NCBI GenBank assembly: GCA_947037025.1
Contig: CAMQSU010000003.1
Span: 662 to 64,661 of the forward strand
Direction of reading: 5' to 3'
Length of the DNA: 64,000 nt
Source: an uncultured Clostridia bacterium
GTDB lineage: Bacteria; Bacillota; Clostridia; Christensenellales; UBA3700
In this document: positions 1 through 64,000 of the stretch, one piece after another
Numbering within the stretch: the stretch's first letter is position 1
Layout of the letters: every line of letters begins with the position of its first letter
Program-made: the position numbers and the translations under genes
Notes under the pieces: model-generated
The model's input: the letters and a program-made list of their open reading frames with translations, nothing else
Databases searched by the model: none
Told to the model about the DNA's origin: nothing

Positions 1-1098
1 AGTGCAGCTAGAGGATTCGCAGACAAGATGAACTATGCAGACATCGACAAAGCACCAGAAGAGAAAGAGCGTGGTATTACAATTAATACAGCACACGTTG
101 AGTATCAAACTGAGGCTCGTCACTATGCACACGTTGACTGTCCAGGACATGCCGATTATGTTAAGAACATGATCACAGGTGCTGCACAAATGGACGGCGC
201 AATCCTAGTTGTTGCTTCAACTGATGGCCCAATGCCTCAGACTCGTGAGCACATCCTACTTGCACGTCAGGTTGGTGTACCATACATCGTAGTATTTATG
301 AACAAGACTGATCTTGTTGATGATGAAGAGTTACTTGAGCTAGTTGAGATGGAGATCCGTGATCTTCTATCTGTCTACAACTTCCCAGGCGATGACACAC
401 CAGTAATCAAGGGTTCTGCTGTTAAAGCACTTGAGGCTGCTGCAGCTGGAAACGCTGACGCTGAATGTTGTAAATGTATCGGCGAGCTTTTAGATGCTGT
501 TGATAGTTACATCCCAACACCAGTTCGTGATACAGACAAAGCATTCTTAATGCCAGTCGAGGACGTTTTCACAATCACTGGTCGTGGAACTGTTGCTACA
601 GGTAGAATTGAGCGTGGAAGTCTTCACATTCAAGATAAAGTTACAATCGTTGGTATCCGTGATACAGTAGAGACTACTTGTACTGGTATCGAGATGTTCA
701 GAAAGCTTCTTGACGAGGCATTCGCTGGTGATAACGTTGGAGTTTTACTTCGTGGTATCCAAAGAACTGATATCGAGCGTGGCCAAGTTTTATGTAAGGC
801 TGGTACAATCAACCCACATACAGCTTTCGCTTCTCAAGTATACGTACTAACTGCTACTGAGGGTGGTCGTCATACACCATTCTTTGATGGTTACCGTCCA
901 CAGTTCTATTTCAGAACAACAGACGTTACAGGCTCTATCAAACTTCCAACTGGAGTTGAGATGGTAATGCCTGGTGATAATATCGACATGAACATCGAGC
1001 TTATCACTCCAATCGCTATTGAAGAAGGTCTACGTTTCGCTATCCGTGAGGGTGGAAGAACTGTAGGATCTGGCGTAGTTGCAAGCATCATTAAGTAA
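1..1098 (+). CDS. tuf: Elongation factor Tu (5'-truncated by window edge)
   Basis: [28 protein letters not shown] and [11 protein letters not shown] motifs; frame is open from position 1. Confidence 0.99.
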
Positions 1099-1147
1099 TT
1101 AATAGCTTAAAACAAACCAGCCCTTTAAGGCGAATAAAAATACAAAC

Positions 1148-1184
1148 AAAAATGACCGAAGCTTTTAGCTTAGGTCATTTTTTT
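1148..1184 (+). terminator. Intrinsic terminator of tuf
   Basis: AAAATGACCgAAGC-tttta-GCTTaGGTCATTTT stem followed by T-run. Confidence 0.85.
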
Positions 1185-1239
1185 ATGCTAAATTATAATA
1201 CATACAACATTATCGTTTATATTAATATGCAATTTAATA

Positions 1240-1299
1240 TTATATAATATTCGGTTATATAATATTCGGTTATACAATATTTGTTTATATAATATTATA
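1240..1299. repeat. 15-bp tandem repeat, 4 copies (TTATATAATATTCGG)
   Basis: Two identical and two degenerate units between convergent terminators. Confidence 0.8.
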
Positions 1300-1365
1300 G
1301 TATAAAGAGTATAATAAATTAACATGCTTTTATGTAGTGGAGATGTTATACAATATGAAGCAATT

Positions 1366-1403
1366 AAAAATACCGCCTAGTAATTAAACTAAGCGGTATT
1401 TTT
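1366..1403 (-). terminator. Intrinsic terminator of nitroreductase gene
   Basis: AAAAATACCGC...GCGGTATTTTT inverted repeat just past the stop codon. Confidence 0.85.
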
Positions 1404-1416
1404 ATTGCGAAAATTA

Positions 1417-1935
1417 TTAAAATGTATTTTCTACAACCATGCTAGATAAGGGATTTCTCTCAATATCATGTCTATCAGGTGATTTTTTATCATAAGCTGC
1501 ATAACCTATCGCGATTATCGCAATTGGCTGCAAATTTTCAGGAATATTAAAGTCTTTTCGTAATATTTCAGGTCTGAATAACTCTATCCAACAAGTGCTA
1601 AGACCTAAACTTTCTGCTGCCATAACCATATGGTCTGCTGCAATTGTACCGTCTATATCAGCCATTGATTTATTATCTAGTTTTCTCGTCCATGCAATTT
1701 TAGTATCACAGCAAACAACTAGCACAAGCGGTGCACCAAAAGTTTTAGCACTTGCTTTTAACTTGTACAGCGACGCAGTGTCAGTTATTTTAAGCACGAC
1801 TTGTGGTTGATAATTTACTGCAGTAGGGCAAACTCTGCCACACTCTAAAATTATATTTACCTTATCATTTTCAACTTGCTTACTACTATACTCACGCACT
1901 GAACATCTTGTTTTTGCTAGTGTTAAAAAATCCAT
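1417..1935 (-). CDS. Nitroreductase family protein
   Basis: R-x-S-V-R-E-Y N-terminus, PTAVNYQP, AAESLGLSTCWI, IAIGY; GGAGG RBS. Confidence 0.93.
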   Translation of the reverse strand: MDFLTLAKTRCSVREYSSKQVENDKVNIILECGRVCPTAVNYQPQVVLKITDTASLYKLKASAKTFGAPLVLVVCCDTKIAWTRKLDNKSMADIDGTIAADHMVMAAESLGLSTCWIELFRPEILRKDFNIPENLQPIAIIAIGYAAYDKKSPDRHDIERNPLSSMVVENTF

Positions 1936-1972
1936 ATTTCCTCCATGTACTTATATATTGTTATTTTATTAT

Positions 1973-2001
1973 ATTATAATACAGTATATCAATATTGTCA
2001 A
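1973..2001 (-). promoter_or_regulatory. Sigma-A promoter of nitroreductase
   Basis: TTGACA-17 bp-TATAAT on minus strand. Confidence 0.75.
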
Positions 2002-2065
2002 GTGAGTGGTATCTTTAAATGATATTATCAAATGTGTGGTATCTTTAAATAATATTATCAAGTGA
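1991..2065. repeat. 30-bp tandem repeat, 2.5 copies, overlapping the -35 box
   Basis: aATATTrTCAArTGwGTGGTATCTTTAAAT at 1991, 2021 and partial at 2051. Confidence 0.8.
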
Positions 2066-2178
2066 CTTCTATATTAAAATATAATATTACCATATATGCA
2101 GTCTTAATATTAAATGTCTAATATATAAGCGATTTAATCATCTTTTATGTCTAAATTGCTGGTGTAAAGGCATTTCAC

Positions 2179-2207
2179 TTGACATTTAATGGGATATCTA
2201 GTAAAAT
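2179..2207 (+). promoter_or_regulatory. Sigma-A promoter of putP
   Basis: TTGACA-17 bp-TAAAAT. Confidence 0.7.
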
Positions 2208-2265
2208 ATAAACAATGTTGCAATAATAAAATTTAGTAAAATTGCAGTACAAAAGGAGGATCTTT

Positions 2266-3879
2266 ATGAGCGATAAAGGGATAATACTATTAATTTTCGG
2301 CTTATATCTACTACTTATGGTAGGCATAGGTTTTATATTTTATAGAAAATCAATGTCATCATCAACCTACATGCTAGGCGGAAGAAGTCTAAATCCTTGG
2401 GTTACTGCTTTTTCAGCGCAAGCATCTGATATGAGCGGCTGGTTGCTTACAGGACTTCCGGGACTATGCTGTCTGGGCATTGCCGCTGGCAGTGTTGCAG
2501 GTATTAAGGAATCAATATTTACCGCAATCGGACTATTTATAGGTACCGCTGCTAACTGGATATTTGTAGCGAAGCGACTTAGAGTGTATACAGAGGTTGC
2601 CTCAAATTCAATCACTGTCCCAAGTTTCTTTGCAAACAGATTCGATGATAAAAAAGGTATCCTTCAAGCAATATCAGGAGTTGTAATATTATTCTTTTTC
2701 ACATTCTATGCTGCGTCAATGTTCTCAGCTGGAGCGAAAATGTTTGAAACAATATTTGGACTTGACTATCACTTAGCACTATTAATCGGTGCAAGCATTA
2801 TAGTTCTATATACATTATTAGGTGGATTTTTAGCAGTTTCATGGACTGATCTAATTCAAGGACTAATTATGTTTTTTGCACTTATTATCGTGCCAATCTT
2901 TGTTATGCGAGGGTTTAGTGACGCAGATTTCAGTGCTATGGGCGAGATAGGTAATGCTATTTCTAATTTACTGCCACAACAAGGCGAGGCGTTTACATGG
3001 ATAACTATTGCAACAGCACTTAGTTGGGGTCTTGGTTACTTTGGTATGCCGCACGTCCTTGTAAGATTTATGGCAACAAAAAACAAAAAAACAATTAAAC
3101 CTGCAGCAATAATAGCGTTAGTGTGGGTTGCAATTACAATGGCTTGTGCTATCCTTATAGGTATTGTAGGGCGAGTTGCAGTTGGAGATGGACTTACTGA
3201 TGCAACATCAGAAACAGTTTTCATGCAGTTAGTCATGAATTCATTTGGGCCAATTGTTGCGGGACTTTTGCTCTCTGCAATACTTGCAGCTATTATGTCA
3301 ACGGCAGATAGTCAGTTACTTGTTGCAAGTAGTTCGTTTGCAGAGGATATCTACAAAAAGCATCTACGCAAAAATGCAACAGATAAGGAAGTATTATTTG
3401 TATCAAGAATGACAATCATAGCAGTATCAGCAGTAGCAATATTGTTAGCACTTGATCCTGAGTCAAAAATATTTGAGCTTGTAAAATACGCATGGGGCGG
3501 ATTTGGAGCATCATTCGGGCCACTGGTAATATTCTCTCTATATTCAAAAAAAATAAAGTTCAGCGGAGCAGTAGCGTCAATCGTAACTGGTGCAGTAACT
3601 ACTATAGTATGGCGATATGGATTAAGTCACTTAGGCGGAATCTTCCTAATATACGAACTGATCCCTGGATTTATTCTATCATCCGCAGCATTATGGATAG
3701 GGTCATTATGTGACAAGCGTCCAATTAGTGATAAGATGGCAACAGATTATGATAATTTTAAAATAGCATTAAAAGATAAATCAGATGATAATAAGATTGA
3801 AGATGATCAAAATTCGGATTGCGATGTAGAATCGGATAATGAGCAAATGATGTCAGCTGATATTAATGCAAATAATTAA
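2266..3879 (+). CDS. putP: Sodium/proline symporter (SSS family)
   Basis: SAQASDMSGWLLTGLPG, WGLGYFGMPHVLVRFM, AAIMSTADSQLL; start placed at ATG after AGGAGG. Confidence 0.93.
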   Translation: MSDKGIILLIFGLYLLLMVGIGFIFYRKSMSSSTYMLGGRSLNPWVTAFSAQASDMSGWLLTGLPGLCCLGIAAGSVAGIKESIFTAIGLFIGTAANWIFVAKRLRVYTEVASNSITVPSFFANRFDDKKGILQAISGVVILFFFTFYAASMFSAGAKMFETIFGLDYHLALLIGASIIVLYTLLGGFLAVSWTDLIQGLIMFFALIIVPIFVMRGFSDADFSAMGEIGNAISNLLPQQGEAFTWITIATALSWGLGYFGMPHVLVRFMATKNKKTIKPAAIIALVWVAITMACAILIGIVGRVAVGDGLTDATSETVFMQLVMNSFGPIVAGLLLSAILAAIMSTADSQLLVASSSFAEDIYKKHLRKNATDKEVLFVSRMTIIAVSAVAILLALDPESKIFELVKYAWGGFGASFGPLVIFSLYSKKIKFSGAVASIVTGAVTTIVWRYGLSHLGGIFLIYELIPGFILSSAALWIGSLCDKRPISDKMATDYDNFKIALKDKSDDNKIEDDQNSDCDVESDNEQMMSADINANN

Positions 3880-3966
3880 CAAAAATTGCAACTTACGGCA
3901 TACATCAAATAGAGCAAGTATTAATTACTAGTATTAAAATGTAAGCTTAATAATTAATTGTAAAAT

Positions 3967-3995
3967 AAAAGATGACTTAACAGTCATTTTTTTTT
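3967..3995 (+). terminator. Intrinsic terminator of putP
   Basis: ATGACT-taac-AGTCAT plus long T-run. Confidence 0.75.
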
Positions 3996-4194
3996 GCGTT
4001 TTGACATACAATATTGTGGGCGGCAATAATTAGTGTATAGACTGAAATAGACTAATAAAGTTACTAGTTTCCGCATTTTGCTCTGCTGTATTATCAAATA
4101 CATGTATAAATTGTAGCTAAACTCTGCTAAATCAGGGCAAAACGATGTAATTTGCTACACTTATGTAAATTAATTGTAAATTTCAGTTTTCCTA

Positions 4195-4224
4195 TTGACA
4201 ATATTCAATTGCGTATGCTAGACT
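4195..4224 (+). promoter_or_regulatory. Sigma-A promoter driving a gene-less region
   Basis: TTGACA (4195-4200) and extended -10 TGcTAGACT (4216-4224), 18-bp spacer. Confidence 0.7.
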
Positions 4225-4736
4225 ATATGTAAGAAACAAACTCGCCATTCGTGAAAGACAAGTTTTCAGATAAAACTGAAATGTCTGAGTGGGGGATTGG
4301 CTTTAGAGGATACAAAATCTAAAGTTCTGATTACAAGTAGCAATGCTTGTGATAAATTATTTGATTACAAATGAGTTAGTAACCATATAGCGGACTTGTA
4401 AATTATTGCAAAATACGCAAATGTATGAAGGAACTCGATTAAGAGATAATGGGGAAAATCGTTCTCTTAAACAAAGGCAATACCAACTTGCAAAAACTGA
4501 GTGTTTTATAAACTAAGTTTAGCTTGGCAGTACTGTCTAACAAATCAAAGTGCTTTATTGCAAATGAAGTAAGACGTTATTGTAATTGTGAATAGTCACA
4601 AATAGAAAAACATCTTGCATCGAATTGAGTTTTTGATTAGTCGAATTCTCAAAATAAAAATAAAAATATTAATGTCAAATTAAAATTAAAGTGAACATAA
4701 AAATTGAACATGAAAATAAAATAAATAATTATAATT

Positions 4737-4904
4737 TTCGGCAACTGCCGATTAGACTGAGAGAGCTTGAGACGAAGTGACCGTAGCCCAAATGACTAGA
4801 GTTAGAGTCTAAGTGCATGCATTTTTTAAATTTGTATAGCGAAGTGACCGTAGTCCAAAAAGACAAGGGTTTGAGTCGAGGAGTCCGAGGGGCTTGCTCC
4901 AGCC
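4737..4904 (+). repeat. Structured domain copy 1 (two internal CGAAGTGACCGTAGCC..GAC..GGGTT.GAGTC units)
   Basis: Colinear similarity to 5134-5310. Confidence 0.85.
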
Positions 4905-5133
4905 TAAATGACAATACCTGTCATTATAAAATTCAATTAATATTACAATTAAAGTGATAATGGTAATTAAAATTTGAAGCAAAATATATTTGCAGAGTAT
5001 AAGGTGTAATAAAGAATGCGGATTTGTATCAAAAATGGTTCAAAAATATCGCTAATTACACATAAAACTTAACTCGATTCAGTGAGTATAGAAATAATCT
5101 ATATCACGCATTTATAATAAAGAAAGAGCAAAA

Positions 5134-5310
5134 TTCGGCAATTATGCCGTCAGACGGAGAGAGTTTGAGACGAAGTGAACGAGACCTACATGACGCAGGG
5201 CGAGTGTCTAAATGCCGTTGTAAACTGTATATTAGTTGCAATGAGCGAGTGACCGTAGCCTATATGACGACAGGGTTAGATTCGATGAGTCCGAGGGGCT
5301 TACTCCAGCC
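5134..5310 (+). repeat. Structured domain copy 2
   Basis: Shares CGGCA/TGCCG hairpin, GAGAGAGyTTGAGACGAAGTGA, GTGACCGTAG and GAGTCCGAGGGGCTTrCTCCAGCC with copy 1. Confidence 0.85.
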
Positions 5311-5552
5311 AAAAACAAATAAGTTAAGAATTATATAATAGAGGTTTTTCTCTAAGATAAGATTGTCGCGAAAATCTTATCAGATAATTAAAATAAAAAT
5401 ATAAGCATAGTTATAAATAATCTTCACAAGCTGACATGATTATGGCAGCATAATAATTAAGAAGCTTAACTATAACCAGCTTTTACAACTGAATATATAA
5501 GTTATTGATAATAGTAATTTGTTAATTACTGAAAATTTCAAGAAACGAAATA

Positions 5553-5594
5553 AAGATTACCCACAAGCATTATGCTTGTGGGTAATTTTGTTTT
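5553..5594. terminator. Strong, probably bidirectional intrinsic terminator
   Basis: ATTACCCACAAGCA-tta-TGCTTGTGGGTAAT perfect 14-bp stem, T-rich downstream and A-rich upstream. Confidence 0.88.
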
Positions 5595-5691
5595 ACACAT
5601 TAAATGCAGCTATTTTAACTGCGCATAATATGAATTTAGCATTTATATTTAAATTGATATGCTACTAAAAAAACTAGCAGTTTATATGATC

Positions 5692-5815
5692 ATTTTGCAC
5701 ATTTTCTACTTATTTTTGCTCATTTATTGCATGTTTTTTAGGTGTTTTTGCACGTTTTTTGCATGTTTTCTGCACGTTTTTTACGTGTTTCTACATGTTT
5801 ATTTAGCCATAATTT
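5692..5815 (-). repeat. Phased A-tract array (~10 units of ~11 bp, consensus AAAAAACRTGC on minus strand)
   Basis: Read directly; same consensus as 48453-48550. Confidence 0.8.
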
Positions 5816-5835
5816 TAGGCATTTCGGCTAATAAA

Positions 5836-6144
5836 TTATTTAGCTTTTGTTTTGCACTTAGTATGCATCATTTTATCTCCAACAGTTATATGCTCAGCTG
5901 CACATTTGTTGCTTTTGTTATGCATACATTCAGTGCTGCCGCACTCAATAAAAGTGTCGTCATTATCTGAGTAATCAAACTCAGCAGCAGTCTCCATATT
6001 GATAAACTCTTGCTCAATTACACCATTTTCACGGCGTAATTTTGTTGCACAATTACCATGTTTATCTACATTGATAATTCCTGCGCGGCAATGACAGCCT
6101 TCATTAAATTCACAGTTGCTTGTTGTACATTTTAATCCTTTCAT
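5836..6144 (-). CDS. Small Cys-rich protein with two DUF1540-like repeats
   Basis: Two C-x4-C-x2-N-x3/4-C-x-A-x2-I-x-V...C-x-T motifs; GGAGG RBS. Confidence 0.85.
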   Translation of the reverse strand: MKGLKCTTSNCEFNEGCHCRAGIINVDKHGNCATKLRRENGVIEQEFINMETAAEFDYSDNDDTFIECGSTECMHNKSNKCAAEHITVGDKMMHTKCKTKAK

Positions 6145-6389
6145 AATTCCTCCAATTTGTTTTATTATTAGCTATTTTCCATCATTTATTATACCTACAT
6201 TGGTGCAATAAATCATCATCTAATTGTGCCGCATTGCAACACCTTTAGATAGTAATAGCATGTACTTATACTTGCGTTTCATACATACTAATATATAAAT
6301 GTATCATTTTGCTTGACTTTAAGAGCAGAATGTAGCACAATGTTAGAATAAGTATGCAACACTATTTTGAGCAAATTAAAGGAGTTACA

Positions 6390-7061
6390 ATGAGAATTGA
6401 AATAATCAAACAACTGAGTCACACGGATAAGGTTTACCTTGCGAAAAATGACGAGGGAGATAAGGTCGTTCTAAAAAAATACAAAGATGTAAATTGTATG
6501 GCGTTAGAAACGACAATCCTTAATCAGTTGTCTATATCTGGCTACGCACCTAAAGTTTTAGAGCAAGGCGAAGACAGTATAATTTACGAGTATATAGAGG
6601 GTGATTCATTTTTAGATAAATATATAAGTTATTCTATGATGGATGACACGGAAGGACTTATTAGACTAGCAAACGAGCTTAGTATTTATCTGCAGATATT
6701 CTATTCGCTAGCAGAAGGGTACATCATTAAGGATATCAGTTTCAGCAATTTCATTATTAAAGATAGCAGATGTTACGGAGTTGATTACGATTCTGTTGCA
6801 GAGGGAATGCAGTATACAGATATCGGCGGAGTGGTGGCATTTGCAGTTAAGCATGTTGTAGGCGATATTCAGGCAAGTTTCCCGTTTATCCAACAAGTGC
6901 TTAAAAATTTCCGTATGCAGATGATAGATATTATTAATGATGTAAAGGAAGTATTGCAAAAAACCGAATCTCCGCTATATTATGAGCAAGTTTTAGCAGT
7001 TTTGATAATGATTGATGATGATATAATAGATGATATCGGATATGTGGAAAATAATTCATAA
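6390..7061 (+). CDS. Protein-kinase-like fold protein (RIO/APH-like)
   Basis: VVLKK, alphaC Glu, catalytic loop IKDISFSN, DYD in place of DFG; ATG after AAGGAG. Confidence 0.7.
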   Translation: MRIEIIKQLSHTDKVYLAKNDEGDKVVLKKYKDVNCMALETTILNQLSISGYAPKVLEQGEDSIIYEYIEGDSFLDKYISYSMMDDTEGLIRLANELSIYLQIFYSLAEGYIIKDISFSNFIIKDSRCYGVDYDSVAEGMQYTDIGGVVAFAVKHVVGDIQASFPFIQQVLKNFRMQMIDIINDVKEVLQKTESPLYYEQVLAVLIMIDDDIIDDIGYVENNS

Positions 7062-7143
7062 AATATAACCATTAGTGTTGTAATGCAATGCTATATATGA
7101 TATAATAAAATAAACAAAAATATCTTAAACAGGAAGTAGTAAA

Positions 7144-7368
7144 ATGAAATTTAGAGACAGATTAGTCGGATTGAGAAAGCAAAAAGGTTACAATCAAAAT
7201 TACATAGCGATCTATATGGGTGTTTCGCAAGTATCTATTAGCAATTGGGAGAGAGGTCTTAAAGAACCTAATTTTCAGTCGCTAATTGACCTAGCGAATC
7301 TATTTGGGGTGTCATGTGATTTCCTTCTAGGCGTTTCAGATAAAGCTGAAACTGAGGAGAAACTATGA
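7144..7368 (+). CDS. XRE-family helix-turn-helix regulator
   Basis: GVSQVSISNWERGLKEP...LANLFGVSCDFLLG. Confidence 0.92.
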   Translation: MKFRDRLVGLRKQKGYNQNYIAIYMGVSQVSISNWERGLKEPNFQSLIDLANLFGVSCDFLLGVSDKAETEEKL

Positions 7369-8273
7369 TTAATATTAAAAATATGCAGTATTTATGTTAT
7401 GGCAATTGCCTTGAGATTACAAACGGTAATGTTATGCTAAGGGTTACAACTGATGTTGGACCACGCATTATTTATTACGGCACTCAGGACGAAGACAACA
7501 TGATGTTTTGCGATGTTAATGATGATATTAATGTTCAAAACGAATATCTAGATACAAATTTCCAAAAGGGTGAGACTTGGCATATTTATGGCGGTCACAG
7601 ACTTTGGACTTCTCCAGAAAATCAAGGATCTTACTTCCCTGATAATTATCCAGTACAAGTAGAAATGCTTGATAATGGTGCAACTTTCTACGGAATTAAT
7701 GAAGTTACTAATGGCATAAGAAAAACAATCAAAATTACTATGGATGAGAGCGGTGTTGTAACAATTGACCACTCATTTACTAATTTTACAGAAAATCCAG
7801 TAACTATTGCTTTGTGGGCGTTATCAGTTATGAATAAAGGCGGACTTGCAGTTATACCTATGTCAACAGAAGATACAGGATTGCTTGCAAACAGAAACCT
7901 TGTGTTATGGCCATATACAAATGTCCGTGATGCTAGACTAACTATTGCGCAAAAGTTTTTCTCTCTGCAGCAGAATGTTAAATGTGATGGACCGCTTAAG
8001 ATAGGCGTTCTTAATACTGAAGGTTTAGTTTATTACATACGCGGCGGAAAAATGCTAGAGAAGAAATTTAATAAAGCAAACCGTGATGGCACTTATGTTG
8101 ATTACAGTTGCAGCACCGAGCTTTACACTAGCGAGCATTTTATAGAAGTTGAAGCAATATCAGAGCTTTTTGATATTGCTGCAAGTGCAACTGAGCATCA
8201 TGTAGAAGTTTGGACATTGCATGAAGGCGACAAGTTACAATCGGAAATCATGGAGATGATAAATGAAGGCTAA
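7365..8273 (+). CDS. Conserved hypothetical protein, galactose-mutarotase-like (DUF4380-like)
   Basis: VTTDVGPRII and YGGHRLWTSPE motifs; overlaps upstream stop. Confidence 0.65.
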   Translation: MINIKNMQYLCYGNCLEITNGNVMLRVTTDVGPRIIYYGTQDEDNMMFCDVNDDINVQNEYLDTNFQKGETWHIYGGHRLWTSPENQGSYFPDNYPVQVEMLDNGATFYGINEVTNGIRKTIKITMDESGVVTIDHSFTNFTENPVTIALWALSVMNKGGLAVIPMSTEDTGLLANRNLVLWPYTNVRDARLTIAQKFFSLQQNVKCDGPLKIGVLNTEGLVYYIRGGKMLEKKFNKANRDGTYVDYSCSTELYTSEHFIEVEAISELFDIAASATEHHVEVWTLHEGDKLQSEIMEMINEG

Positions 8274-9150
8274 ATTATCTAAAGTTGGTATAATCGTAGC
8301 AGTGCTAGTGTTGTCGTTGATGACGCTTGCAGGTTGCGTTTATGACTCAAAAAAGATAAATATTAACATTAAGGACGGCACTACTCCTTACGAGATAGCG
8401 GCTAAAGCTGCGTTGCCATCGGTAGCTAACCTTACAGTGTATAAGCTAGATGATGAGTTCAACGCCACCGCCGTTAACACATCCGTAGGATTAGTTATTG
8501 ATAATAATCATATACTAGTCAACAAAAGGGTTTTACCTGCAAGCAAGCTTTCTATAATACCTGTTAAAAATTATATTATGCAGGTTGAAGTCACTACAAA
8601 GGACGGCACATTAAAAACTTATAGATGCGAGCAATCTCCAGTAGAAATCTTCGCAAGAAAAAATGATGATTTAGGTTTAGTCTTGCTAAAGCTGCTAGAT
8701 GACCCAAACAGAGAATTAGTGCCGTGCGTGTTCGGAGATTCAGACACTCTAGCAGTTGGATCTAACACTCTAGCTGTATCGGTAAGGTCAGGTTTTGTCA
8801 GAACATTTGAGGTGCTTATATCAAATATGGAGTTAGTTCTTAATGGTTATAACGCAAATACTGGCACAATGTTTGGCGGTAATATCATTCCATCTAGTTT
8901 TTATACTTCAGGCAATCATAATAATGATAGTGTGGATGCTTACCGAGGTGATTTAGTGGAGGAAGATTTATATAATTATGCACCTTCTAGCGCGATACTA
9001 TTTGATATGCAAGGTAGAGTAGTAGGATTTAATTATTCTATGTTTGTAAATAACGATGATAATAACGATAACGTTGTAGGTAGTATAGGTTACGCTATCA
9101 AAGGAAATGCAATCGCATCAGGTCTTAGAGAAGGGGGGTATATCTTATGA
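8263..9150 (+). CDS. Lipoprotein with degenerate trypsin-like (S1C) domain
   Basis: LAGC lipobox; colinear with the downstream protease but catalytic His/Asp replaced. Confidence 0.7.
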   Translation: MKAKLSKVGIIVAVLVLSLMTLAGCVYDSKKININIKDGTTPYEIAAKAALPSVANLTVYKLDDEFNATAVNTSVGLVIDNNHILVNKRVLPASKLSIIPVKNYIMQVEVTTKDGTLKTYRCEQSPVEIFARKNDDLGLVLLKLLDDPNRELVPCVFGDSDTLAVGSNTLAVSVRSGFVRTFEVLISNMELVLNGYNANTGTMFGGNIIPSSFYTSGNHNNDSVDAYRGDLVEEDLYNYAPSSAILFDMQGRVVGFNYSMFVNNDDNNDNVVGSIGYAIKGNAIASGLREGGYIL

Positions 9151-9926
9151 GTAAAACTATAAAGAATTCATTACTAACATTGCTAGTATTTGTTTTAATA
9201 GGTGCTAGTATTCTTACTACTTATTTGGTTACAATTAAATATATCAAGCCAGAAGCGGTGACTCAGGAAGTCACCGTTGAAGACTTGAGTTTTGCCTATG
9301 CAAAAGCTGCTGAAATAGCTGTACCATCTTCCGTAATAGTAAGAAGTACTGGCTCGCAAGGTAGCGGTGTTATCGTTGGTGATAATTTAGTGCTTACCAA
9401 TGACCACGTTGTAGGGACTTCTGTAAATGTTGAAATTATAGTAATTAATAAAGATGATAAATTTGTTACTCATAAGGGAAAAGTTTTGGCTGAGCCAGTA
9501 CATTCTTTATATAGTAATATTGACTTAGCATTAATTCAAATTACTGGCATAGGTCTTCCTGATTTTAACGCTCCTATCGTTTTAGGGAATATTGATAGCG
9601 TGGATTTTGGTACTAGCTCACTTATGGTTGGTAACCCAAGAGGCATTGGTTTGCTAGCATCAAAAGCAATGGTTTCTAATCCTCATGTAATTATCCCTAA
9701 TGACAGTGGTATTAATTTTAATTATCTAGCAATAGATGCGCCAGTGAACGCCGGAAACTCTGGTGGTGGACTTTATAACTTGCGTGGTGAGCTTATCGGT
9801 ATTGTGACACTTCGTCAAAAATCTGATGCAAATGATAATGCAGATACTGTATTCGGTATTGGTTTTGCTTTAAGGATTGATGATATTACTGCCTATTTAG
9901 CAAGATATAGTCAACTTACTGCATAA
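9147..9926 (+). CDS. Membrane-anchored trypsin-like serine protease (HtrA-type domain, no PDZ)
   Basis: GSGVI, TNDHV, DLAL, NAGNSGG triad motifs; N-terminal TM. Confidence 0.9.
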   Translation: MSKTIKNSLLTLLVFVLIGASILTTYLVTIKYIKPEAVTQEVTVEDLSFAYAKAAEIAVPSSVIVRSTGSQGSGVIVGDNLVLTNDHVVGTSVNVEIIVINKDDKFVTHKGKVLAEPVHSLYSNIDLALIQITGIGLPDFNAPIVLGNIDSVDFGTSSLMVGNPRGIGLLASKAMVSNPHVIIPNDSGINFNYLAIDAPVNAGNSGGGLYNLRGELIGIVTLRQKSDANDNADTVFGIGFALRIDDITAYLARYSQLTA

Positions 9927-9985
9927 TAATTATAGCAGTAAGCAGTATAATCAAACGGATTAATAACCAAAAAAAAACAAGGTGA

Positions 9986-10585
9986 GTGAATATGTTAATT
10001 GTAATAGGTGGTGGCAGTATGAGAGAAATGCCGCTAGTAAATGATTATATTGTCAGCCTTCTTGCTGATATCAGGATAAAAGAGGAGCGCAAACCATGCA
10101 TTTTGTTTTTTCCTACAGCAAGTTTTGAGAGCAAACCATATGTTAATTCATTTAACCGAGAGTTTAAAACAAGGCTAAAGTGCAAGACTACTTGCGGGCT
10201 TTGGCTAGCGGGCGAGATGGATTATGATCATATAAAAGAAAAGTTTGATAAAGTAGATGCGATTTATATTGGCGGAGGTCGGTATGATGTGCTCGTAGAT
10301 GAGTTTAGTAAGATGAAAATTGATAAACTGCTCAAAGATTTTCATAATCGCGGCGGACTTATCATTGGTAACAGTGCAGGAGGGATGCTGCTTTTTGAGC
10401 GGAGTGTTTCTGATTATAAAATACTGTCTGGTGAATCTACTGATTATGAAATTGCTAGCGGATATGGACTGATTAAAGGATGTTTCTGTCCGCATTGTGA
10501 TGAGCCACTTAGGCAAAAATTTGCTCTAGATAATGACATTACTGATGTAGTTATGCTTGCAGAGTATGACTACTTGGTATATTGA
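9986..10585 (+). CDS. Peptidase E / S51 family
   Basis: IGGG, FPTAS, YIGGG, GNSAG, CPH motifs. Confidence 0.85.
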   Translation: MNMLIVIGGGSMREMPLVNDYIVSLLADIRIKEERKPCILFFPTASFESKPYVNSFNREFKTRLKCKTTCGLWLAGEMDYDHIKEKFDKVDAIYIGGGRYDVLVDEFSKMKIDKLLKDFHNRGGLIIGNSAGGMLLFERSVSDYKILSGESTDYEIASGYGLIKGCFCPHCDEPLRQKFALDNDITDVVMLAEYDYLVY

Positions 10586-10603
10586 GATAAAAATAGATAC
10601 GAG

Positions 10604-11887
10604 GTGAATATGGCAAAAATACTTACTGTTGCTAAAGGAAGTATAGCAGAGGGGTTAGGTATAAAAATTAATGATGAGCTGATAGCTTTTGATGGCACGC
10701 CTATTGTGGACGTGCTTGATTATTGTTATTATGACGGCTCTAGTGAATTTGTCATGACGGTTAAAATGGGCGGAGTGATAGTTGATATTAATGTTGTAAA
10801 AGAGGACTATGATACTATCGGGATTGAATTAGATGAAAGTATGGATTTGACTCCTATTAGTTGCAAAAATAAATGCAAGTTTTGTTTTGTTGACCAATTG
10901 CCGAAAGGAATGCGTGATACTTTATATGTTAAGGATGATGATTATAGATTATCATTTGTCAGCGGAAATTTTATCACATTATCAAATGTTTGCGATAGTG
11001 AGATTGAGAGAATTATAAGATTAAAATTATCTCCGCTATACGTATCAGTACACGCAACGGATGCTAGAATTAAAACTGCACTTGTTGCAAATCCGGAAGG
11101 CGGAAAGACTTTCGAAAAGATTAAGCATTTGACAAGTCACGGAATTAAAATCAATACCCAAATCGTAATGGCACCTGATGAAAATGATGGCGAAATCCTT
11201 AAAAAGACACTAACGGACTTAGCTAGTTTGATGCCGATGGTGATGACTTGTGCAGTAGTTCCGGTAGGGCTTACTAAGCATAGAGAAGGGTTATATCAAT
11301 TGAAGGCAGTCGACAAAGCAAAGGCTTGCGAGAGTATAAAGATTGTAGAGCAAATTAATGAGCAATTCGGTCAGTTTGCTTGGTGTAGTGATGAGTTTTA
11401 TATTAAAGGTGATGTTAATCTTCCTAAATATTCTGAGTACGGCGACTTTGACCAGATAGAAAACGGCGTAGGTATGATACGAATGTTTGAGTACGATTTG
11501 CAGGTGGGGCTTGATAATCAAAAGCCATCACGGAAAAAAAAGAGTGTAAGTTTAATAACAGGCGTATCTTTTGAACCATTACTTAGTAAATATATCAGCC
11601 TTATAACTGATAAGTACAGTAGGCTTGACATTGATGTCAATGCTGTTAAAAATGATTTTTTTGGTGAGAGTATTACCGTTGCAGGCTTAATTACAGCGGG
11701 CGACATCATCAAACAATATAAAGGCAAGCTTAAGACAAATATTATCTTGCCATCTACAATGTTACGGGAATTTACCACTACTTTTTTGGACGGGGTTTCA
11801 ATTAAAGAGTTAGAGCTTGCGCTTGGCGCAAAAGTGCATGTTGCACAGAGCGGCGAACATCTAATTAAGATTATCGCAAGCATTTAG
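10604..11887 (+). CDS. PDZ/radical-SAM-like DUF512 protein
   Basis: CxNxCxFCFVDQLPKGMRxTLYVKDDDYRLSF, QIENGVG; usual neighbour of der. Confidence 0.9.
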   Translation: MNMAKILTVAKGSIAEGLGIKINDELIAFDGTPIVDVLDYCYYDGSSEFVMTVKMGGVIVDINVVKEDYDTIGIELDESMDLTPISCKNKCKFCFVDQLPKGMRDTLYVKDDDYRLSFVSGNFITLSNVCDSEIERIIRLKLSPLYVSVHATDARIKTALVANPEGGKTFEKIKHLTSHGIKINTQIVMAPDENDGEILKKTLTDLASLMPMVMTCAVVPVGLTKHREGLYQLKAVDKAKACESIKIVEQINEQFGQFAWCSDEFYIKGDVNLPKYSEYGDFDQIENGVGMIRMFEYDLQVGLDNQKPSRKKKSVSLITGVSFEPLLSKYISLITDKYSRLDIDVNAVKNDFFGESITVAGLITAGDIIKQYKGKLKTNIILPSTMLREFTTTFLDGVSIKELELALGAKVHVAQSGEHLIKIIASI

Positions 11888-11895
11888 GAGGAAGT

Positions 11896-13218
11896 ATGAT
11901 TAAACCATTAGTTGCCATCGTAGGTAGACCAAACGTCGGAAAATCGACATTTTTTAATAAAGTAATTGGTAGAAGAGTTTCTATCGTAGAGGATAAACCG
12001 GGAGTTACTCGTGACAGGTTGTATTATGATACAGAGTGGTGTGGCTTCAACTTTACCATCATTGACACGGGCGGTCTTGAGATTAAGAGTGATGACGAAA
12101 TGTGGATGCACATTAGAGAGCAAGCGGAAATCGCTGTCGATGTTGCAGATGTTATCGTTATGTTTGTTGATGGCAGACAAGGACTTATCTCTGATGATAT
12201 GGATATTGCTAACTTTTTAAGACGTAGCAAAAAGCCAATCGTTCTTGCTGTTAATAAGCTAGATAGTAATGAAGTAGAAAAGACTTTTGACTTTTACGAG
12301 TTAGGTCTTGGCGTACCTTACGCACTATCAAGCGAGCAAGGTAAGGGAATTGGCGATCTTTTGGATGTGATATGTGAGAATTTGCCGAAAATTTCTGATG
12401 ATGTTGATAGTGATGTTATTAATATCGCTGTTGTCGGCAGACCAAATGCGGGCAAGAGCAGTATGGTTAATAAAATGTTAGGATATGATCGTGTTATCGT
12501 TAGTGCAATTGCGGGTACAACTCGTGATGCTATTGATACTGCGTTTACCTATCAGGAAGGAAAATACAATATCATCGACACTGCGGGCATGCGCCGTAAA
12601 AGCAGAATTGATGAGAGTGTGGAAAGTTACAGCGTTATGAGAAGTCTAGCTGCGGTTAGACGTTGCGATATTTGTCTAATTGTTGTTGACGCCTCAGAGC
12701 CACTTAGTGAGCAAGATGTTAGAATTTGCGGCTACGTTCATGAGCAAGGTAAGCCATCAGTTATATTAATGAATAAGTGGGATACTATAGAAAAAGATAC
12801 TCACACAATCAATAAGTTTGAGATGATTTTGCAAGAAGATTTAAAGTTTATGGATTATTTTGTATCTATTTATGTATCAGCAAAGACTGGTCAAAGAGTT
12901 AGAAATATCATGAGCGAAGTAATTGCAGTACATGACGAAGCGTCAAAACGTGTTACGACTGGTGTACTTAATGATGTTATTCAGGATGCAGTTACGCTTG
13001 TTGAGCCACCAGCTCATAATGGCAAAAGACTTAAAGTTTTATTTGCGACACAGCACAGTGCAAACCCTCCTACTTTCATCTTTTTTGTAAACGATGTGGA
13101 GATAATTCACTTCTCATATAAGAGATATTTAGAGAATGTAATCAGAAAAACTTTTGAGTTTAGAGGTACTCCTATCAGACTTATTTTCAGAAATAAAAAT
13201 GAGAAAGAAGGCTATTAA
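11896..13218 (+). CDS. der: Ribosome biogenesis GTPase Der (EngA)
   Basis: Two G domains (GRPNVGKS, GRPNAGKS) and C-terminal KH-like domain. Confidence 0.98.
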   Translation: MIKPLVAIVGRPNVGKSTFFNKVIGRRVSIVEDKPGVTRDRLYYDTEWCGFNFTIIDTGGLEIKSDDEMWMHIREQAEIAVDVADVIVMFVDGRQGLISDDMDIANFLRRSKKPIVLAVNKLDSNEVEKTFDFYELGLGVPYALSSEQGKGIGDLLDVICENLPKISDDVDSDVINIAVVGRPNAGKSSMVNKMLGYDRVIVSAIAGTTRDAIDTAFTYQEGKYNIIDTAGMRRKSRIDESVESYSVMRSLAAVRRCDICLIVVDASEPLSEQDVRICGYVHEQGKPSVILMNKWDTIEKDTHTINKFEMILQEDLKFMDYFVSIYVSAKTGQRVRNIMSEVIAVHDEASKRVTTGVLNDVIQDAVTLVEPPAHNGKRLKVLFATQHSANPPTFIFFVNDVEIIHFSYKRYLENVIRKTFEFRGTPIRLIFRNKNEKEGY

Positions 13219-13453
13219 TTAGTTTTTTACGTTAATTTGTCTATCAGTTTTAATAATGTTTTAATTAGTTTAGTAGATGATTTGTTTTTAATTAAAAACT
13301 ATATTAACTGCAGCTGTTAGGTTCATATTCAAACTAATTGCGCTAGATGTGATAAAAATTTTACTAATTTCAGTAATATTATGTCAAAAAATAATTGACG
13401 GCATATTATATTATATGGTATTATGTCAATATCAGTATTCGGAGGTTTTATTC

Positions 13454-14731
13454 ATGATTTATAAAGATCAGACTAAAGAGGTTTTAGAAAATGAGCTAAA
13501 AATAGAAAAAGGTATTTATGAGGGGATTCTTAAAGAGAATGTCAGCATTGATATTTCAAGAGGTAAGCCTTGCAGCGAGCAGCTTGACCTTTCTAATGAA
13601 TTAATGAGTATTTTAAGCACAACTGTTCTTCCAGCTGGTGCTGCCGATGTTAGAAACTACGGCGGCCTTGAGGGATTAATGGCTATGCGTGAAATTTTTG
13701 CGGATATTTTAGGCGTTAAACCTAATCAGGTTATCGCCGGAGATAACAGCAGCCTTAAAATGATGTACGACACTGTGCAGAGTTGTATGCAGTTTGGTAC
13801 TTTGGGCAGCACACCTTGGAATAAACTTGATAAAGTCAAGTTCCTTTGTCCATCTCCAGGCTATGATAGGCACTTTACTGTAGCTTCTGCTTTTGGTATC
13901 GAGCTTGTAACTGTACCTATTAATGAGTTCGGCCCTGTTATGGATATCGTTGAGGCTTTAGTTGTTTCCGATGCTAGCATTAAAGGTATTTGGTGCGTTC
14001 CTAAGTACTCTAACCCTACTGGCGTTACTTTTAGTGATGAAGTAGTTGAAAGGCTAGCTAAAATGGAATGTGCAGCTGATGATTTCAGGATTTTTTGGGA
14101 TAATGCTTACATTGTTCATGACCTATATGATGAAAAAGTTACTTTGAAAAATATTTACAATTCTTGCGTTAACGCAGAGACTACTGATAGAGTATTTATG
14201 TTTGCAAGTACATCTAAAATAACTCTACCGGGAGCGGGCGTTGCTTGCTTTGCAGGTAGTGAAGCGAATGTTGCGGATATTATCAGCAGAATGAAATTTC
14301 AGACTATCGGGCCAAATAAAGTCAATCAGCTAGCGCATGCACAGTTTTTAAAAGATGCTGACGGCGTTCGTGCACTGATGAAGAAACATGCAGATATTAT
14401 TCGTCCTAAGTTTCAAGCAATAATTAATGTGCTAGAAGATGAGTTCCGTGATAGTGATATCGCAAGCTGGAGCAACCCTCTAGGTGGATACTTCATTAGC
14501 TATAATGTTATGACTGGTTGCGCTAAGAGAGTTTATGAGCTATGCAAAAAAGCTGGGCTTGTAATTACTACTGTTGGCGATACATATCCGTATGGTCGTG
14601 ATGATAGAGATAGTAATATCCGTATCGCACCGACTTGCACTAACACTAATGAGCTTGATAAAGCTTGTCAAATACTAGTTTGCAGTACTAAAATTGCTTG
14701 TCTTGAGAAAATTGTATCAGAAAACGAGTAA
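13454..14731 (+). CDS. PLP-dependent class I aminotransferase (aspartate aminotransferase-like)
   Basis: SRGKP, PGYDRHF, VPKYSNPTG, WDNAY, STSKIT; ATG after GGAGG. Confidence 0.88.
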   Translation: MIYKDQTKEVLENELKIEKGIYEGILKENVSIDISRGKPCSEQLDLSNELMSILSTTVLPAGAADVRNYGGLEGLMAMREIFADILGVKPNQVIAGDNSSLKMMYDTVQSCMQFGTLGSTPWNKLDKVKFLCPSPGYDRHFTVASAFGIELVTVPINEFGPVMDIVEALVVSDASIKGIWCVPKYSNPTGVTFSDEVVERLAKMECAADDFRIFWDNAYIVHDLYDEKVTLKNIYNSCVNAETTDRVFMFASTSKITLPGAGVACFAGSEANVADIISRMKFQTIGPNKVNQLAHAQFLKDADGVRALMKKHADIIRPKFQAIINVLEDEFRDSDIASWSNPLGGYFISYNVMTGCAKRVYELCKKAGLVITTVGDTYPYGRDDRDSNIRIAPTCTNTNELDKACQILVCSTKIACLEKIVSENE

Positions 14732-14902
14732 TTTATCATAAATCGTGTTATATTTTGCGATGCAGCACCATATAATATATATATAATTGTTATCAACAGT
14801 CAAATAGCTTGATAGGTTTTGCCTTTGAAGCTAATAACTTTGATAGATTAACATCAAAATTAATTTATCGGAATATTTTTTTAAGAAAGTTTGTGAAATC
14901 AC

Positions 14903-14931
14903 TTGACAAATTAGTGATAATTTACTATACT
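14903..14931 (+). promoter_or_regulatory. Sigma-A promoter of tRNA-Asn
   Basis: TTGACA-17 bp-TATACT. Confidence 0.8.
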
Positions 14932-14959
14932 ATGCTAGTAACATTTAATAAAATATTTT

Positions 14960-15035
14960 GCCTTAATAGCTCAGTTGGTAGAGCATGCGGCTGTTAACCG
15001 CAGGGTCACAGGTTCGAGTCCTGTTTAAGGCGCCA
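14960..15035 (+). tRNA. tRNA-Asn (GTT)
   Basis: GCCTTAA/TTAAGGC acceptor stem, TGCGG-CTGTTAA-CCGCA anticodon arm, GGTTCGAGTCC T arm, encoded CCA. Confidence 0.97.
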
Positions 15036-15038
15036 AAT

Positions 15039-15065
15039 TAACCACTAGTTTACTAGTGGTTTTTT
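15039..15065 (+). terminator. tRNA terminator
   Basis: AACCACTAG/CTAGTGGTT stem plus T-run. Confidence 0.85.
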
Positions 15066-15342
15066 GCTGCCCAAAAATTAAAAAAAAATGGTGAATGCGC
15101 ATAAAATAACTATTTTTATTAAAGTCTTCTGCAATATTTCACATGTTAGATATTGCAGAAATATGGTATAGTGCAAATTCAAATGTAAAATATTTTTAGT
15201 TTGTCAATTTCTGGTAATTGTTCTTTACAAAATGTTTAACATATTGTATAATGTAAGCAGAATAAAAAATTATCGCATTTTGCATTTTGGCGACTGGGCT
15301 TGCTCAGTTTTTATTATTGCTGCGATATGGAGGAGTAGTATT

Positions 15343-15549
15343 ATGGCAAAATTAATTTTTAATAAAATGCTTTGTAAGAGTTGCGGACTGTGCGTGAGTG
15401 TATGTCCAAAACAAATTATAAGCATTAGTAAAAGTGAAATCAATAGTAAAGGATATTTCGTATCAGAATTAATTGATACGGAAAAGTGCATCGGTTGTGC
15501 GTTTTGTGCAATGATGTGCCCAGACAGCGTTATAGAGGTGGAGAAATAA
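15343..15549 (+). CDS. 2[4Fe-4S] ferredoxin, delta subunit of 2-oxoacid:ferredoxin oxidoreductase
   Basis: Two CxxCxxCxxxCP motifs; ATG after GGAGG. Confidence 0.92.
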   Translation: MAKLIFNKMLCKSCGLCVSVCPKQIISISKSEINSKGYFVSELIDTEKCIGCAFCAMMCPDSVIEVEK

Positions 15550-16613
15550 TGGAAGAGAAGAAATTATTAAAGGGTAATGAGGCTATAGCAGAGGCGGCAA
15601 TCCGTGGTGGTTGTAGGGCATTTTTTGGCTATCCAATTACTCCTCAAAACGAAATCCCAGAGTATATGTCTTTCCGTATGCCGGAAGTAGGCGGAGTTTT
15701 TATTCAGTCGGAGAGCGAAGTTAGCGCCATTAATATGGTATACGGCGCTGCAGGGTCAGGCGCTAGAGCGATGACAAGTAGTAGTTCACCAGGTATTTCG
15801 CTAAAGCAAGAAGGTATCAGCTATATTGCTGGTGCGGAAGTTCCTTGCGTTATCGTTAATATGGTTCGCTCAGGTCCAGGTCTTGGCGGCATTCAACCTG
15901 CTCAGTGTGATTATTTTCAATCAGTAAAAGGTGGCGGTCACGGAGATTATAAGATGCTAGTTTACGGCCCAAATAGCGTTCAGGAATGCGTTGATATTAT
16001 GTACAATGCCTTTGATAAGGCGTTTGAGTATCGTATGCCAGTTATGATTTTGGGTGATGGTATGTTAGGTCAAATCATGGAGGCAGTAACACTTCCGCCA
16101 ATGAAAGATTTTTCTAATGTTCCAAATCCAGATTGGGCTGCAGATGGCACTAGATATGGAAATGACAGACGAGTTATTAACTCTTTGTACATTCAGCCGG
16201 ATGAGCTAGAGGCATTAAATCACAAATTATTTGCTAAGTATGATGTACTTCAAGAGAAGGAATGTATGTATGAGGAGTATCTATGCGAGGATGCGGAAAT
16301 CGTGATCACAGCCTACGGTACTGTCGCGAGAATTGCAAAGAGTGCAGTTGATATGCTACGTGAGTCTGGCGTTAAAGCGGGGCTTTTAAGACCTATTACA
16401 GTGTTCCCTTTCCCTAGCGACAGGTTCGCAAGACTTGCTAGCAGGAGTGAGGTTAAAAAGTTTGTATCCGTAGAGCTTTCTATGGGTCAGATGGTTGAGG
16501 ATGTTCGTCTTGCAGTAAATGGCAAAAAGCCAGTAGAGTTTTTCGGCAGATGTGGCGGTAATGTTATGACTGGCGAAGATATTGTTGAATATATTATCAA
16601 GGGGGGTAAGTAA
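15549..16613 (+). CDS. vorB: 2-oxoacid:ferredoxin oxidoreductase alpha-type subunit (VorB-like)
   Basis: KGNEAIAEAA, GYPITPQ, SSSPGISLKQE. Confidence 0.9.
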   Translation: MEEKKLLKGNEAIAEAAIRGGCRAFFGYPITPQNEIPEYMSFRMPEVGGVFIQSESEVSAINMVYGAAGSGARAMTSSSSPGISLKQEGISYIAGAEVPCVIVNMVRSGPGLGGIQPAQCDYFQSVKGGGHGDYKMLVYGPNSVQECVDIMYNAFDKAFEYRMPVMILGDGMLGQIMEAVTLPPMKDFSNVPNPDWAADGTRYGNDRRVINSLYIQPDELEALNHKLFAKYDVLQEKECMYEEYLCEDAEIVITAYGTVARIAKSAVDMLRESGVKAGLLRPITVFPFPSDRFARLASRSEVKKFVSVELSMGQMVEDVRLAVNGKKPVEFFGRCGGNVMTGEDIVEYIIKGGK

Positions 16614-16615
16614 TT

Positions 16616-17362
16616 ATGGCTAAGATATTTGAGAAACCAAAAATGCTAACTGATAAACCTACTCACTATTGCCCAGGTTGCACGCACGGTCAAGCACATA
16701 TTTTGACTGCTAGAGCAATTGATAAACTAAACGTTAAAAAAATTATTGGCGTTGCACCAGTTGGTTGTGCAGTGTTTGCTTATGAGTATTTTAATTGCGA
16801 TATGCAAGAGGCGGCTCATGGTCGCGCTCCAGCAGTTGCGACTGGTATTAAAAGAGTTATCCCTGATGCGATTGTATTTGCATATCAAGGTGATGGCGAT
16901 CTTGCAAGTATCGGTATGGCGGAAATCGTTCATGCTGCAGCACGTGGAGAGAACATCACTGTAATATTTGTAAACAATGCAATTTACGGTATGACAGGCG
17001 GACAAATGGCACCTACTACTATGATAGGTCAAAAGGCTACAACTTGCCAGTCAGGACGAAGTGTAGCGCTTAATGGATACCCTATCCATGTGAGTGAAAT
17101 GCTGTCACAACTTCAAGGACCATGCTATATTGAGCGAGTTTCTTGTCACGATGTAAAGCATATTAGACAAGCACAAAAAGCTGTAGATAAAGCATTCCAG
17201 AACCAAGTCGAGGGTAGAGGATTTAGTATGATTGAGATCCTTGCTACTTGTCCTACTAACTGGGGAATGAATCCTATAGAGTCAAATAAATATGTAGAGG
17301 AAGTTATGTGTAGCGTTTATCCGCTAGGCGTTTATAAAGATACTACTAAGGAGGAGGCGTAA
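16616..17362 (+). CDS. 2-oxoacid:ferredoxin oxidoreductase beta (TPP-binding) subunit
   Basis: YCPGC, HGRA, QGDGD...NNAIYGMTGGQ. Confidence 0.92.
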   Translation: MAKIFEKPKMLTDKPTHYCPGCTHGQAHILTARAIDKLNVKKIIGVAPVGCAVFAYEYFNCDMQEAAHGRAPAVATGIKRVIPDAIVFAYQGDGDLASIGMAEIVHAAARGENITVIFVNNAIYGMTGGQMAPTTMIGQKATTCQSGRSVALNGYPIHVSEMLSQLQGPCYIERVSCHDVKHIRQAQKAVDKAFQNQVEGRGFSMIEILATCPTNWGMNPIESNKYVEEVMCSVYPLGVYKDTTKEEA

Positions 17363-17363
17363 T

Positions 17364-17888
17364 ATGGAAGGAATAATTATCGCAGGCTTTGGTGGTCAAG
17401 GTGTACTTAGTTTAGGACAGTTTATTGCATACTCTGCAATGTATGAGGGAATGGAAGTTTCTTGGTTGCCATCGTATGGGCCAGAGATGCGTGGCGGAAC
17501 TGCTAACTGCAGTGTATGTGTAGATAAAAAACCTATTGCATCACCGATTATTAGCTCGCCTGATACATTAATTGCAATGAATATGCCTAGCCTTACTAAG
17601 TTTGCAAGCAAAGTTAAAAAAGGCGGAACTATTATCGTAAACAGCTCATTAATTACTGAAAAAGTTGATAGAGATGATGTACGTGTAATTTATGTAGATG
17701 CTAGTGATCTTGCTGTCAAAGTTAATAATCCTAAGGCGGCTAATTTAGTTATCTTTGGGGCTTATGTTAAAAATTGCAAAACTTTAGATAAAGCAAATGC
17801 AATAGTTACAATAGGAAAAATATTTGCTAAAAAACCTAAATTTCTTCAATCAAATATAGCAGCATTTGAAATAGGATTTGACCTATAA
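17364..17888 (+). CDS. 2-oxoacid:ferredoxin oxidoreductase gamma subunit
   Basis: AGFGGQGV, PSYGPEMRGGTA. Confidence 0.92.
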   Translation: MEGIIIAGFGGQGVLSLGQFIAYSAMYEGMEVSWLPSYGPEMRGGTANCSVCVDKKPIASPIISSPDTLIAMNMPSLTKFASKVKKGGTIIVNSSLITEKVDRDDVRVIYVDASDLAVKVNNPKAANLVIFGAYVKNCKTLDKANAIVTIGKIFAKKPKFLQSNIAAFEIGFDL

Positions 17889-17918
17889 TTAGTTGCGGTA
17901 AAATAATAAAAAAGTAGT

Positions 17919-17951
17919 AAAAAAGTCAGCAGTTAATGCTGACTTTTTTTT
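17919..17951 (+). terminator. Terminator of oxidoreductase operon
   Basis: AAGTCAGCA/TGCTGACTT stem plus T-run. Confidence 0.88.
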
Positions 17952-18333
17952 ATGCAAAACATTGCTAATGTATACTAAATAAATATACTGAAATAAAAGA
18001 GAATATTTTCTCTAAAAAAGCAGCATAATTGCATGAAAAAATTATTATTATAGATGTAATTAGTTGTAGTGATTATTAGTGCTATTTGTTAGTATAATAT
18101 TATATAATTTGTATATATGCATTATTAATACATGAACTGCAAGCATATTATGTAATTAGAGTATCAAAAGTATTAAATTAATTGAAAGCAAAAGCATAAT
18201 AGTATTATGACATAATGCAAGTAGATATTATAATAAAAAACAAGCACGAATAGTTGATAATTATTATAAACTTATTAAATATTATAATTGCAAAATACTT
18301 GCAATTAACAAATTAATATAGCAGCTTAAATGT

Positions 18334-18369
18334 AAAAAAAAAACTTTGACTTAATAGTCAAAGTTTTTT
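18334..18369 (-). terminator. Terminator of DUF1508 gene
   Basis: AAAACTTTGAC/GTCAAAGTTTT stem with A10 on plus strand. Confidence 0.85.
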
Positions 18370-18434
18370 GTATTATTAAAATATTTAATTTGCTAAATAT
18401 CAGTTTATTCAGCTGTTAATTTGTGCGATAATTA

Positions 18435-19373
18435 TTATACTTCAGTTTGATCTTCGATAACTGTAGCACTTGCTGCAAATCTGATTACTGAATCAATTGC
18501 ACTTTCACATGATTGTTTGTTAGGGCATGACTCGCCAACACCAATTAGCTTATTAGCACCACTGAATAACTTGTAACGGAATTTACCAGTCTTGTCAGCA
18601 TCAATACGGAAGTTCTCTTTGATTGCATTCTTTTGGAACGATTTAATGATTGTAGCACTTGGCTTATTTTTGTATTGCTCACTCTCAAAAAGTAGTTGTC
18701 CATTGTTTGCAAGTAGTTGGAACATATATGGTCTTTCAGCATTAAATGTGTTGCGTACAAGTGCATATTTTCCGAATGATTGTGTGTTATTATCTCCGTC
18801 TAAACTTTTTATAGTTTTAGCTTTTACTTCAGTCTTAGCGGCTACTTTTTCTGCAGGTTTTACACTATCAGATTTAGGAGCTACTACTGGAGCAGCTTTC
18901 TTCTCTACAACAGGGGCTACTACTGGAGCAGCTTTCTCTACAACAGGGGCTACTACTGGAGCAGCTTTTTTCTCTACAACAGGAGCAACTACTGGAGCAG
19001 CTTTCTTCTCTACAACAGGAGCTACTACTGGAGCAGCTTTCTTCTCTACAACAGGAGCAACTACTGGAGCAGCTTTCTTCTCTACAACAGGAGCAACTAC
19101 TGGAGCAGCTTTTTTCTCTACAACAGGAGCAACTACCGGAGCAGCTGGTGCATTATCAGATAATTCACTTGCAGATAAGTCAGTTTGAGTAGATGTAGTT
19201 GAAAGGTCATTAGTAACTTTGCCTTTTGACTTTCTGCTGTAATATACTGCTGTCATAATAATAAGTGTAGCAGCAACTACTGCTGCAGCGATAAGTATAA
19301 TTGTCAGCCAAGTGACACCTGGAAAAGCCTCTACGCTTAAAAAGCTACTTGTTAATATATTAGAAATGTTCAT
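18435..19373 (-). CDS. Membrane-anchored protein with AAPVVAPVVEKK repeats and C-terminal YegP/DUF1508-like domains
   Basis: N-terminal TM; FQLLANNGQLLFESEQY and FRYKLF...IGVGE..C..AIDSV; start moved to ATG after GGAGG. Confidence 0.8.
   Translation of the reverse strand: MNISNILTSSFLSVEAFPGVTWLTIILIAAAVVAATLIIMTAVYYSRKSKGKVTNDLSTTSTQTDLSASELSDNAPAAPVVAPVVEKKAAPVVAPVVEKKAAPVVAPVVEKKAAPVVAPVVEKKAAPVVAPVVEKKAAPVVAPVVEKAAPVVAPVVEKKAAPVVAPKSDSVKPAEKVAAKTEVKAKTIKSLDGDNNTQSFGKYALVRNTFNAERPYMFQLLANNGQLLFESEQYKNKPSATIIKSFQKNAIKENFRIDADKTGKFRYKLFSGANKLIGVGESCPNKQSCESAIDSVIRFAASATVIEDQTEV
18873..19146 (-). repeat. 36-bp coding tandem repeat (~7.5 copies, one unit 3 bp shorter)
   Basis: Repeated GGAGCwACTACTGGAGCAGCTTTyTTCTCTACAACA. 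Confidence 0.95.
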
Positions 19374-19597
19374 ATTTACCTCCATTAGATAATACTTGTT
19401 TTATTTAAGTATAACATATATAATTCGACTTGTAAAGACAATAAATAGACTTTAAATTAAATAATTACACGATAATTATTCAATAATCTATGACAAATGC
19501 TATATAATATGATATAATATATAAAATAAAAGGCAATATTAAAGCAATTATTGTGGGTAATAAATGTCAACAATCGGTTGCTTGATTTGGAGAGATT

Positions 19598-20587
19598 ATG
19601 ATAACTAAAGTTTTGAGCGGCGATGTCGCAATTAAAGAGGGTGCAACACTTATAAAATCTGGCGAAGTGGTGGCATTCCCTACCGAGACTGTTTACGGCT
19701 TAGGCGGAAATGCTTTAGCTCCCAATTCGATTGCAAAAATATATCAGGCAAAGGGCAGACCTAGCGACAATCCGCTCATTGTTCATGTATCTTGTGTTGA
19801 GGATATTTATCCACTAGTCAGAGAGTTTAGTGATGTTAACAGAATGCTTGCAGATACGTTTATGCCCGGAGCGTTAACATTGTTATTCCCGAGAAGTGAG
19901 CAAGTACCTATAGAGGTAACTGCGGGACTTGATACGGTCGGCATTAGGATACCAAGCTGTGCAATTGCAAGAAAATTTATTGCTGCATGCGGAGTTCCGA
20001 TTGCAGCACCTAGTGCAAATGCTAGTACTCGAGTGAGTCCTACAACTGCAGCGCACGTGCTTGAGGATATGGATGGTAGAATACCACTTATTATTGACGG
20101 CGGCGAGAGCGAAGTGGGGATTGAATCAACAGTGTTAGACTTAACGTGCGATATCCCAACAATATTAAGACCAGGTGCAATAACAGCGGAAATGCTAGCG
20201 GGCGTGCTTGGGGAAGTGAAAACTCATAAAGGGGAAGTTATATCATCTGCACCATCGCCCGGAATGAAGTATAAGCATTATGCGACTACTGTCCCGATGG
20301 TGATTGCTGCAAACATGCAAAGTTTGCTTGCTGAGTATGACAGAGCGAAAAGTCAAGGACTTGATGTTGCTGCACTTATAAGGTCGCAAGATGCTTGCAT
20401 GATGGATGGACGCAAATATATTGAGCTTGGCAAAACTGACATGGAAGTATGCAAAAATATTTATAGCATTATGCGAGATGCGGAAAAAAGCACGCAGCAT
20501 ATAGTCTGTATTCATTTAGGTGATGAGGGTATATGCAGGTCAGTAATGAATAGACTTAATAAGTCGGCTGGGGGCAAAATAGTATGA
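19598..20587 (+). CDS. sua5: L-threonylcarbamoyladenylate synthase (Sua5/YwlC)
   Basis: FPTETVYGLG, KGRPSDNPLIVH, AAPSAN, SPGMKYKHYA. Confidence 0.95.
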   Translation: MITKVLSGDVAIKEGATLIKSGEVVAFPTETVYGLGGNALAPNSIAKIYQAKGRPSDNPLIVHVSCVEDIYPLVREFSDVNRMLADTFMPGALTLLFPRSEQVPIEVTAGLDTVGIRIPSCAIARKFIAACGVPIAAPSANASTRVSPTTAAHVLEDMDGRIPLIIDGGESEVGIESTVLDLTCDIPTILRPGAITAEMLAGVLGEVKTHKGEVISSAPSPGMKYKHYATTVPMVIAANMQSLLAEYDRAKSQGLDVAALIRSQDACMMDGRKYIELGKTDMEVCKNIYSIMRDAEKSTQHIVCIHLGDEGICRSVMNRLNKSAGGKIV

Positions 20588-21021
20588 GGATAGTTTTTTG
20601 CTGTACTGGCAATACTTGCAGATCTCCGCTTGCAGAGTATTTGCTTAAAGATAATCTAAGGCGAAATAATATTAGCGGTGCAAATATAAGTTCATGCGGA
20701 ATTGAGTGCATGAATGAAATCACAATATCAAAAGGCTCGCTAGCAGTACTTGCGGAGATTGGTATTGATGCAAGTGAGCATCAAGCGAAGTCAATAACAG
20801 TGCGTGAGGTTTTAGAGGCAGATTACATATTTACAATGACGCATAGGCAAAAAGAATGGCTTGCAGCTAACATGAATGCTATTGTTAATGTAATGACGCT
20901 TGGCGAGTTTGTTTGCGGCGGTGATGTAATAGATCCGTACATGGGCAGCACTTTGCAATATAGGGAGTGCCGTGAGAAACTTTCCTGCATGATAAATAGG
21001 CTAGCAGAAAAGCTGTTTTGA
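20584..21021 (+). CDS. ywlE: Low-molecular-weight protein tyrosine/arginine phosphatase (YwlE-like)
   Basis: CTGNTCRSP P-loop, DPY; synteny between sua5 and rpiB. Confidence 0.85.
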   Translation: MRIVFCCTGNTCRSPLAEYLLKDNLRRNNISGANISSCGIECMNEITISKGSLAVLAEIGIDASEHQAKSITVREVLEADYIFTMTHRQKEWLAANMNAIVNVMTLGEFVCGGDVIDPYMGSTLQYRECREKLSCMINRLAEKLF

Positions 21022-21358
21022 GCAAAATAATGTTTTGCATATTGCAGTAATAATTACTATTAATTACTATTTTTTTAATTTGTATAAGCATTTATGTTAG
21101 ATATGCTAGCAATATGACAAAAGACGCAAAAAAAAAGCAAGATTTTATCAAATTGTATTAAAAAAAGTTGAAAAAAATCAGTAGTAGTGATATAATGAAA
21201 TATGGTGTAATTTAACAATTTTTAAAAGCAGTAAGCAAAAAGTGTCAAAATTTTTACAAGCATTATTAATATGCTAGTGCAAAATGAATAGTATCAATAT
21301 AAACTGTCAAAAATTATTATATGATACTTATATATAATAAAATTAAAGAGGTTTCAAT

Positions 21359-21802
21359 ATGAGAATAGCGATAGGATGTGATCACGGAGGAGTAGTGCTT
21401 AAAAAAAGTATATTGGCATTGCTTAGCGAGAGAAAGATTGATGTAGTAGACTTTGGATGTAACGAAGGCGATACTGTAGATTATCCTATCTATGGCGAGA
21501 TGGTTGCAAAAAGTGTAGCTACCGGTGAGTGTGATAAGGGAATCCTTATGTGTGGAACTGGTATCGGTATCGGCATTGCTGCAAACAAAGTGAAAGGCAT
21601 TAGGTGCGGAGTTGTACATAACAAATTTACTGCAAAAATGACTGCTGAGCATAACAACGCTAACGTCATTGCGATGGGCGGCAGGATAGTATCAAAAGGT
21701 CAGGCTGTAAAAATTGTTAAAGCTTGGTTAGATGCAGCAGTATTTGAAGGCGAAAGACATATAAACCGTGTCAACATGATAAATGAAATCGAGTCAAAAT
21801 AA
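21359..21802 (+). CDS. rpiB: Ribose-5-phosphate isomerase B
   Basis: GCDHGG, DYP, CGTGIG, ANKVKGIR, HNNAN. Confidence 0.96.
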   Translation: MRIAIGCDHGGVVLKKSILALLSERKIDVVDFGCNEGDTVDYPIYGEMVAKSVATGECDKGILMCGTGIGIGIAANKVKGIRCGVVHNKFTAKMTAEHNNANVIAMGGRIVSKGQAVKIVKAWLDAAVFEGERHINRVNMINEIESK

Positions 21803-21813
21803 GGAGCTAGTAT

Positions 21814-22134
21814 ATGATAGAAGATTTATTAAAGGAAATAGTCAGTACTGAAGATGAGTGGGACGGTCGAGTTCGTACAAGCGTAGTAACATCAAAAGAT
21901 ATCGTGAGTGCTGCTGCTGTTGAGGCTATCAAGATAGAAAAAGATTGCCGCGCTCAAATCAAAGTTGCCGATACTGCAAATGTTGCAAAAGCTGAAAAGG
22001 ACGCAAATGTCCTTAAAGATGAAATATTACAGGCGGCGGATAAAGATGCTGCGACGATTATTAAGGACGCTAAAAAGTTATCAAGCAGCGTTTCAAAAGA
22101 TATCATCGGGAGGCTGGGGAAAAAGTATGCCTAA
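21814..22134 (+). CDS. V/A-type ATPase peripheral stalk subunit G/H
   Basis: Charged helical 106-aa protein overlapping the subunit I start. Confidence 0.75.
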   Translation: MIEDLLKEIVSTEDEWDGRVRTSVVTSKDIVSAAAVEAIKIEKDCRAQIKVADTANVAKAEKDANVLKDEILQAADKDAATIIKDAKKLSSSVSKDIIGRLGKKYA

Positions 22135-24259
22135 TGCAATAATGAAAAAATTAATAGGCGTAGGCAGTGCTTCTGAGCAAAAATCATTACTAAAGCTTTT
22201 GACCAAATTAGGTTGCGTTGAGATGACTCAATGCAATCAGGATGTGGAAGGCGAAACGATTGATGTTGAGCGTGACTTTGACGATGCTACTATCAAGCTT
22301 GCGAAAATCGAGTTTGCTAGTAGATTTATCAGAGAAGAAAAAGCAGCACTTAAAACGCTTGCAAAACTAAGAGCGAAACATAAAGAAGAAAAGCTAGAGT
22401 GCAGCCCTGAGAAAGCTAAGCTAGGACCAAAGCCAGAAATCGAGTTTGAAAAGTTTTCTGACGCAAAGTCTTGGGAGGGTGATATTCTAGAAGGCATAAC
22501 TGCTTTAGAGAGTTATAATAGTGACATTATCAAGCTAAAGGCGGAGAGTGGTAAGCTTGCAACTTCACTAGAGCAAATTATGATATATAAGGATATTAAT
22601 GTAAGGCTATCAGAGTTTCAAGATACTAAATTCACGACGGTAATGCTTGGCACGATATCAGTTAACAAGTTAGGACTTATTGATATGCTAATGCAAGCAT
22701 TCCCTACAGTGCTGATAGAAACTTTCGGGACTAGCACACAGGTCGCTATTGCAATAGTATGCCTTGATGAGCAAGCGGAAGAAATTAACGCTAAGCTGAC
22801 AGAGCTAGAGTTTGCAATATGTGCTGCGACGACTAACGATATACCAAGTAACATTATTAAAGATATTAAAATTAGGCAGCGAGAAATTGAGTATCACCGT
22901 GAGGAGATTACTAAAAACATATGTAGGCAGTTCATGACGGTTGAGTTTGCAAATAACTTAGCAGTGCTAAAGGACTACTATAGTGTAGAGCTTCAAAAAG
23001 TTGCAGCAATGAAAAACATGAAAAGCATTAAATCCACTTTCCTTTTTGAGGCATGGGTTCCTGCAATCAGTGAAAGTGCTGTTGATAAGCGTCTTGAAGA
23101 ATCGCCACTTACTCTTGCATATTTGCTTCGTGACCCGCTAGAGGGAGAGTGTCCACCGACGCTTTGTATCAATAACGGAATAGTTACTCCTTATCAAGAT
23201 GTTACCAATATGTTCAACGTTCCAAGTTATGCGGAGATTAATCCAAATCCTTTTGTTGCGTTTTTCTTTCTGTTATTCTTCGGTGTTATGATTTCCGACT
23301 TCGGATACGGTGCTATCATGACGATCGGTGCAGCTATAACACTTATAATTAAAAAACCTAGAAAGAATGAACTTGGCTTAGTGAAAATTTTGCTAGGCGG
23401 CGGAATATCAACAATGATGTGGGGTATTTTGTTTGGCGGATACTTTGGTATCGACTCAGCAATAATTGATGCAGCCGGTATTCCTTATTGGTTTAGTCCG
23501 ATTACTGACCCTATCATGATGTTATATCTTGCACTCGGTTTAGGAATATTCCAAATGCTAACAGGTATCGGCGTTAACGCTTACGCACTATTCAAGGAGA
23601 AAAAACCACTAGATGCAATCTTTGGTTGCTTTAGCTGGTACGCGCTTGTAATAGGTGTTGCAATGTTCGGTCTTGGCGGAAGTATTGACGGCGTTAAATA
23701 TACTGGTCTTGCACTTTTAATCGCAGGACTTTTAGGACTAATGATTGCAGGTTCGCTGCATAAGAAAGGTGCTAAAAAAATTGGCGGTGCATTCGGAAAC
23801 CTTTACTCACTTGTCAACTTCTTTAGTGACTTGCTAAGCTACACAAGATTATTCGGCTTAGGTCTTGCAACAGGAGTTATCGCATTAGTATTTAATCAGA
23901 TAGGTATGGTTATCCTTGATATTAATTTAGTAATTGGTATTGTTATGACACCACTTATTTTAATAGTCGGTCACACATTCAATATCGGTATCAATACTCT
24001 TGGTGCGTATGTTCATAACTCTAGGCTTCAATTCGTTGAGTTTTTCGGTAAGTTTTATGAAGGACAAGGATATTTGTTTTCACCACTAGGTAGCGGCATG
24101 ACTAATTATAACTTCACGTTAGAGTCAGCACCTAACCTTATTGATCCAGAAGATAAAAAGAGCAACCCGTTAAGCAAGTTTAATCCATTTAAGAAAGGCA
24201 CTAGCACGGATGATGTTGCTCAAGCCTCTCTTGCAGAAGACCCTATAACACTTGACTAA
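22127..24259 (+). CDS. atpI: V/A-type ATPase subunit I (a; NtpI)
   Basis: DFGYG, SDLLSYTRL, VHNSRLQFVEFFGKFYEG; ATG at 22127. Confidence 0.95.
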   Translation: MPNAIMKKLIGVGSASEQKSLLKLLTKLGCVEMTQCNQDVEGETIDVERDFDDATIKLAKIEFASRFIREEKAALKTLAKLRAKHKEEKLECSPEKAKLGPKPEIEFEKFSDAKSWEGDILEGITALESYNSDIIKLKAESGKLATSLEQIMIYKDINVRLSEFQDTKFTTVMLGTISVNKLGLIDMLMQAFPTVLIETFGTSTQVAIAIVCLDEQAEEINAKLTELEFAICAATTNDIPSNIIKDIKIRQREIEYHREEITKNICRQFMTVEFANNLAVLKDYYSVELQKVAAMKNMKSIKSTFLFEAWVPAISESAVDKRLEESPLTLAYLLRDPLEGECPPTLCINNGIVTPYQDVTNMFNVPSYAEINPNPFVAFFFLLFFGVMISDFGYGAIMTIGAAITLIIKKPRKNELGLVKILLGGGISTMMWGILFGGYFGIDSAIIDAAGIPYWFSPITDPIMMLYLALGLGIFQMLTGIGVNAYALFKEKKPLDAIFGCFSWYALVIGVAMFGLGGSIDGVKYTGLALLIAGLLGLMIAGSLHKKGAKKIGGAFGNLYSLVNFFSDLLSYTRLFGLGLATGVIALVFNQIGMVILDINLVIGIVMTPLILIVGHTFNIGINTLGAYVHNSRLQFVEFFGKFYEGQGYLFSPLGSGMTNYNFTLESAPNLIDPEDKKSNPLSKFNPFKKGTSTDDVAQASLAEDPITLD

Positions 24260-24503
24260 TTATTTAGTAATAAATATCATTATTAATGGTCGCATAAGCG
24301 GCTATATATATAGTAATTAATTCTTATATATATAAATATAGTAATAACTGAATAATTTTCAGTATTATATAGCGGCGTGTTTAGTTTTTATTCATGCTAT
24401 CAGCAAAGCAAAAATCAACTAGCCTTATCTCATAATCTAATTGTGGATATGGCATCAAAATAATAATAACTGAGTATATCAGTATTATATATTTCAATTA
24501 TAA

Positions 24504-25010
<507 letters not shown>

Positions 25011-25024
25011 GGACTATTAAATTT

Positions 25025-25609
25025 ATGAATAATAAAGATGGCATTTTAGATAAAATCATTTCGGTTAGCGAAGCTCAAATTGCGGAAAATATCGCAGAGG
25101 GCAATGCTAAGGCGGATGAGATTATCAGCAAAGCAAATAAAGAGAGCAAAGACAGCCTTGACAAGTTTAATTCGACTACTACCGCAACTTATAATGAGGT
25201 AGTTAGGCGTATAGTTTCTGTTGCTAATCTTGACGCTAAAAAAGTACTTATGGGCGCAAAACGCGCTGCAATGGATACTTTATTTGCCGATACATTAGTC
25301 TCAGCTTTTGAAATGGATGATAAATCTTACCTTAAAATTATCGCTAGTATGATAAATACTAACGCAAAATCTGGTAACGAAATCATTATTTCTGAGGCGG
25401 ACAGCAAGCGTATAACTAAAAAGTTTGTCGATGATATAGCGAAAGCTATGGATATAAAACTTAGTATTGCAAAAGAGTTTGGTGACTTTAAGGGTGGTAT
25501 TATTATAGCTGGTAAAAGCTATGATACAAACCTAACTTTTGAGGTTGAGCTTTCTGCTATCAGAAGTGATAGCGAAACTGAGCTTGCTAGCAAGATTTTT
25601 AAGGAGTAG
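25025..25609 (+). CDS. atpE: V/A-type ATPase subunit E
   Basis: Coiled N-terminus, GGIII...NLTFE; operon position. Confidence 0.9.
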   Translation: MNNKDGILDKIISVSEAQIAENIAEGNAKADEIISKANKESKDSLDKFNSTTTATYNEVVRRIVSVANLDAKKVLMGAKRAAMDTLFADTLVSAFEMDDKSYLKIIASMINTNAKSGNEIIISEADSKRITKKFVDDIAKAMDIKLSIAKEFGDFKGGIIIAGKSYDTNLTFEVELSAIRSDSETELASKIFKE

Positions 25610-25611
25610 CA

Positions 25612-26616
25612 ATGGCTGGGCAAAGTTTAATATATTCTAATGCTAGAGTTAAGGCGATGGAGAACACTCTCCTATCAGCGGAGAAAATCACAAGAATGAC
25701 TTACGCTGATAGTCTTGCAGAGGCAGTGAAAATTTTATACGAGAGCAATTACGGTGGCGGTGTGATGGTGGATAACCCTTACTCATTCGCGGAAGTTTTG
25801 CATGCGGAAGAAGAGCGTGTGGCTAAGTTCATGCGGGAAGCAATGCCTGATAAAAGTGGTCTTGAAACACTACTTTATCCGCTCGATTATCACAATGCAA
25901 AGGCATTAGTTAAAGCGAAAGCAGTAGGTATAAAGGATGCGGCATATATGCTAGCACCTGTCGGCATGATTGAGCATGACTTGATCGAGGAGAGTATCGC
26001 GTCAGGTGATTTCTCTAAATTGCCTAAACCTATGGCGGATGCTTTAAATTTGATTGTAATTGCAACAACAAACGGCGAGATAACGCCACGCATGATTGAT
26101 ATTGAGATTGATAAAGCTATGTATATTGCGATAATGATGGCAGTTAAAGCTGCTAAAGTTAAAAGTTTGACTAAGTATTGGACTAGCAATATTGATATTA
26201 CAAATATCTCTACAATGTTTAGATGTAAGCGAATTGATGCTGATGCAAAGTTCTTTTTGCAAAACTTTATTGCAGGCGGCGAAGTTTCCGATTATCTTCT
26301 TAGTGATTTAATCGATCTTAGTTTAGAGGCTGTTGCGGATAAACTTAGATACACTAATTACGCAAAATTAGTTGACCTTGCGGTTGTGGATTTATCTGCT
26401 GGCAAGGCATTGATTAGTTATGAAGTTGAGTGGGATAATTACCTTATGGAGATTTTTAAAGTTGATAAGGCAGATATATTTTCAGTCGCTCCTATTGCGG
26501 GATTCTATATTGCTAAAAAAATCGAGCTGAAAATGGTGCGTATGATACTTACAGCAATCAAGAACAAAGCTAGCGAGGCTGATATTAAAGCTAGACTGAG
26601 AGGTTTCTATGCGTAA
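25612..26616 (+). CDS. atpC: V/A-type ATPase subunit C (d)
   Basis: YSNARVKAME..LL, DYHNAK, IDxxN, C-terminal RLR..YA. Confidence 0.92.
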   Translation: MAGQSLIYSNARVKAMENTLLSAEKITRMTYADSLAEAVKILYESNYGGGVMVDNPYSFAEVLHAEEERVAKFMREAMPDKSGLETLLYPLDYHNAKALVKAKAVGIKDAAYMLAPVGMIEHDLIEESIASGDFSKLPKPMADALNLIVIATTNGEITPRMIDIEIDKAMYIAIMMAVKAAKVKSLTKYWTSNIDITNISTMFRCKRIDADAKFFLQNFIAGGEVSDYLLSDLIDLSLEAVADKLRYTNYAKLVDLAVVDLSAGKALISYEVEWDNYLMEIFKVDKADIFSVAPIAGFYIAKKIELKMVRMILTAIKNKASEADIKARLRGFYA

Positions 26617-26929
26617 AGAAAAAATAGCAGTATTAGGCGAAGGTGATTTGGTATTAGTTTTCAAGGCTATCGGTATGGACGTTTTTAGTGCAAACTCCGC
26701 TGGCGAAGCATCAGATCAGCTAAAAATTCTGGCTAGGAATTACTCGGTGATATTTGTCACAGAGGAAATTGCAGTCAGTATCGCTGACCATATTGCAAAG
26801 TTCAAGACAAAAGCATATCCTGCAATAATACCTATTCCGTCATCTTCGGGTGCAACGGGTATTGGTATTGAAGGCATCAAGAAAGATGTCGAGCGTGCTG
26901 TTGGTACGGATATTTTGTTCAATGACTGA
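26609..26929 (+). CDS. atpF: V/A-type ATPase subunit F (NtpG)
   Basis: KIAVLG, PAIIPIP, VERAVGTDI. Confidence 0.93.
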   Translation: MRKEKIAVLGEGDLVLVFKAIGMDVFSANSAGEASDQLKILARNYSVIFVTEEIAVSIADHIAKFKTKAYPAIIPIPSSSGATGIGIEGIKKDVERAVGTDILFND

Positions 26930-26976
26930 TTAGCATAGCTAGTAGTTATATTATAAGATTTAGAGAGGTCTAAAAG

Positions 26977-28740
26977 ATGAGTGATGGAAAAATAATTAAG
27001 GTTTCTGGCCCACTAATCGTGGCAGAAGGCATGGACGATTGCAAAATGTTTGACGTTGTTCGTGTAAGTAAAAGTAACCTTATTGGCGAGATTATCGAGC
27101 TAAGAGGGGATAAAGCATCTATTCAGGTTTACGAGGAAACGAGCGGATTAGGTCCGGGCGAAGTTGTCGTATCTACTGGAGAGCCGCTATCCGTTGAGCT
27201 TGGCCCAGGCCTACTTGAGGGTATGTATGACGGTATTCAAAGACCGCTTGATAAATTGCTTGAGGCGTCAGGACATAGAATTGCTCGTGGAGTATCTATG
27301 CCTGCTCTTGACCATGACAAAAAGTGGGCTTTTGTGCCAGTTGTGGCTAAAGGCGCTAAAGTTGTTGCTGGTGATATTTTAGGAACAGTTGAAGAAAATA
27401 ACGTGTTCACACACAAAATATTAGTGCCGATTGGTGTTGAAGGTGAAGTCAAAGCTATTAAAGCGGGCGAGTTTACTGTTGATGATATCGTATGCACTGT
27501 GACTACTGCAAAAGGTGAGCGTAAACTTACTATGATGCAAAAGTGGCCAGTTAGACGTAGCCGTCCTTATAAGACTAAAATGTCTCCAACTAAGCCGCTT
27601 ATCAGTGGTCAAAGAGTTATTGATACTTTTTTCCCAGTTGCTAAAGGTGGCGCTGCATGTATTCCGGGGCCGTTTGGTAGTGGAAAGACAGTAGTTCAGC
27701 ATCAGCTTGCAAAATGGGCGGATGCGGATGTTATCGTATATGTTGGTTGCGGCGAGCGTGGTAATGAAATGACAGATGTTTTGAATGAGTTCCCAGAGCT
27801 TATTGATCCTAAAACAGGCGAGTCATTAATGAAGCGTGTTGTGCTTATTGCTAACACATCAGATATGCCAGTTGCAGCGCGTGAAGCTAGTATTTATACA
27901 GGTATCACTATCGCTGAGTACTTCCGTGATCAAGGTCATAACGTCGCTATCATGGCGGATTCTTCATCAAGATGGGCAGAGGCACTTCGTGAAATGTCAG
28001 GTCGACTTGAGGAAATGCCAGGTGAGGAGGGTTACCCTGCTTACCTATCATCAAGACTTGCTGAGTACTATGAGCGTGCAGGTATCGTTACCGCTTTAGG
28101 CAGTGACGAGAGAGTGGGTTCTATAACTGCAATATCAGCAGTTTCACCTCCGGGTGGTGACTTATCAGAGCCAGTATCTCAGGCGACTCTTCGTATTGTT
28201 AAAGTGTTTTGGGGGTTGTCTGCATCACTTGCATACAAACGTCATTTCCCTGCAATCGATTGGCTTGCTAGTTACTCGCTATATGGCGATAAGCTTGAGG
28301 ATTGGTACCGTGATAATGTTGATGAAGAATGGGCTTTTTACAGGACTAACGCGCTAAGACTTCTTCAAGAAGAAGCTAGTTTAGATGAGATTGTTAGACT
28401 TGTAGGTGTTGATGCACTAAGTTCAGTTGATCGTATGACTATGGAAACTGCAAAATCAATCCGTGAGGATTATCTGCATCAGGATGCATTTCATGAAATC
28501 GATACTTACGCATCACTTACTAAGCAGTTCAAAATGCTAAAGCTAATACTAAAATGTCATGACCTTGGACTTAAAGCAGTTGCAGAAGATATCGAAATCG
28601 ATGATATTTTGCAGCTTCCTGCAAGAGAATCAGTGTCTAGATGTAAGTATATTGAGGAGAGCAAGCTAGCTCAGTTTGATGAAATTTTGATCGAAATGAC
28701 TAAGCAAATTGACTCGCTTATTGCTGAAGGAGATATGTAA
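26977..28740 (+). CDS. atpA: V/A-type ATPase subunit A (NtpA)
   Basis: [30 protein letters not shown]. Confidence 0.98.
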
Positions 28741-28742
28741 TT

Positions 28743-30128
28743 ATGCTAAAAGAGTATAAAACAATTAGAGAGATCGTCGGACCATTGATGTTAGTTGATG
28801 GTGTTGAGGGTGTTAAATATGATGAATTAGTAGAAATTATACAAGCTAACGGCGAAATCCGTCGTGGTAAGGTATTAGAAATCCACGCAGATAAAGCGTT
28901 AGTTCAGTTGTTTGAGGGTTCTCAAGGTATTCAAATGAGCACTGCAAAAGCTAGGTTTTTAGGCAAAAGTCTAGATTTAGCAGTTAGTGAGGATATGTTA
29001 GGTCGTGTTTTTGATGGTCTAGGAAACCCACGTGATGGTGGTGCTCCGATAATTCCAGAAATGAGAATTGATATCAATGGTCAACCTATAAACCCTGCAG
29101 CTCGTGATTATCCTGATGAGTTTATTCAGACAGGAATATCAGCAATTGACGGTCTAAACACGTTAGTTAGAGGACAAAAATTGCCAGTATTTAGTGGTGC
29201 AGGACTTCCTCATGCGGAGCTTGCAGCACAAATAGCTAGGCAAGCAATGGTTCTTAATGATGATGATAAATTTGCAGTAGTATTTGCTGCTATCGGTATC
29301 ACGTACGAGGAAGCGGACTTCTTTATGCAAGACTTCCGTAAAACGGGCGCTATCGAGAGAGCTGTATTATTTATGAATTTAGCTAATGACCCTGCTGTTG
29401 AGCGTATTGCGACTCCACGTATGGCACTTACTGCAGCTGAATATCTTGCATTTGAAAAGGGTATGCACGTACTTGTTATCATGACAGATATCACTAACTA
29501 TGCAGAGGCACTTCGTGAGGTTTCAGCCGCGCGTAAAGAGGTTCCGGGGCGTCGTGGATATCCTGGTTACATGTATACCGATCTTGCTACAATGTATGAA
29601 AGGGCAGGGCGTATTCGTGGTTGTGCAGGTAGTATCACACAGATACCAATCCTAACAATGCCAGAGGATGATAAGACTCACCCTATCCCTGATCTTACAG
29701 GATATATCACAGAAGGACAAATTATTCTTAGCCGTGAGCTTAACAAGAAAGGCGTTAAACCGCCAATCGATGTTTTGCCATCATTATCAAGACTTAAAAA
29801 TAAAGGTATCGGAAAAGGCAAGACTCGTGAGGATCATGCAGATACAATGAATCAGCTTTTTGCAGCGTATGCACGTGGTAAAGAGGCTAAAGAGTTGTCA
29901 GCGATACTTGGCGATGCGGCACTGACTCCAGTAGATAGACTTTATGCAAAGTTTGCTGAGGAGTTTGAGGCAACATATGTATCACAAGGAAATAACACTA
30001 ACAGGACTATCGAGGAAACACTTCGTATCGGTTGGGAGCTTTTAACAATCCTTCCAAGGTCGGAGATGAAGCGTATTAAAGATAAGTATCTTGAAGAGTT
30101 TTATGATAAAATGAAGGCGGATAAATAA
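28743..30128 (+). CDS. atpB: V/A-type ATPase subunit B (NtpB)
   Basis: [35 protein letters not shown]. Confidence 0.98.
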
Positions 30129-30129
30129 T

Positions 30130-30777
30130 ATGGCAGCAAAACTAAAAGTAAATCCTACCCGAATGGAGCTTAGGCGTCTTAAAGATCGCAAAAAGACAGC
30201 CGTTCGTGGACATAAACTGCTAAAAGATAAGTCAGATGAGATGATTAGGCAGTTTATTGGATATGCAAAAGAGAATATGAAGATTAGGCTTGAGGTGGAA
30301 AAAGAGCTTGGCGAGGCACTTGCAAACTTTATGCTTGCAAAGGCAGTCAGCGAAAGTTCTGCTATTGAGGAGGCACTTAGTATGCCCGCAGTTTCTATGG
30401 AGCTTGAGCTTTCAACTAACAATGTTATGAGCGTTAATGTCCCTAAAATTGTCATTAAAAAATCAGATTCAAAAAGTTTATATCCATATTCATTCGCATC
30501 GGTAACTAGTGAGCTTGACTCATCAATCGCTGTTATTTCAGGTCTTTCTGATAAGCTTATTAAGCTTGCGGAAGTTGAAAAAACATGTAATATGCTTGCA
30601 TATGAGATTGAAAAAAATCGTAGACGAGTGAACGCTCTTGAGTATGTTATGATACCTCAAACTACTGAGGCTATCAAGGATATTACTATGAAGCTTGATG
30701 AAAATGAGCGTGGTAATATTGTTAGACTTATGAAGGTAAAAAGCATTATTGCTGCTAGAGAAAGTGGTGCTAATTAA
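30130..30777 (+). CDS. atpD: V/A-type ATPase subunit D (NtpD)
   Basis: NPTRMEL, RGHKLLKDK, RRRVNALE. Confidence 0.97.
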   Translation: MAAKLKVNPTRMELRRLKDRKKTAVRGHKLLKDKSDEMIRQFIGYAKENMKIRLEVEKELGEALANFMLAKAVSESSAIEEALSMPAVSMELELSTNNVMSVNVPKIVIKKSDSKSLYPYSFASVTSELDSSIAVISGLSDKLIKLAEVEKTCNMLAYEIEKNRRRVNALEYVMIPQTTEAIKDITMKLDENERGNIVRLMKVKSIIAARESGAN

Positions 30778-30928
30778 TTATTTATTAATTAATTGATGCT
30801 TTTATCAACTAGCTAACTAAATAGCTCTATATAATAATTTGATTGTAATTTATTATAAATGTCATAATTATAAAATTACCAAGTTAAAATATCATAAACC
30901 AATAAATAAAAACAAATAAAACAAATAT

Positions 30929-30959
30929 AAAAATGCCATCACTTAGTGATGGCATTTTT
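30929..30959. terminator. Bidirectional terminator after ATPase operon
   Basis: AAAAATGCCATCAC-tta-GTGATGGCATTTTT. Confidence 0.9.
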
Positions 30960-31087
30960 GTTTGCATTAAATTTTGCGTTATTTACCTATAATCAAATTA
31001 ATCATTCGGTTAATGTTATTGGTTAACCGTTTAATTAATAATAATCTACACAAATAAAATTACTTATTGGGGCAGTTTCTATCTATA

Positions 31088-32455
31088 TTAAGACATCCTG
31101 ATAGTATCAGTTTTTCCGCCGTGCTGATTGTTTGAGTACTCCATAAATGCAGTTAGTACTATTATAATAAGCACGAATGGGAATGGTGTAAATGTACCTG
31201 CATCCATCAAGCAAAGAACTTCAAATCCGATTATTGCAATAGAAATTATTATGTTAAAAGGATTTGGATTTTTAAACATTATGACAGCTCGTGAGATATA
31301 ATAAATACCATACGCTACCATACCTACAATACCTAACGTTCCCATTATCTGGAATGGAGTAGAGTAGAATAGATAAAAATCTGAAACTAGTAATGTTTCG
31401 CTAGCAAAGCCTAGTCCGCCACCAAAGATTGGGTTTGCAAGGAATAGGTTATATGCTTGCGTAAATAATGTTGTGTAACCTGCATAGCTAACTTTCTCAA
31501 ATATAAATATTTTTTCAATTATTCCTATAGTTTTATCTGGGAACATTAGCGCATATATTGATGCAGCAAGGATAATCGTGCATATTGCATAAAGAAGATA
31601 ACCTCTGTTTTTGCCCTTGAATATTGAGTAGATTATAATAGCTAACATTGTTGCACTGCTTACAATTACTACAAGTTTTGAGCCAACAAAGAATATCAAG
31701 AAATACATCAAAAAACTTATTATATAAAAAGGTATTGCTGTCATTTTTCTGCCGTATCCAATAAAGAATGCGCAAGGAAATGATAATGTTAAAATCATTG
31801 AAACGCTATTAATATTTCCCCAACCGAAATCCATTGATGTACGTATTAGGTCAACAATATCAGATTCGCTACGCAGTACAAATGTTATTAATTGAGCGAC
31901 CACTATTAGACCTAAAGTCAGCATGATGTAACACATATAATTATGTGCTTTTACCCATGCTGGAGGGTTTAAGTATAACATTATAATGTAATAAGCCAAA
32001 AGCATTATCGGGCCAAGAGCAATGATAAATATAGCACCATTAAAATATTGATCAACTGATAAATATCCAACTCCACCTAAAATCAGTGCAATAGATACAA
32101 GTATTAGTGGAAGTGTCAGCTTAAACAGTCTAAACTTTGGTTTATATGTAATAAGGTGAGCAATTAATGACACCAAAAGAATACCGCCACCAATGCCAAT
32201 TAATATCATGTTTAACCTAGAGGAAAACATGTTTTTACTAGTTGCACAAAGTGCAGTGAATATCAAACACGGCAGCAGCGGCATAATGTCGCGATTAAAT
32301 GCCAGCACAAGTCCGCCGACTGTAAGCAACACAAGAATACCTATTCCGCCTAGGTTTAATGCCCAAGAAGTGATAGCAATAGCACCTAAAATTAAAATAA
32401 ATAATGGGTTATATATTATTCTTTGAAAAAGTTGTTTTGAAGTAAGTTTATTCAT
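31088..32455 (-). CDS. O-antigen ligase/Wzy_C-family membrane protein, degenerate paralogue
   Basis: Polytopic; colinear with 32714-34114 (FKLTxPL, GWGN, FGxGxG); start uncertain (ATG 32455 vs TTG 32488). Confidence 0.75.
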   Translation of the reverse strand: MNKLTSKQLFQRIIYNPLFILILGAIAITSWALNLGGIGILVLLTVGGLVLAFNRDIMPLLPCLIFTALCATSKNMFSSRLNMILIGIGGGILLVSLIAHLITYKPKFRLFKLTLPLILVSIALILGGVGYLSVDQYFNGAIFIIALGPIMLLAYYIIMLYLNPPAWVKAHNYMCYIMLTLGLIVVAQLITFVLRSESDIVDLIRTSMDFGWGNINSVSMILTLSFPCAFFIGYGRKMTAIPFYIISFLMYFLIFFVGSKLVVIVSSATMLAIIIYSIFKGKNRGYLLYAICTIILAASIYALMFPDKTIGIIEKIFIFEKVSYAGYTTLFTQAYNLFLANPIFGGGLGFASETLLVSDFYLFYSTPFQIMGTLGIVGMVAYGIYYISRAVIMFKNPNPFNIIISIAIIGFEVLCLMDAGTFTPFPFVLIIIVLTAFMEYSNNQHGGKTDTIRMS

Positions 32456-32713
32456 AAAAGTATTTCCCAACATTTTTTGCAAGTGCAAAGAAAATGCTAA
32501 TCCTATAATTGATGTAAGACATTGATGTCTTATATTAGAGTAATAGAATTATATATACAAGTGATTATAATATGAAAAGTCACCGTAGTATAATTTTATT
32601 TTCAAGCAGAGGTTACTATATATTATTTTTGTTAAGTGATTTTATAAATTATCATTGACACTAAATGGTTATGGATATATTGTATATTATTGCAAGTTGT
32701 AGAACAATGCAAA

Positions 32714-34114
32714 TTATAATTTTTCTGATATTCTAAAGTTTCGCTTAGGGGTAGGGTAAAATTTATCGTTAGAGTACTCTAAAAAGGCTGTTATAAATAT
32801 AACTATAAACATAGTAGGGAATGGTAGGAATGTGCCATTTTCTATAAGGCAAAGCAACTCGAAAGCAATTACACCAGAACCTACAAATACATTAAAGATA
32901 GAAGGATTGTGGAATATACTTTTTGCTCTTAATACGTAGTATATGCCATACGCTATAAATCCTATCATACCTGTGCTTGCAATTACTTGCAATATAGTAG
33001 AGTGGAACCAGTACATTCCAAACTCTGGCACATAAAGATTGTTTCCCATATATCCTATGCCTACACCAAATATCGAATTGTTTAAGAATAAATTATAAGC
33101 TTCCGCAAATAATTCAAATCTACCGGTAGAGTCAAGGTTGATGTTTTCGAATAATTTATCTAGCACCGCTGCAAAAGCAGTTGAGTTAAATAACATAAAT
33201 ATTGACAGTGCCAAAACCATACCTGCGATAGTGTATATTAAATTATATCGAGTTTTTGATTTTGCTAATGTGTAGATAGTTGGTACAATCATAGACATAA
33301 CACAGCCTACTATGCCACCTCTAGAAAAAGTTAAAATCATTATGAAGAGTGCTATTGCAGACAAGACATAACATGGAACCGCTATATAAAACTTGCTGTC
33401 ATAAGCGATGTAGAATAGCGCAGGAAGTATTATAGTTAGTACTAGACCTACAGTGTTTCTATTGCCCCAGCCAAGATCCATTGTAATTCTGACAAGATCC
33501 TCTAATGGCTGGTCAAATCTGATAATATATATTAAACTTTCTGATACTAACACTATGATGATGCTGATTAATATATAGCACATATACCGCCTAGAGTCTA
33601 CTTTGTCGTTAGGGCATGTATAAATCATAAGAAAGTAATATAAACATAGCATTAAAGGTCCTAAAGTTATAATGAATGTCATGCTTTTAAGATAGGCTTC
33701 AGCTTCAATATAGCCGATACCACCTAAAAACAATGCAACACTAACTAATGCTAGAGGCACTGTTAATTTAAATAATTTGAATTTCGGTTTGAATAAAAAG
33801 AAGTGAGCTACAAAAGCTATACCAAGAAGCACACCACCTACAGCTACTATATAAATATTTTGCGGATGAGTTAAAAAGTCTTGATTAGAAGTTGCAAATA
33901 TAGGAAGTGCCAAACAAGGCACAGCAGGTAGAGCATCACGGTTTATTATCAGTGCAAAAGCACCAATTGAAAGGGTAGCACACATGCTTAAAGCACTTTG
34001 CTCAAAAGCCCATCCAAACACAGTTATGGCACTTAGTATTAATAAATACCAGGGGCTATATAATAAATCATTTATTGTGTTTTGGTATCTTAATTTGTGT
34101 GTAAGCATATCCAC
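32714..34114 (-). CDS. O-antigen ligase/Wzy_C-family membrane protein
   Basis: TFSRGG, STGR, FGVGIG, FHS..LQ...TG..G; start approximate. Confidence 0.85.
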   Translation of the reverse strand: MDMLTHKLRYQNTINDLLYSPWYLLILSAITVFGWAFEQSALSMCATLSIGAFALIINRDALPAVPCLALPIFATSNQDFLTHPQNIYIVAVGGVLLGIAFVAHFFLFKPKFKLFKLTVPLALVSVALFLGGIGYIEAEAYLKSMTFIITLGPLMLCLYYFLMIYTCPNDKVDSRRYMCYILISIIIVLVSESLIYIIRFDQPLEDLVRITMDLGWGNRNTVGLVLTIILPALFYIAYDSKFYIAVPCYVLSAIALFIMILTFSRGGIVGCVMSMIVPTIYTLAKSKTRYNLIYTIAGMVLALSIFMLFNSTAFAAVLDKLFENINLDSTGRFELFAEAYNLFLNNSIFGVGIGYMGNNLYVPEFGMYWFHSTILQVIASTGMIGFIAYGIYYVLRAKSIFHNPSIFNVFVGSGVIAFELLCLIENGTFLPFPTMFIVIFITAFLEYSNDKFYPTPKRNFRISEKL

Positions 34115-34148
34115 CTTTTTGTTTTATGTTTGCATTTGTAGTAAGTAA

Positions 34149-35618
34149 TTAATTTAATATATCATTAGATTTTTCCTCAGGTGTTTCATAGCAACTACCT
34201 TCAGTTAAAATTATTGTATCCGCCTCAGAATCGTTTAGCTCGTCGCTGCATGGTATGTTGTCTTTAGAGCAGTCGCTAGAATCGTTGAGGTTACATTGTT
34301 CTATGGTGATTTTATCGATAGATGAATTGTCTGAAGCATTTTCTTTAGTACTATCTATTCGAGTAACGGTGCTCCATTTTTGTTTAGGATTAAGTACGCC
34401 GCAAGTTATTGCAACATTTGTAAGAAGCATAATAGGGGTCATCAATAATACGCCTTTTGCATATTTGCGTAGCTTAATATCTTTAAGTAGTCTATCCCTT
34501 TGTAAAAAGAGAGTTATTACTCCTTGCATTGTCAGCATAACAAACATAATGCAAACTACTATAATTGCCATTGGTATAAAAGCAGTCAAGCTTAATTCTG
34601 TGCCCATGTGCAATACCGGCATACCTGTTATTATCATTTTTAGTATTAAGAAAATATAGTATATCGGGAACCAAATGCATGATATTAATGAAATTGGTAT
34701 AAAGCTGAAAGTTAAAAACATATCGATATATGTTGGCTTTCCAGTTGTAAAAAATTTCCCAATTAAACGGTGACCTTTAGTCCAAAAAAGCTTGTTAATG
34801 CCTTTTCCAATTCGCATATTTCTACCGAACAAATCTTTAACTTTTTCTGATTGTTCCTCAAATAAAATTGCATCTTCTACATAATGACAACGATATCCTT
34901 TTAGCATTGCCTGAGTCATAAAGTCTACATCCTCAACTAATGATTTATTAGAAGGAAATGTTCCAAACTCGGTTAATAGTTTGCTAGAGAACATCATTCC
35001 ATTGCCTACAAGCTGTGCATTCATATGCAATTTTTCACGAACGCGAGCGGTTATTCTAGCGTCTCGAATGTTATAAAGTGCTGCAACGCATGATAAAGCG
35101 CTAGCAAAAGTATTAATAGTATTAATAAAACCTCGAGCAACATGTACGCCAGAATTATAAGCGTCGTTCATCTTGCTAGTGTAGAGCGGATCTATCATAG
35201 TATCGGCATCAAAAACAATAAAAAAATCATAGTCAGTATAACCAATTGTGTCAATAGCATGTTTTAATGCTGCACCTTTAATTTTTGATTCGCTATTAAA
35301 TTCAATAACTTTCGCTCCGCAATCTTTAGCAACGGCCGCAGTATTATCTGTGCAATTGTGTGCAACAACAAGGACTTCAATCATACCTTCTGTGTAAGTC
35401 TGAGCAAAAGAACTTTTAATTATTTTAGCAATTACACCTTCCTCATTTCTTGCAGGTATAATAATGCATACTTTACTAATTTTTTCAGATTGTGAAAAGA
35501 CAACTTTCTTGCAGAAAAATGCAGAAATCATATAAAATAATTGTACAATCATAGATAATGAAGTAAATGCAATAAAAATAATATTAATCCAATCTAAAAC
35601 TATATAAAATATATCCAT
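34149..35618 (-). CDS. GT2 family membrane glycosyltransferase
   Basis: IPARNEE, HNCTDNT, K..AL, FDAD, VED; C-terminal TMs; ATG after AGGAGG. Confidence 0.9.
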   Translation of the reverse strand: MDIFYIVLDWINIIFIAFTSLSMIVQLFYMISAFFCKKVVFSQSEKISKVCIIIPARNEEGVIAKIIKSSFAQTYTEGMIEVLVVAHNCTDNTAAVAKDCGAKVIEFNSESKIKGAALKHAIDTIGYTDYDFFIVFDADTMIDPLYTSKMNDAYNSGVHVARGFINTINTFASALSCVAALYNIRDARITARVREKLHMNAQLVGNGMMFSSKLLTEFGTFPSNKSLVEDVDFMTQAMLKGYRCHYVEDAILFEEQSEKVKDLFGRNMRIGKGINKLFWTKGHRLIGKFFTTGKPTYIDMFLTFSFIPISLISCIWFPIYYIFLILKMIITGMPVLHMGTELSLTAFIPMAIIVVCIMFVMLTMQGVITLFLQRDRLLKDIKLRKYAKGVLLMTPIMLLTNVAITCGVLNPKQKWSTVTRIDSTKENASDNSSIDKITIEQCNLNDSSDCSKDNIPCSDELNDSEADTIILTEGSCYETPEEKSNDILN

Positions 35619-35790
35619 TAGTTTCCTCCTTAGCAATACAAGACATTATATCATATTTTGTCAACATTGTCTACAATATATACTAACAATATCCTTTATA
35701 TACTATTAATAATGAGGGTGAAGTCGTTTTTTGCTGATTTTATCTAATATTATAAACTGTTTAAACAAAGAAAACTAAACAAAAGAAAAC

Positions 35791-35835
35791 AAAAATTCGC
35801 CTTACACATTTTAGTATGTATAGTAAGGCGAATTT
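35791..35835 (-). terminator. Terminator of trpB
   Basis: AAATTCGCCTTAC...GTAAGGCGAATTT. Confidence 0.85.
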
Positions 35836-35917
35836 AATGCTGTTAGTAGCGGTTAAATATGCATTGTATTATTTATAATAAATATTACGGTTTTGTTATT
35901 GTATTAGAGGATTTTTT

Positions 35918-37138
35918 TTACTCTCTTGTGCCGTAGTTTTCAATAACATACTCTAAATCCTTGTCGCCACGACCAGATAGACATATTAAAATGCTACCTT
36001 TATTCATTGATTTTGCAAGCTTGATTCCGTATGCAACAGCGTGACTACTTTCGATTGCAGGGATAATTCCTTCCATTCTTGATAATTCGAAAAATGCATC
36101 AATAGATTCATCATCACCGATAGCATCGTATTTGATTCTGCCTTTTTCCATTAGGAAAGAATGCTCTGGGCCAGATGAAGGGTAGTCAAGTCCGCTTGCA
36201 ATAGAATATACTGGAGCAGGCTCGCCGTTATTATCTTTTAACATTATACTATTAAATCCGTGCATTACACCTTCGGTACCGTAAACAAGGCTTGCTGCGT
36301 GGTCGCCAAGTTTTGGTCCACGACCTAAAGGCTCAACGCCGTAAATATCCACAGGGTCATTAAGGAAGCCGCTAAACATTCCGATAGAGTTACTTCCTCC
36401 GCCAACGCAAGCAACAATAGCATCAGGAAGTTCGCCAGTCATCTCAAGGAATTGAGCTCTAGACTCAATTCCGATAACAGACTGAAAATCACGAACCATT
36501 GCAGGGAATGGATGCGGACCAACAACTGAACCGATACAATATATACTATCTTTATACTCTTTGCTGTATGCTTCAAATGCAGCATCAACAGCCTCTTTAA
36601 GAGTTTGCAGACCGTGAGTAACTTCTATCACTCTTGCTCCTAAAATTTTCATACGGGCAACATTTGGTGCTTGCTTCTTAATATCAACAGACCCCATATA
36701 AATGTCGCACTCAAGACCAAAAAATGCAGCAGCAGTTGCAAGAGCAACGCCATGTTGACCCGCACCAGTTTCCGCAATTAGTTTTTTCTTACCCATGTAT
36801 TTTGCAAGCAATCCCTCGCCCATGCAATGATTAAGTTTGTGCGCACCAGTATGGTTCAAATCTTCACGCTTTACATAAATTTGAGCGCCACCAATCTTAG
36901 TTGATAATCTCTCTAGATGAGAAATAGGTGTAGGGCGACCTTGAAACTCCTTGCGGATTCTTCTAAGCTCATTTACAAATTTAGATGACTTGCATATTGT
37001 CATGTAAGCATCGTTCACTTCGCTAACTGGTATAATTAGCTCCTCAGGTAAATATACTCCGCCATACTTGCCGAAATATCCGTCTTTGTCAGGGTAGTTT
37101 TTAGTGTATGTTTCATAGTTTACATTATTTAGTATCAT
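35918..37138 (-). CDS. trpB: Tryptophan synthase beta chain (stand-alone, no adjacent trpA)
   Basis: [35 protein letters not shown]. Confidence 0.96.
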
Positions 37139-37236
37139 AATAATTCCTTTGTTTAGTTGCGTAATTTACGCATAATTTTGTGTTATAGCTGCAAATTATT
37201 ACTCACATTTGCATAACTATAAGTTATATTTGAAAT

Positions 37237-37269
37237 AAAAAAATACATAAGAAAAACAATCCTTATGCA
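37237..37269 (-). terminator. Attenuator terminator in trpB leader
   Basis: Minus strand UGCAUAAGGA-uuguuu-UUCUUAUGUA followed by U7. Confidence 0.75.
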
Positions 37270-37281
37270 ACTATTAAAGCG

Positions 37282-37311
37282 TTAATTACGCCAATAAAAT
37301 CTATTAAACAT
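37282..37311 (-). CDS. Putative trp leader peptide MFNRFYWRN
   Basis: GAGGAG RBS 9 nt upstream of ATG; Phe/Tyr/Trp codons; lies between promoter and terminator ahead of trpB. Confidence 0.7.
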   Translation of the reverse strand: MFNRFYWRN

Positions 37312-37426
37312 ATCACTAATCTCCTCTAATCTAATCTGAATTACTTGCGGTTATGGTAGCTAGGTATCATAACAATTACATATATTAGCTTGATAAATCA
37401 CACGTCTATCACAACTGATATATATC

Positions 37427-37455
37427 ATTATATGCTATAAATGATAATTTGTCAA
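37427..37455 (-). promoter_or_regulatory. Sigma-A promoter of trpB leader
   Basis: TTGACA-17 bp-TATAAT on minus strand. Confidence 0.82.
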
Positions 37456-37476
37456 TAGAATTATCAAAATAATAAT

Positions 37477-37509
37477 AAAAACTACCCAATTATGTTAATC
37501 GGGTAGTTT
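37477..37509 (-). terminator. Terminator of ilvN
   Basis: AAACTACCC...GGGTAGTTT. Confidence 0.8.
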
Positions 37510-37555
37510 GAATATTTAAGTTAAATTAGCTTAGGATAAGCATTAGCAGGTGATA

Positions 37556-38065
37556 TTACTGCTTGCAAAGACTCTTGATAACGCAGTTGCCTCTATGCAA
37601 TGCGCTAACACCAGATCTTGCTAGCTCTGTAATTTCATAAGGACGCAACACATTGATAAATGCATCAATCTTAGAAGGTTTGCCAGTAAGCTCAAGCACC
37701 ATTGATTGCTTTGATAGGTCTGATACTTTAGCTTTAAATATTGTGCAAATTTCTAATATTTCAGTTCGTTTATCAGGCTCTAACTGAATTTTAATCAATA
37801 GCAATTCACGCAAAACGGAAGATTCTTCAAGCAGTTCAGTTACGGCTGACACTTCAACTTGCTTATCAAGCTGTGACTTCAATTGAGTGATATCGCTCTC
37901 TGATCCGTATAATGATATTGTCATGCGAGAGTAATGGTCATCAGATGTTTTGCATACTGATAAACTCTCTATATTGTACCCACGTCTTGATATTAAACCT
38001 GATATTCTTGTTAGTACACCAGAGTTATTTCCGACTAGCATTGAGATATATTTTAGTTTTTCCAT
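37556..38065 (-). CDS. ilvN: Acetolactate synthase small (ACT regulatory) subunit
   Basis: NNSGVLTRISGLISRRGYNIESLSV, RELLLIKI, ELARSG. Confidence 0.93.
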   Translation of the reverse strand: MEKLKYISMLVGNNSGVLTRISGLISRRGYNIESLSVCKTSDDHYSRMTISLYGSESDITQLKSQLDKQVEVSAVTELLEESSVLRELLLIKIQLEPDKRTEILEICTIFKAKVSDLSKQSMVLELTGKPSKIDAFINVLRPYEITELARSGVSALHRGNCVIKSLCKQ

Positions 38066-38166
38066 TTTAATCTCCTATATCCTTAATATTATATCTTGAC
38101 TAAAAGCCACCGCAGAGCAGTGTATTTATTGCAAAATGTTGTTAGGTTAATTTGCTTATATACATT

Positions 38167-38195
38167 ATTATATAATAGATTAGCGATAATGTCAA
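38167..38195 (-). promoter_or_regulatory. Sigma-A promoter of ilvN
   Basis: TTGACA-17 bp-TATAAT on minus strand. Confidence 0.75.
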
Positions 38196-38220
38196 TATCA
38201 AAATGTAATTAAATGAAATA

Positions 38221-39141
38221 TTACTTTTTGATTCTAAGATCAGTTCCGTTTAGTTGTATAATCTTAGTGTACTTGTTTGTAAGCCTTGATGCTATTCTCT
38301 CACGGTATCTAATTAAAATTTCATTAATAGAAAGATTAGTTGATATCATTGTATGCTTTCTAACACGCTCATCAAGCACGCAGTGCAGATACTCTAGCGT
38401 TATGTTTTTAAGTATTGGTTCTGTGCCAAGGTCATCAATAATAAGTAGGTCACAAGTTAGTAGTGAGTCTAAATATTGATGTCTGATTTTAGCATCACTA
38501 GTATGATATTTTAGAAACAAATTATTTAATGAAAATGCTGTTAAATATTGCACACTAAAACCTCGCAAAATTAAATCATTTGCAGTCGCACTAAGCAGGC
38601 AACTTTTTCCGACTCCTACTTGACCTGTAAGCAGAATATTTTTTACCGAAGTATTAGGAAATTTTTCACTATAATTTTGCATAGAATTATATAACATTCC
38701 AAGGCTTTCTTTTTGCACACATTCTATATTAGAAATGCTGTTATTTTCGAAAGTAAATTGAGGCAATTCTGCAATGCCAGATATCTGCCTGCTTAGTTCG
38801 TAATATACTTTAGTAAGACATGCACAGTTAGTGCCGTTAGCAAGAGTTCCTTTATCCTCACATGCTACGCAAGAGTAGCAGTTTGCGGGTACTCCTAAAG
38901 ATAATTTAACCTCAGCAAGTTTAGTTATTAATTTAGCATTTTCCGCCTCAAGAGTGCGTGTATCCTCGCTCTTTGATAAAGCTTTAGATATTGCAAGAGT
39001 ATTTGATCTAACTGCGCTGTCGGCAGCAATATATTTGCTATTGCTAGTAATTTTTGACATTTCATAAGTGTATTTTTCAACCGAATCTCTGCCGCGCTCC
39101 TGTATTATGTTTTTAGCTTTTTTAAGTATTGATATATTCAT
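38221..39141 (-). CDS. DnaC/DnaI-like helicase loader ATPase
   Basis: CxxCxDxG..CxC Zn module, GQVGVGKS, LIIDDLGTE, STNL, RIASRL. Confidence 0.9.
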   Translation of the reverse strand: MNISILKKAKNIIQERGRDSVEKYTYEMSKITSNSKYIAADSAVRSNTLAISKALSKSEDTRTLEAENAKLITKLAEVKLSLGVPANCYSCVACEDKGTLANGTNCACLTKVYYELSRQISGIAELPQFTFENNSISNIECVQKESLGMLYNSMQNYSEKFPNTSVKNILLTGQVGVGKSCLLSATANDLILRGFSVQYLTAFSLNNLFLKYHTSDAKIRHQYLDSLLTCDLLIIDDLGTEPILKNITLEYLHCVLDERVRKHTMISTNLSINEILIRYRERIASRLTNKYTKIIQLNGTDLRIKK

Positions 39142-39218
39142 AAATCATCTCCAAATAGGGTATTTGTGATTGTTATTTACAATAGTTAGACAAAATTTCA
39201 TATTAAAATTACTATTAA

Positions 39219-40682
39219 TTAGAAATCAAAGTCTGTACTTTTATCTAAATTACCATAAATTTCTTCCAGTTCTTCTTTAGAATAAATACGATTATCGTTT
39301 AAGTCTTGCGTACTAGGTTTTGCATTAGATATGCTAGCAGTAGTAGCACCCCCAACCTTTTTGCAATCGGCAAGTGTCTTTAGTCCGTTATTGTGCCAGT
39401 TAGATAAAACACTATTGATATATGCAAACGAATGCGACTTGCCAACTGATAGGCTAACAGCGTATTCTATAATGTCTGGACTGAATGCCCACATCTCGCT
39501 CCACGTATTGTAATAGTCACGATCTTTCATTGAAACTGTCCTAGAACTTCCAATAGTTTTTAATAGCATTTTTATCAATTTATCTTTCCTTGTAATTTCA
39601 GTATAATGCTCATTAATTGCCTCATTAGAAATAACTCCATTTGCAAAAAGATCTTCAATTAAATTATTCATTCCATCTAGATGTTTTATGTTGCGATGGA
39701 AGCAAATATTTGCAAGAGTTAGTAGTCCTTTTCCATCATATCCACGATCTAGCCAAGGCACAATATATTGCTCAATTACTGGCTCCATATTAGCGTAAAA
39801 AGCACCAATTTTATTGTTAATATTTATTCCAAGATTTTTTACATAATCAATGTATTCTGCGTGCTTGATTATGCTAGGCATTGTGAATAGGCCAAGGCGA
39901 TAAAAACTATCTAATAAATTATCTAATTTTTTGATTCCGCCACGCTTTTTGCATAGCTTAGCAACATACAGAATGCACTCTAAATCATACCCCCAAGAAC
40001 TGTTCCATTTAACGAACTGTTGCTTATCTTCAAAGTCGGGTGCTGACCTAAGTCCAAGTGCGTAAAATACTTGACGCATATTGTCAGTGTTTGCCTCAAG
40101 TTCACGAAGCTTTGCCTCAGCAGACTGTATATCACATACGCCCTCATTTGCCCAAGACTTAGCAACTGTCAAAATATAGTTGCTGTGGACTTTAGTGCCT
40201 TTTAGGTTAGTGCAGTGTGATACTATCATCAGCATTGCATTTTGATCTATCTTGTACTCCTCAATAACTTCCACATACTTCATAAGCTCATTAGGTGTCA
40301 TCGGTCTATCTAGAATGATGCTCTCAAGCTGAGTAATGAAGTCGCGGTATTTTTCAGGGTCATATTTTTTCACTTTGATGTTTCCAGTTTTAAGTGGTAG
40401 GTATTCATAGCTTAGCGGCTCGTCGCAGGTTATTCTGATAGCACCTACCGACTCCCAATACTTGACCGCATTCTCAACTTCGCTAGCAGATACGCCAAGG
40501 GCAAGACTTACTCCCTCAAGGCTGTTATCTCTGCCAGTTTTATTGCCGCACTGAAACATTCCGTGCAAATAAACTTTCACAGCCATTTCGTCCGCAATCG
40601 GCAAATAATCTGTGATAAACATGTTGTCTATTATCGTGTATGAGTTGATAAGTGATTCGCTGCTTAGTTTAGTTAGTGCCAT
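39219..40682 (-). CDS. DnaD/DnaB-domain replication initiation protein
   Basis: IDNxFIxDYLP..VKVYL N-terminus; YI..V..SW repeats; paired with DnaC-like gene. Confidence 0.88.
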   Translation of the reverse strand: MALTKLSSESLINSYTIIDNMFITDYLPIADEMAVKVYLHGMFQCGNKTGRDNSLEGVSLALGVSASEVENAVKYWESVGAIRITCDEPLSYEYLPLKTGNIKVKKYDPEKYRDFITQLESIILDRPMTPNELMKYVEVIEEYKIDQNAMLMIVSHCTNLKGTKVHSNYILTVAKSWANEGVCDIQSAEAKLRELEANTDNMRQVFYALGLRSAPDFEDKQQFVKWNSSWGYDLECILYVAKLCKKRGGIKKLDNLLDSFYRLGLFTMPSIIKHAEYIDYVKNLGININNKIGAFYANMEPVIEQYIVPWLDRGYDGKGLLTLANICFHRNIKHLDGMNNLIEDLFANGVISNEAINEHYTEITRKDKLIKMLLKTIGSSRTVSMKDRDYYNTWSEMWAFSPDIIEYAVSLSVGKSHSFAYINSVLSNWHNNGLKTLADCKKVGGATTASISNAKPSTQDLNDNRIYSKEELEEIYGNLDKSTDFDF

Positions 40683-40798
40683 TTTTTACCTCTTTTACTT
40701 ATTTTGACTAAAAATTTTGCATGATTTATACATATTAATGATATTAAATTTGTCTAGCAAATAATGTAGATAAATTATATACTTTATATAAAGAATAA

Positions 40799-40827
40799 TT
40801 GACAATTATGCCCGCATAGTGTATACT
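40799..40827 (+). promoter_or_regulatory. Sigma-A promoter of lipoprotein genes
   Basis: TTGACA-17 bp-TATACT. Confidence 0.75.
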
Positions 40828-40938
40828 ACTAATATTGTGGCGCATTTGTATGTATATATAATAGCACAATTCGCCAGTTTTGAATACTGTTTTTTCTAAA
40901 TTATTTGGCAAAATCAGTTTTCGTAAGAGGAGGACCTC

Positions 40939-41445
40939 ATGAAGAAGGTTATATTATCAACATTTTTGATAGTCATTGTAGCACTTTCAATTTTGCTAGT
41001 TGGGTGCACTACTGAAAAAAGCATTTCAACAGATATGGGTTTTAAGGCTGACAGTATCGCAGAGCTTAGTGTTTCAAGAAGCGGCGTGACTAAGTCTACA
41101 AAACGCTTTAGCAAAATTGAGCCCGCTTTTAATTTGATTAATGAGATTCAGTTTGACGAGTATGATGGCCAAGTGCTTGATTCGGATAAGACAGATGTTC
41201 CTGATTACTCAATTAAAATAACTCTTAAAGGTTATGAGGGTGCTTTTCAATTATCAGTCATCGTAAAGGATGCTGGCAGTATTGGAAACGCGTCGGATAA
41301 AGATGTGTTGTTAGTTTGGTTTGCACCTACTGATGACTTTAATTACAAAAATGTAATTGATGGTTTTTACACAGTCGCAGATAGTGCAGCGGTTTTAGCT
41401 GCACTTGAAAAGATCGATACAGATATTATGTCATTCGGTGCTTAA
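40939..41445 (+). CDS. Hypothetical lipoprotein
   Basis: Signal peptide with LVGC lipobox; GGAGG RBS. Confidence 0.8.
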   Translation: MKKVILSTFLIVIVALSILLVGCTTEKSISTDMGFKADSIAELSVSRSGVTKSTKRFSKIEPAFNLINEIQFDEYDGQVLDSDKTDVPDYSIKITLKGYEGAFQLSVIVKDAGSIGNASDKDVLLVWFAPTDDFNYKNVIDGFYTVADSAAVLAALEKIDTDIMSFGA

Positions 41446-41576
41446 GGTTATGCGATTTGCATAAACTAAGTACAATACACAATCGAAATAATCAAAAGTA
41501 ACTAACGTGAAAAAATATTTAATAAAATACAGTTGAAAAAAATTTTTAATGTAAAAACATTAGGACAGGAGAATAT

Positions 41577-44393
41577 ATGAAAAAGTTTTCGAAAATAATA
41601 GTAGTAATTTGTTTGCTTACAACATTTGTGCTTTCAGCAGTTGCGTGTGCAGCAAGCGGAACAGCAGGTACTGATTCAGAGGGTAGATATATCTTAAATG
41701 TACCTAAAATTGAGCTATCAGCAAATGTTGTTAGCTGGCAAGAAGTCCGCTATGCTGAAAAATTCGGTATAGTGATAAATGGCGACGAAGAAAACGAGGA
41801 GTTTGTAGAAAACAACAAGACTACATTTGTCTATAATGGCAATAACGGTCCTGCATCTATCAAAGTCCGTGCAATAGGCGATAATAAAGAGACAGTTACG
41901 GGTGGTTTTTCAAATAGCGTAAACTATACACCGACAGATACTCTTGATACTCCTCAGAAGCCTGTAGGCGTAGTTGAAGGTGAAACTTTGGTTATGAATT
42001 GGGAACCTGTGAAAGGTGCTGATGAGTATATAATCAAGCAATATGCTAGTAAAGAAACTGAGTCTAAAACTCGTAAGTCAACTACTACAGAAATCAAAAT
42101 ACCTTTATCAGAGCTTACTCAACCAGGTGAATATAGTTTTGATATTAAGGCTAAAAGCAATGATATAACTATCGCTATATCAGGTAATTCTGATATGTTT
42201 AAGCACTTAAAGTCTGTGCAACTAGAAAGTCCTGTACCACTGTTTGAAGATGGTGATAGCACGACAGGTAGAATTTCATGGGAGAAAGTAGAAGACGCGA
42301 ATCAATATGCACTATTTATAGCAAAAGGTAATGATGAGTTTAAGAAAGTAGGTAATACTGCTAATAATTCTTGGTCAGAGTCTGCTATAGCTGAAGATAT
42401 TGAAGAGTATGATGGAACAAAACTTGATGCTGAAGATAAAGAATTGCCATGGGACGATCAGTCAGATGGACTTTACACATTCAAAATTCAGGCATACAAT
42501 ACAGAATCAACAGCAATTTATATCCCTTCTAAGATAGTAGATGTTAAGCTTGATAGTGATAAAACTACTATCGCTAAAGTTACTAAGCCTGCCGCTCCTA
42601 CTGGAGTTGCAATTGATCCACTAACTGGAAAAGTTTCTTGGGATAAACTAGGAGATTATAATAAATATGAAATTACTTTAGTTTCGGGTGGTATTTCAAG
42701 GACAAAAATCATTACTTTAGATGATAAGCAAGGTACATCATTTGATCTAGCAGAGTTCCCTAGTATAAAGGACACTCTTGCTGGTATGGTATTTGAAGTT
42801 AGTATCAGTGTATCGCAAGAGAATAACAAAGATACTAAAGCAGTTGTTTTAGATGGAATTAAGGAGCTTGCAACAGGAAGTTACACTTATGTTGCTACTG
42901 AATCGCCTAGCAAATTTGGCGGAACAGGAGACTATAAAGATCATTTAGCAATAAAAAAATTAGGCGATATCGCATATATGCTAGCAAATCCTGCTGAAAA
43001 ATATATCCTTAATAATAACATAGATGGAGTTGATTCTAATATTAAAGGCAGCTTATCTACAATTAATTTTACTGGAGAGTTTTACGGAAATAACAAAATA
43101 ATCAAAGATGTAAATTTTGTAGAGGATGTTAATGGGCAAATTAATTTGTTTGGTAATGTTACGGGAAAAGTGAGCGACTTTACTTTAAGTAATGTCGGGA
43201 TTGAAAGCATAAACGGTCTTCTTGACGTATCTTTAATTGCACATACTAACAGCGGAACAATATCAAATGTATATGTTGTAAAAAGTGTTTATAATATTGC
43301 GGGCGAGTTTAACGGTCTTGTAGGAACTAACACGGCAGCCGGAAAAATTAACAATGTCGGACTAGTTTATGTGACTATTAATGTAGTTCATGAAAAGACT
43401 AATAACCAAAAACTTAGTGCAGTAGGTATTGTAGGCATCAATCACGGCACAGTTCATAACGCATCTGTCATGAGTAGTATTATCAGTATTAAAGCTCCAC
43501 AGTTTGATAAGGAAACAACTAATGTTAGAACAGGCGTTTCAAGAACACTTACTGTAGCAGGTATTGCACTAGAAAACCACGGTGATATAACTTATAGCAT
43601 GGTTTACAAGAGTGAAATATTTATTCAGCATGATGATAATACTATAGATTTTTCTACTAAAGCTGTTGCGGCAGGACTTGTTGCTAATAATGTAGATGGT
43701 ACTATTTCTTTCAGTTACGCTGAGGGAGAAAATGATAGTACTAGAATGGTCTATATTCATACTCAAAATTTTAATGTAACATCTACAGCGATTGCGGGTG
43801 GGTTAGTAGGCACAGCAGATTCTATTACTATGACTTCAACTTACTATGCATCAGGTGTGGTTAGTGCTAAAGATAATGCTGCAGGTCTTATAGGTTTAGT
43901 GTCAGGCAGTGGAAGTGTTGCAATTAATGATAGCTTTGTTCACTCAGTATTATTTAGGGGTGCTAAAGTTGGATATATAACATCAGTTAAATCTACTATC
44001 ACAAATAGCAACACTTATTACAGAGTAAGTAGAGATAATGCATCTAATGAGGCTAAATACGATAAAAGCGGTGCTGTACAAATTAATGTAAGCGATTTCG
44101 CAAACTTAGTTAATGGCAAAATCAATGGATTCACTAAAAACACTCAAACTCACTCAGAGTACCCAGTACTTTCTGGCATGCTATATGTAGAGGGCACTGA
44201 TAGAGTTACAAATAAGAAAGATTCTGCTGAAAGTAAAAGAAATACAGCAATAGTTTATCACGGTAATAGCAAATTTGAAGTTACTGAAAAAACTGCGCTT
44301 ACTGAAATTGGATTCTATGTTGATAAATATAAATTGACTTTAGCTGATGGTAAGATTATAATTCTTCCAATCATGAATGAAATCAGTAACTAA
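41577..44393 (+). CDS. Large surface lipoprotein with Fn3-like repeats and GLUG-like/beta-helical C-terminal region
   Basis: AVAC lipobox; repeated SW..V..A..Y...F.I.A modules; FTGEFYGNNK.I and GGLVG/AGLVA repeats. Confidence 0.75.
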   Translation: MKKFSKIIVVICLLTTFVLSAVACAASGTAGTDSEGRYILNVPKIELSANVVSWQEVRYAEKFGIVINGDEENEEFVENNKTTFVYNGNNGPASIKVRAIGDNKETVTGGFSNSVNYTPTDTLDTPQKPVGVVEGETLVMNWEPVKGADEYIIKQYASKETESKTRKSTTTEIKIPLSELTQPGEYSFDIKAKSNDITIAISGNSDMFKHLKSVQLESPVPLFEDGDSTTGRISWEKVEDANQYALFIAKGNDEFKKVGNTANNSWSESAIAEDIEEYDGTKLDAEDKELPWDDQSDGLYTFKIQAYNTESTAIYIPSKIVDVKLDSDKTTIAKVTKPAAPTGVAIDPLTGKVSWDKLGDYNKYEITLVSGGISRTKIITLDDKQGTSFDLAEFPSIKDTLAGMVFEVSISVSQENNKDTKAVVLDGIKELATGSYTYVATESPSKFGGTGDYKDHLAIKKLGDIAYMLANPAEKYILNNNIDGVDSNIKGSLSTINFTGEFYGNNKIIKDVNFVEDVNGQINLFGNVTGKVSDFTLSNVGIESINGLLDVSLIAHTNSGTISNVYVVKSVYNIAGEFNGLVGTNTAAGKINNVGLVYVTINVVHEKTNNQKLSAVGIVGINHGTVHNASVMSSIISIKAPQFDKETTNVRTGVSRTLTVAGIALENHGDITYSMVYKSEIFIQHDDNTIDFSTKAVAAGLVANNVDGTISFSYAEGENDSTRMVYIHTQNFNVTSTAIAGGLVGTADSITMTSTYYASGVVSAKDNAAGLIGLVSGSGSVAINDSFVHSVLFRGAKVGYITSVKSTITNSNTYYRVSRDNASNEAKYDKSGAVQINVSDFANLVNGKINGFTKNTQTHSEYPVLSGMLYVEGTDRVTNKKDSAESKRNTAIVYHGNSKFEVTEKTALTEIGFYVDKYKLTLADGKIIILPIMNEISN

Positions 44394-44623
44394 TTAATCA
44401 TTTAATAGCAAAGTTGCAGCAATATATAAAGTTGCAGCAATATATATGGATATTAATATAACTATTAAAGCAAAGTCCATATTTTTTGCGGTAAATCGAA
44501 TATTATTGGCAGGCATATTCAATTGCATGTTAAATATTAATACTGGCGGTCGGATATAAATATCTTGGCTCGCTAGAGTTAATAATAATAGTGTTTATAT
44601 TAAAAAATTTTTAGGAGTATGCT

Positions 44624-45451
44624 ATGAGTGAAGAGTGTTCAGGCAGCTGTAACAGCTGTGAATCTAAAGGGAATTGTGATAATCCACTTGCAAAGCTTTC
44701 AGTAAATGACATGAGCAAAATAGGCAAAGTCATCGGTGTTGTTAGCGGAAAAGGTGGTGTTGGCAAGTCACTTACTACAGTAGCGCTTGCTAGTGCTTGT
44801 CAAAGACTTGGGTTTAAGACAGGTATTATCGATGGCGATATTTTAGGTGCATCAATACCGAATATGTTAGGTCTTACAAATGGTGTAAATAGCGACGGCA
44901 CATTTATGGATGCTGCGGTATCGTCATCAGGAATTAAGGCTATGAGCATAAATCTTTTGCTTGATACTCCGGAGACACCTGTCGTTTGGCGTGGCTCTAT
45001 TGTGTCTAATGTCCTAAAGCAATTTTGGACTGATGTCAAGTGGGGCGAGATTGATTATATGTTCGTTGATATGCCTCCTGGTACAGGAGATATTCCGCTT
45101 ACTGCTTTTCAGTCTTTACCTATTGATGGAGTTGTTATTGTCACTACGCCACAAGACTTAGTTTCTATGATCGTGAAAAAAGCTTTTAACATGGCAAACA
45201 TGATGAAAGTGCCTGTTTTAGGCATCATCGAAAATATGAGTTATCTTGATTGTTCTGACTGCGGCAAAAGGATTTATCCTTTTGGTGAAGGCAGGGCGGA
45301 AGAAGTCGCAGCAGAGCTTGGCGTGCCATTGCTAGCTAAAACTCCTATTAATCCCACTATTGCAAAAGCTTGTGATGATGGAGTTATTGAAGATATAGTA
45401 ATGACGAGTTATGAAGATGCTGCTGCAGCTCTTCTAAAATTAATCCCGTAA
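44624..45451 (+). CDS. mrp: Mrp/NBP35 (ApbC) Fe-S cluster carrier ATPase
   Basis: SGKGGVGKS, VVWRG, DMPPGTGD, ENMS...CxxC. Confidence 0.95.
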   Translation: MSEECSGSCNSCESKGNCDNPLAKLSVNDMSKIGKVIGVVSGKGGVGKSLTTVALASACQRLGFKTGIIDGDILGASIPNMLGLTNGVNSDGTFMDAAVSSSGIKAMSINLLLDTPETPVVWRGSIVSNVLKQFWTDVKWGEIDYMFVDMPPGTGDIPLTAFQSLPIDGVVIVTTPQDLVSMIVKKAFNMANMMKVPVLGIIENMSYLDCSDCGKRIYPFGEGRAEEVAAELGVPLLAKTPINPTIAKACDDGVIEDIVMTSYEDAAAALLKLIP

Positions 45452-45609
45452 ATATAATAATAAATACACTTTGACTAGGCGATTATATGCCTAGTCGTTG
45501 TGCTGTTATGAGAGTGAATATTTCAGTAGCATATTAGCGTTTAATAGGGGCAATTAAGTAGCAAATAATAAAATTTACCATTATCTACCCAGATAATCCA
45601 CGGAGGCAT

Positions 45610-48435
45610 ATGAAAAATAAAGAGAAATTACAACTAACCGAAGATATTATTATTGATAAAGAGTTTGGTCTTACCGAGGCGGCAGTTGCGGAGAGAATTA
45701 AAAAAGGATATATTAATAATGTTAAGATAGGTACTTCTAAGACTTACTTCGGTATATTCTTTGGTAATTTATTTACCTTCTTTAACATACTGTCTTTTGC
45801 CATATTTGTTTGGCTTGTCACTATCGTAAGGACTTTTGATGATGCCAAAAATTTGACTTTTATGTTTATTATATTAGCAAATATCATAATCGGTATTGCT
45901 CAAGAAATTAGAGCGAAAAGAACTATGGATAAGCTATCGCTAATGTCATCGCCAAATGTAACTGTTCGCAGATTTGGCAAAGATGTAATTATAAAGCTTA
46001 ATGAAATTTTGCTCGGTGATATAATGAATCTAAAGAGTGGTTCGCAAGTTTGCTCTGATGCAATTATTATCCAAGGCGAGGTGGAAGTCAATGAGGCACT
46101 TTTAACTGGTGAGTCACAGGCAATTAAGAAGGGCGAAGGAGATCAGTTGCTCTCTGGTAGCTTTATAGTTAGCGGTCAGTGTATATCAGAAGTTGATCAC
46201 GTAGGTGCTGATAACTACATACAAAGACTTTCTATCGACGCGAAAAAGTTTAAAAAACCAGAGTCAGAGCTGTTGCATTCACTAAAGCTAATTATGCGTA
46301 TTATAGGTGTACTTATTTTACCGATTGCGATAGGTGCATTCTTTACTAACTGGAGTGGCGCACTTGTTGAAATTGCTGCTAATAGTGGTATTGCAATTGA
46401 TTCTGTAGGTCTTTTTGCAGCAATTAGTCAGCTAGATCTATTCAGTTCAGCGCAATTATATGATGCTTATGTATCCGCAGTAACCCCTACAAGTGCTGCA
46501 ATGATAGGTATGATACCAGCAGGATTATTCCTTTTAACATCTATGGCACTTGCAGTCGGAGTTATCAAACTAGGAAAGAAAAATGCACTAGTTCAAGAGC
46601 TATATTCAATAGAAACTTTAGCCCGTGTTGATATGCTTTGCCTTGATAAAACAGGTACTATCACTGATGGTACAATGAGTGTTAGAGCTATTGAGGCGGC
46701 AACGCTTCCTAATAACGAAATTGGCGATATTATATCTAGTATGCAGTCTGCACTTGGCGAAAGTAATCAAACTGCAGATGCACTAGCAGCGCACTTTGGA
46801 TCGGTCGATCTGCTTAAATCACGCAGTGTTATTCCTTTCTCATCAGACAGAAAATGCTCAGCAGTCACTTTTGAGGATGGAACAATGTATATTCTTGGCG
46901 CGCCAGAGTATGCTACCGGCAAAATTGATGCTAAATTGCAGACAATTATTGATAATAATTCTAAACAAGGCTTTAGATGTTTACTTCTTTGCTCAAACAA
47001 AAATGTAGAAAATGAGGAGATAATTCCTAATGACAATACGCCAATCGGTGTTGTAGTTATAGAGGATAATATCAAGAGCGATGCAGTGGAAATTATCAGT
47101 TACTTTAAGCAAAACGGCGTTGACGTTAGAGTTATAAGTGGTGATAATCCTATCACAGTTAGCGAAGTTGCTAGAAGAGTCGGTATTGATAATGCGGAAA
47201 AATATATCAGCTTGCAGCATATGACTGATGAAGAAATTAAGGAAATTGCTCTTGAATATACAGTATTCGGTAGAGTTAATCCTCATCAGAAAAAATTGCT
47301 AGTTCAGCAGTTTAAGGCGGCTAAACACATAGTAGCAATGACTGGTGATGGTATCAATGATATACTTGCTCTTAAAGAAGCAGATTGTTCGATTGCTATG
47401 GCTAACGGTAGTGAAGCTACTCGTAATGTCGCACACATCGTACTACTTGATAGTAATTTTGCAAGTATGCCTAAGGTAGTTAGTGAGGGTAGACGTGTTG
47501 TTAATAATATAGAACGTGCAAGCTCATTATTCTTATCAAAAACAGCATTCTCTATGGTATTTCAATTGATTTTAATATTTATGGGTATGGAGTTGCCACT
47601 AGAGCCAGTTCAACTGTCTTTCATAAGTTTCTTTATAATCGGCGTTCCATCATTCTTCCTTGCACTTGAGCCTAATAACAATCTCATTGAAGGAAAGTTT
47701 ATTGTCAATGTGGCAAGGCGAGTCATTCCAGGCTCGATTGCAGTAGTCCTGAATGTAGTTCTAGTTATGATATTTACTCAGGCTACTAATCTTATTTCAA
47801 TCCCAGATGCACAGCTTAACTCTGTTGTTTTAATATCAATTTATTTGACTTTTGCAGTTATTCTGTTCAATGTATGTAAGCCATTTAATCGAAATCGAAT
47901 AATTCTGTTTGCATCCATATCCTTCCTAGCAGTGCTTTGTATTGTTGTTAGCCCATATGTTGGCGATATAATGAATATATTTAAGCTAGTTAGTGTTAAG
48001 GATGCTCCGGCAGTATTTATGATTATGAGTATGTTACTAATCAGTATCATCGTTATAAAAGGCGGAACTTATGTAATGGAAAGGGTTAAATATGACGATA
48101 ATAAAAAGCTTTATTTTGATGTAGATATTAAAAAGGTTTGGTCTGACTTTATACACGATACTAATAATTTAGTTAATGTGTTTGGCTCTGATGAGGGTGA
48201 TAATAACGAAAAAGTTGATGATATTGATAGTGTAGATAATACTACTACTTCTGATGAAATCACTTGCGATATTAAAGCTGATAATGATAATAAAGAAGCA
48301 GATTGCATCAAAAAAGCTAAAAGCAATGATAGCGAAAAGGATCAAAAATCTGACGACAAAGTAGCTAAGATTGTTGCAAAGACTGATGATAAAGATAATA
48401 AAACAATCAAAAAACCTCAAGGAAAAAAGAAATAA
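45610..48435 (+). CDS. P-type cation-transporting ATPase (CtpE-like)
   Basis: LTGES, DKTGT, ISGDN, MTGDGIND; M4 reads IPAGL. Confidence 0.92.
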   Translation: MKNKEKLQLTEDIIIDKEFGLTEAAVAERIKKGYINNVKIGTSKTYFGIFFGNLFTFFNILSFAIFVWLVTIVRTFDDAKNLTFMFIILANIIIGIAQEIRAKRTMDKLSLMSSPNVTVRRFGKDVIIKLNEILLGDIMNLKSGSQVCSDAIIIQGEVEVNEALLTGESQAIKKGEGDQLLSGSFIVSGQCISEVDHVGADNYIQRLSIDAKKFKKPESELLHSLKLIMRIIGVLILPIAIGAFFTNWSGALVEIAANSGIAIDSVGLFAAISQLDLFSSAQLYDAYVSAVTPTSAAMIGMIPAGLFLLTSMALAVGVIKLGKKNALVQELYSIETLARVDMLCLDKTGTITDGTMSVRAIEAATLPNNEIGDIISSMQSALGESNQTADALAAHFGSVDLLKSRSVIPFSSDRKCSAVTFEDGTMYILGAPEYATGKIDAKLQTIIDNNSKQGFRCLLLCSNKNVENEEIIPNDNTPIGVVVIEDNIKSDAVEIISYFKQNGVDVRVISGDNPITVSEVARRVGIDNAEKYISLQHMTDEEIKEIALEYTVFGRVNPHQKKLLVQQFKAAKHIVAMTGDGINDILALKEADCSIAMANGSEATRNVAHIVLLDSNFASMPKVVSEGRRVVNNIERASSLFLSKTAFSMVFQLILIFMGMELPLEPVQLSFISFFIIGVPSFFLALEPNNNLIEGKFIVNVARRVIPGSIAVVLNVVLVMIFTQATNLISIPDAQLNSVVLISIYLTFAVILFNVCKPFNRNRIILFASISFLAVLCIVVSPYVGDIMNIFKLVSVKDAPAVFMIMSMLLISIIVIKGGTYVMERVKYDDNKKLYFDVDIKKVWSDFIHDTNNLVNVFGSDEGDNNEKVDDIDSVDNTTTSDEITCDIKADNDNKEADCIKKAKSNDSEKDQKSDDKVAKIVAKTDDKDNKTIKKPQGKKK

Positions 48436-48452
48436 GCGACTGAAAAATAATC

Positions 48453-48550
48453 AAAATACGTGCAAAAAACAAGCAAAAAACGCATGAAAAACGCACAAAA
48501 AACGTGCCAAAAACGCACAAAAACGTGCAAAAAACGCATGAAAAACAAGC
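48453..48550 (+). repeat. Phased A-tract array (9 units of 10-12 bp, AAAAAACGYRC-like)
   Basis: Read directly; 98 bp over 9 units, mean period about 10.9 bp. Confidence 0.85.
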
Positions 48551-48721
48551 AAAATTGTGTGATTTTTTTCAATAAATTAGCAATATGAAATAATATAATA
48601 ACTGATTATTTGCGGCATACTAGCTGCTAAATAGATTTATACTATCCTTATATCCGGTGCGAATTGCTACTAGATACAGGCTGGTACAGGCAAGGAATAC
48701 CTACGGGTAGAAGGAGTATTT

Positions 48722-50152
48722 ATGATAAAAGGTGAAAAGCTACAGCTGATGATAGAAGGCGTAGGAATGGATGGAGAGGGCGTTGCAAAGCATGAGGGTA
48801 TAGTTGTATTTGTGCCAATGACTCTTGTAGGTGAAGTGGTTGAGGCTACTATTACTTTCGTTAAAAAGAAGTTTGCAACAGCACGAGTGTTTAAGGTTTT
48901 GATAGCATCTCCGATGCGTAGAGATCCAATTTGCCCGATATTTTTTCAGTGCGGTGGATGCTCAATGATGCATATTAAGTATGATGCTCAGCTTGCGATT
49001 AAGAAAGAAAATGTAAGCAATTGCATGAGAAAAGTTGCAAAAATTGACACAGAAGTTGATGATGTTATCGCATGTAGCACTGAGTATGAATACCGTAATA
49101 AGATACAAGTCCCTATATCTAATCTTGATGGAGAAATCATTGTTGGTTACTATAGAGAGAAGTCTCACGTTGTTGAGCCTTTTAACAGATGTTACTTGCA
49201 TGGCGAGTGGGCAGATGATATTATAGACGCTTTCCTTGAGTGGGCAAACCGTTATAAATTAACTGCATATGATGAAAAAACTGGTAAGGGATTGCTTAGA
49301 CATTTAGTACTTAGAAGGCTTGGTGACGTTATATCAATTGTTATCGTTATCAACGGTTCATCAATACCTGATAAGGATAAATTAAGCGGATATATTCATG
49401 ATATGGGTTACAAGTTTAGTATGTATATGAATATAAATAAGGAAGATACTAACGTTATTATGTCGGCAAAAACTGTTAATATTTATGGTAAAATGGACAT
49501 AATGCACCAGATTTCAGGAGTTAAACTTGCTGTTGCACCTAACGCTTTTATGCAAGTAAATGACGAGATTGCAGAGATGATTTATGATAATATCGCAACT
49601 AAAATATCAGTACATAAGTCGCCGCTAGTCCTTGAGTGTTACTCAGGAATTGGTATGTTATCTAACATTATCGCACGCACAACGGATAGACTTGTAAGTG
49701 TTGAGATTGAGCCATCAGCCACTTCTAATGCTAATACTATGGCCGTTCTTAATGGCAATGATGATAAGATTCTTAATATATGCGGTGATGCTGGCAAGGT
49801 TATGCCAATGCTTGCAGCAATAGCAAGAGGTGTTGATGAGGTTACTCTTGACGATATCAATTTGACTGAAATTGAGAAAGAAAGACTAAATAAAATGCTA
49901 ACTGTACGCGGTGAAAATCAGGATATAGTAGTTGTTCTTGACCCTCCAAGAAAGGGTTGTGATGCTAGCGTTTTGCAGGCTGTAATAGCTGCTAGACCTA
50001 ACTTTATATACTATATAAGCTGTTCTCCATCTACGCTTGCTCGTGACTTATCAATACTGAAAGAAAAGTTTGATGTTGTAAGTATTAGTCCATATGACAT
50101 GTTCCCTAATACTTCTCACGTTGAGACAGTTGTACAATTAAAGTTAAAATAA
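48722..50152 (+). CDS. rlmD: 23S rRNA (uracil-5)-methyltransferase RlmD/RumA
   Basis: TRAM domain, C-x5-CGGC, AFMQVN, DPPRKG, YISC, DMFPNTSHVE. Confidence 0.95.
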   Translation: MIKGEKLQLMIEGVGMDGEGVAKHEGIVVFVPMTLVGEVVEATITFVKKKFATARVFKVLIASPMRRDPICPIFFQCGGCSMMHIKYDAQLAIKKENVSNCMRKVAKIDTEVDDVIACSTEYEYRNKIQVPISNLDGEIIVGYYREKSHVVEPFNRCYLHGEWADDIIDAFLEWANRYKLTAYDEKTGKGLLRHLVLRRLGDVISIVIVINGSSIPDKDKLSGYIHDMGYKFSMYMNINKEDTNVIMSAKTVNIYGKMDIMHQISGVKLAVAPNAFMQVNDEIAEMIYDNIATKISVHKSPLVLECYSGIGMLSNIIARTTDRLVSVEIEPSATSNANTMAVLNGNDDKILNICGDAGKVMPMLAAIARGVDEVTLDDINLTEIEKERLNKMLTVRGENQDIVVVLDPPRKGCDASVLQAVIAARPNFIYYISCSPSTLARDLSILKEKFDVVSISPYDMFPNTSHVETVVQLKLK

Positions 50153-50236
50153 TTGCGACTAGTGCAGAGTAGTTTAATATGATTTTATATCATATTCAGG
50201 TATAAATGCAATGAAAATTTAATGATAAAATTATAT

Positions 50237-50283
50237 ATATGAGCAGTGTTTTAGGCGAAAGTCAACACTGCTCATATTGTTTT
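50237..50283 (+). terminator. Hairpin/terminator after rlmD
   Basis: ATATGAGCAGTGTT...AACACTGCTCATAT with inner GAAA-capped stem. Confidence 0.75.
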
Positions 50284-50491
50284 ATAGCATATTCATGTAT
50301 GAAGATATGCAAATATGCTGATATGTAAAAGCACGCATATGTATAAATGCTATTATATAATAGTAAAATAATTTTGCAATATATAATTCTCTCTTGTGAT
50401 TTTGCTGCAAATGTGATATAATAATATAAGCAATTGCAAACAGTTTAATTGCAAATGCAAATGCCTGCAATTTTTAAGGAGATTATATAAT

Positions 50492-51049
50492 ATGCTTTTA
50501 GATTTAACACTAAACGTTGCAAAGAATAGTGAAATATTTGGTTGGGTAGAATGTCAACATAATAAGCTAGCAGCACTTGGTCATGTAGGTACTCACCTAG
50601 ATACTCATTGTAATTCCACAGTGCCATTAGACTATTTTCGCTGTGATGGAGTAATGTTTGATGTGTGTGGGATTGCTGAAATTGGGCTTAGTGATATAGA
50701 TATATCTAAGGTCATGGATCGTGGATTTGTCATGTTTTATACTGGACGCATAAACAAATATGAGTATGGAACGGGCGAGTATTTTGGAGAGCATCCTCAA
50801 CTATCGCCTGAATTAATAGACAGTTTAATTATGAAAAATATTAGATTTATAGGTATTGATGCGGCAGGAATAAGACGAGGACTTGAGCATGAGGAAGCAG
50901 ATAAACATTGCGAGAGGAACGGAGTTTACGTAATTGAAAACCTCATTAATCTTGATAGCATTCCTAATGAAAAGTTTACGGTGTTTACTATGTGGATTAA
51001 TGATAGTGAGATGACTGGCATTAAATGCAGAGTAATTGTAGAAGTATAA
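50492..51049 (+). CDS. Cyclase family protein (kynurenine formamidase-like)
   Basis: HVGTHLD, HPQLS, IGIDA, IENL. Confidence 0.88.
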   Translation: MLLDLTLNVAKNSEIFGWVECQHNKLAALGHVGTHLDTHCNSTVPLDYFRCDGVMFDVCGIAEIGLSDIDISKVMDRGFVMFYTGRINKYEYGTGEYFGEHPQLSPELIDSLIMKNIRFIGIDAAGIRRGLEHEEADKHCERNGVYVIENLINLDSIPNEKFTVFTMWINDSEMTGIKCRVIVEV

Positions 51050-51428
51050 AATTTTTAACTTAACAGTTAAATATTATCAATAATTAAATGAATTTCAAAT
51101 TAGATAAAACTTGTAAATATAGATAGAAAATATCAGCAAAAGTGAAAAATATTTTTGGAAGTTTTTTCAGGTAAAATACATAAAATATTTATTAAAATTC
51201 TGATTATATATTTGATGTTTTTACCTCATAAATAGTAATAATATACTATTTTTTAAGAAAAATGCTAATATATACACTATTTGCTATATATATTAATTGA
51301 TATAAAACAACTATTTAATTAAAAAAAATTGCAAATAAATATAAAAGATAATTCAATAAAAAAATAATAATTATGCAAATAAATGTATAAAAAAATATTT
51401 GAATATACGGAAGAATAGGAGATAAATT

Positions 51429-51635
51429 ATGTGTGAAAATAAAGTAGATAATTGTCCTTGTCCTAAAAAGACTTGTGCAAATCATGGTATATGTGTTAAA
51501 TGCGTGCTGAAGCATAAATTAACTGATAGTTTGCCATATTGCTTATTTCCAGATAACGATGGGGATAAAAGCTTATCAAATTATTACAATAAGTTGAAAG
51601 AACGATTTGAGCCTAAATGCTTAAATGATAAATAA
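51429..51635 (+). CDS. Small Cys/His-rich hypothetical protein
   Basis: CPCxxxxCxxHGxCxxCxxxH...LPYC; AGGAG RBS. Confidence 0.75.
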   Translation: MCENKVDNCPCPKKTCANHGICVKCVLKHKLTDSLPYCLFPDNDGDKSLSNYYNKLKERFEPKCLNDK

Positions 51636-51661
51636 AGTATAACAGGGAATTTAAGGAGTAA

Positions 51662-52039
51662 ATGCATATGAAAAATAATATAAGTTGTGACTGTGAAGTT
51701 ATACACGAGCATATGGTGGTTAAAGCACGTAATAGCATGCCGAGTGAATCTGATATAATTGATGTTGCAGGACTTTTTAAAGTGCTTGGCGATAAGACTA
51801 GATGTAGTATTGTGTTCGGCTTAGTAGATAATGAGTTATGTGTTTGCGATATTTGCAGCTTGCTAAATATGACTAAATCAGCAATTTCTCATCAACTGTC
51901 AACACTTAAATTAGCTCGTGTGGTAAAGTCTAGGCGAGATGGCAAAACTATCTACTACTCTTTAGATGATAGCCATGTTAAAAACATAGTTGTGGATACA
52001 CTTATTCATGTAATGCACGCGCAGATAAGTGATAAATAA
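51662..52039 (+). CDS. ArsR/SmtB (CadC-like) metal-responsive repressor
   Basis: N-terminal CDC..IH, FKVLGDxTR, ELCVCD, SAISHQL, YYSLDDxHV. Confidence 0.93.
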   Translation: MHMKNNISCDCEVIHEHMVVKARNSMPSESDIIDVAGLFKVLGDKTRCSIVFGLVDNELCVCDICSLLNMTKSAISHQLSTLKLARVVKSRRDGKTIYYSLDDSHVKNIVVDTLIHVMHAQISDK

Positions 52040-52087
52040 TATGGCTGAATAACAGTAAAATTAGAATGCAATTTAAAAGACATATTT

Positions 52088-52125
52088 TGTCATCATCAGG
52101 AGAAATCTTGATGGTGGCATTTTTT
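52088..52125 (+). terminator. Terminator after arsR-family gene
   Basis: TGTCATCATCAGGA-gaaa-TCTTGATGGTGGCA plus T6. Confidence 0.85.
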
Positions 52126-52210
52126 CTGTCAAATTTAGCATTACTATTTTAAATATTGCTTATCACGTTGTTGAGCATTTTAAAATAAATAAATTATTTT
52201 CCGAAAAGAC

Positions 52211-52269
52211 TTGACAATTGAGCATGTATTCAACTATAATATGATTATGTTAGTTGAGTAAGTATTCAA
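52211..52269 (+). promoter_or_regulatory. Promoter with two ArsR/SmtB-type operators
   Basis: TTGACA-18 bp-TATAAT; TTGAGCATGTATTCAA (52218-52233) and TTGAGTAAGTATTCAA (52254-52269). Confidence 0.82.
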
Positions 52270-52295
52270 TCAATTGACAAAAGGAGATAAAGAGA

Positions 52296-52517
52296 ATGAA
52301 ATTGAATTATAAATTAAATGGGTTAGATTGTGCTAACTGTGGAGCAAAATTAGAAAGAGCAATTAAAAAGATAGAAGGTGTAGAGAGTGTATCAATTAGC
52401 TTTATGACACTTAATATGGTGATTGAGATAAATGAGAGTAATTTGGATGAAACTATATTGCAAGTCTTTAAAGTTGCCCGCAAAGTTATGCCAAAGCTTG
52501 ATATAAAAAGGCGTTAG
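52296..52517 (+). CDS. Heavy-metal-associated (HMA) domain protein
   Basis: GLDCANC. Confidence 0.92.
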   Translation: MKLNYKLNGLDCANCGAKLERAIKKIEGVESVSISFMTLNMVIEINESNLDETILQVFKVARKVMPKLDIKRR

Positions 52518-52555
52518 AAAATTTAATTATTTAAATTGATTTACGGAGGTGTTAA

Positions 52556-54481
52556 ATGAAAAAATTAATAGAGAAACTTGGCGGAGATATAAAACCTATC
52601 ATAAGGATTTTTATTGCAATGATTTTGCTTGCGACTGGTATGATAGTTATGGCAAATGTTGATGTGGCTAGCGATTATATATGGCTTGCAATATTTTTAC
52701 CCGCATATTTTATAATAGGTTACGATGTTTTATTTCGTGCAGTTACAAACATTGCAAGAGGTAAAGTTTTTGATGAATATTTTCTTATGACGATTGCAAC
52801 TGTTGGAGCTTTTGCAATTGGAGAATATCCTGAAGCTGTTGCGGTAATGTTGTTTTATCAAGTGGGAGAATTTTTTCAGCATCTTGCAACTGACAAGTCA
52901 AGAAAAAGTATAGCAGAGCTTATGGATATTAGACCTGATTATGCAAATATTATCCGAGATGGAGTAATTACGCAAGTGGATCCTTTTGATGTTACAATAG
53001 GCGACCTTATAGTTATTAAAACGGGCGAAAAAGTGCCGCTTGACTGCCTTGTTATAGAAGGAAGCTGCGCACTTGATACTTGTGCTTTAACAGGTGAGGC
53101 GATGCCAAGAGATGTTGAAGTTGGTTGCGAAATTTTATCTGGATCAGTGAACCTTAGCGGGGTTTTAACGGCAAGAGTAATTAAAGAGTACGGCGAGTCT
53201 ACGGCTAGTCGGATACTAGAACTTGTAGAGAGTAGTAGTAGTAATAAGTCATCGCAAGAAACTTTTATCAGTAAATTTGCAAAGTATTATACTCCATTAG
53301 TTGTTGTGGCAGCACTTATCATTGCGATAATTCCTCCACTATTTGTAGGCGGCTGGATTGAGTGGCTAAGCAGAGCTTTGACATTTTTAGTTGTTTCTTG
53401 TCCGTGTGCACTTGTAATATCTGTACCTATGAGCTTTTTTGCAGGTATAGGAAATGCAAGCCGCAACGGCGTTTTAATTAAAGGCGGAAACTATTTAGAG
53501 GCATTAGCAGCTAGTAAAGTTTTGGTTTTGGATAAAACGGGTACTATCACTCGTGGTATGTTTTCAGTAACTAAAATTTTAACTGATAGCATGACAGACA
53601 ATGAACTTTTGGAAATTGCAGCTCATGCGGAAGGTTATAGCTCGCACCCGATTGCACTTTCACTTAGGGCAGCGTATGGACTTGATATTGATTTATCTAG
53701 GGTTTGTGGAGTTGTAGAAAATGCTGGGTTTGGGCTTAGCAGTTTAGTTGATGGCAAGTCGGTAATTATCGGAAGTAGCAAAATTATGGATAGCAATAAT
53801 ATCGATTATTTATATAAAGATGAGATTGGGACTATATGCCATGTTGCAGTTGAAGGTGTTTATGTCGGTGCGATAGTAATTAGTGATGAGATTAAAGAAA
53901 ATAGCCGCTTGGCGATCGAGAATGTAAAGGCAGTCGGCATTAAAAAAGTAGTGATGCTTACTGGAGATAAAGCTGATACTGCACATGCTGTAGCTGAAAG
54001 TATTGGCATAGATGAAGTGTTTAGTGAGCTGCTGCCGACTGATAAAGTGGAGATTTTAGAAAGGTTACTTAGCGAGTTAGACAGCCGCGAAAAATTGATT
54101 TTTGTGGGTGATGGTATCAATGATGCACCAGTGCTTGCAAGGGCGGATATCGGAATTTCTATGGGCGGTATTGGTAGCGATAGCGCAGTGCAGGCTAGCG
54201 ATATTGTACTTATTCATGATGATTTAACAAAAATCGCGGATAGTATTCGCTTATCAAGGAAAACACTGTCAATAGTTAGGCAAAATATTTTTGTATCAAT
54301 CACCGTTAAATTAATTGTTTTGGTGCTTAGTGTATTTGGGCTTGCAAATATGTGGCTTGCAGTTTTTGCTGATGTGGGTGTTGCAGTTTTGGCTATATTA
54401 AATGCGATGCGTCTTATTAAATATAATCCATCTAAAATAGTTGTTAAAAAGCAATCATTAATTAAAAGCAAATTAAAGTAA
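52556..54481 (+). CDS. cadA: Cd/Zn/Co-translocating P1B-type ATPase
   Basis: SCPCALVIS, DKTGT, SSHP, VGDGINDAP, FADVG. Confidence 0.93.
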   Translation: MKKLIEKLGGDIKPIIRIFIAMILLATGMIVMANVDVASDYIWLAIFLPAYFIIGYDVLFRAVTNIARGKVFDEYFLMTIATVGAFAIGEYPEAVAVMLFYQVGEFFQHLATDKSRKSIAELMDIRPDYANIIRDGVITQVDPFDVTIGDLIVIKTGEKVPLDCLVIEGSCALDTCALTGEAMPRDVEVGCEILSGSVNLSGVLTARVIKEYGESTASRILELVESSSSNKSSQETFISKFAKYYTPLVVVAALIIAIIPPLFVGGWIEWLSRALTFLVVSCPCALVISVPMSFFAGIGNASRNGVLIKGGNYLEALAASKVLVLDKTGTITRGMFSVTKILTDSMTDNELLEIAAHAEGYSSHPIALSLRAAYGLDIDLSRVCGVVENAGFGLSSLVDGKSVIIGSSKIMDSNNIDYLYKDEIGTICHVAVEGVYVGAIVISDEIKENSRLAIENVKAVGIKKVVMLTGDKADTAHAVAESIGIDEVFSELLPTDKVEILERLLSELDSREKLIFVGDGINDAPVLARADIGISMGGIGSDSAVQASDIVLIHDDLTKIADSIRLSRKTLSIVRQNIFVSITVKLIVLVLSVFGLANMWLAVFADVGVAVLAILNAMRLIKYNPSKIVVKKQSLIKSKLK

Positions 54482-54794
54482 GGTGATGCATAGGCAAGTA
54501 AGCGATTGTAAATCAAAATGATGGGAGTGCGAAATAAGTCTTATATATCAGCATAATTTATCAACATAATCTTTGGTGAACTAGTAGAAAATATGTGATT
54601 TGCAACAGAAATTATGCTTAAATTAGTCTTTTTGATGCTATTTAGCTGTAATTTAATGCTAATTTTGAAAACATATTGAATTTATGAATTAAAAGTGCTA
54701 TAATGTAATAGACTTAATTGTATAGCAGTCTGTCGCAATCATGTAAGACAATATTTGCTAAAAGTCAGTAAAATAAATTTTTATGAGGTGGATT

Positions 54795-55376
54795 ATGTTA
54801 AGAGATATAGTTTCTATAGCGGGTGACGCTAGAGTTGAGAAGGGAAGTGTAAAGGAACAGGTTGCGTTTGACACAGGGCGCGCACTAATTGACGCGGGTT
54901 ACAGAGTTCAGACTGGCGGTCTTGGAGGTGTAATGGAGGCTGTTTGTCGCGGTGCTAGGTCATCAGAGAAATATCGTGACGGAGATATTATCGCACTAGT
55001 TCCATCTTATGATGCGACTGAAGTAAATGAATATGCAGATATCGTTATTCCTACCGGTCTTGACGTTATGAGGAATGCTATGGTTGCTAATGCTTGTGCG
55101 GTTATTGCTATCGGCGGTGGCTCGGGTACGCTTTCTGAAATGGCTTTTGCATGGTCTTTTTCTAGACTGTTGATTGCTTATGATAATGTTGGCGGCTGGA
55201 GTAGCAAGCTTGCAGGCACTAGAGTTGATAGCAGAGTTAGATATCCGGATATCCCTGAGGATAAAGTTTATGCTGTATCATCTGCTGATCAGGCAATTGG
55301 GTACCTTGATAAATATATCAAATTGTATACTAAACGTCATAAAGGAATTGTATTTATTGACGGTATCAGGAAATAA
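54795..55376 (+). CDS. LOG/SLOG family nucleotide-binding protein
   Basis: TGGLGGVMEA, RN, IGGGSGTLSE; ATG after GAGGTG. Confidence 0.88.
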   Translation: MLRDIVSIAGDARVEKGSVKEQVAFDTGRALIDAGYRVQTGGLGGVMEAVCRGARSSEKYRDGDIIALVPSYDATEVNEYADIVIPTGLDVMRNAMVANACAVIAIGGGSGTLSEMAFAWSFSRLLIAYDNVGGWSSKLAGTRVDSRVRYPDIPEDKVYAVSSADQAIGYLDKYIKLYTKRHKGIVFIDGIRK

Positions 55377-55485
55377 TTTATTATAAAAGAATAGATAATT
55401 GTAGGTTTATTTCTATTGATTAAAATCTGCATTTAAAGTGTATTGTATTAATATTATAATATAATATATAAACTACTAATTTAAT

Positions 55486-55521
55486 AATCGCCCTGCTTAT
55501 GTGATTTAAGTAGGGCGATTT
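55486..55521 (+). terminator. Terminator-like hairpin
   Basis: AATCGCCCTGCTTA...TAAGTAGGGCGATT. Confidence 0.75.
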
Positions 55522-55639
55522 GCACAGCTTGTGCAGCGCTGCGCAAGCTGCGAGAAATGTGCGCAGAAAAATTAGTGTTGTTGCTCTAGTTGTTGACTAA
55601 AAAATTCTTATGTGTTATTATATACAAATAGGAGTATAT

Positions 55640-56200
55640 ATGTTGGGATTATTTATTGCATCAATGTCGATCGTGTTGGTTTTTTCGCTGGCTAGGCTTG
55701 CTGTAGGCGTTTATTTTCACGCTATGAAAGTGGTATATTATAAAAGCATTGTTGTAGACATACTTGATTATGTCTGCATTGTTATGTACATAATTATGGC
55801 AATAATGCTTGCTGTTAGTTTGGAGATTGCCGGTGTTTATGGCAAAGGTGAAGTTAATTTAACCGTTATCAGTCTTGCAGTCGTTGGTGGAATGTTCACA
55901 CTTGAAAGAGCATATAAAATGTATATGAATAGAAATATGCTTGGCGTTAGGTCGGCTGCTTTTGACTTGAAGGCAATGAGCAAGCGTGCAGAGTTTGAAT
56001 CACTATTAAATGTTTCTATGAATGAAATAACCATTGATAAGAGTAAATTTGATGAGTTTGATTTGCTAATTTCCGGAGATTGTTATAGCGAGTATTCGTT
56101 AAATGTAACTAAAACGTGGATTAACAAAGTAGCTGTACTTCTTATCCCTGTTGTGATTGCTATTGCAATACTGACAGCTGGAGTAGTGCTTGCAGCTTAA
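55640..56200 (+). CDS. Hypothetical membrane protein (about 4 TM)
   Basis: Hydrophobic segments; AGGAG RBS. Confidence 0.7.
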   Translation: MLGLFIASMSIVLVFSLARLAVGVYFHAMKVVYYKSIVVDILDYVCIVMYIIMAIMLAVSLEIAGVYGKGEVNLTVISLAVVGGMFTLERAYKMYMNRNMLGVRSAAFDLKAMSKRAEFESLLNVSMNEITIDKSKFDEFDLLISGDCYSEYSLNVTKTWINKVAVLLIPVVIAIAILTAGVVLAA

Positions 56201-56256
56201 TTTGTTTGCTGTAAATGATAGATGAATTCGGCGTTTTGTCGGATATTGGAGAGTAT

Positions 56257-57066
56257 ATGCAAGGAAAATTATATATTGTTGGCACGCCTATCGGTAATAT
56301 GTCCGATATGACTTACAGGGCGGTTTCCACCCTTAATGAGGTTGATACTATCGCTTGCGAAGATACTAGGCATAGTCTGATTCTGCTTAATCGTTATGAA
56401 ATTAAAAAACCTTTAATGAGCTACTACATGCATAAAGAGCGTGAGAGCGGTGAGAGGATTATTACTCTATTGCGTGAAGGAAAAAATGTAGCGCTTATCA
56501 CTGACGCCGGTATGCCGTGCGTTTCCGACCCTGGCGCCGTACTTGTTAGTATGGTTAGAGATGCCGGTCTTGAATGCACAGTTATTCCCGGCCCGACTGC
56601 TGTTGCAAGTGCAATGGCGCTTACAGGTATCACTAGGAGAGGCTTTTGCTTTTTAGGTTTTTTGCCAGAGAAGAAAAAAGAAAAAATTGCTTTAGTTACT
56701 CCTTATTGTGATATTGATATTCAGCTTGTTTTTTATTCATCTCCGCATGATATTAATGATCATATCGATTTTCTGTATTCCGTTTTAGGTGATAGGAAAG
56801 TGTTTGCAGTAAAAGAAATTACTAAGATATTTGAGCGTGTTGAGTGCGGAACTTTAGGTGAGTTTCACATAGAGCAACCGCGTGGCGAGTTTGTGCTTAT
56901 CATTGAAGGTAGAGTGGCGGCTAATGCAAAAGTAGAACTTTCTATTGCTGACCATTTTAATGCGAATTTGGCTACGGGACTAACTAAAAAAGACGCTATC
57001 AAGCTTACTGCTAAAGAGCGTGGCGTTCATAAGGATGAAGTATATAAAGTTGCTATTGACCTGTAA
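56257..57066 (+). CDS. rsmI: 16S rRNA (cytidine1402-2'-O)-methyltransferase
   Basis: GTPIGN..D, CEDTR, DAGMPCVSDPG, EITKIFE, RGEFV. Confidence 0.96.
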   Translation: MQGKLYIVGTPIGNMSDMTYRAVSTLNEVDTIACEDTRHSLILLNRYEIKKPLMSYYMHKERESGERIITLLREGKNVALITDAGMPCVSDPGAVLVSMVRDAGLECTVIPGPTAVASAMALTGITRRGFCFLGFLPEKKKEKIALVTPYCDIDIQLVFYSSPHDINDHIDFLYSVLGDRKVFAVKEITKIFERVECGTLGEFHIEQPRGEFVLIIEGRVAANAKVELSIADHFNANLATGLTKKDAIKLTAKERGVHKDEVYKVAIDL

Positions 57067-57145
57067 ATTTATAGGTTGAACTTTATAACAGATATTACCA
57101 AACTATAGATAAATTATATTTTTAAATATTATATCCATGTGTTTA

Positions 57146-57559
57146 TTATTTACTAATATTAATTTTTGCATTGCTTTGTGCGACATTGTTTTCTGCGATG
57201 ATTGCATTTACTGCATCTTCGTGCGAGCGAGCAATCTGCATAAGTTTTCGTGTTTTCATGCTGATTGGCTGAACGGTGTAACTTTGGCTGTCTGTCGCCG
57301 AGTTTGTCTGCGTAGATTGGTTGACTGCAGATGATTGCGTGTTAGTTGAAGGATGTAAATTATCAGTGCTTGCCATGTCAAAATTATTGCTAAATGCAAA
57401 ATTATTGTTAGATTGTTGGCCATTGTTATAGTTAGTAATAGGGGTTTGCTCGGGGAACATTGTAGTATTGGTTAATATGTTTTCTTTGTTTTCCGTAAAT
57501 TGTTGAGGTTTTGCCTTGGGATTTGTAAAGAAACCATTGTAATTGCTAAACTTTTTCAT
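57146..57559 (-). CDS. Hypothetical N/Q/S/T-rich protein
   Basis: AAGGAG RBS, low-complexity centre, no recognised domain. Confidence 0.6.
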   Translation of the reverse strand: MKKFSNYNGFFTNPKAKPQQFTENKENILTNTTMFPEQTPITNYNNGQQSNNNFAFSNNFDMASTDNLHPSTNTQSSAVNQSTQTNSATDSQSYTVQPISMKTRKLMQIARSHEDAVNAIIAENNVAQSNAKINISK

Positions 57560-57690
57560 ATTTTCTCCTTTTTTTTAAGAAAGTATCTACAAAGCATTGA
57601 TTTATTTGCTTCTTTATATTATAATAGTATATGTTAATATTTATGCGTGATGATTGTATCACGCGACAATTTAGATTACGGGAGAATGTT

Positions 57691-59190
57691 ATGTCAAAAT
57701 ATATTAAAAAGATATCTATGGTTATTACTGTTGTTCTAGTTGCACTTGTGTCACTAGTGGCTTGCTCAGCGCAAATCACGTTATTAGAGGGTGGTGACCC
57801 TACTGCTGTTACTAAAAACAACAACTCTTTTATCGTGACTCAAGGCGATTACATGTATTACACTAACGGTAGCGTTGGTTACGATGCAATTGTTGAGGCT
57901 GATGATAATACTTACGGTAATGTTGTTAAAGGCGCTATTTATCGCTCTAAACTTGATGGTACGGATGCTAAAGTCCTTGTGCCTCAAATCGCGATGGACA
58001 ATAATAGCAAAAATAGTTTGAATATTTTTGGTGAGTTCCTTTACTTCACTTCTCCATCAGTAACTACATCTAAAGATGGTGATCTTCAGACTACTTTTAC
58101 TGACTTTTATAGAGTTGATATCACTGGTGATAATTTAGAGAAAATTACTACTCTTGAGACTGATTCTATGGAGTATAAATTCACAAATTTAGGTCTTTAT
58201 TACATTGAAGGTTCGGATGTTTTTTATGTTCCTTATAATGACGGAATTGGCAAAGTTAAGACTGTAGTTGAGGGCGTTGAATCATCTTTCTTATCTACTT
58301 GCGAAACTTATAATCCCGCTGATGCTGTTAAAGCTTCAATGAATTCTGCTTATACTAAATCTCCAGAGGAAATCGATGGTGATCCATATAACATTATGTA
58401 TGCATTAAAGTCTAACGGCGAGACTGCTGTTTTATTAGACGGCAAAACTTCTAAGACTAAATACGAGATTAAGCACGTTGAGAGTGAGGGCGAAAATACA
58501 ATAGTTTATTATAATAAGACTATCACTAAAAATTCTGTTGCTGATCCTTCTGCATTGTTTGCTACTAAGTTTGATAAAGACCTTAAAGTTGTTACAGAAA
58601 AACAAATGAATATTGCAGCTCACGATTCTGCAACTATTAGATACAACACGTTTGATGACGGAGCTTTTGTAATTAATGGTGATGATATGTATATCCCTAC
58701 AATTAGTGCTGATGGTACTGAATATGATGGAAAGAAAATCAGCTATAAGTTCAATGGTGATTTGACAGCAACTGAAATATTTGATATCCGCGTTGAAGGT
58801 GACAGTCAATTCTTATACTATTTCAAGACTAATGGATTGTACAAACAGAAGATGAATCCAGCTGGCATAACTAATCCTAGCAACAAAAATGATTTTGGAT
58901 TTATAGGCACTCCAACTCCGGTTGTTAAAGAGTATATTAAAACTGATGGCGTTGCTCCTGTTCTTATAGGGAATAACTTCTATTACATTAATACAAACTA
59001 CTTAAACTACATGTATGTTGTAGATATTTCTGATATAGCTAATAAGCATTCTATTATTGGTCTTAGAACTGATGATGATATAGAGTCTTACATTAAGTTT
59101 GTTGATGAGATGGAAGAGGATGTTCGTATTTTGCACGATGCTCTTATTACTGAAGACTTAGAAGATATCAAACCGTTTGAAAAGAAATAA
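57691..59190 (+). CDS. Lipoprotein with DUF5050-like beta-propeller
   Basis: LVAC lipobox; GDYMYY, IYRSKLDG, FLYF repeats. Confidence 0.75.
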   Translation: MSKYIKKISMVITVVLVALVSLVACSAQITLLEGGDPTAVTKNNNSFIVTQGDYMYYTNGSVGYDAIVEADDNTYGNVVKGAIYRSKLDGTDAKVLVPQIAMDNNSKNSLNIFGEFLYFTSPSVTTSKDGDLQTTFTDFYRVDITGDNLEKITTLETDSMEYKFTNLGLYYIEGSDVFYVPYNDGIGKVKTVVEGVESSFLSTCETYNPADAVKASMNSAYTKSPEEIDGDPYNIMYALKSNGETAVLLDGKTSKTKYEIKHVESEGENTIVYYNKTITKNSVADPSALFATKFDKDLKVVTEKQMNIAAHDSATIRYNTFDDGAFVINGDDMYIPTISADGTEYDGKKISYKFNGDLTATEIFDIRVEGDSQFLYYFKTNGLYKQKMNPAGITNPSNKNDFGFIGTPTPVVKEYIKTDGVAPVLIGNNFYYINTNYLNYMYVVDISDIANKHSIIGLRTDDDIESYIKFVDEMEEDVRILHDALITEDLEDIKPFEKK

Positions 59191-59238
59191 TTTCTTCTCA
59201 GTTTATATATAATAGCATTTAATATTGAATAATAATAT

Positions 59239-59271
59239 AAATAGTGAGTGCTTTTTTATCACTCACTATTT
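59239..59271 (+). terminator. Terminator-like hairpin
   Basis: AAATAGTGAGTG...CACTCACTATTT. Confidence 0.75.
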
Positions 59272-59322
59272 GCGTTAAAATACACTCTGCTATAAATAAT
59301 GTAGTAGAAAAATGAGGTTATA

Positions 59323-60093
59323 ATGAATATTACTTTAGGTACACTAGTTAAAAAAATAATGAAAAAATGGTATATAATTGCAAGTACTATCCTTGTCATG
59401 ATTGTAGCGGCACTTATATATTCTGTTTATATTGTAGATGCAAACTATGTTAATACTGCAACAGCTACTCTGAAATATAATAACTCAGTAGCGTCGACTG
59501 GATATATATCCGATGCAGATTTTAATCAGATGCAGCGGTTAATGTTGGATGATGAATTTAATGAGACAATTATAGAGAAGTTAGGAGCTTATGGTATTGC
59601 AGGGCTTGATATTTATAATATTGATCTTGAAAAAATAATTGTACTAAAAGAAGGTAGTAAGAGCAGTTTGATAACTTTTACTAGTTCATACTCTGACGCT
59701 GAATTGTCATATGAAATTTTAACTGCATATGTTAATATTCTACAAAATGATCTTAATCCTTATAATCTTTACGGAAATGTAGATGTCTATTTTGCTATAG
59801 GAATTATTGAAGACGCAAGTATAATTAATCTAAATGATAATATGGCAAAGATGCTGATTTTAGCTGTTGGAATTGCTATTATGTTTAGTGTTATTGGATT
59901 AGTAGTATACTTTATAACTGCTCGCAATCTTAAAAATATTATGGATTTCCAAAGCGAATTTGATATAAAGGTATTAGGTATTATTACTTTTGATAATGAT
60001 GGAAACATGACTTGCGATGGAGAAAATAAGAAAAGTGTTACACTTGAACATTTAAATAATAAGGATGAGGAGGTATGTCATGATGGGGAATAA
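59323..60093 (+). CDS. Wzz/CpsC-like polysaccharide co-polymerase
   Basis: KKWYII TM1, C-terminal TM2 and ..EFDIKVLGII tail. Confidence 0.8.
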   Translation: MNITLGTLVKKIMKKWYIIASTILVMIVAALIYSVYIVDANYVNTATATLKYNNSVASTGYISDADFNQMQRLMLDDEFNETIIEKLGAYGIAGLDIYNIDLEKIIVLKEGSKSSLITFTSSYSDAELSYEILTAYVNILQNDLNPYNLYGNVDVYFAIGIIEDASIINLNDNMAKMLILAVGIAIMFSVIGLVVYFITARNLKNIMDFQSEFDIKVLGIITFDNDGNMTCDGENKKSVTLEHLNNKDEEVCHDGE

Positions 60094-60718
60094 TTTAGAT
60101 GACAGAACTAGCGCCGTAATGGCGAGTTCGGAGATGCTAAATATCGTTAATAATCTGATTGAAGTTGTAGACAATAATAAGAACAGCCCGATCGCGATTA
60201 TGCCGCTTTCTAATAATCATAGATCTGCTGAAGTGGTGTCTACTATTGCTAGTACTATTAGTAGTTATGCAAGGAAAGTTATTTTGATAGACGCTTTAAC
60301 TGATGGAAATTTCGAAATTTGCACTAATGGACAGGATGGTTTGTTTGAGTACATTGTTGAGGATAAAGATCTAGAAAAGTGTATAATAAAAAACGCTAAT
60401 CTAAGCTATGATATAATGCCGTCTGGCAATATGTTGAACGGTATAGAGTTAGCACATCACGCAGATTTTGAAGCTAAAATAACAGCTTTATATAAGTTTT
60501 ATGATGTTGTTTTTGTGTGCGTTACCAAAGCATTCGATGGCGTTACAGCTTCAATTGCAAACAAAATTGGTCAAACTATGATTATCATTGATAAGAGCAT
60601 TGATAATCAGCGCGACCTTATCACGTCTAAAAATTCTCTTTCAAACTTTATAGGAGCTGTAATTTTGAAATCTTCTAAACGTACATTCAAACAGTGGTTG
60701 AACACTAAAAGTAAGTAA
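60080..60718 (+). CDS. Degenerate CpsD/CapB-like BY-kinase domain protein
   Basis: KVILIDA, GLFEYI, DIMPSG, YDVVFV, IGAVI; Walker A and Tyr cluster absent. Confidence 0.7.
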   Translation: MMGNNLDDRTSAVMASSEMLNIVNNLIEVVDNNKNSPIAIMPLSNNHRSAEVVSTIASTISSYARKVILIDALTDGNFEICTNGQDGLFEYIVEDKDLEKCIIKNANLSYDIMPSGNMLNGIELAHHADFEAKITALYKFYDVVFVCVTKAFDGVTASIANKIGQTMIIIDKSIDNQRDLITSKNSLSNFIGAVILKSSKRTFKQWLNTKSK

Positions 60719-60760
60719 TTAAACTTTATAGAGATGTGAATATCAAAAGAGGAGGATGAC

Positions 60761-61660
60761 ATGAATATATTGAATATATTGTCTTCATCAGCAGGCATTT
60801 GGCTTGATGAAACATTTAGAGCATTTGATCATGCTATTTTACAAGCGTTTAGGGATTTGCATGAGAGCGCGGGTGTGTTTTTTGACCCGTTTTTCAAATT
60901 TATTACCTATTTAGGTGATGAAGGTATTGCAATAATTATTTTTGCTTTAATGCTTGTATGTTTCAATAAAACAAGGCGTGCTGGAGTTTCTGCCGGTGTT
61001 GCGATACTTATTGGTATTATAATAACTAATTTAATACTTAAAAATGTAGTTGATAGGGCTAGACCTTATAATTCGAGCGATGAATATTACCGATGGTTTG
61101 TAGAAGTATTTAATAGTGGCTTAAGTGATAAATCTTTCCCATCAGGACATGCGACAGCGGCATTTGCTTTAGTTACAGCGTTGTTCCTTGTGGGTGATAA
61201 GCGTTACAGCTGGCTTGGGTTTATTTTCGGATCATTGATGTGCATTTCAAGAATTTATCTTGTAGTTCATTATCCTACCGATGTCATTGCGGGTGCTCTA
61301 GTTGGTATTATTTCAGGAATTGGTGGATATTTTATTACTTCAGCAATTTATAAGAAAATAAATAAACATGATAACCGTTTTACTAATGTGTTTCTCACGT
61401 ATGATGCATTTTCTGTTATTAATTCAATTAAAGCGAAGTATAATAAGAAAAAGCAAGTTGCTGTTGCCCCTCCTATATTAGGTTGTGATTGCGGTAGTGA
61501 TGACAATTTAAGCGGCGAAACTGATGCAAACGAAGAAAGCGCAAACGAATTAAACAACAGCTTAGATTTAGTGAATGATGTTAATGTGGAAAGTAGCGTT
61601 AAATCAGATGCTAATCAAGCAGTTGACGTGTTAAATAATAAAGAAGATAAAAAAAAGTAA
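60761..61660 (+). CDS. PAP2 family phosphatase (undecaprenyl-PP phosphatase-like)
   Basis: K-x6-RP, SFPSGH, SRIYLVVHYPTDV. Confidence 0.92.
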   Translation: MNILNILSSSAGIWLDETFRAFDHAILQAFRDLHESAGVFFDPFFKFITYLGDEGIAIIIFALMLVCFNKTRRAGVSAGVAILIGIIITNLILKNVVDRARPYNSSDEYYRWFVEVFNSGLSDKSFPSGHATAAFALVTALFLVGDKRYSWLGFIFGSLMCISRIYLVVHYPTDVIAGALVGIISGIGGYFITSAIYKKINKHDNRFTNVFLTYDAFSVINSIKAKYNKKKQVAVAPPILGCDCGSDDNLSGETDANEESANELNNSLDLVNDVNVESSVKSDANQAVDVLNNKEDKKK

Positions 61661-61690
61661 AATAATACATAAGTCGTGTTTTACGATATT

Positions 61691-61726
61691 AAAAATACCA
61701 TTCGATAAACTATCGAATGGTATTTT
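61691..61726. terminator. Bidirectional terminator
   Basis: AAAATACCATTCGATA-aac-TATCGAATGGTATTTT. Confidence 0.9.
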
Positions 61727-61854
61727 GTTATATTAAATTGTTTTAAAGAATAAAGTGATATATTAATTTGATTAATAATTATTACTGGATATAGTTTAAC
61801 AATATAATTTACATTTTGCGTGTATAGTATTGCAATGTAGTAATTTATTGTATA

Positions 61855-62631
61855 TTATATTTCATTGTATTGCGTTTTTGCTAAAGATGGCGTAATTCCT
61901 GTTATGCTTATGAAGTTTCTATTAAAGTTTCTAACACTATCATAACCGCATTCAAGAGCGATTTCATGCATGTTAAGATTGTTTTCCTTTATTAGTGCGA
62001 TAGCATATTCTATTCTGTACTCATTAATAACTCGTGACAAATTTTGACCGAAGCACTTGCCAAAAATGTTTGAAACATAGTGACTGTTATATTCTAATAA
62101 TTCTGATAACTCAATAAGATTAGGTGATTTGTTGAAGTTTTCATCTAAATATTTAAGTGTATCTAGTGTGAACGAGCGATATTTGGCGTCACGTGTATAG
62201 AATACATTATCCTCATTAAATATAGAAAACATCATGCAAAGATGAGCAGTGACTCTGTATTTGTCGGTAATATGCTCTTTAAGATCAGTTATAATATCTG
62301 GCATATTTGTAAGCCTAAATATAGGAGTTTTGGCATATAAATCGTTGTAATATTCCGCTAGATCAGGAATGTATTTACAAGGGAATACACCTACAAAAAT
62401 TTTGCTGCTACTCGTAGATATTATGCTGTGTGTTTGGTTCGGCATTATAATACTGGTGTCTCCAGCTGTAAGCGTTTGCATTACATTATCTATTAGCAAA
62501 TCGATTGTTCCATCGTAGCAGTGCACGAACTGTACATCACTATGGTAATGTAGTTTAGAAGTGTGGTTTGTATAGTCCGCTATGGATATTTGACCATTCT
62601 TTATATCGAACTTTCTCATGCTTTCATTCAT
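61855..62631 (-). CDS. AraC family transcriptional regulator
   Basis: Cupin N-terminus (LHYH); C-terminal IALECGYDSVRNFNRNF..ITGITP. Confidence 0.93.
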   Translation of the reverse strand: MNESMRKFDIKNGQISIADYTNHTSKLHYHSDVQFVHCYDGTIDLLIDNVMQTLTAGDTSIIMPNQTHSIISTSSSKIFVGVFPCKYIPDLAEYYNDLYAKTPIFRLTNMPDIITDLKEHITDKYRVTAHLCMMFSIFNEDNVFYTRDAKYRSFTLDTLKYLDENFNKSPNLIELSELLEYNSHYVSNIFGKCFGQNLSRVINEYRIEYAIALIKENNLNMHEIALECGYDSVRNFNRNFISITGITPSLAKTQYNEI

Positions 62632-62992
62632 ATATTATACCTCTCTATAATCTTACTTTATGTCTATATAATATAGTATTTGTCTGTATTTGTCAATCTT
62701 TTTAATGTAAATAAATTTAATTAAACATATATTTAAGTCTTATAGACAATTTGTTCTACAATTAGTTGGTAGAAGCCAATTGATTTGCATTTAAATTAAA
62801 ATTTATTAGATATTATATATAAATCTACAATATTTTATCGCATTTATAATTAATAGTATTAATATATTTATTCAGAAATACGATTGAAAAATTGATAAAT
62901 TTTTAAAATAATATTGATTTTGCTATTGCAGTATTGGTAAATTTATGATATAATTATATTGTTAATAATATAATGTTACTTATGAGGTGTTT

Positions 62993-64000
62993 ATGAATTT
63001 AGAATTAAATGGAGACTGGTTTTTTAAGCAAGAAAATGATGCGCAGTGGATGGAGGCTAAGGTACCTGGCTGTAATTTTATTGACTTGATAAATAACAAA
63101 GTTATTGCGGATCCTTTTTATGGCACTAACGAGAAAAATTGTTATTGGATTGCAGAGAAAAATTGGATTTACAAACGCAACTTTGAGGTTACTAGTGAAA
63201 TGCTTAGTCATGATAGATTGATAATTGTATTTAAAATGTTGGATACTCTTGCAACAATTATTATTAATGACAAGGTTGTTGCAAGTACTTGTAATTGCCA
63301 TATAAAACATTCTTTTGATGTTAAAGATATGCTTGTTGTGGGGGATAATAAAATTGAAATAACTTTTTTGTCGCCTGTTGAATATGTTATTGCTGAGCAA
63401 GAAAAAGAGAAATGTCCTGCAAACAATAATGGATTAAATGGTATCCCGCATATTAGAAAACCGCAGTGTCATTTTGGATGGGATTGGGGTCCAGTCCTAA
63501 CTCCTAGTGGTATTAGTGATGATGTATACATTGAGTGCGTGAATAACGCGGCTATCGATGATGTTAGGATTAGGCAAATACATACTGACGGCATAGTTAG
63601 TCTTAGTGTTGATGTGAAAATTGATAATTTTGACGGTGAAAAAATATATTGTGATGTTGTTGTAACTTGCCCAAAAGGAGTAAATCAAACTATATCAAAT
63701 AATGTTACATGTGATGCAAACGCTTTGTTTGTTATCAATGCACCAGAAATTTGGAGCATTAGAGAGCTTAATGGGTTAGATAAACAGCCGCTTTATACTG
63801 TAAGTGTAACTTTAAAGAAAAACGATATAGTGATAGGAACTTCTACAAGGAAAATAGGATTGAGGACAATATGTCTTAATCAGGATATTGATAAGTACGG
63901 CAAGAATTTTCAGTTTATAATTAATGATACTGCTATTTTTGCAAAGGGTGCTAACTGGATACCTGCTGACAGTTTTATTAATGCTTGCAGTAGAGAAAAG
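62993..64000 (+). CDS. Glycoside hydrolase family 2, beta-mannosidase-like (3'-truncated; absent from ORF track)
   Basis: Manual translation: MNLELNGDW..VPG..DPFYGTNE, LDTLA, IRKPQCHFGWDWGP, IGLRT, FAKGANWIPAD; GAGGTG RBS. Confidence 0.92.
   Translation, partial: MNLELNGDWFFKQENDAQWMEAKVPGCNFIDLINNKVIADPFYGTNEKNCYWIAEKNWIYKRNFEVTSEMLSHDRLIIVFKMLDTLATIIINDKVVASTCNCHIKHSFDVKDMLVVGDNKIEITFLSPVEYVIAEQEKEKCPANNNGLNGIPHIRKPQCHFGWDWGPVLTPSGISDDVYIECVNNAAIDDVRIRQIHTDGIVSLSVDVKIDNFDGEKIYCDVVVTCPKGVNQTISNNVTCDANALFVINAPEIWSIRELNGLDKQPLYTVSVTLKKNDIVIGTSTRKIGLRTICLNQDIDKYGKNFQFIINDTAIFAKGANWIPADSFINACSREK

What the first reader, a model, noticed from the sequence alone, without database searches (positions are those of the whole stretch)
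4195..5594. Stand-alone ~1.35-kb transcription unit with no gene: candidate large structured ncRNA of unknown family
Seen: after the putP terminator comes a TTGACA / extended -10 TGcTAGACT promoter, about 1.35 kb without an RBS-backed ORF, and a perfect 14-bp terminator shared with the convergent DUF1540 gene. The interval is packed with hairpins, e.g. TTTCAG/CTGAAA inside AGACA/TGTCT, CTTTAGA/TCTAAAG, ATTACAAGTA-GCAA-TGCTTGTGAT, TTAAGAGA/TCTCTTAA, TTGTGA/TCACAA, AATGACA/TGTCATT and GATAAGATT/AATCTTATC. The GNRA tetraloop and G-U pairs favour a plus-strand RNA. It also holds a duplicated GC-richer domain. Known: Firmicutes carry large ornate ncRNAs (OLE, GOLLD, ROOL, raiA), but I recognise none of them here, nor tmRNA, RNase P, 6S or group I/II intron motifs. 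Inference: this is an independently transcribed, modular RNA. It is not a leader, because no gene follows on this strand.
Basis: partly seen in the sequence, partly recalled or inferred. Interest (0 to 1): 0.88.

Follow-up and report, generated by a model that had tools for sequence, protein, structure and literature searches.

The report
Long modular non-coding RNA gene candidate
A 1.4-kb stretch with no gene, lying between a proline transporter gene and a small cysteine-rich protein gene, looks like a large folded RNA gene built partly from repeated modules; one sister species has it too, but nobody has yet seen the RNA itself.

Summary
Window 4195-5594 has a sigma-70-type promoter, no credible ORF, a 14-bp bidirectional terminator and two paralogous GC-richer domains. 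It lies in the longest ORF-free stretch of the 1.62-Mb assembly, rank 1 of 1061. Rfam 15 gives no match.

The key new result is a syntenic locus in one congener, G004, out of 8 searched. It has the same promoter blocks, the same terminator with compensatory stem changes, two conserved 5' hairpins (H5, H6), and two domains closed by the same helices. One G004 domain has expanded to 6.2 tandem 57-nt units. The two loci share no ORF, and the locus is single-copy in each genome. Folds favour the plus strand.

The other 7 congeners lack both putP and this interval. No homologue turned up in 74 family genomes, 401 order genomes, the GTDB or JGI pattern scans, phages or plasmids.

Best reading: a lineage-restricted, independently transcribed ncRNA of about 1.4-1.7 kb with repeated structural modules, possibly a multivalent scaffold or sponge. 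Transcription is not shown, and covariation rests on two species.

The parts
2242..3879 (+). Upstream gene: sodium/proline symporter PutP
   Evidence: TIGR02121 scores 560.9 bits, above its cut-off of 515.5. Pfam SSF. An 81%-identical orthologue occurs only in G004 among the 8 congeners.
3969..3997 (+). Weak terminator-like hairpin after putP: a 6-bp AT-rich stem followed by a run of T
   Evidence: Read directly from the sequence. The terminator scan did not list it, because it has fewer than 3 G-C pairs. G004 has a similar hairpin plus T-run at the same place.
4195..4224 (+). Sigma-70-type promoter: TTGACA, 18 nt, TG-n-TAGACT; predicted start near 4231
   Evidence: Conserved in G004 in 27 of 35 aligned columns, including exact blocks of 10 and 12 nt over the -35 and extended -10 boxes.
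4229..4480 (+). 5' structured region (hairpins H1-H6)
   Evidence: minimum free energy -63.3 kcal/mol, z = -5.12, 0 of 200 shuffles as stable. The minus strand gives -45.8 kcal/mol.
4330..4353 (+). 10-bp hairpin capped by a GCAA tetraloop; species-specific
   Evidence: G004 has a different hairpin at the aligned place.
4373..4436 (+). H5: four-tier hairpin, conserved in G004
   Evidence: independent folds of the window sequence (z = -2.20) and the G004 sequence (z = -3.80) give the same outer stem, middle stem, GCG/CGY stem and apical stem, although the stem letters differ. On the minus strand z is -0.31 and -0.87.
4439..4472 (+). H6: hairpin AAGAGA...UCUCUU with a GGGRAAA-containing loop
   Evidence: G004 has two copies (L027 5760-5721 and 5545-5513). 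A decayed direct repeat of its 5' half lies at window 5071-5099 (family D6).
4641..4735 (+). AT-rich linker
   Evidence: It is not alignable with G004.
4736..4908 (+). Repeat-module domain A: P0 hairpin, closing helices P1a/P2/P3 and two about 50-nt sub-units
   Evidence: GC is 0.46.
4909..5133 (+). Linker between the domains; includes the hairpin 4907-4925
   Evidence: No conserved feature was found here.
5134..5314 (+). Repeat-module domain B, a paralogue of A
   Evidence: GC is 0.48. P3 reads UGAA/UUCG here against UGAC/GUCG in domain A.
5315..5555 (+). 3' region, with the hairpin 5356-5381
   Evidence: inverted repeat I8. Only weakly alignable with G004.
5556..5594 (.). Bidirectional intrinsic terminator
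   Evidence: Conserved in G004 with both sides of the upper stem changed.
5595..5835 (-). Long 3' tail of the convergent DUF1540 gene, carrying degenerate about 11-nt repeats
   Evidence: family D1; the contig of run X3 has two 11-nt insertions here.
5836..6144 (-). Convergent gene: DUF1540 protein, 102 aa
   Evidence: PF07561, 47.1 bits. Orthologues at 67-69% identity occur in the other 7 congeners.

Best explanation
Window 4195-5594 is a single-copy gene for a long non-coding RNA read from the plus strand.

Proposed layout (inferred from sequence and comparison):
- A sigma-70-type promoter starts transcription near 4231.
- No plus-strand terminator-like site occurs before the bidirectional hairpin at 5556-5594, so the product would be about 1.36 kb. 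In the sister species G004 it would be about 1.69 kb.
- The RNA would be structured islands joined by AT-rich linkers: a 5' region with conserved hairpins H5 and H6, then two repeat-module domains.
- Each domain starts with a small hairpin (P0). It is closed by pairing its first 5' strand (GAC-GARR-UGAC) with its last 3' strand (GUCN-4 nt-GUC).
- The interior of each domain repeats the same strands, so the same helix / purine-rich loop / helix junction recurs. The window would have about 4 such junctions and G004 roughly twice as many (an estimate from reading the repeats, not a counted result). G004 domain 1 grew by tandem duplication of a 57-nt unit.

Proposed function (inference only, about 0.3): the repeated junctions are equivalent binding or assembly sites, so the RNA acts as a multivalent scaffold or sponge for a still unknown protein, or for itself. 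Module number would be free to change.
For: Gene-free and exceptional:
- It lies in the longest ORF-free stretch (no ORF of 80 aa or more in any frame) in the assembly, 1782 nt, rank 1 of 1061.
- A six-frame comparison of the two loci gives no match longer than 12 aa among the 25 best-ranked rows printed.

Conserved as a unit:
- G004 has putP, then the interval, then DUF1540 in the same order.
- The promoter is shared in 27 of 35 columns, with exact 10- and 12-nt blocks.
- The terminator is shared, with both sides of the upper stem changed.
- The order 5' region, domain, linker, domain, 3' region is the same.

Structure kept through sequence change:
- H5 folds into the same four tiers in both species although the outer and middle stem letters differ.
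- P0 is CGGCA/UGCCG, CGGC/GCCG, an 8-bp AAUGCU-type stem and AGGC/GCCU in the four domains.
- On three domains aligned to model R1, 97% of 67 cells pair and 3 pairs change on both sides (P2 G-C to U-A, P3 C-G to A-U, one in P1b). Sliding the partners by 1-3 columns drops pairing to 22-48%.
- R1, built from the window's two copies only, finds G004 domain 2 full length (21.4 bits, E 0.0014).

Strand:
- The plus strand folds better in all 8 elements tested, for example full length -329.8 against -288.1 kcal/mol, and G004 -388.9 against -345.9.
- H5 z-scores are -2.2 and -3.8 on the plus strand against -0.3 and -0.9 on the minus strand.
- Several conserved helices use G-U pairs.

Not mobile, not known:
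- Single copy in both genomes.
- No Rfam family matches.
- No phage or plasmid match beyond a 72-nt AT-rich chance hit.

Composition: the plus strand has G 256 against C 181. From established knowledge of Rho, which loads on C-rich, G-poor RNA, this would disfavour premature Rho termination. That is inference.
Against: - No transcript has been observed.
- Only two species carry it, so covariation is thin. In one search, 19 of 500 shuffles reach the observed values, and that alignment was fitted to the model.
- Helix P1b is poorly supported. It largely fails in G004 domain 1 (read), and the X3 contig carries T5165A, which would break one of its pairs.
- Single-domain folds are not significantly more stable than shuffles (z = -1.2 to -1.6).
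- Mean z over the G004 locus is the same on both strands (-1.11 and -1.03).
- G004 domain 1 has more G-U pairs on the minus strand (20 against 10).
- Near-identical 57-nt units (95%) are what plain DNA slippage would give, with or without RNA function.
- No conserved loop motif typical of a known RNA-binding protein was recognised.
- No antisense target for the unit core was found (3 reverse-strand matches in G000 against 7 for the control).
- The sponge or scaffold function has no direct support.
Confidence: 0.55

Rival explanations
1. Several short RNAs, or a regulatory 3' region, rather than one long RNA. The conserved promoter would make only a short 5' sRNA (H1-H6). The domains would then be separate sRNAs, or would act with the convergent DUF1540 mRNA through the shared terminator.
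For: - The conserved islands are separated by unconserved AT-rich linkers.
- TATAAT-like boxes sit just upstream of the P0 hairpins; for example, a promoter-like site at 5089-5118 (10 of 12) lies before domain B.
- DUF1540 has an unusually long 3' tail that ends at the same hairpin.
Against: - No plus-strand terminator-like site lies between 4231 and 5556.
- Promoter-like hits are at chance density in this AT-rich DNA.
- Only the 4195 promoter is conserved as exact blocks.
- Both species keep the same order of parts between one promoter and one terminator.
Confidence: 0.15
2. A functionless long spacer. The interval would be decaying DNA plus a DNA-level tandem repeat (a minisatellite). The shared blocks would be leftovers of common descent.
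For: - Distribution is very narrow: 2 of 9 genus genomes. None turned up in 74 family genomes or 401 order genomes.
- Most of the interval is unalignable between the two species.
- The 57-nt units are 95% alike, as expected from recent slippage.
- The same genome has another, unrelated 57-nt array in a different long ORF-free stretch.
Against: - The flanking proteins are only 74-81% identical, so neutral DNA should be scrambled. Yet the promoter, H5, H6, the domain ends and the terminator persist.
- Paired positions change together.
- The two-domain layout is kept although the domain sequences have diverged.
- GC-richer islands are maintained in a genome of about 30% GC.
Confidence: 0.15
3. 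A ToxI-like repeat RNA, that is a type III antitoxin or other processed array. The tandem units would be cut into monomers that each bind a protein encoded elsewhere or since lost.
For: G004 has 6.2 head-to-tail, near-identical units between a promoter and a terminator. The window has 2 + 2 diverged units.
Against: - No toxin-sized ORF follows on the same strand; the next gene is convergent.
- The neighbours give no defence-system hit, except for the generic HTH protein.
- The window's units are diverged, and they pair with each other across units rather than as separate monomers.
- Large conserved non-repeat parts such as H5 and H6 have no counterpart in type III systems (the latter point from recall).
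Confidence: 0.07
4. Hidden small protein gene(s). The conserved blocks would encode short peptides missed by ORF length cut-offs.
For: Short ORFs exist on both strands. The G004 array carries a 134-aa repetitive ORF on the opposite strand.
Against: - No peptide longer than 12 aa is shared between the loci among the 25 best-ranked rows printed, and the few short matches lie over nucleotide-conserved blocks.
- Copies A and B differ by indels that are not multiples of three, and copy A has stops where B is open.
- The 134-aa ORF follows trivially from a 57-nt (19-codon) unit repeated without a stop. It has no ribosome-binding site that I could see.
Confidence: 0.05

Closest known systems
Large 'ornate' bacterial ncRNAs of unknown or partly known function (OLE, GOLLD, ROOL, raiA)
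   Same: - A long gene-free unit with its own promoter and terminator.
- GC-richer structured islands in an AT-rich genome.
- Many hairpins and no coding potential.
- Function not deducible from neighbouring genes.
   Different: - No covariance-model match to any of them, or to any other Rfam 15 family, even at E <= 10.
- The predicted length of 1.36-1.69 kb exceeds theirs (their sizes are recalled).
- It was found in only two congeneric species.
- Part of it is built from repeated modules whose number differs between species.
- It is chromosomal, next to the str-operon region (fusA-tuf), not in a prophage.
Type III toxin-antitoxin antitoxin RNAs (ToxI, CptI, TenpI)
   Same: RNA made of head-to-tail direct repeats between a promoter and a terminator. 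The units are near-identical in G004.
   Different: - No adjacent toxin gene.
- The units are 50-57 nt and are embedded in closing helices.
- There are large non-repeat parts.
- The window copy has only diverged 2 + 2 units.
Multivalent protein-sponge RNAs (CsrB/RsmY/RsmZ type)
   Same: Repeated stem-loop modules on one transcript. Module number varies between species. It is a stand-alone gene with a terminator.
   Different: - No GGA-in-loop motif is conserved across the modules (read).
- Such sponges are not known in this kind of organism (recalled).
- The partner protein is unknown.

Membership tests
OLE / GOLLD / ROOL / raiA / HEARO and all other Rfam 15 families | Match to the family covariance model at or near its gathering score | tested here: not met
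   (gathering threshold, whole window): only a tRNA at 14960-15032. (E <= 10, 3880-5900): 11 weak hits, the best 25.7 bits, most of them on the terminator hairpin and none on the 5' region or the domains; the same result for the G004 locus.
Riboswitch or other cis-acting leader | A regulated gene downstream on the same strand | tested here: not met
   no plus-strand ORF longer than 64 aa before the terminator, and the next gene (DUF1540) is convergent. G004 shows the same.
Type III toxin-antitoxin (ToxIN/CptIN/TenpIN) | Tandem near-identical RNA repeats | tested here: inconclusive
   G004: 6.2 copies of a 57-nt unit with 95% matches. Window: only 2 + 2 units, with 75% mean column identity across the four units.
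Type III toxin-antitoxin (ToxIN/CptIN/TenpIN) | Toxin endoribonuclease gene directly downstream on the same strand | tested here: not met
   no such ORF; no PADLOC hit for DUF1540, the 235-aa protein, the 302-aa protein or the nitroreductase.
CsrB/Rsm-type sponge RNA | Many GGA motifs presented in hairpin loops | tested here: not met
   The unit alignments and the G004 units show no GGA conserved across modules.
CRISPR array | Identical short repeats alternating with unique spacers | tested here: not met
   In G004 the whole 57-nt unit repeats, with no unique spacers. The window has no regular array.
Mobile element (MITE, IS end, REP-like) | Multiple dispersed copies in the genome | tested here: not met
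   Single copy in G000 and in G004. In the own genome R1 finds only the two domains at E <= 0.01 (one search adds one 10.6-bit hit at E 0.63, taken as spurious).
Functional structured RNA (generic criterion) | Statistically supported covariation across many lineages | tested here: inconclusive
   Three pairs changed on both sides in 25 pairs over 3 sequences, with 19 of 500 shuffles reaching this. The H5 architecture is kept in 2 species. There are too few sequences for R-scape.
Functional structured RNA (generic criterion) | Observed transcript | not testable with these tools
   No RNA run is listed as holding the stretch. The one lay of reads gave nothing usable.

The most novel reading that the evidence does not exclude
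This is a new class of very long (1.4-1.7 kb) bacterial non-coding RNA, in which a conserved 5' core is followed by domains made of repeated structural modules. Module number expands and contracts between species (2 + 2 against about 7 + 2). The modules would act as equivalent docking or self-assembly sites. That would make it a bacterial counterpart of repeat-module long non-coding RNAs of eukaryotes, and possibly a relative in kind, not in sequence, of the self-assembling ornate RNAs.
Probability: 0.3. Interest if true: 0.8.

Novelty: new variant of a known kind. Interest (0 to 1): 0.6.

Why it matters
Bacterial non-coding RNAs longer than a kilobase, apart from ribosomal RNA, are very rare, and each new class has opened new biology. 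If transcribed, this locus would be among the longest.

It would also show something not described for the known ornate RNAs: structural modules that multiply by tandem duplication while the helices that close the domain are kept. That gives a natural series (4 junctions in the window, roughly twice as many in G004) for testing whether valency matters.

It also shows that such RNAs can be confined to a few uncultured gut species, where searches that depend on covariation cannot find them. The limits are equally clear. Its narrow spread means little general biology may hang on it, and without RNA data it remains a candidate.

Tried and rejected
Homologue searches that found nothing:
- BLAST of the 1.4 kb against 41 genomes (40 relatives plus G000) gave only the G004 terminator and two short chance hits.
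- Model R1 against 61 genomes (60 relatives plus G000) gave only the own genome and one 16.8-bit hit at E 0.36.
- The domain-start pattern in 74 family genomes hit only G000 and G004. Two further hits carried 1-2 mismatches, and the reversed control pattern also gave 2 hits.
- The H5 pattern in 401 order genomes hit G000 plus one GC-rich chance match. G004 was not in that sample.
- IMG/VR patterns gave 0 and 4 hits. The GTDB two-anchor pattern gave 3 hits, all in GC-rich phyla. The JGI metagenome pattern gave 8 hits. R1 confirmed none of these.
- The exact patterns would have missed a homologue as diverged as G004's own domains, so absence elsewhere is not shown.
- Plasmids gave one 72-nt hit at 77% identity in an insect-symbiont record, taken as AT-rich chance. 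Phages gave none.

Expression:
- No RNA holder was listed.
- Reads were laid from two RNA runs that share the species label. X8 laid none. X11 laid 4 very short pieces, about 75 letters in all, which is within what chance gives for AT-rich DNA. I count this as no evidence either way.

Alignments that failed:
- Global MAFFT alignments of the two loci mis-register the helices, so RNAalifold on them found nothing useful. I relied on independent folds and on the model-based alignment.

Ideas considered and dropped:
- Independent per-unit hairpins instead of cross-unit pairing. In domain B the 5' strand of unit 1 (UGAA) matches only the 3' strand of unit 2 (UUCG).
- Hammerhead-like, K-turn, sarcin-ricin and tetraloop-receptor readings of the purine-rich internal loop. 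The letters are not conserved across the domains.
- An RNase P-like reading of the domain's 3' end. There is no Rfam hit.
- An antisense target for the unit core. Matches are no more frequent than for the control.
- An iteron-type replication origin. There is no rep gene, the position is a syntenic chromosomal one, and the skew does not switch.
- A defence island.

Literature: three full-text searches listed nothing about an RNA next to DUF1540 or putP, or a tandem-module ncRNA of this kind. I saw only listings and abstracts and read no paper. Supplements were not consulted. The statement that this RNA is not described rests on Rfam 15 and these three searches only.

Full report
**What is there.** Between the stop of a PutP sodium/proline symporter gene (2242-3879; TIGR02121 560.9 bits) and the stop of a convergent DUF1540 gene (5836-6144) lie 1956 bases without a credible gene. 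Inside the flagged 4195-5594, the longest plus-strand ORFs are 64, 49, 46 and 36 aa. In a crude six-frame survey of the whole 1.62-Mb assembly (73.6% complete), this stretch is the longest with no ORF of 80 aa or more: 1782 nt, rank 1 of 1061.

Promoter-like matches alone are at chance density in this AT-rich DNA (19 against 14.5 +/- 3.6).

The first 252 nt after the predicted start fold far better than shuffles (z = -5.12, 0 of 200). Over the whole unit the excess is modest (mean z -1.93 on the plus strand, -1.09 on the minus strand).

Two GC-richer domains, A (4736-4908) and B (5134-5314), are 82% identical. Each is itself made of two units of about 50 nt that share a core around AGUGACCGUAG.

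**It is no known RNA.** Rfam 15 at gathering thresholds finds only a tRNA elsewhere in the window. At E <= 10, the 11 hits on 3880-5900 are all far below threshold. Most sit on the terminator hairpin, and none lies on the 5' region or the domains. The homologous locus in G004 gives the same blank.

**A second species has it.** Among 8 congeners, only G004 has a true PutP orthologue (81% identity; the others have 30-34% paralogues). There the gene order putP, long gene-free interval (about 2.2 kb), DUF1540, 235-aa gene, HTH, mutarotase-like gene is the same.

BLAST aligns little beyond the terminator, but reading the two intervals side by side shows a common plan:
- The promoter is shared in 27 of 35 columns, with exact blocks of 10 nt over the -35 box and 12 nt over the extended -10 box.
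- The terminator is shared, with its upper stem changed on both sides.
- Two hairpins of the 5' region (H5, H6) recur.
- A first repeat domain, a linker, a second repeat domain and a 3' region follow in the same order.

Model R1, built only from the window's domains A and B, finds G004's second domain full length (21.4 bits, E 0.0014). G004's first domain begins and ends like the others, but holds 6.2 tandem copies of a 57-nt unit that are 95% alike.

The other 7 congeners have the DUF1540 gene directly convergent with a lipoprotein gene of about 700 aa (337 aa in G008 and G006, and a different 328-aa gene in G002). The gap there is about 70-680 nt, and they have neither putP nor this interval. 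In both carriers the block sits downstream of fusA-tuf and a nitroreductase gene.

**RNA, not protein, and not a mobile repeat.** A six-frame comparison of the two intervals gives no shared peptide longer than 12 aa among the 25 best-ranked rows printed. The few short matches lie over nucleotide-conserved blocks. Copies A and B differ by indels that break any frame. A 134-aa repetitive ORF on the opposite strand of the G004 array follows trivially from a 19-codon unit without a stop. The locus is single-copy in both genomes and has no phage or plasmid relative.

**Evidence for structure.**
- H5 (window 4373-4436; L027 5832-5763) folds independently in both species into the same four tiers: outer stem, middle stem, a GCG/CGY stem and an apical stem. 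Energies are -12.7 kcal/mol (z -2.2) and -18.4 kcal/mol (z -3.8). The outer stem reads GAGUU/AACUC against GAGGAA/UUCUUC, and the middle stem CAUAUA/UGUAUG against AUAUGUU/GACAUGU. The reverse complements are unremarkable (z -0.3 and -0.9).
- H6 (AAGAGA...UCUCUU with a GGGRAAA loop) occurs once in the window and twice in G004.
- Each of the four domains is preceded by a small hairpin of unrelated sequence (P0: CGGCA/UGCCG, CGGC/GCCG, an 8-bp AAUGCU-type stem, AGGC/GCCU).
- In each of the four minimum-energy folds, the domain is closed by pairing its first 5' strand (GAC-GARR-UGAC) with its last 3' strand (GUCN-4 nt-GUC).
- On the three domains that align to R1, 97% of 67 cells pair. Three pairs change on both sides: P2 G-C to U-A in G004, P3 C-G to A-U in domain B, and one pair in P1b. 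Sliding the partners by 1-3 columns lowers pairing to 22-48%.
- The P3 change in domain B also decides between two models. The 5' strand of unit 1 pairs with the 3' strand of unit 2 (nested), not with its own unit.

Caveats:
- With three sequences, 19 of 500 shuffles reach the observed covariation, and the alignment was fitted to the model.
- P1b is doubtful. It largely fails in G004 domain 1, and a variant in the X3 contig (T5165A) would break it.
- Single domains are not significantly more stable than shuffles (z -1.2 to -1.6).
- The G004 locus as a whole shows no strand difference in z.

**Strand.** The conserved promoter points rightwards. The plus strand folds better in 8 of 8 elements. 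H5 is significant only on the plus strand, and conserved helices use G-U pairs. The plus strand is purine-rich (A 534, G 256, C 181, T 393), like the sense strand of the neighbouring genes. No plus-strand terminator-like site lies between 4231 and 5556, so a single transcript of about 1.36 kb is the simplest reading. This is inferred, not seen.

**How it may work.** Because the units repeat both strands of the closing helices, the same junction (helix, purine-rich 4 x 4 loop, helix) recurs inside the domains. I estimate about four junctions in the window RNA and roughly twice as many in G004; this count comes from reading the repeats and is not a counted result.

Domains A and B resemble each other more than either resembles a G004 domain. 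R1 scores them at 200 and 213 bits against 21 bits for G004 domain 2, though R1 was built from A and B, so those two scores are high by construction. The two-domain plan is nevertheless shared. That suggests the copies evolve in concert within a genome, while paired positions stay complementary.

A transcript that displays many equivalent structured sites, whose number can change, fits a multivalent scaffold or sponge for a protein, or an RNA that assembles with itself. I put this at about 0.3. Nothing here identifies a partner:
- No conserved loop motif of a known RNA-binding protein was recognised.
- No antisense target was found.
- There is no defence or toxin context.

**Comparison with known systems.** It works most like the large ornate ncRNAs (stand-alone, long, structured islands, function opaque) and like repeat-built RNAs (ToxI-type antitoxins, Csr/Rsm sponges). 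It is a member of none:
- The covariance models do not match.
- No toxin gene follows.
- No GGA loops are conserved.

**Verdict.** The feature is real and probably a functional RNA gene (0.55). It is new as a family, but it is confined, as far as these searches reach, to two uncultured congeneric species, and it remains untested at the RNA level.

Noticed in passing
window 5695-5801: Degenerate repeats of about 11 nt (TTGCACGTTTT-like) lie in the 240-nt tail between the DUF1540 stop and the shared terminator. The contig of run X3 carries two extra 11-nt copies (inserted behind 5743 and 5787) and 8 substitutions, so copy number varies between strains.
   Followed up: partly
window 4001-4030: A second, better-scoring promoter-like site (TTGACA, 18 nt, AATAAT; 11 of 12) lies directly after the putP hairpin, about 190 nt upstream of the conserved promoter. 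I could not recognise it in G004.
   Followed up: partly
window 2242-5594 and loci L055-L061: putP and the non-coding interval are present or absent together. Both occur in G000 and G004, and neither occurs in the other 7 congeners. In most of those a lipoprotein gene of about 700 aa (337 aa in two of them, and an unrelated 328-aa gene in G002) faces the DUF1540 gene.
   Followed up: yes
L027 5054-5458 (plus strand of that locus, antisense to the RNA): A 134-aa ORF made of 19-aa repeats runs through the G004 57-nt array. It has no counterpart in the window and no visible ribosome-binding site. It is most likely an artefact of a repeat whose length is a multiple of three.
   Followed up: partly
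G000 contig C26:13626-13819: Another long ORF-free stretch of the same genome (C26:12632-14123, 1492 nt) holds 3.4 copies of an unrelated AT-rich 57-nt unit with 94% matches. The equal period may be coincidence.
   Followed up: no
G000 contig C15:11441-13218: The second-longest ORF-free stretch (1778 nt) contains tRNA-like sequences, judged by eye. One looks as if it carries an insertion. I did not check it with ARAGORN.
   Followed up: no
window 5071-5099 against 4432-4460: A decayed direct repeat (72%) of the 5' half of H6 and its left flank lies just upstream of domain B. G004 likewise has a second H6 just upstream of its first domain, and two copies of a UAAGAAGUUGUGA block (L027 5622 and 5005). 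This hints at an older duplication of a larger segment.
   Followed up: partly
window 14960-15032: A tRNA gene. It is the only Rfam match at the gathering threshold in the 64-kb window.
   Followed up: no

Follow-up and report, generated by a model that had tools for sequence, protein, structure and literature searches.

Two paralogous domains (W1 and W2) were found on the + strand within an ORF-poor gap of 2 kb in the window (the whole 64,000-nt stretch of DNA analyzed), and they probably belong to a functional structured RNA. They have the appearance of a structured RNA, not described before and of narrow distribution, that is composed of repeated modules. In each domain, a small 5' hairpin would be followed by a long closing stem that is interrupted by purine-rich internal loops and encloses an internally duplicated module (UGACC, an A-rich (A/U)GAC motif and G(A)GUC). 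In one homologous element of a congeneric species (G4a), this module has been expanded to 6.2 tandem copies of 57 nt, which are flanked by the same pair of closing strands. As closure persists despite differing module numbers, a modular binding platform is the most likely role, and our leading, still tentative, reading of W1 and W2 is that of a lineage-restricted non-coding RNA in which the repeated A-rich/GAC modules would serve as putative binding sites of a decoy or scaffold.

Anatomy and surroundings of the two copies

W1 (4737-4908, 172 nt, 47% GC) and W2 (5134-5312, 179 nt, 49% GC) carry their parts in the same order. The ~170-nt duplication described in the first-pass annotation was recovered where it had been placed, with a mean column identity of 83% in a MAFFT alignment, 72.7% identity over 205 nt for the region by local blastn (E 9e-24), and indels of 1, 1, 6, 1 and 2 nt between the copies. 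The CGGCA/UGCCG hairpin, the block GAGAGAGyUUGAGACGAAGUGA and the variable middle hairpin (MFE folds) that had been noted are likewise present in both copies. Each copy is itself an internal duplication of one module, and the internally repeated AGUGACCGUAG unit is found in W1 and W2 (repeat family D2); a near-identical 3' block shared by the copies constitutes repeat family D3. No tandem array over W1 or W2 was reported by TRF. The features of the locus are as follows.

4195-4224, +: candidate promoter, sigma-70-like (TTGACA, 18 nt, TG-extended TAGACT); promoter scan, conserved in the congeneric genome G004
4434-4470, +: upstream module of element 1, in which a hairpin with AAGAGA/UCUCUU arms comes after the CUCGAUUAAGAGA motif; repeat D5, stem read from sequence
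4737-4908, +: W1 element; alignment, MFE fold, GC
4738-4751, +: W1 5' hairpin P0, 5 bp with a 4-nt loop; MFE fold
4759-4781, +: W1 closing stem, 5' strand (P1a 4759-4761, P1b 4763-4768, G 4769, bulged A 4770, P2 4771-4773, purine loop GAAG 4774-4777, P3 4778-4781); MFE fold, RNAalifold, pair counts
4782-4804, +: W1 module segment I1 (AGCCC, A-rich AAAUGAC motif, GAGUU); repeat D2
4805-4849, +: W1 junction helix J, in which G, a bulged A and GUC (4805-4809) pair with GACC (4846-4849); MFE, RNAalifold, pair counts
4814-4841, +: W1 variable hairpin P5, inside J; MFE fold, RNAalifold, pair counts
4850-4874, +: W1 module segment I2 (AGUCC, AAAAAGAC, GGGUU); repeat D2
4875-4899, +: W1 closing stem, 3' strand (P3' 4875-4878, purine loop AGGA 4879-4882, P2' 4883-4885, C 4886, P1b' 4890-4895, P1a' 4897-4899); MFE fold, RNAalifold, pair counts
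4909-5133, +: AT-rich spacer, 24% GC, with element 2's upstream module at ~5071-5110 and a promoter-like site at 5089-5118
5134-5312, +: W2 element; alignment, MFE fold, RNAalifold, pair counts
5136-5149, +: W2 P0
5157-5179, +: W2 closing stem, 5' strand
5180-5203, +: W2 module segment I1
5204-5254, +: W2 junction helix J and variable hairpin
5255-5280, +: W2 module segment I2
5281-5305, +: W2 closing stem, 3' strand
5548-5594, no single strand: likely bidirectional terminator, a hairpin with 23-nt arms and T-runs on both sides; inverted repeat I1, conserved in G004

At the P0 place, a hairpin of other sequence is found in W2 and in both G004 elements (G4a and G4b). The flanks and spacer had been described as AT-rich and unrelated, of which the first holds (24-28% GC) and the second does not wholly: the short upstream module recurs at 4432-4460 and 5071-5099 (repeat D5, also in alignment A6), and 4660-4726 is repeated at 4923-4989 with 67% identity (local blastn). 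The upstream module of element 1 is also 81% identical to its G004 counterpart over 43 nt, and five related copies were aligned in A6. Within the genus, synteny breaks at the left flank of the W1/W2 locus.

All four elements have a GC content of 42-49%, compared to 34.7% for the genome. Such GC islands in AT-rich DNA speak against a neutral relic, i.e., duplicated, minisatellite-like and repeat-prone DNA in a rearrangement-prone gap with no RNA function, which we consider an unlikely origin of the copies. A dispersed MITE/REP-like repeat, the alternative that the first-pass annotation had itself raised, was rejected, as each genome has just two copies, both at the syntenic locus; in the genome of the window (G000), both real matches lie at the W1/W2 locus. 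No copy is bracketed at its ends by any of the 25 inverted repeats listed, as would be expected of terminal inverted repeats, and no direct repeat resembling a target-site duplication was seen to flank a copy.

Homologous elements in a congeneric genome

The corresponding locus of G004 was reached by synteny, via a protein search with the flanking symporter, and carries the two related elements, G4a and G4b, in the same orientation. These are the only real matches in that genome (n = 2), both at the syntenic locus, and bring the known elements to four in two congeneric genomes, two per genome. W1, W2 and G4b each comprise two modules and are predicted to fold as imperfect rods of 164-179 nt, whereas G4a reaches 449 nt with its 6.2 tandem 57-nt modules (95% identity), five of which are near-identical.

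Searches for further relatives returned little. BLAST of W1 against 40 relatives produced only chance matches in the AT-rich middle and missed G004. The covariance-model search proposed in the first-pass annotation was carried out with W1 and W2 (model R1, strict filters) and found a match in 0 of 73 other family genomes, G004 being among those missed; across ~150 order genomes, R1 gave weak matches only (E 0.1 or more), and the three inspected were chance alignments. A model that included G4b (R2, W1+W2+G4b, laxer filters) recovered G004 alone among 39 relatives and had no match in 150 class genomes. Of the 73 other family genomes, the 72 besides G004 thus yielded nothing credible, and neither did the samples of ~150 order and ~150 class genomes. 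The flanks of DUF1540 orthologues at 28 family loci (L065-L092) gave no blastn match to any of the four elements. Pattern scans, which need exact pattern matches and therefore miss diverged relatives, yielded 0 matches in viral contigs for two patterns, four in genome contigs (from high-GC genomes, none matching R1) and five in metagenome contigs, all unrelated sequence on inspection.

This distribution counts in favor of a neutral relic, as the family was found in only two species of one genus, being seen in one of the eight other genus genomes, missing from seven, and found in none of the remaining relatives searched. The synteny break on the left flank points the same way, and the near-identical 57-nt units of G4a are typical of recent slippage and could be neutral. 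Conversely, locus, orientation, promoter and terminator have all been kept between species whose symporter proteins are only 81% identical, which argues against it.

Pairing between the two ends

The closing stem is formed in all four elements by two conserved blocks, GAGAGAG..GACGAAGUGAC on the 5' side and GUCG..GUCCGAGGGGCUU.CUC on the 3' side, which pair with each other. Across the four elements, 55 of 56 cells in its 14-pair core are standard-paired (63 of 72 for all 18 pairs). Two compensatory double changes were identified, G-C to U-A in P2 of G4b and C-G to A-U in P3 of W2, together with one consistent bulge deletion, in which G4b has lost the bulged A with the helix intact. The closing strands of G4a are still complementary though 370 nt apart, and complementarity in 4/4 elements, with the two double changes and across this distance in G4a, counts against a neutral relic.

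The rod model pairs 96.8% of cells in W1 and W2, compared to 23-55% when partners are slid, and for W1, W2 and G4b together 94% of cells are paired (24-51% when slid) with three pairs changed on both sides, although these slide controls flatter a structure derived from the same sequences as scored. Ten pairs of the rod model differ between W1 and W2 and eight of them remain paired in both copies, in agreement with the original observation that pairing is conserved while sequence diverges. Paired columns also change less often (11/62, 18%) than unpaired columns (39/96, 41%), again contrary to what a neutral relic would predict. G-U pairs favor the + strand, on which 60 of 62 cells pair compared to 46 of 62 on the minus strand, and the MFE is lower on the + strand in all three two-module elements.

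Folding statistics were less distinctive. With both strands folded, the MFE z-scores are unremarkable (W1, -1.36; W2, -1.17; G4b, -0.84) and do not set the elements apart, a point in favor of the neutral reading. The covariation comes from four related sequences; the observed score was reached in 38 of 500 shuffles, and a two-sequence shuffle control was uninformative (255 of 500). In line with the covariation expected in homologues, the G004 locus keeps the closing stem with compensatory changes, within the weak statistics of four sequences. The proposal of a functional RNA domain rather than a neutral duplication gains from the conserved closure and from the elements not being a dispersed repeat, but the statistics are weak (38/500 shuffles; z -0.8 to -1.4).

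The interior of the rod is ambiguous because many GAC/GUC pairings are possible, and most GAC/GUC helices are invariant across the elements. The modeled interior would contain an internal loop, ~10 by 10 nt in size, that separates helices Pa and Pb; purines left unpaired in the internal loops are conserved. The rod model fits W1, W2 and G4b but not the 449-nt G4a, whose array interior has base-pair probabilities of at most 0.28 without a dominant structure. Some local stems proposed in the first-pass annotation are better explained by long-range closure. The terminal GAGU/rCUC stem is not kept in G4a, whereas in 4/4 elements CUC can still pair over the long range with the 5' GAG; with the local stem replaced by long-range pairing, the U-G to U-A change cited in its support would fall at an unpaired position. 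Similarly, the AGAC...GUCU stem crosses the closing stem and could form only in an alternative fold or a pseudoknot.

Transcription signals, coding tests and known RNA families

The promoter hexamers at 4195-4224 are found again at the corresponding position in G004 (L057 7995-7967, minus strand), where the promoter block is the best conserved part of its stretch (alignment A5), and this site is a candidate start for a ~1.36 kb transcript through both elements. The hairpin at 5548-5594 was called as a terminator on the minus strand by the scan, its + strand T-run being read from sequence, and likely terminates the RNA locus on the + strand as well as the convergent DUF1540 gene. No other terminator was called between these two signals. 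W1 and W2 may be transcribed as one RNA from this promoter to this terminator and perhaps processed; promoter-like sites just 5' of the single elements are out of register between copies. Upstream, the symporter gene has its own terminator (hairpin ~3972-3987 and T-run, read from sequence). Downstream, there is no same-strand gene: from 5338 to the terminator, the only + strand ORF of at least 40 aa is 5519-5668, which crosses the terminator hairpin, and the next real gene is the convergent DUF1540 gene.

The elements lack coding potential. No reading frame is open in all four (six-frame stops), all minus-strand frames of W2 and G4b are interrupted by stops, mismatches between W1 and W2 are not 3-periodic (20/13/17), and the gap as a whole contains no conserved small ORF (best tblastn E 1e-4, over the element itself). 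A minus-strand gene for a peptide of 19-residue repeats was considered, as 57 equals 3 times 19 and a 134-aa ORF runs across the G4a array on the opposite strand (L057 7054-7458). Given the stops and mismatch pattern above, and indels of 1, 1, 6, 1 and 2 nt, we regard it as the least credible of the explanations weighed. The G4a ORF had no Pfam-like, NCBIfam or PADLOC match and no relative at E 0.001 among 8000 candidates scored from a 5.8-billion-protein collection.

The elements match no known RNA family. Against Rfam 15 (4227 models), the whole window gave only a tRNA at 14960-15032 at the gathering score; over 4737-5312 nothing matched at E up to 10, and neither 3850-4750 nor the G004 locus (L093) gave a match at E 1. 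On visual comparison, the 3' block is similar to the CR-I region of RNase P and to domain IV of SRP; both candidates were rejected as no Rfam model scores there.

Tandem aptamers or ribozymes, in which each domain would bind a metabolite or tRNA or self-cleave, would agree with the conserved fold, the conserved unpaired purines in internal loops and the tandem arrangement. We nevertheless consider them improbable, as no Rfam riboswitch, T-box or ribozyme was matched at E 10 (elements) or E 1 (G004), no hammerhead-type core was recognized on direct reading of the sequence, and no + strand ORF of at least 40 aa lies between the elements and the terminator, with a convergent gene next. Moreover, module numbers ranging from 2 to 6.2 would be poorly tolerated by a fixed ligand pocket or catalytic core, and the aptamer or ribozyme reading proposed earlier is not supported on these grounds. 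The accompanying idea of T-loops fared no better, with no T-box (RF00230) or tRNA-like Rfam match over the elements. Tandem riboswitch aptamers specifically were rejected for want of a 5'-leader position, the upstream gene being self-terminated and a terminator and the convergent DUF1540 gene lying downstream.

A cis-regulatory role is unlikely given the lack of a downstream gene on the same strand, which leaves room for base-pairing regulatory sRNAs, either trans-acting paralogues or domains cut from a long precursor, that would pair with mRNAs via exposed A-rich/GAC or C-rich segments. sRNA genes are known to occur as tandem paralogues, and the copies are tandem paralogues whose sequence blocks are conserved rather than covarying. 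Against this stand the lack of a called terminator directly after either element or anywhere on the + strand, the search for Hfq, which was found in none of five genus genomes, and the elements themselves, whose length of 170-449 nt and long closing stem make them larger and more structured than the majority of seed-type sRNAs. Overall, we judge such sRNAs to be rather unlikely. The conserved GAGAGAG resembles an AG-repeat bound by Bacillus Hfq, a lead that is moot because Hfq was not found.

A 6S-like RNA, i.e., an RNA polymerase-binding rod with a central bubble, encoded as two paralogues, would be consistent with the 164-179 nt of the two-module elements, their imperfect rods closed by the two ends, the ~10 by 10 nt internal loop and the two paralogues per genome. 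In contrast to 6S, the elements show no match to RF00013 at E up to 10, vary in module number (6.2 in the 449-nt G4a) and are very narrowly distributed. The same genome has a separate full-length 6S candidate on another contig (C4:60635-60833; 35 bits, E 1.2e-5, below the 46.4-bit cut-off), and 6S is, to our knowledge, near-universal, whereas this family is missing from seven of eight other genus genomes. A 6S-like identity is accordingly very improbable.

Type III antitoxin RNAs of the ToxI kind are arrays of short direct repeats, and the G4a array, head-to-tail with 6.2 near-identical units of 57 nt at 95% identity, is reminiscent of a repeat RNA that is cut into units neutralizing a toxin endoribonuclease. 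We hold this to be more improbable still. No toxin gene lies next to the elements on the same strand, PADLOC gave no toxin match among seven neighboring proteins, and PF13958 was found in 0 of 2 genomes in a weak search in which control genomes were also silent. Unlike in ToxI, the units lie between conserved closing strands, and three of the four elements (W1, W2 and G4b) hold just two diverged modules inside the closing stem.

The closest parallel to a modular binding platform is offered by CsrB/RsmZ-type RNAs, which sequester a protein through GGA motifs repeated in hairpin loops and have a variable unit number and paralogous copies. The elements share with them a repeated short unit of varying number (2 in W1, W2 and G4b; 6.2 in G4a), paralogues within a genome and, in the logic proposed here, many binding sites on one RNA. 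They differ in that the motif is A-rich with (A/U)GAC, GGA occurring only in one internal loop of W1, and in that the two ends pair into a long closing stem around the modules. CsrA (PF02599) was found in 0 of 5 genomes (G000, G004, G001, G002 and G007), in a search whose control was positive in only 3 of 14 known genomes and with G000 being 73.6% complete. For the platform reading, a protein is the more likely partner than another RNA, and a specifically multivalent platform is a possibility that we hold with considerable doubt. More speculative, and unlikely as it stands, is a new class of expandable RNA, in which an end-paired clamp with purine loops would hold 2 to ~7 modules of 57-67 nt, each with an A-rich/GAC site, as a decoy or scaffold of tunable valency for a putative RNA-binding protein in a lineage where neither Hfq nor CsrA was found.

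If transcribed and functional, the elements would represent a new structured bacterial RNA family in a small-genome, low-GC lineage where Hfq and CsrA, the customary RNA chaperone and regulator proteins, were not found, and would point to a putative RNA-binding partner. They would also illustrate a route of RNA evolution that runs from duplication of a module within a conserved closing stem, through tandem duplication of the entire domain, to about three-fold module amplification in one species. If not transcribed, they would merely be a lineage-specific repeat. General importance is limited either way because the family is known from only two species.

Orphan structured-RNA candidates have been collected from long GC-rich intergenic regions of AT-rich bacteria with the GC-IGR/DIMPL pipeline (PMC11109978, PMC8632094, PMC6429828, PMC8723152). 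In the parts of this literature compared, which exclude the supplementary motif lists where a prior listing is possible, no motif of this sequence or architecture was found. As far as these sources describe them, such candidates resemble the present elements in their long intergenic region, a GC content well above the surroundings and conserved pairing, and by the categories outlined in PMC11109978 the element would be an sRNA, a protein-binding or a low-ranking candidate.

A duplicated element family in the symporter-DUF1540 gap

The gap of ~2 kb at 3880-5835 contains no convincing gene, its ORFs of at least 40 aa being short overlapping frames only, and holds the two related elements, W1 and W2. 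Both can be aligned end to end (mean column identity 83%; blastn, 72.7% over 205 nt, E 9e-24) and have a GC content of 47% and 49%, respectively, compared to 24-28% for flanks and spacer and 34.7% for the genome. Each copy is also internally duplicated, with the block AGUGACCGUAG...GAC...GAGUC occurring twice (family D2). Every component that the first-pass annotation listed for a duplicated domain was found in both copies, which confirms that observation.

Features of the locus and of its counterpart in the congeneric genome G004
2242-3879, + strand: sodium:solute symporter gene (Pfam SSF), left border of the gap
4195-4224: candidate promoter, TTGACA / TG-extended TAGACT, both hexamers conserved in G004
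4434-4470 and 5071-5110: upstream motif with hairpin
4737-4908, + strand: W1
5134-5312, + strand: W2
5548-5594: hairpin with 23-nt arms and T-runs on both sides, conserved in G004
5836-6144, - strand: DUF1540 gene, convergent, right border of the gap
L057 (G004:C3) 7095-7447, minus relative to the window: array of G4a, 57-nt unit, 6.2 copies, 95% identity
L057 minus strand, ~7550-7510, 7765-7725 and 6940-6890: upstream motif with hairpin

Rfam 15 gave no match over W1 and W2 at E up to 10, nor in the remainder of the gap at E 1. Within the source assembly (G000; 1.62 Mb, 63 contigs, 73.6% complete), BLAST and two covariance models recovered just W1 and W2, and the dispersed repeat weighed in the first-pass annotation was not found. 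The covariance model proposed there, built from the two copies, produced no credible match in a sample of ~150 genomes of the order or, together with BLAST, in 73 other genomes of the family, although these family runs also missed a true relative. This relative, G004, was found via synteny: its symporter is 81% identical, and its gene order (symporter, gap, DUF1540, downstream genes) is that of the window. Two members of the element family, oriented like W1 and W2, lie in the G004 gap: G4b (164 nt, two modules) and G4a (449 nt), in which W1/W2-type 5' and 3' blocks surround a head-to-tail array of 57-nt units. A second model from W1, W2 and G4b, run with laxer filters, matched only the source genome and G004 among 40 (including all nine available for the genus) and had 0 matches in 150 genomes of the class. 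The DUF1540 flanks of the other seven genus members lack sequence related to the elements, and searching viral, genome and metagenome collections for exact patterns returned chance matches only. The element family as known comprises four elements in two species. The discovery of GC-rich intergenic RNA candidates is described in PMC11109978; no W1/W2-type element was found described in the accessible portion of the literature on such candidates.

Closing stem and proposed rod interior

A small 5' hairpin (P0) opens all four elements, with a sequence that differs between the two species. When the strands of the four elements were lined up and counted, the conserved 5' block after P0 paired with the conserved 3' block, giving standard pairs in 55/56 cells for the 14 core pairs (P1a, the P1b core, one G-C pair, P2 and P3) and in 63/72 cells for all 18 closing-stem pairs. 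Double changes occur in P2 (G-C to U-A in G4b) and P3 (C-G to A-U in W2), and three more pairs show one-sided changes via wobble. In G4b the bulged A beside P2 is deleted, leaving the helix continuous, while in G4a the closing strands retain complementarity 370 nt apart. The 4-by-4 internal loop between P2 and P3 is nearly all purine in every element. Counted by tool for W1, W2 and G4b, 94% of cells were paired and three pairs were altered on both sides, compared to 24-51% of cells with slid partners; shuffling of the three sequences equaled the observed value in 38/500 cases. The W2 C-to-A change in the UGAC of the first module is offset by G-to-U in the GUC of the second module rather than in its own GUC, which favors outer closure over self-closed modules.

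Selection on RNA structure, as originally suggested, is plausible with cross-species support, but the fold is a long-range closure and not the proposed set of local stems. The terminal GAGU/rCUC stem is not retained in G4a; across all four elements, the partner of its CUC is the 5' GAG. The AGAC...GUCU stem has a counterpart in G4a (UGAC...GUCA) but crosses the closing stem, so it could form only as an alternative fold or pseudoknot. The T-loop idea was not supported.

Inside the closure, W1 and W2 are also compatible with a rod in which helix Pa pairs AGCCC/GACCU of the first module with GGGUU of the second, Pb likewise pairs GAGUU/GGGCG of the first with AGUCC/AGCCU of the second, and a junction helix (J) joins G(N)GUC to GACC around the variable hairpin. 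This rod model has 60/62 cells paired on the + strand and 46/62 pairs when read on the minus strand. Ten pairs differ between the copies, eight of which are paired in both; differing columns number 11/62 among paired and 39/96 among unpaired positions. One-sided changes kept the pair in 7/9 cases (probability ~0.09 under a 50% chance expectation, our own arithmetic). The slide control (96.8% vs 23-55%) is flattering, as the structure was derived from the very sequences tested. Most GAC/GUC helices are without variation, and alternative GAC/GUC pairings are many. Minimum free energies of the three two-module elements were lower on the + than on the minus strand in all cases (-45.8/-40.3, -49.9/-38.2 and -40.2/-31.2 kcal/mol), with ordinary + strand z-scores (-0.84 to -1.36). 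The G4a array presented no dominant fold (periodic pair probabilities ≤0.28). Given this weak thermodynamic signal and the narrow distribution of the family, a neutral, slippage-prone relic stays a serious rival explanation.

Transcription, coding potential and candidate function

The candidate promoter at 4195-4224 is the best conserved block of its stretch relative to G004. As scans called no other terminator between it and the hairpin at 5548-5594, a single RNA of ~1.36 kb with both domains is possible; separate small RNAs are likewise possible. Promoter-like sites directly before single elements are out of register between copies. The sequence after the promoter (4231-4434) is poorly conserved and ORF-free, with ~200-500 nt to the first element, and could encode either a separate small RNA or the leader region of a longer non-coding transcript. 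All four elements have a related motif with hairpin 45 to 300 nt ahead of them. This CUCGAUUAAGAGA-type motif, with its inverted repeat AAGAGA/TCTCTT, might serve as an operator or processing site, or might be a piece of an ancestral duplicated unit.

A protein-coding reading of the elements was rejected: no open frame is common to all four, W1/W2 indels measure 1, 1, 6, 1 and 2 nt, mismatches lack 3-periodicity, and no conserved small ORF was found across the gap. The minus strand of the G004 array does contain a 134-aa ORF of 19-residue repeats, which spans the array because 57 = 3 x 19; it has no family match and no homologue among candidates scored from 5.8 billion proteins.

A conserved closure around near-identical modules that vary in number, all with an A-rich (A/U)GAC motif, fits a multivalent binding platform better, and this would be the most likely role of the candidate RNA. 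The aptamer and ribozyme options named earlier are not supported: variation from 2 to 6.2 modules would be hard to reconcile with a fixed aptamer or catalytic core, and there is no same-strand gene downstream to regulate. CsrB/RsmZ-type decoys work by multivalent binding. Their logic is alike, but the repeated motif here is not GGA and CsrA is found in 0/5 genus genomes, so membership of that family was rejected; Hfq is likewise found in 0/5. The G4a array resembles type III antitoxin arrays, yet this assignment is disfavored as no toxin gene was found at the locus. The two-module forms could conceivably be 6S-like rods, but in this genome the 6S model hits a different contig rather than the W1/W2 locus. 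That full-length match (G000:C4:60635-60833, locus L095; 35 bits, E 1.2e-5, below the cut-off of 46.4) probably represents the true 6S RNA of the genome. Overall, the elements are candidates for a new structured RNA of narrow distribution, unusual in its expandable set of modules.

Gene neighborhood and flanking repeats

The other seven genus members share the genes of the right flank (those for DUF1540, a 235-aa protein, an HTH protein and a mutarotase). Symporter and candidate RNA locus occur together only in the two element-bearing genomes of the genus. Left of DUF1540, the two other members inspected have different genes, surface-protein-like in G008 and a GpsA-like dehydrogenase in G002; DUF1540 is thus followed downstream by a synteny break point in the genus (L065, L066). 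The right-hand block runs DUF1540, 235-aa protein, HTH, TTE1925-family mutarotase, 295-aa protein and trypsin-like peptidase. Two conserved proteins in it (6354-7061 and 8263-9150) lack a Pfam family, and the 235-aa protein has a faint thiamine-kinase-like match. Between the terminator hairpin and the convergent DUF1540 stop, 5693-5805 comprises ~6.5 copies of the 11-nt unit TTTTTGCAYGT (periods 21 and 32 can also be read), and G004 shows dispersed TGCAT motifs in the equivalent position. The repeat may bind a protein or belong to a 3' UTR.
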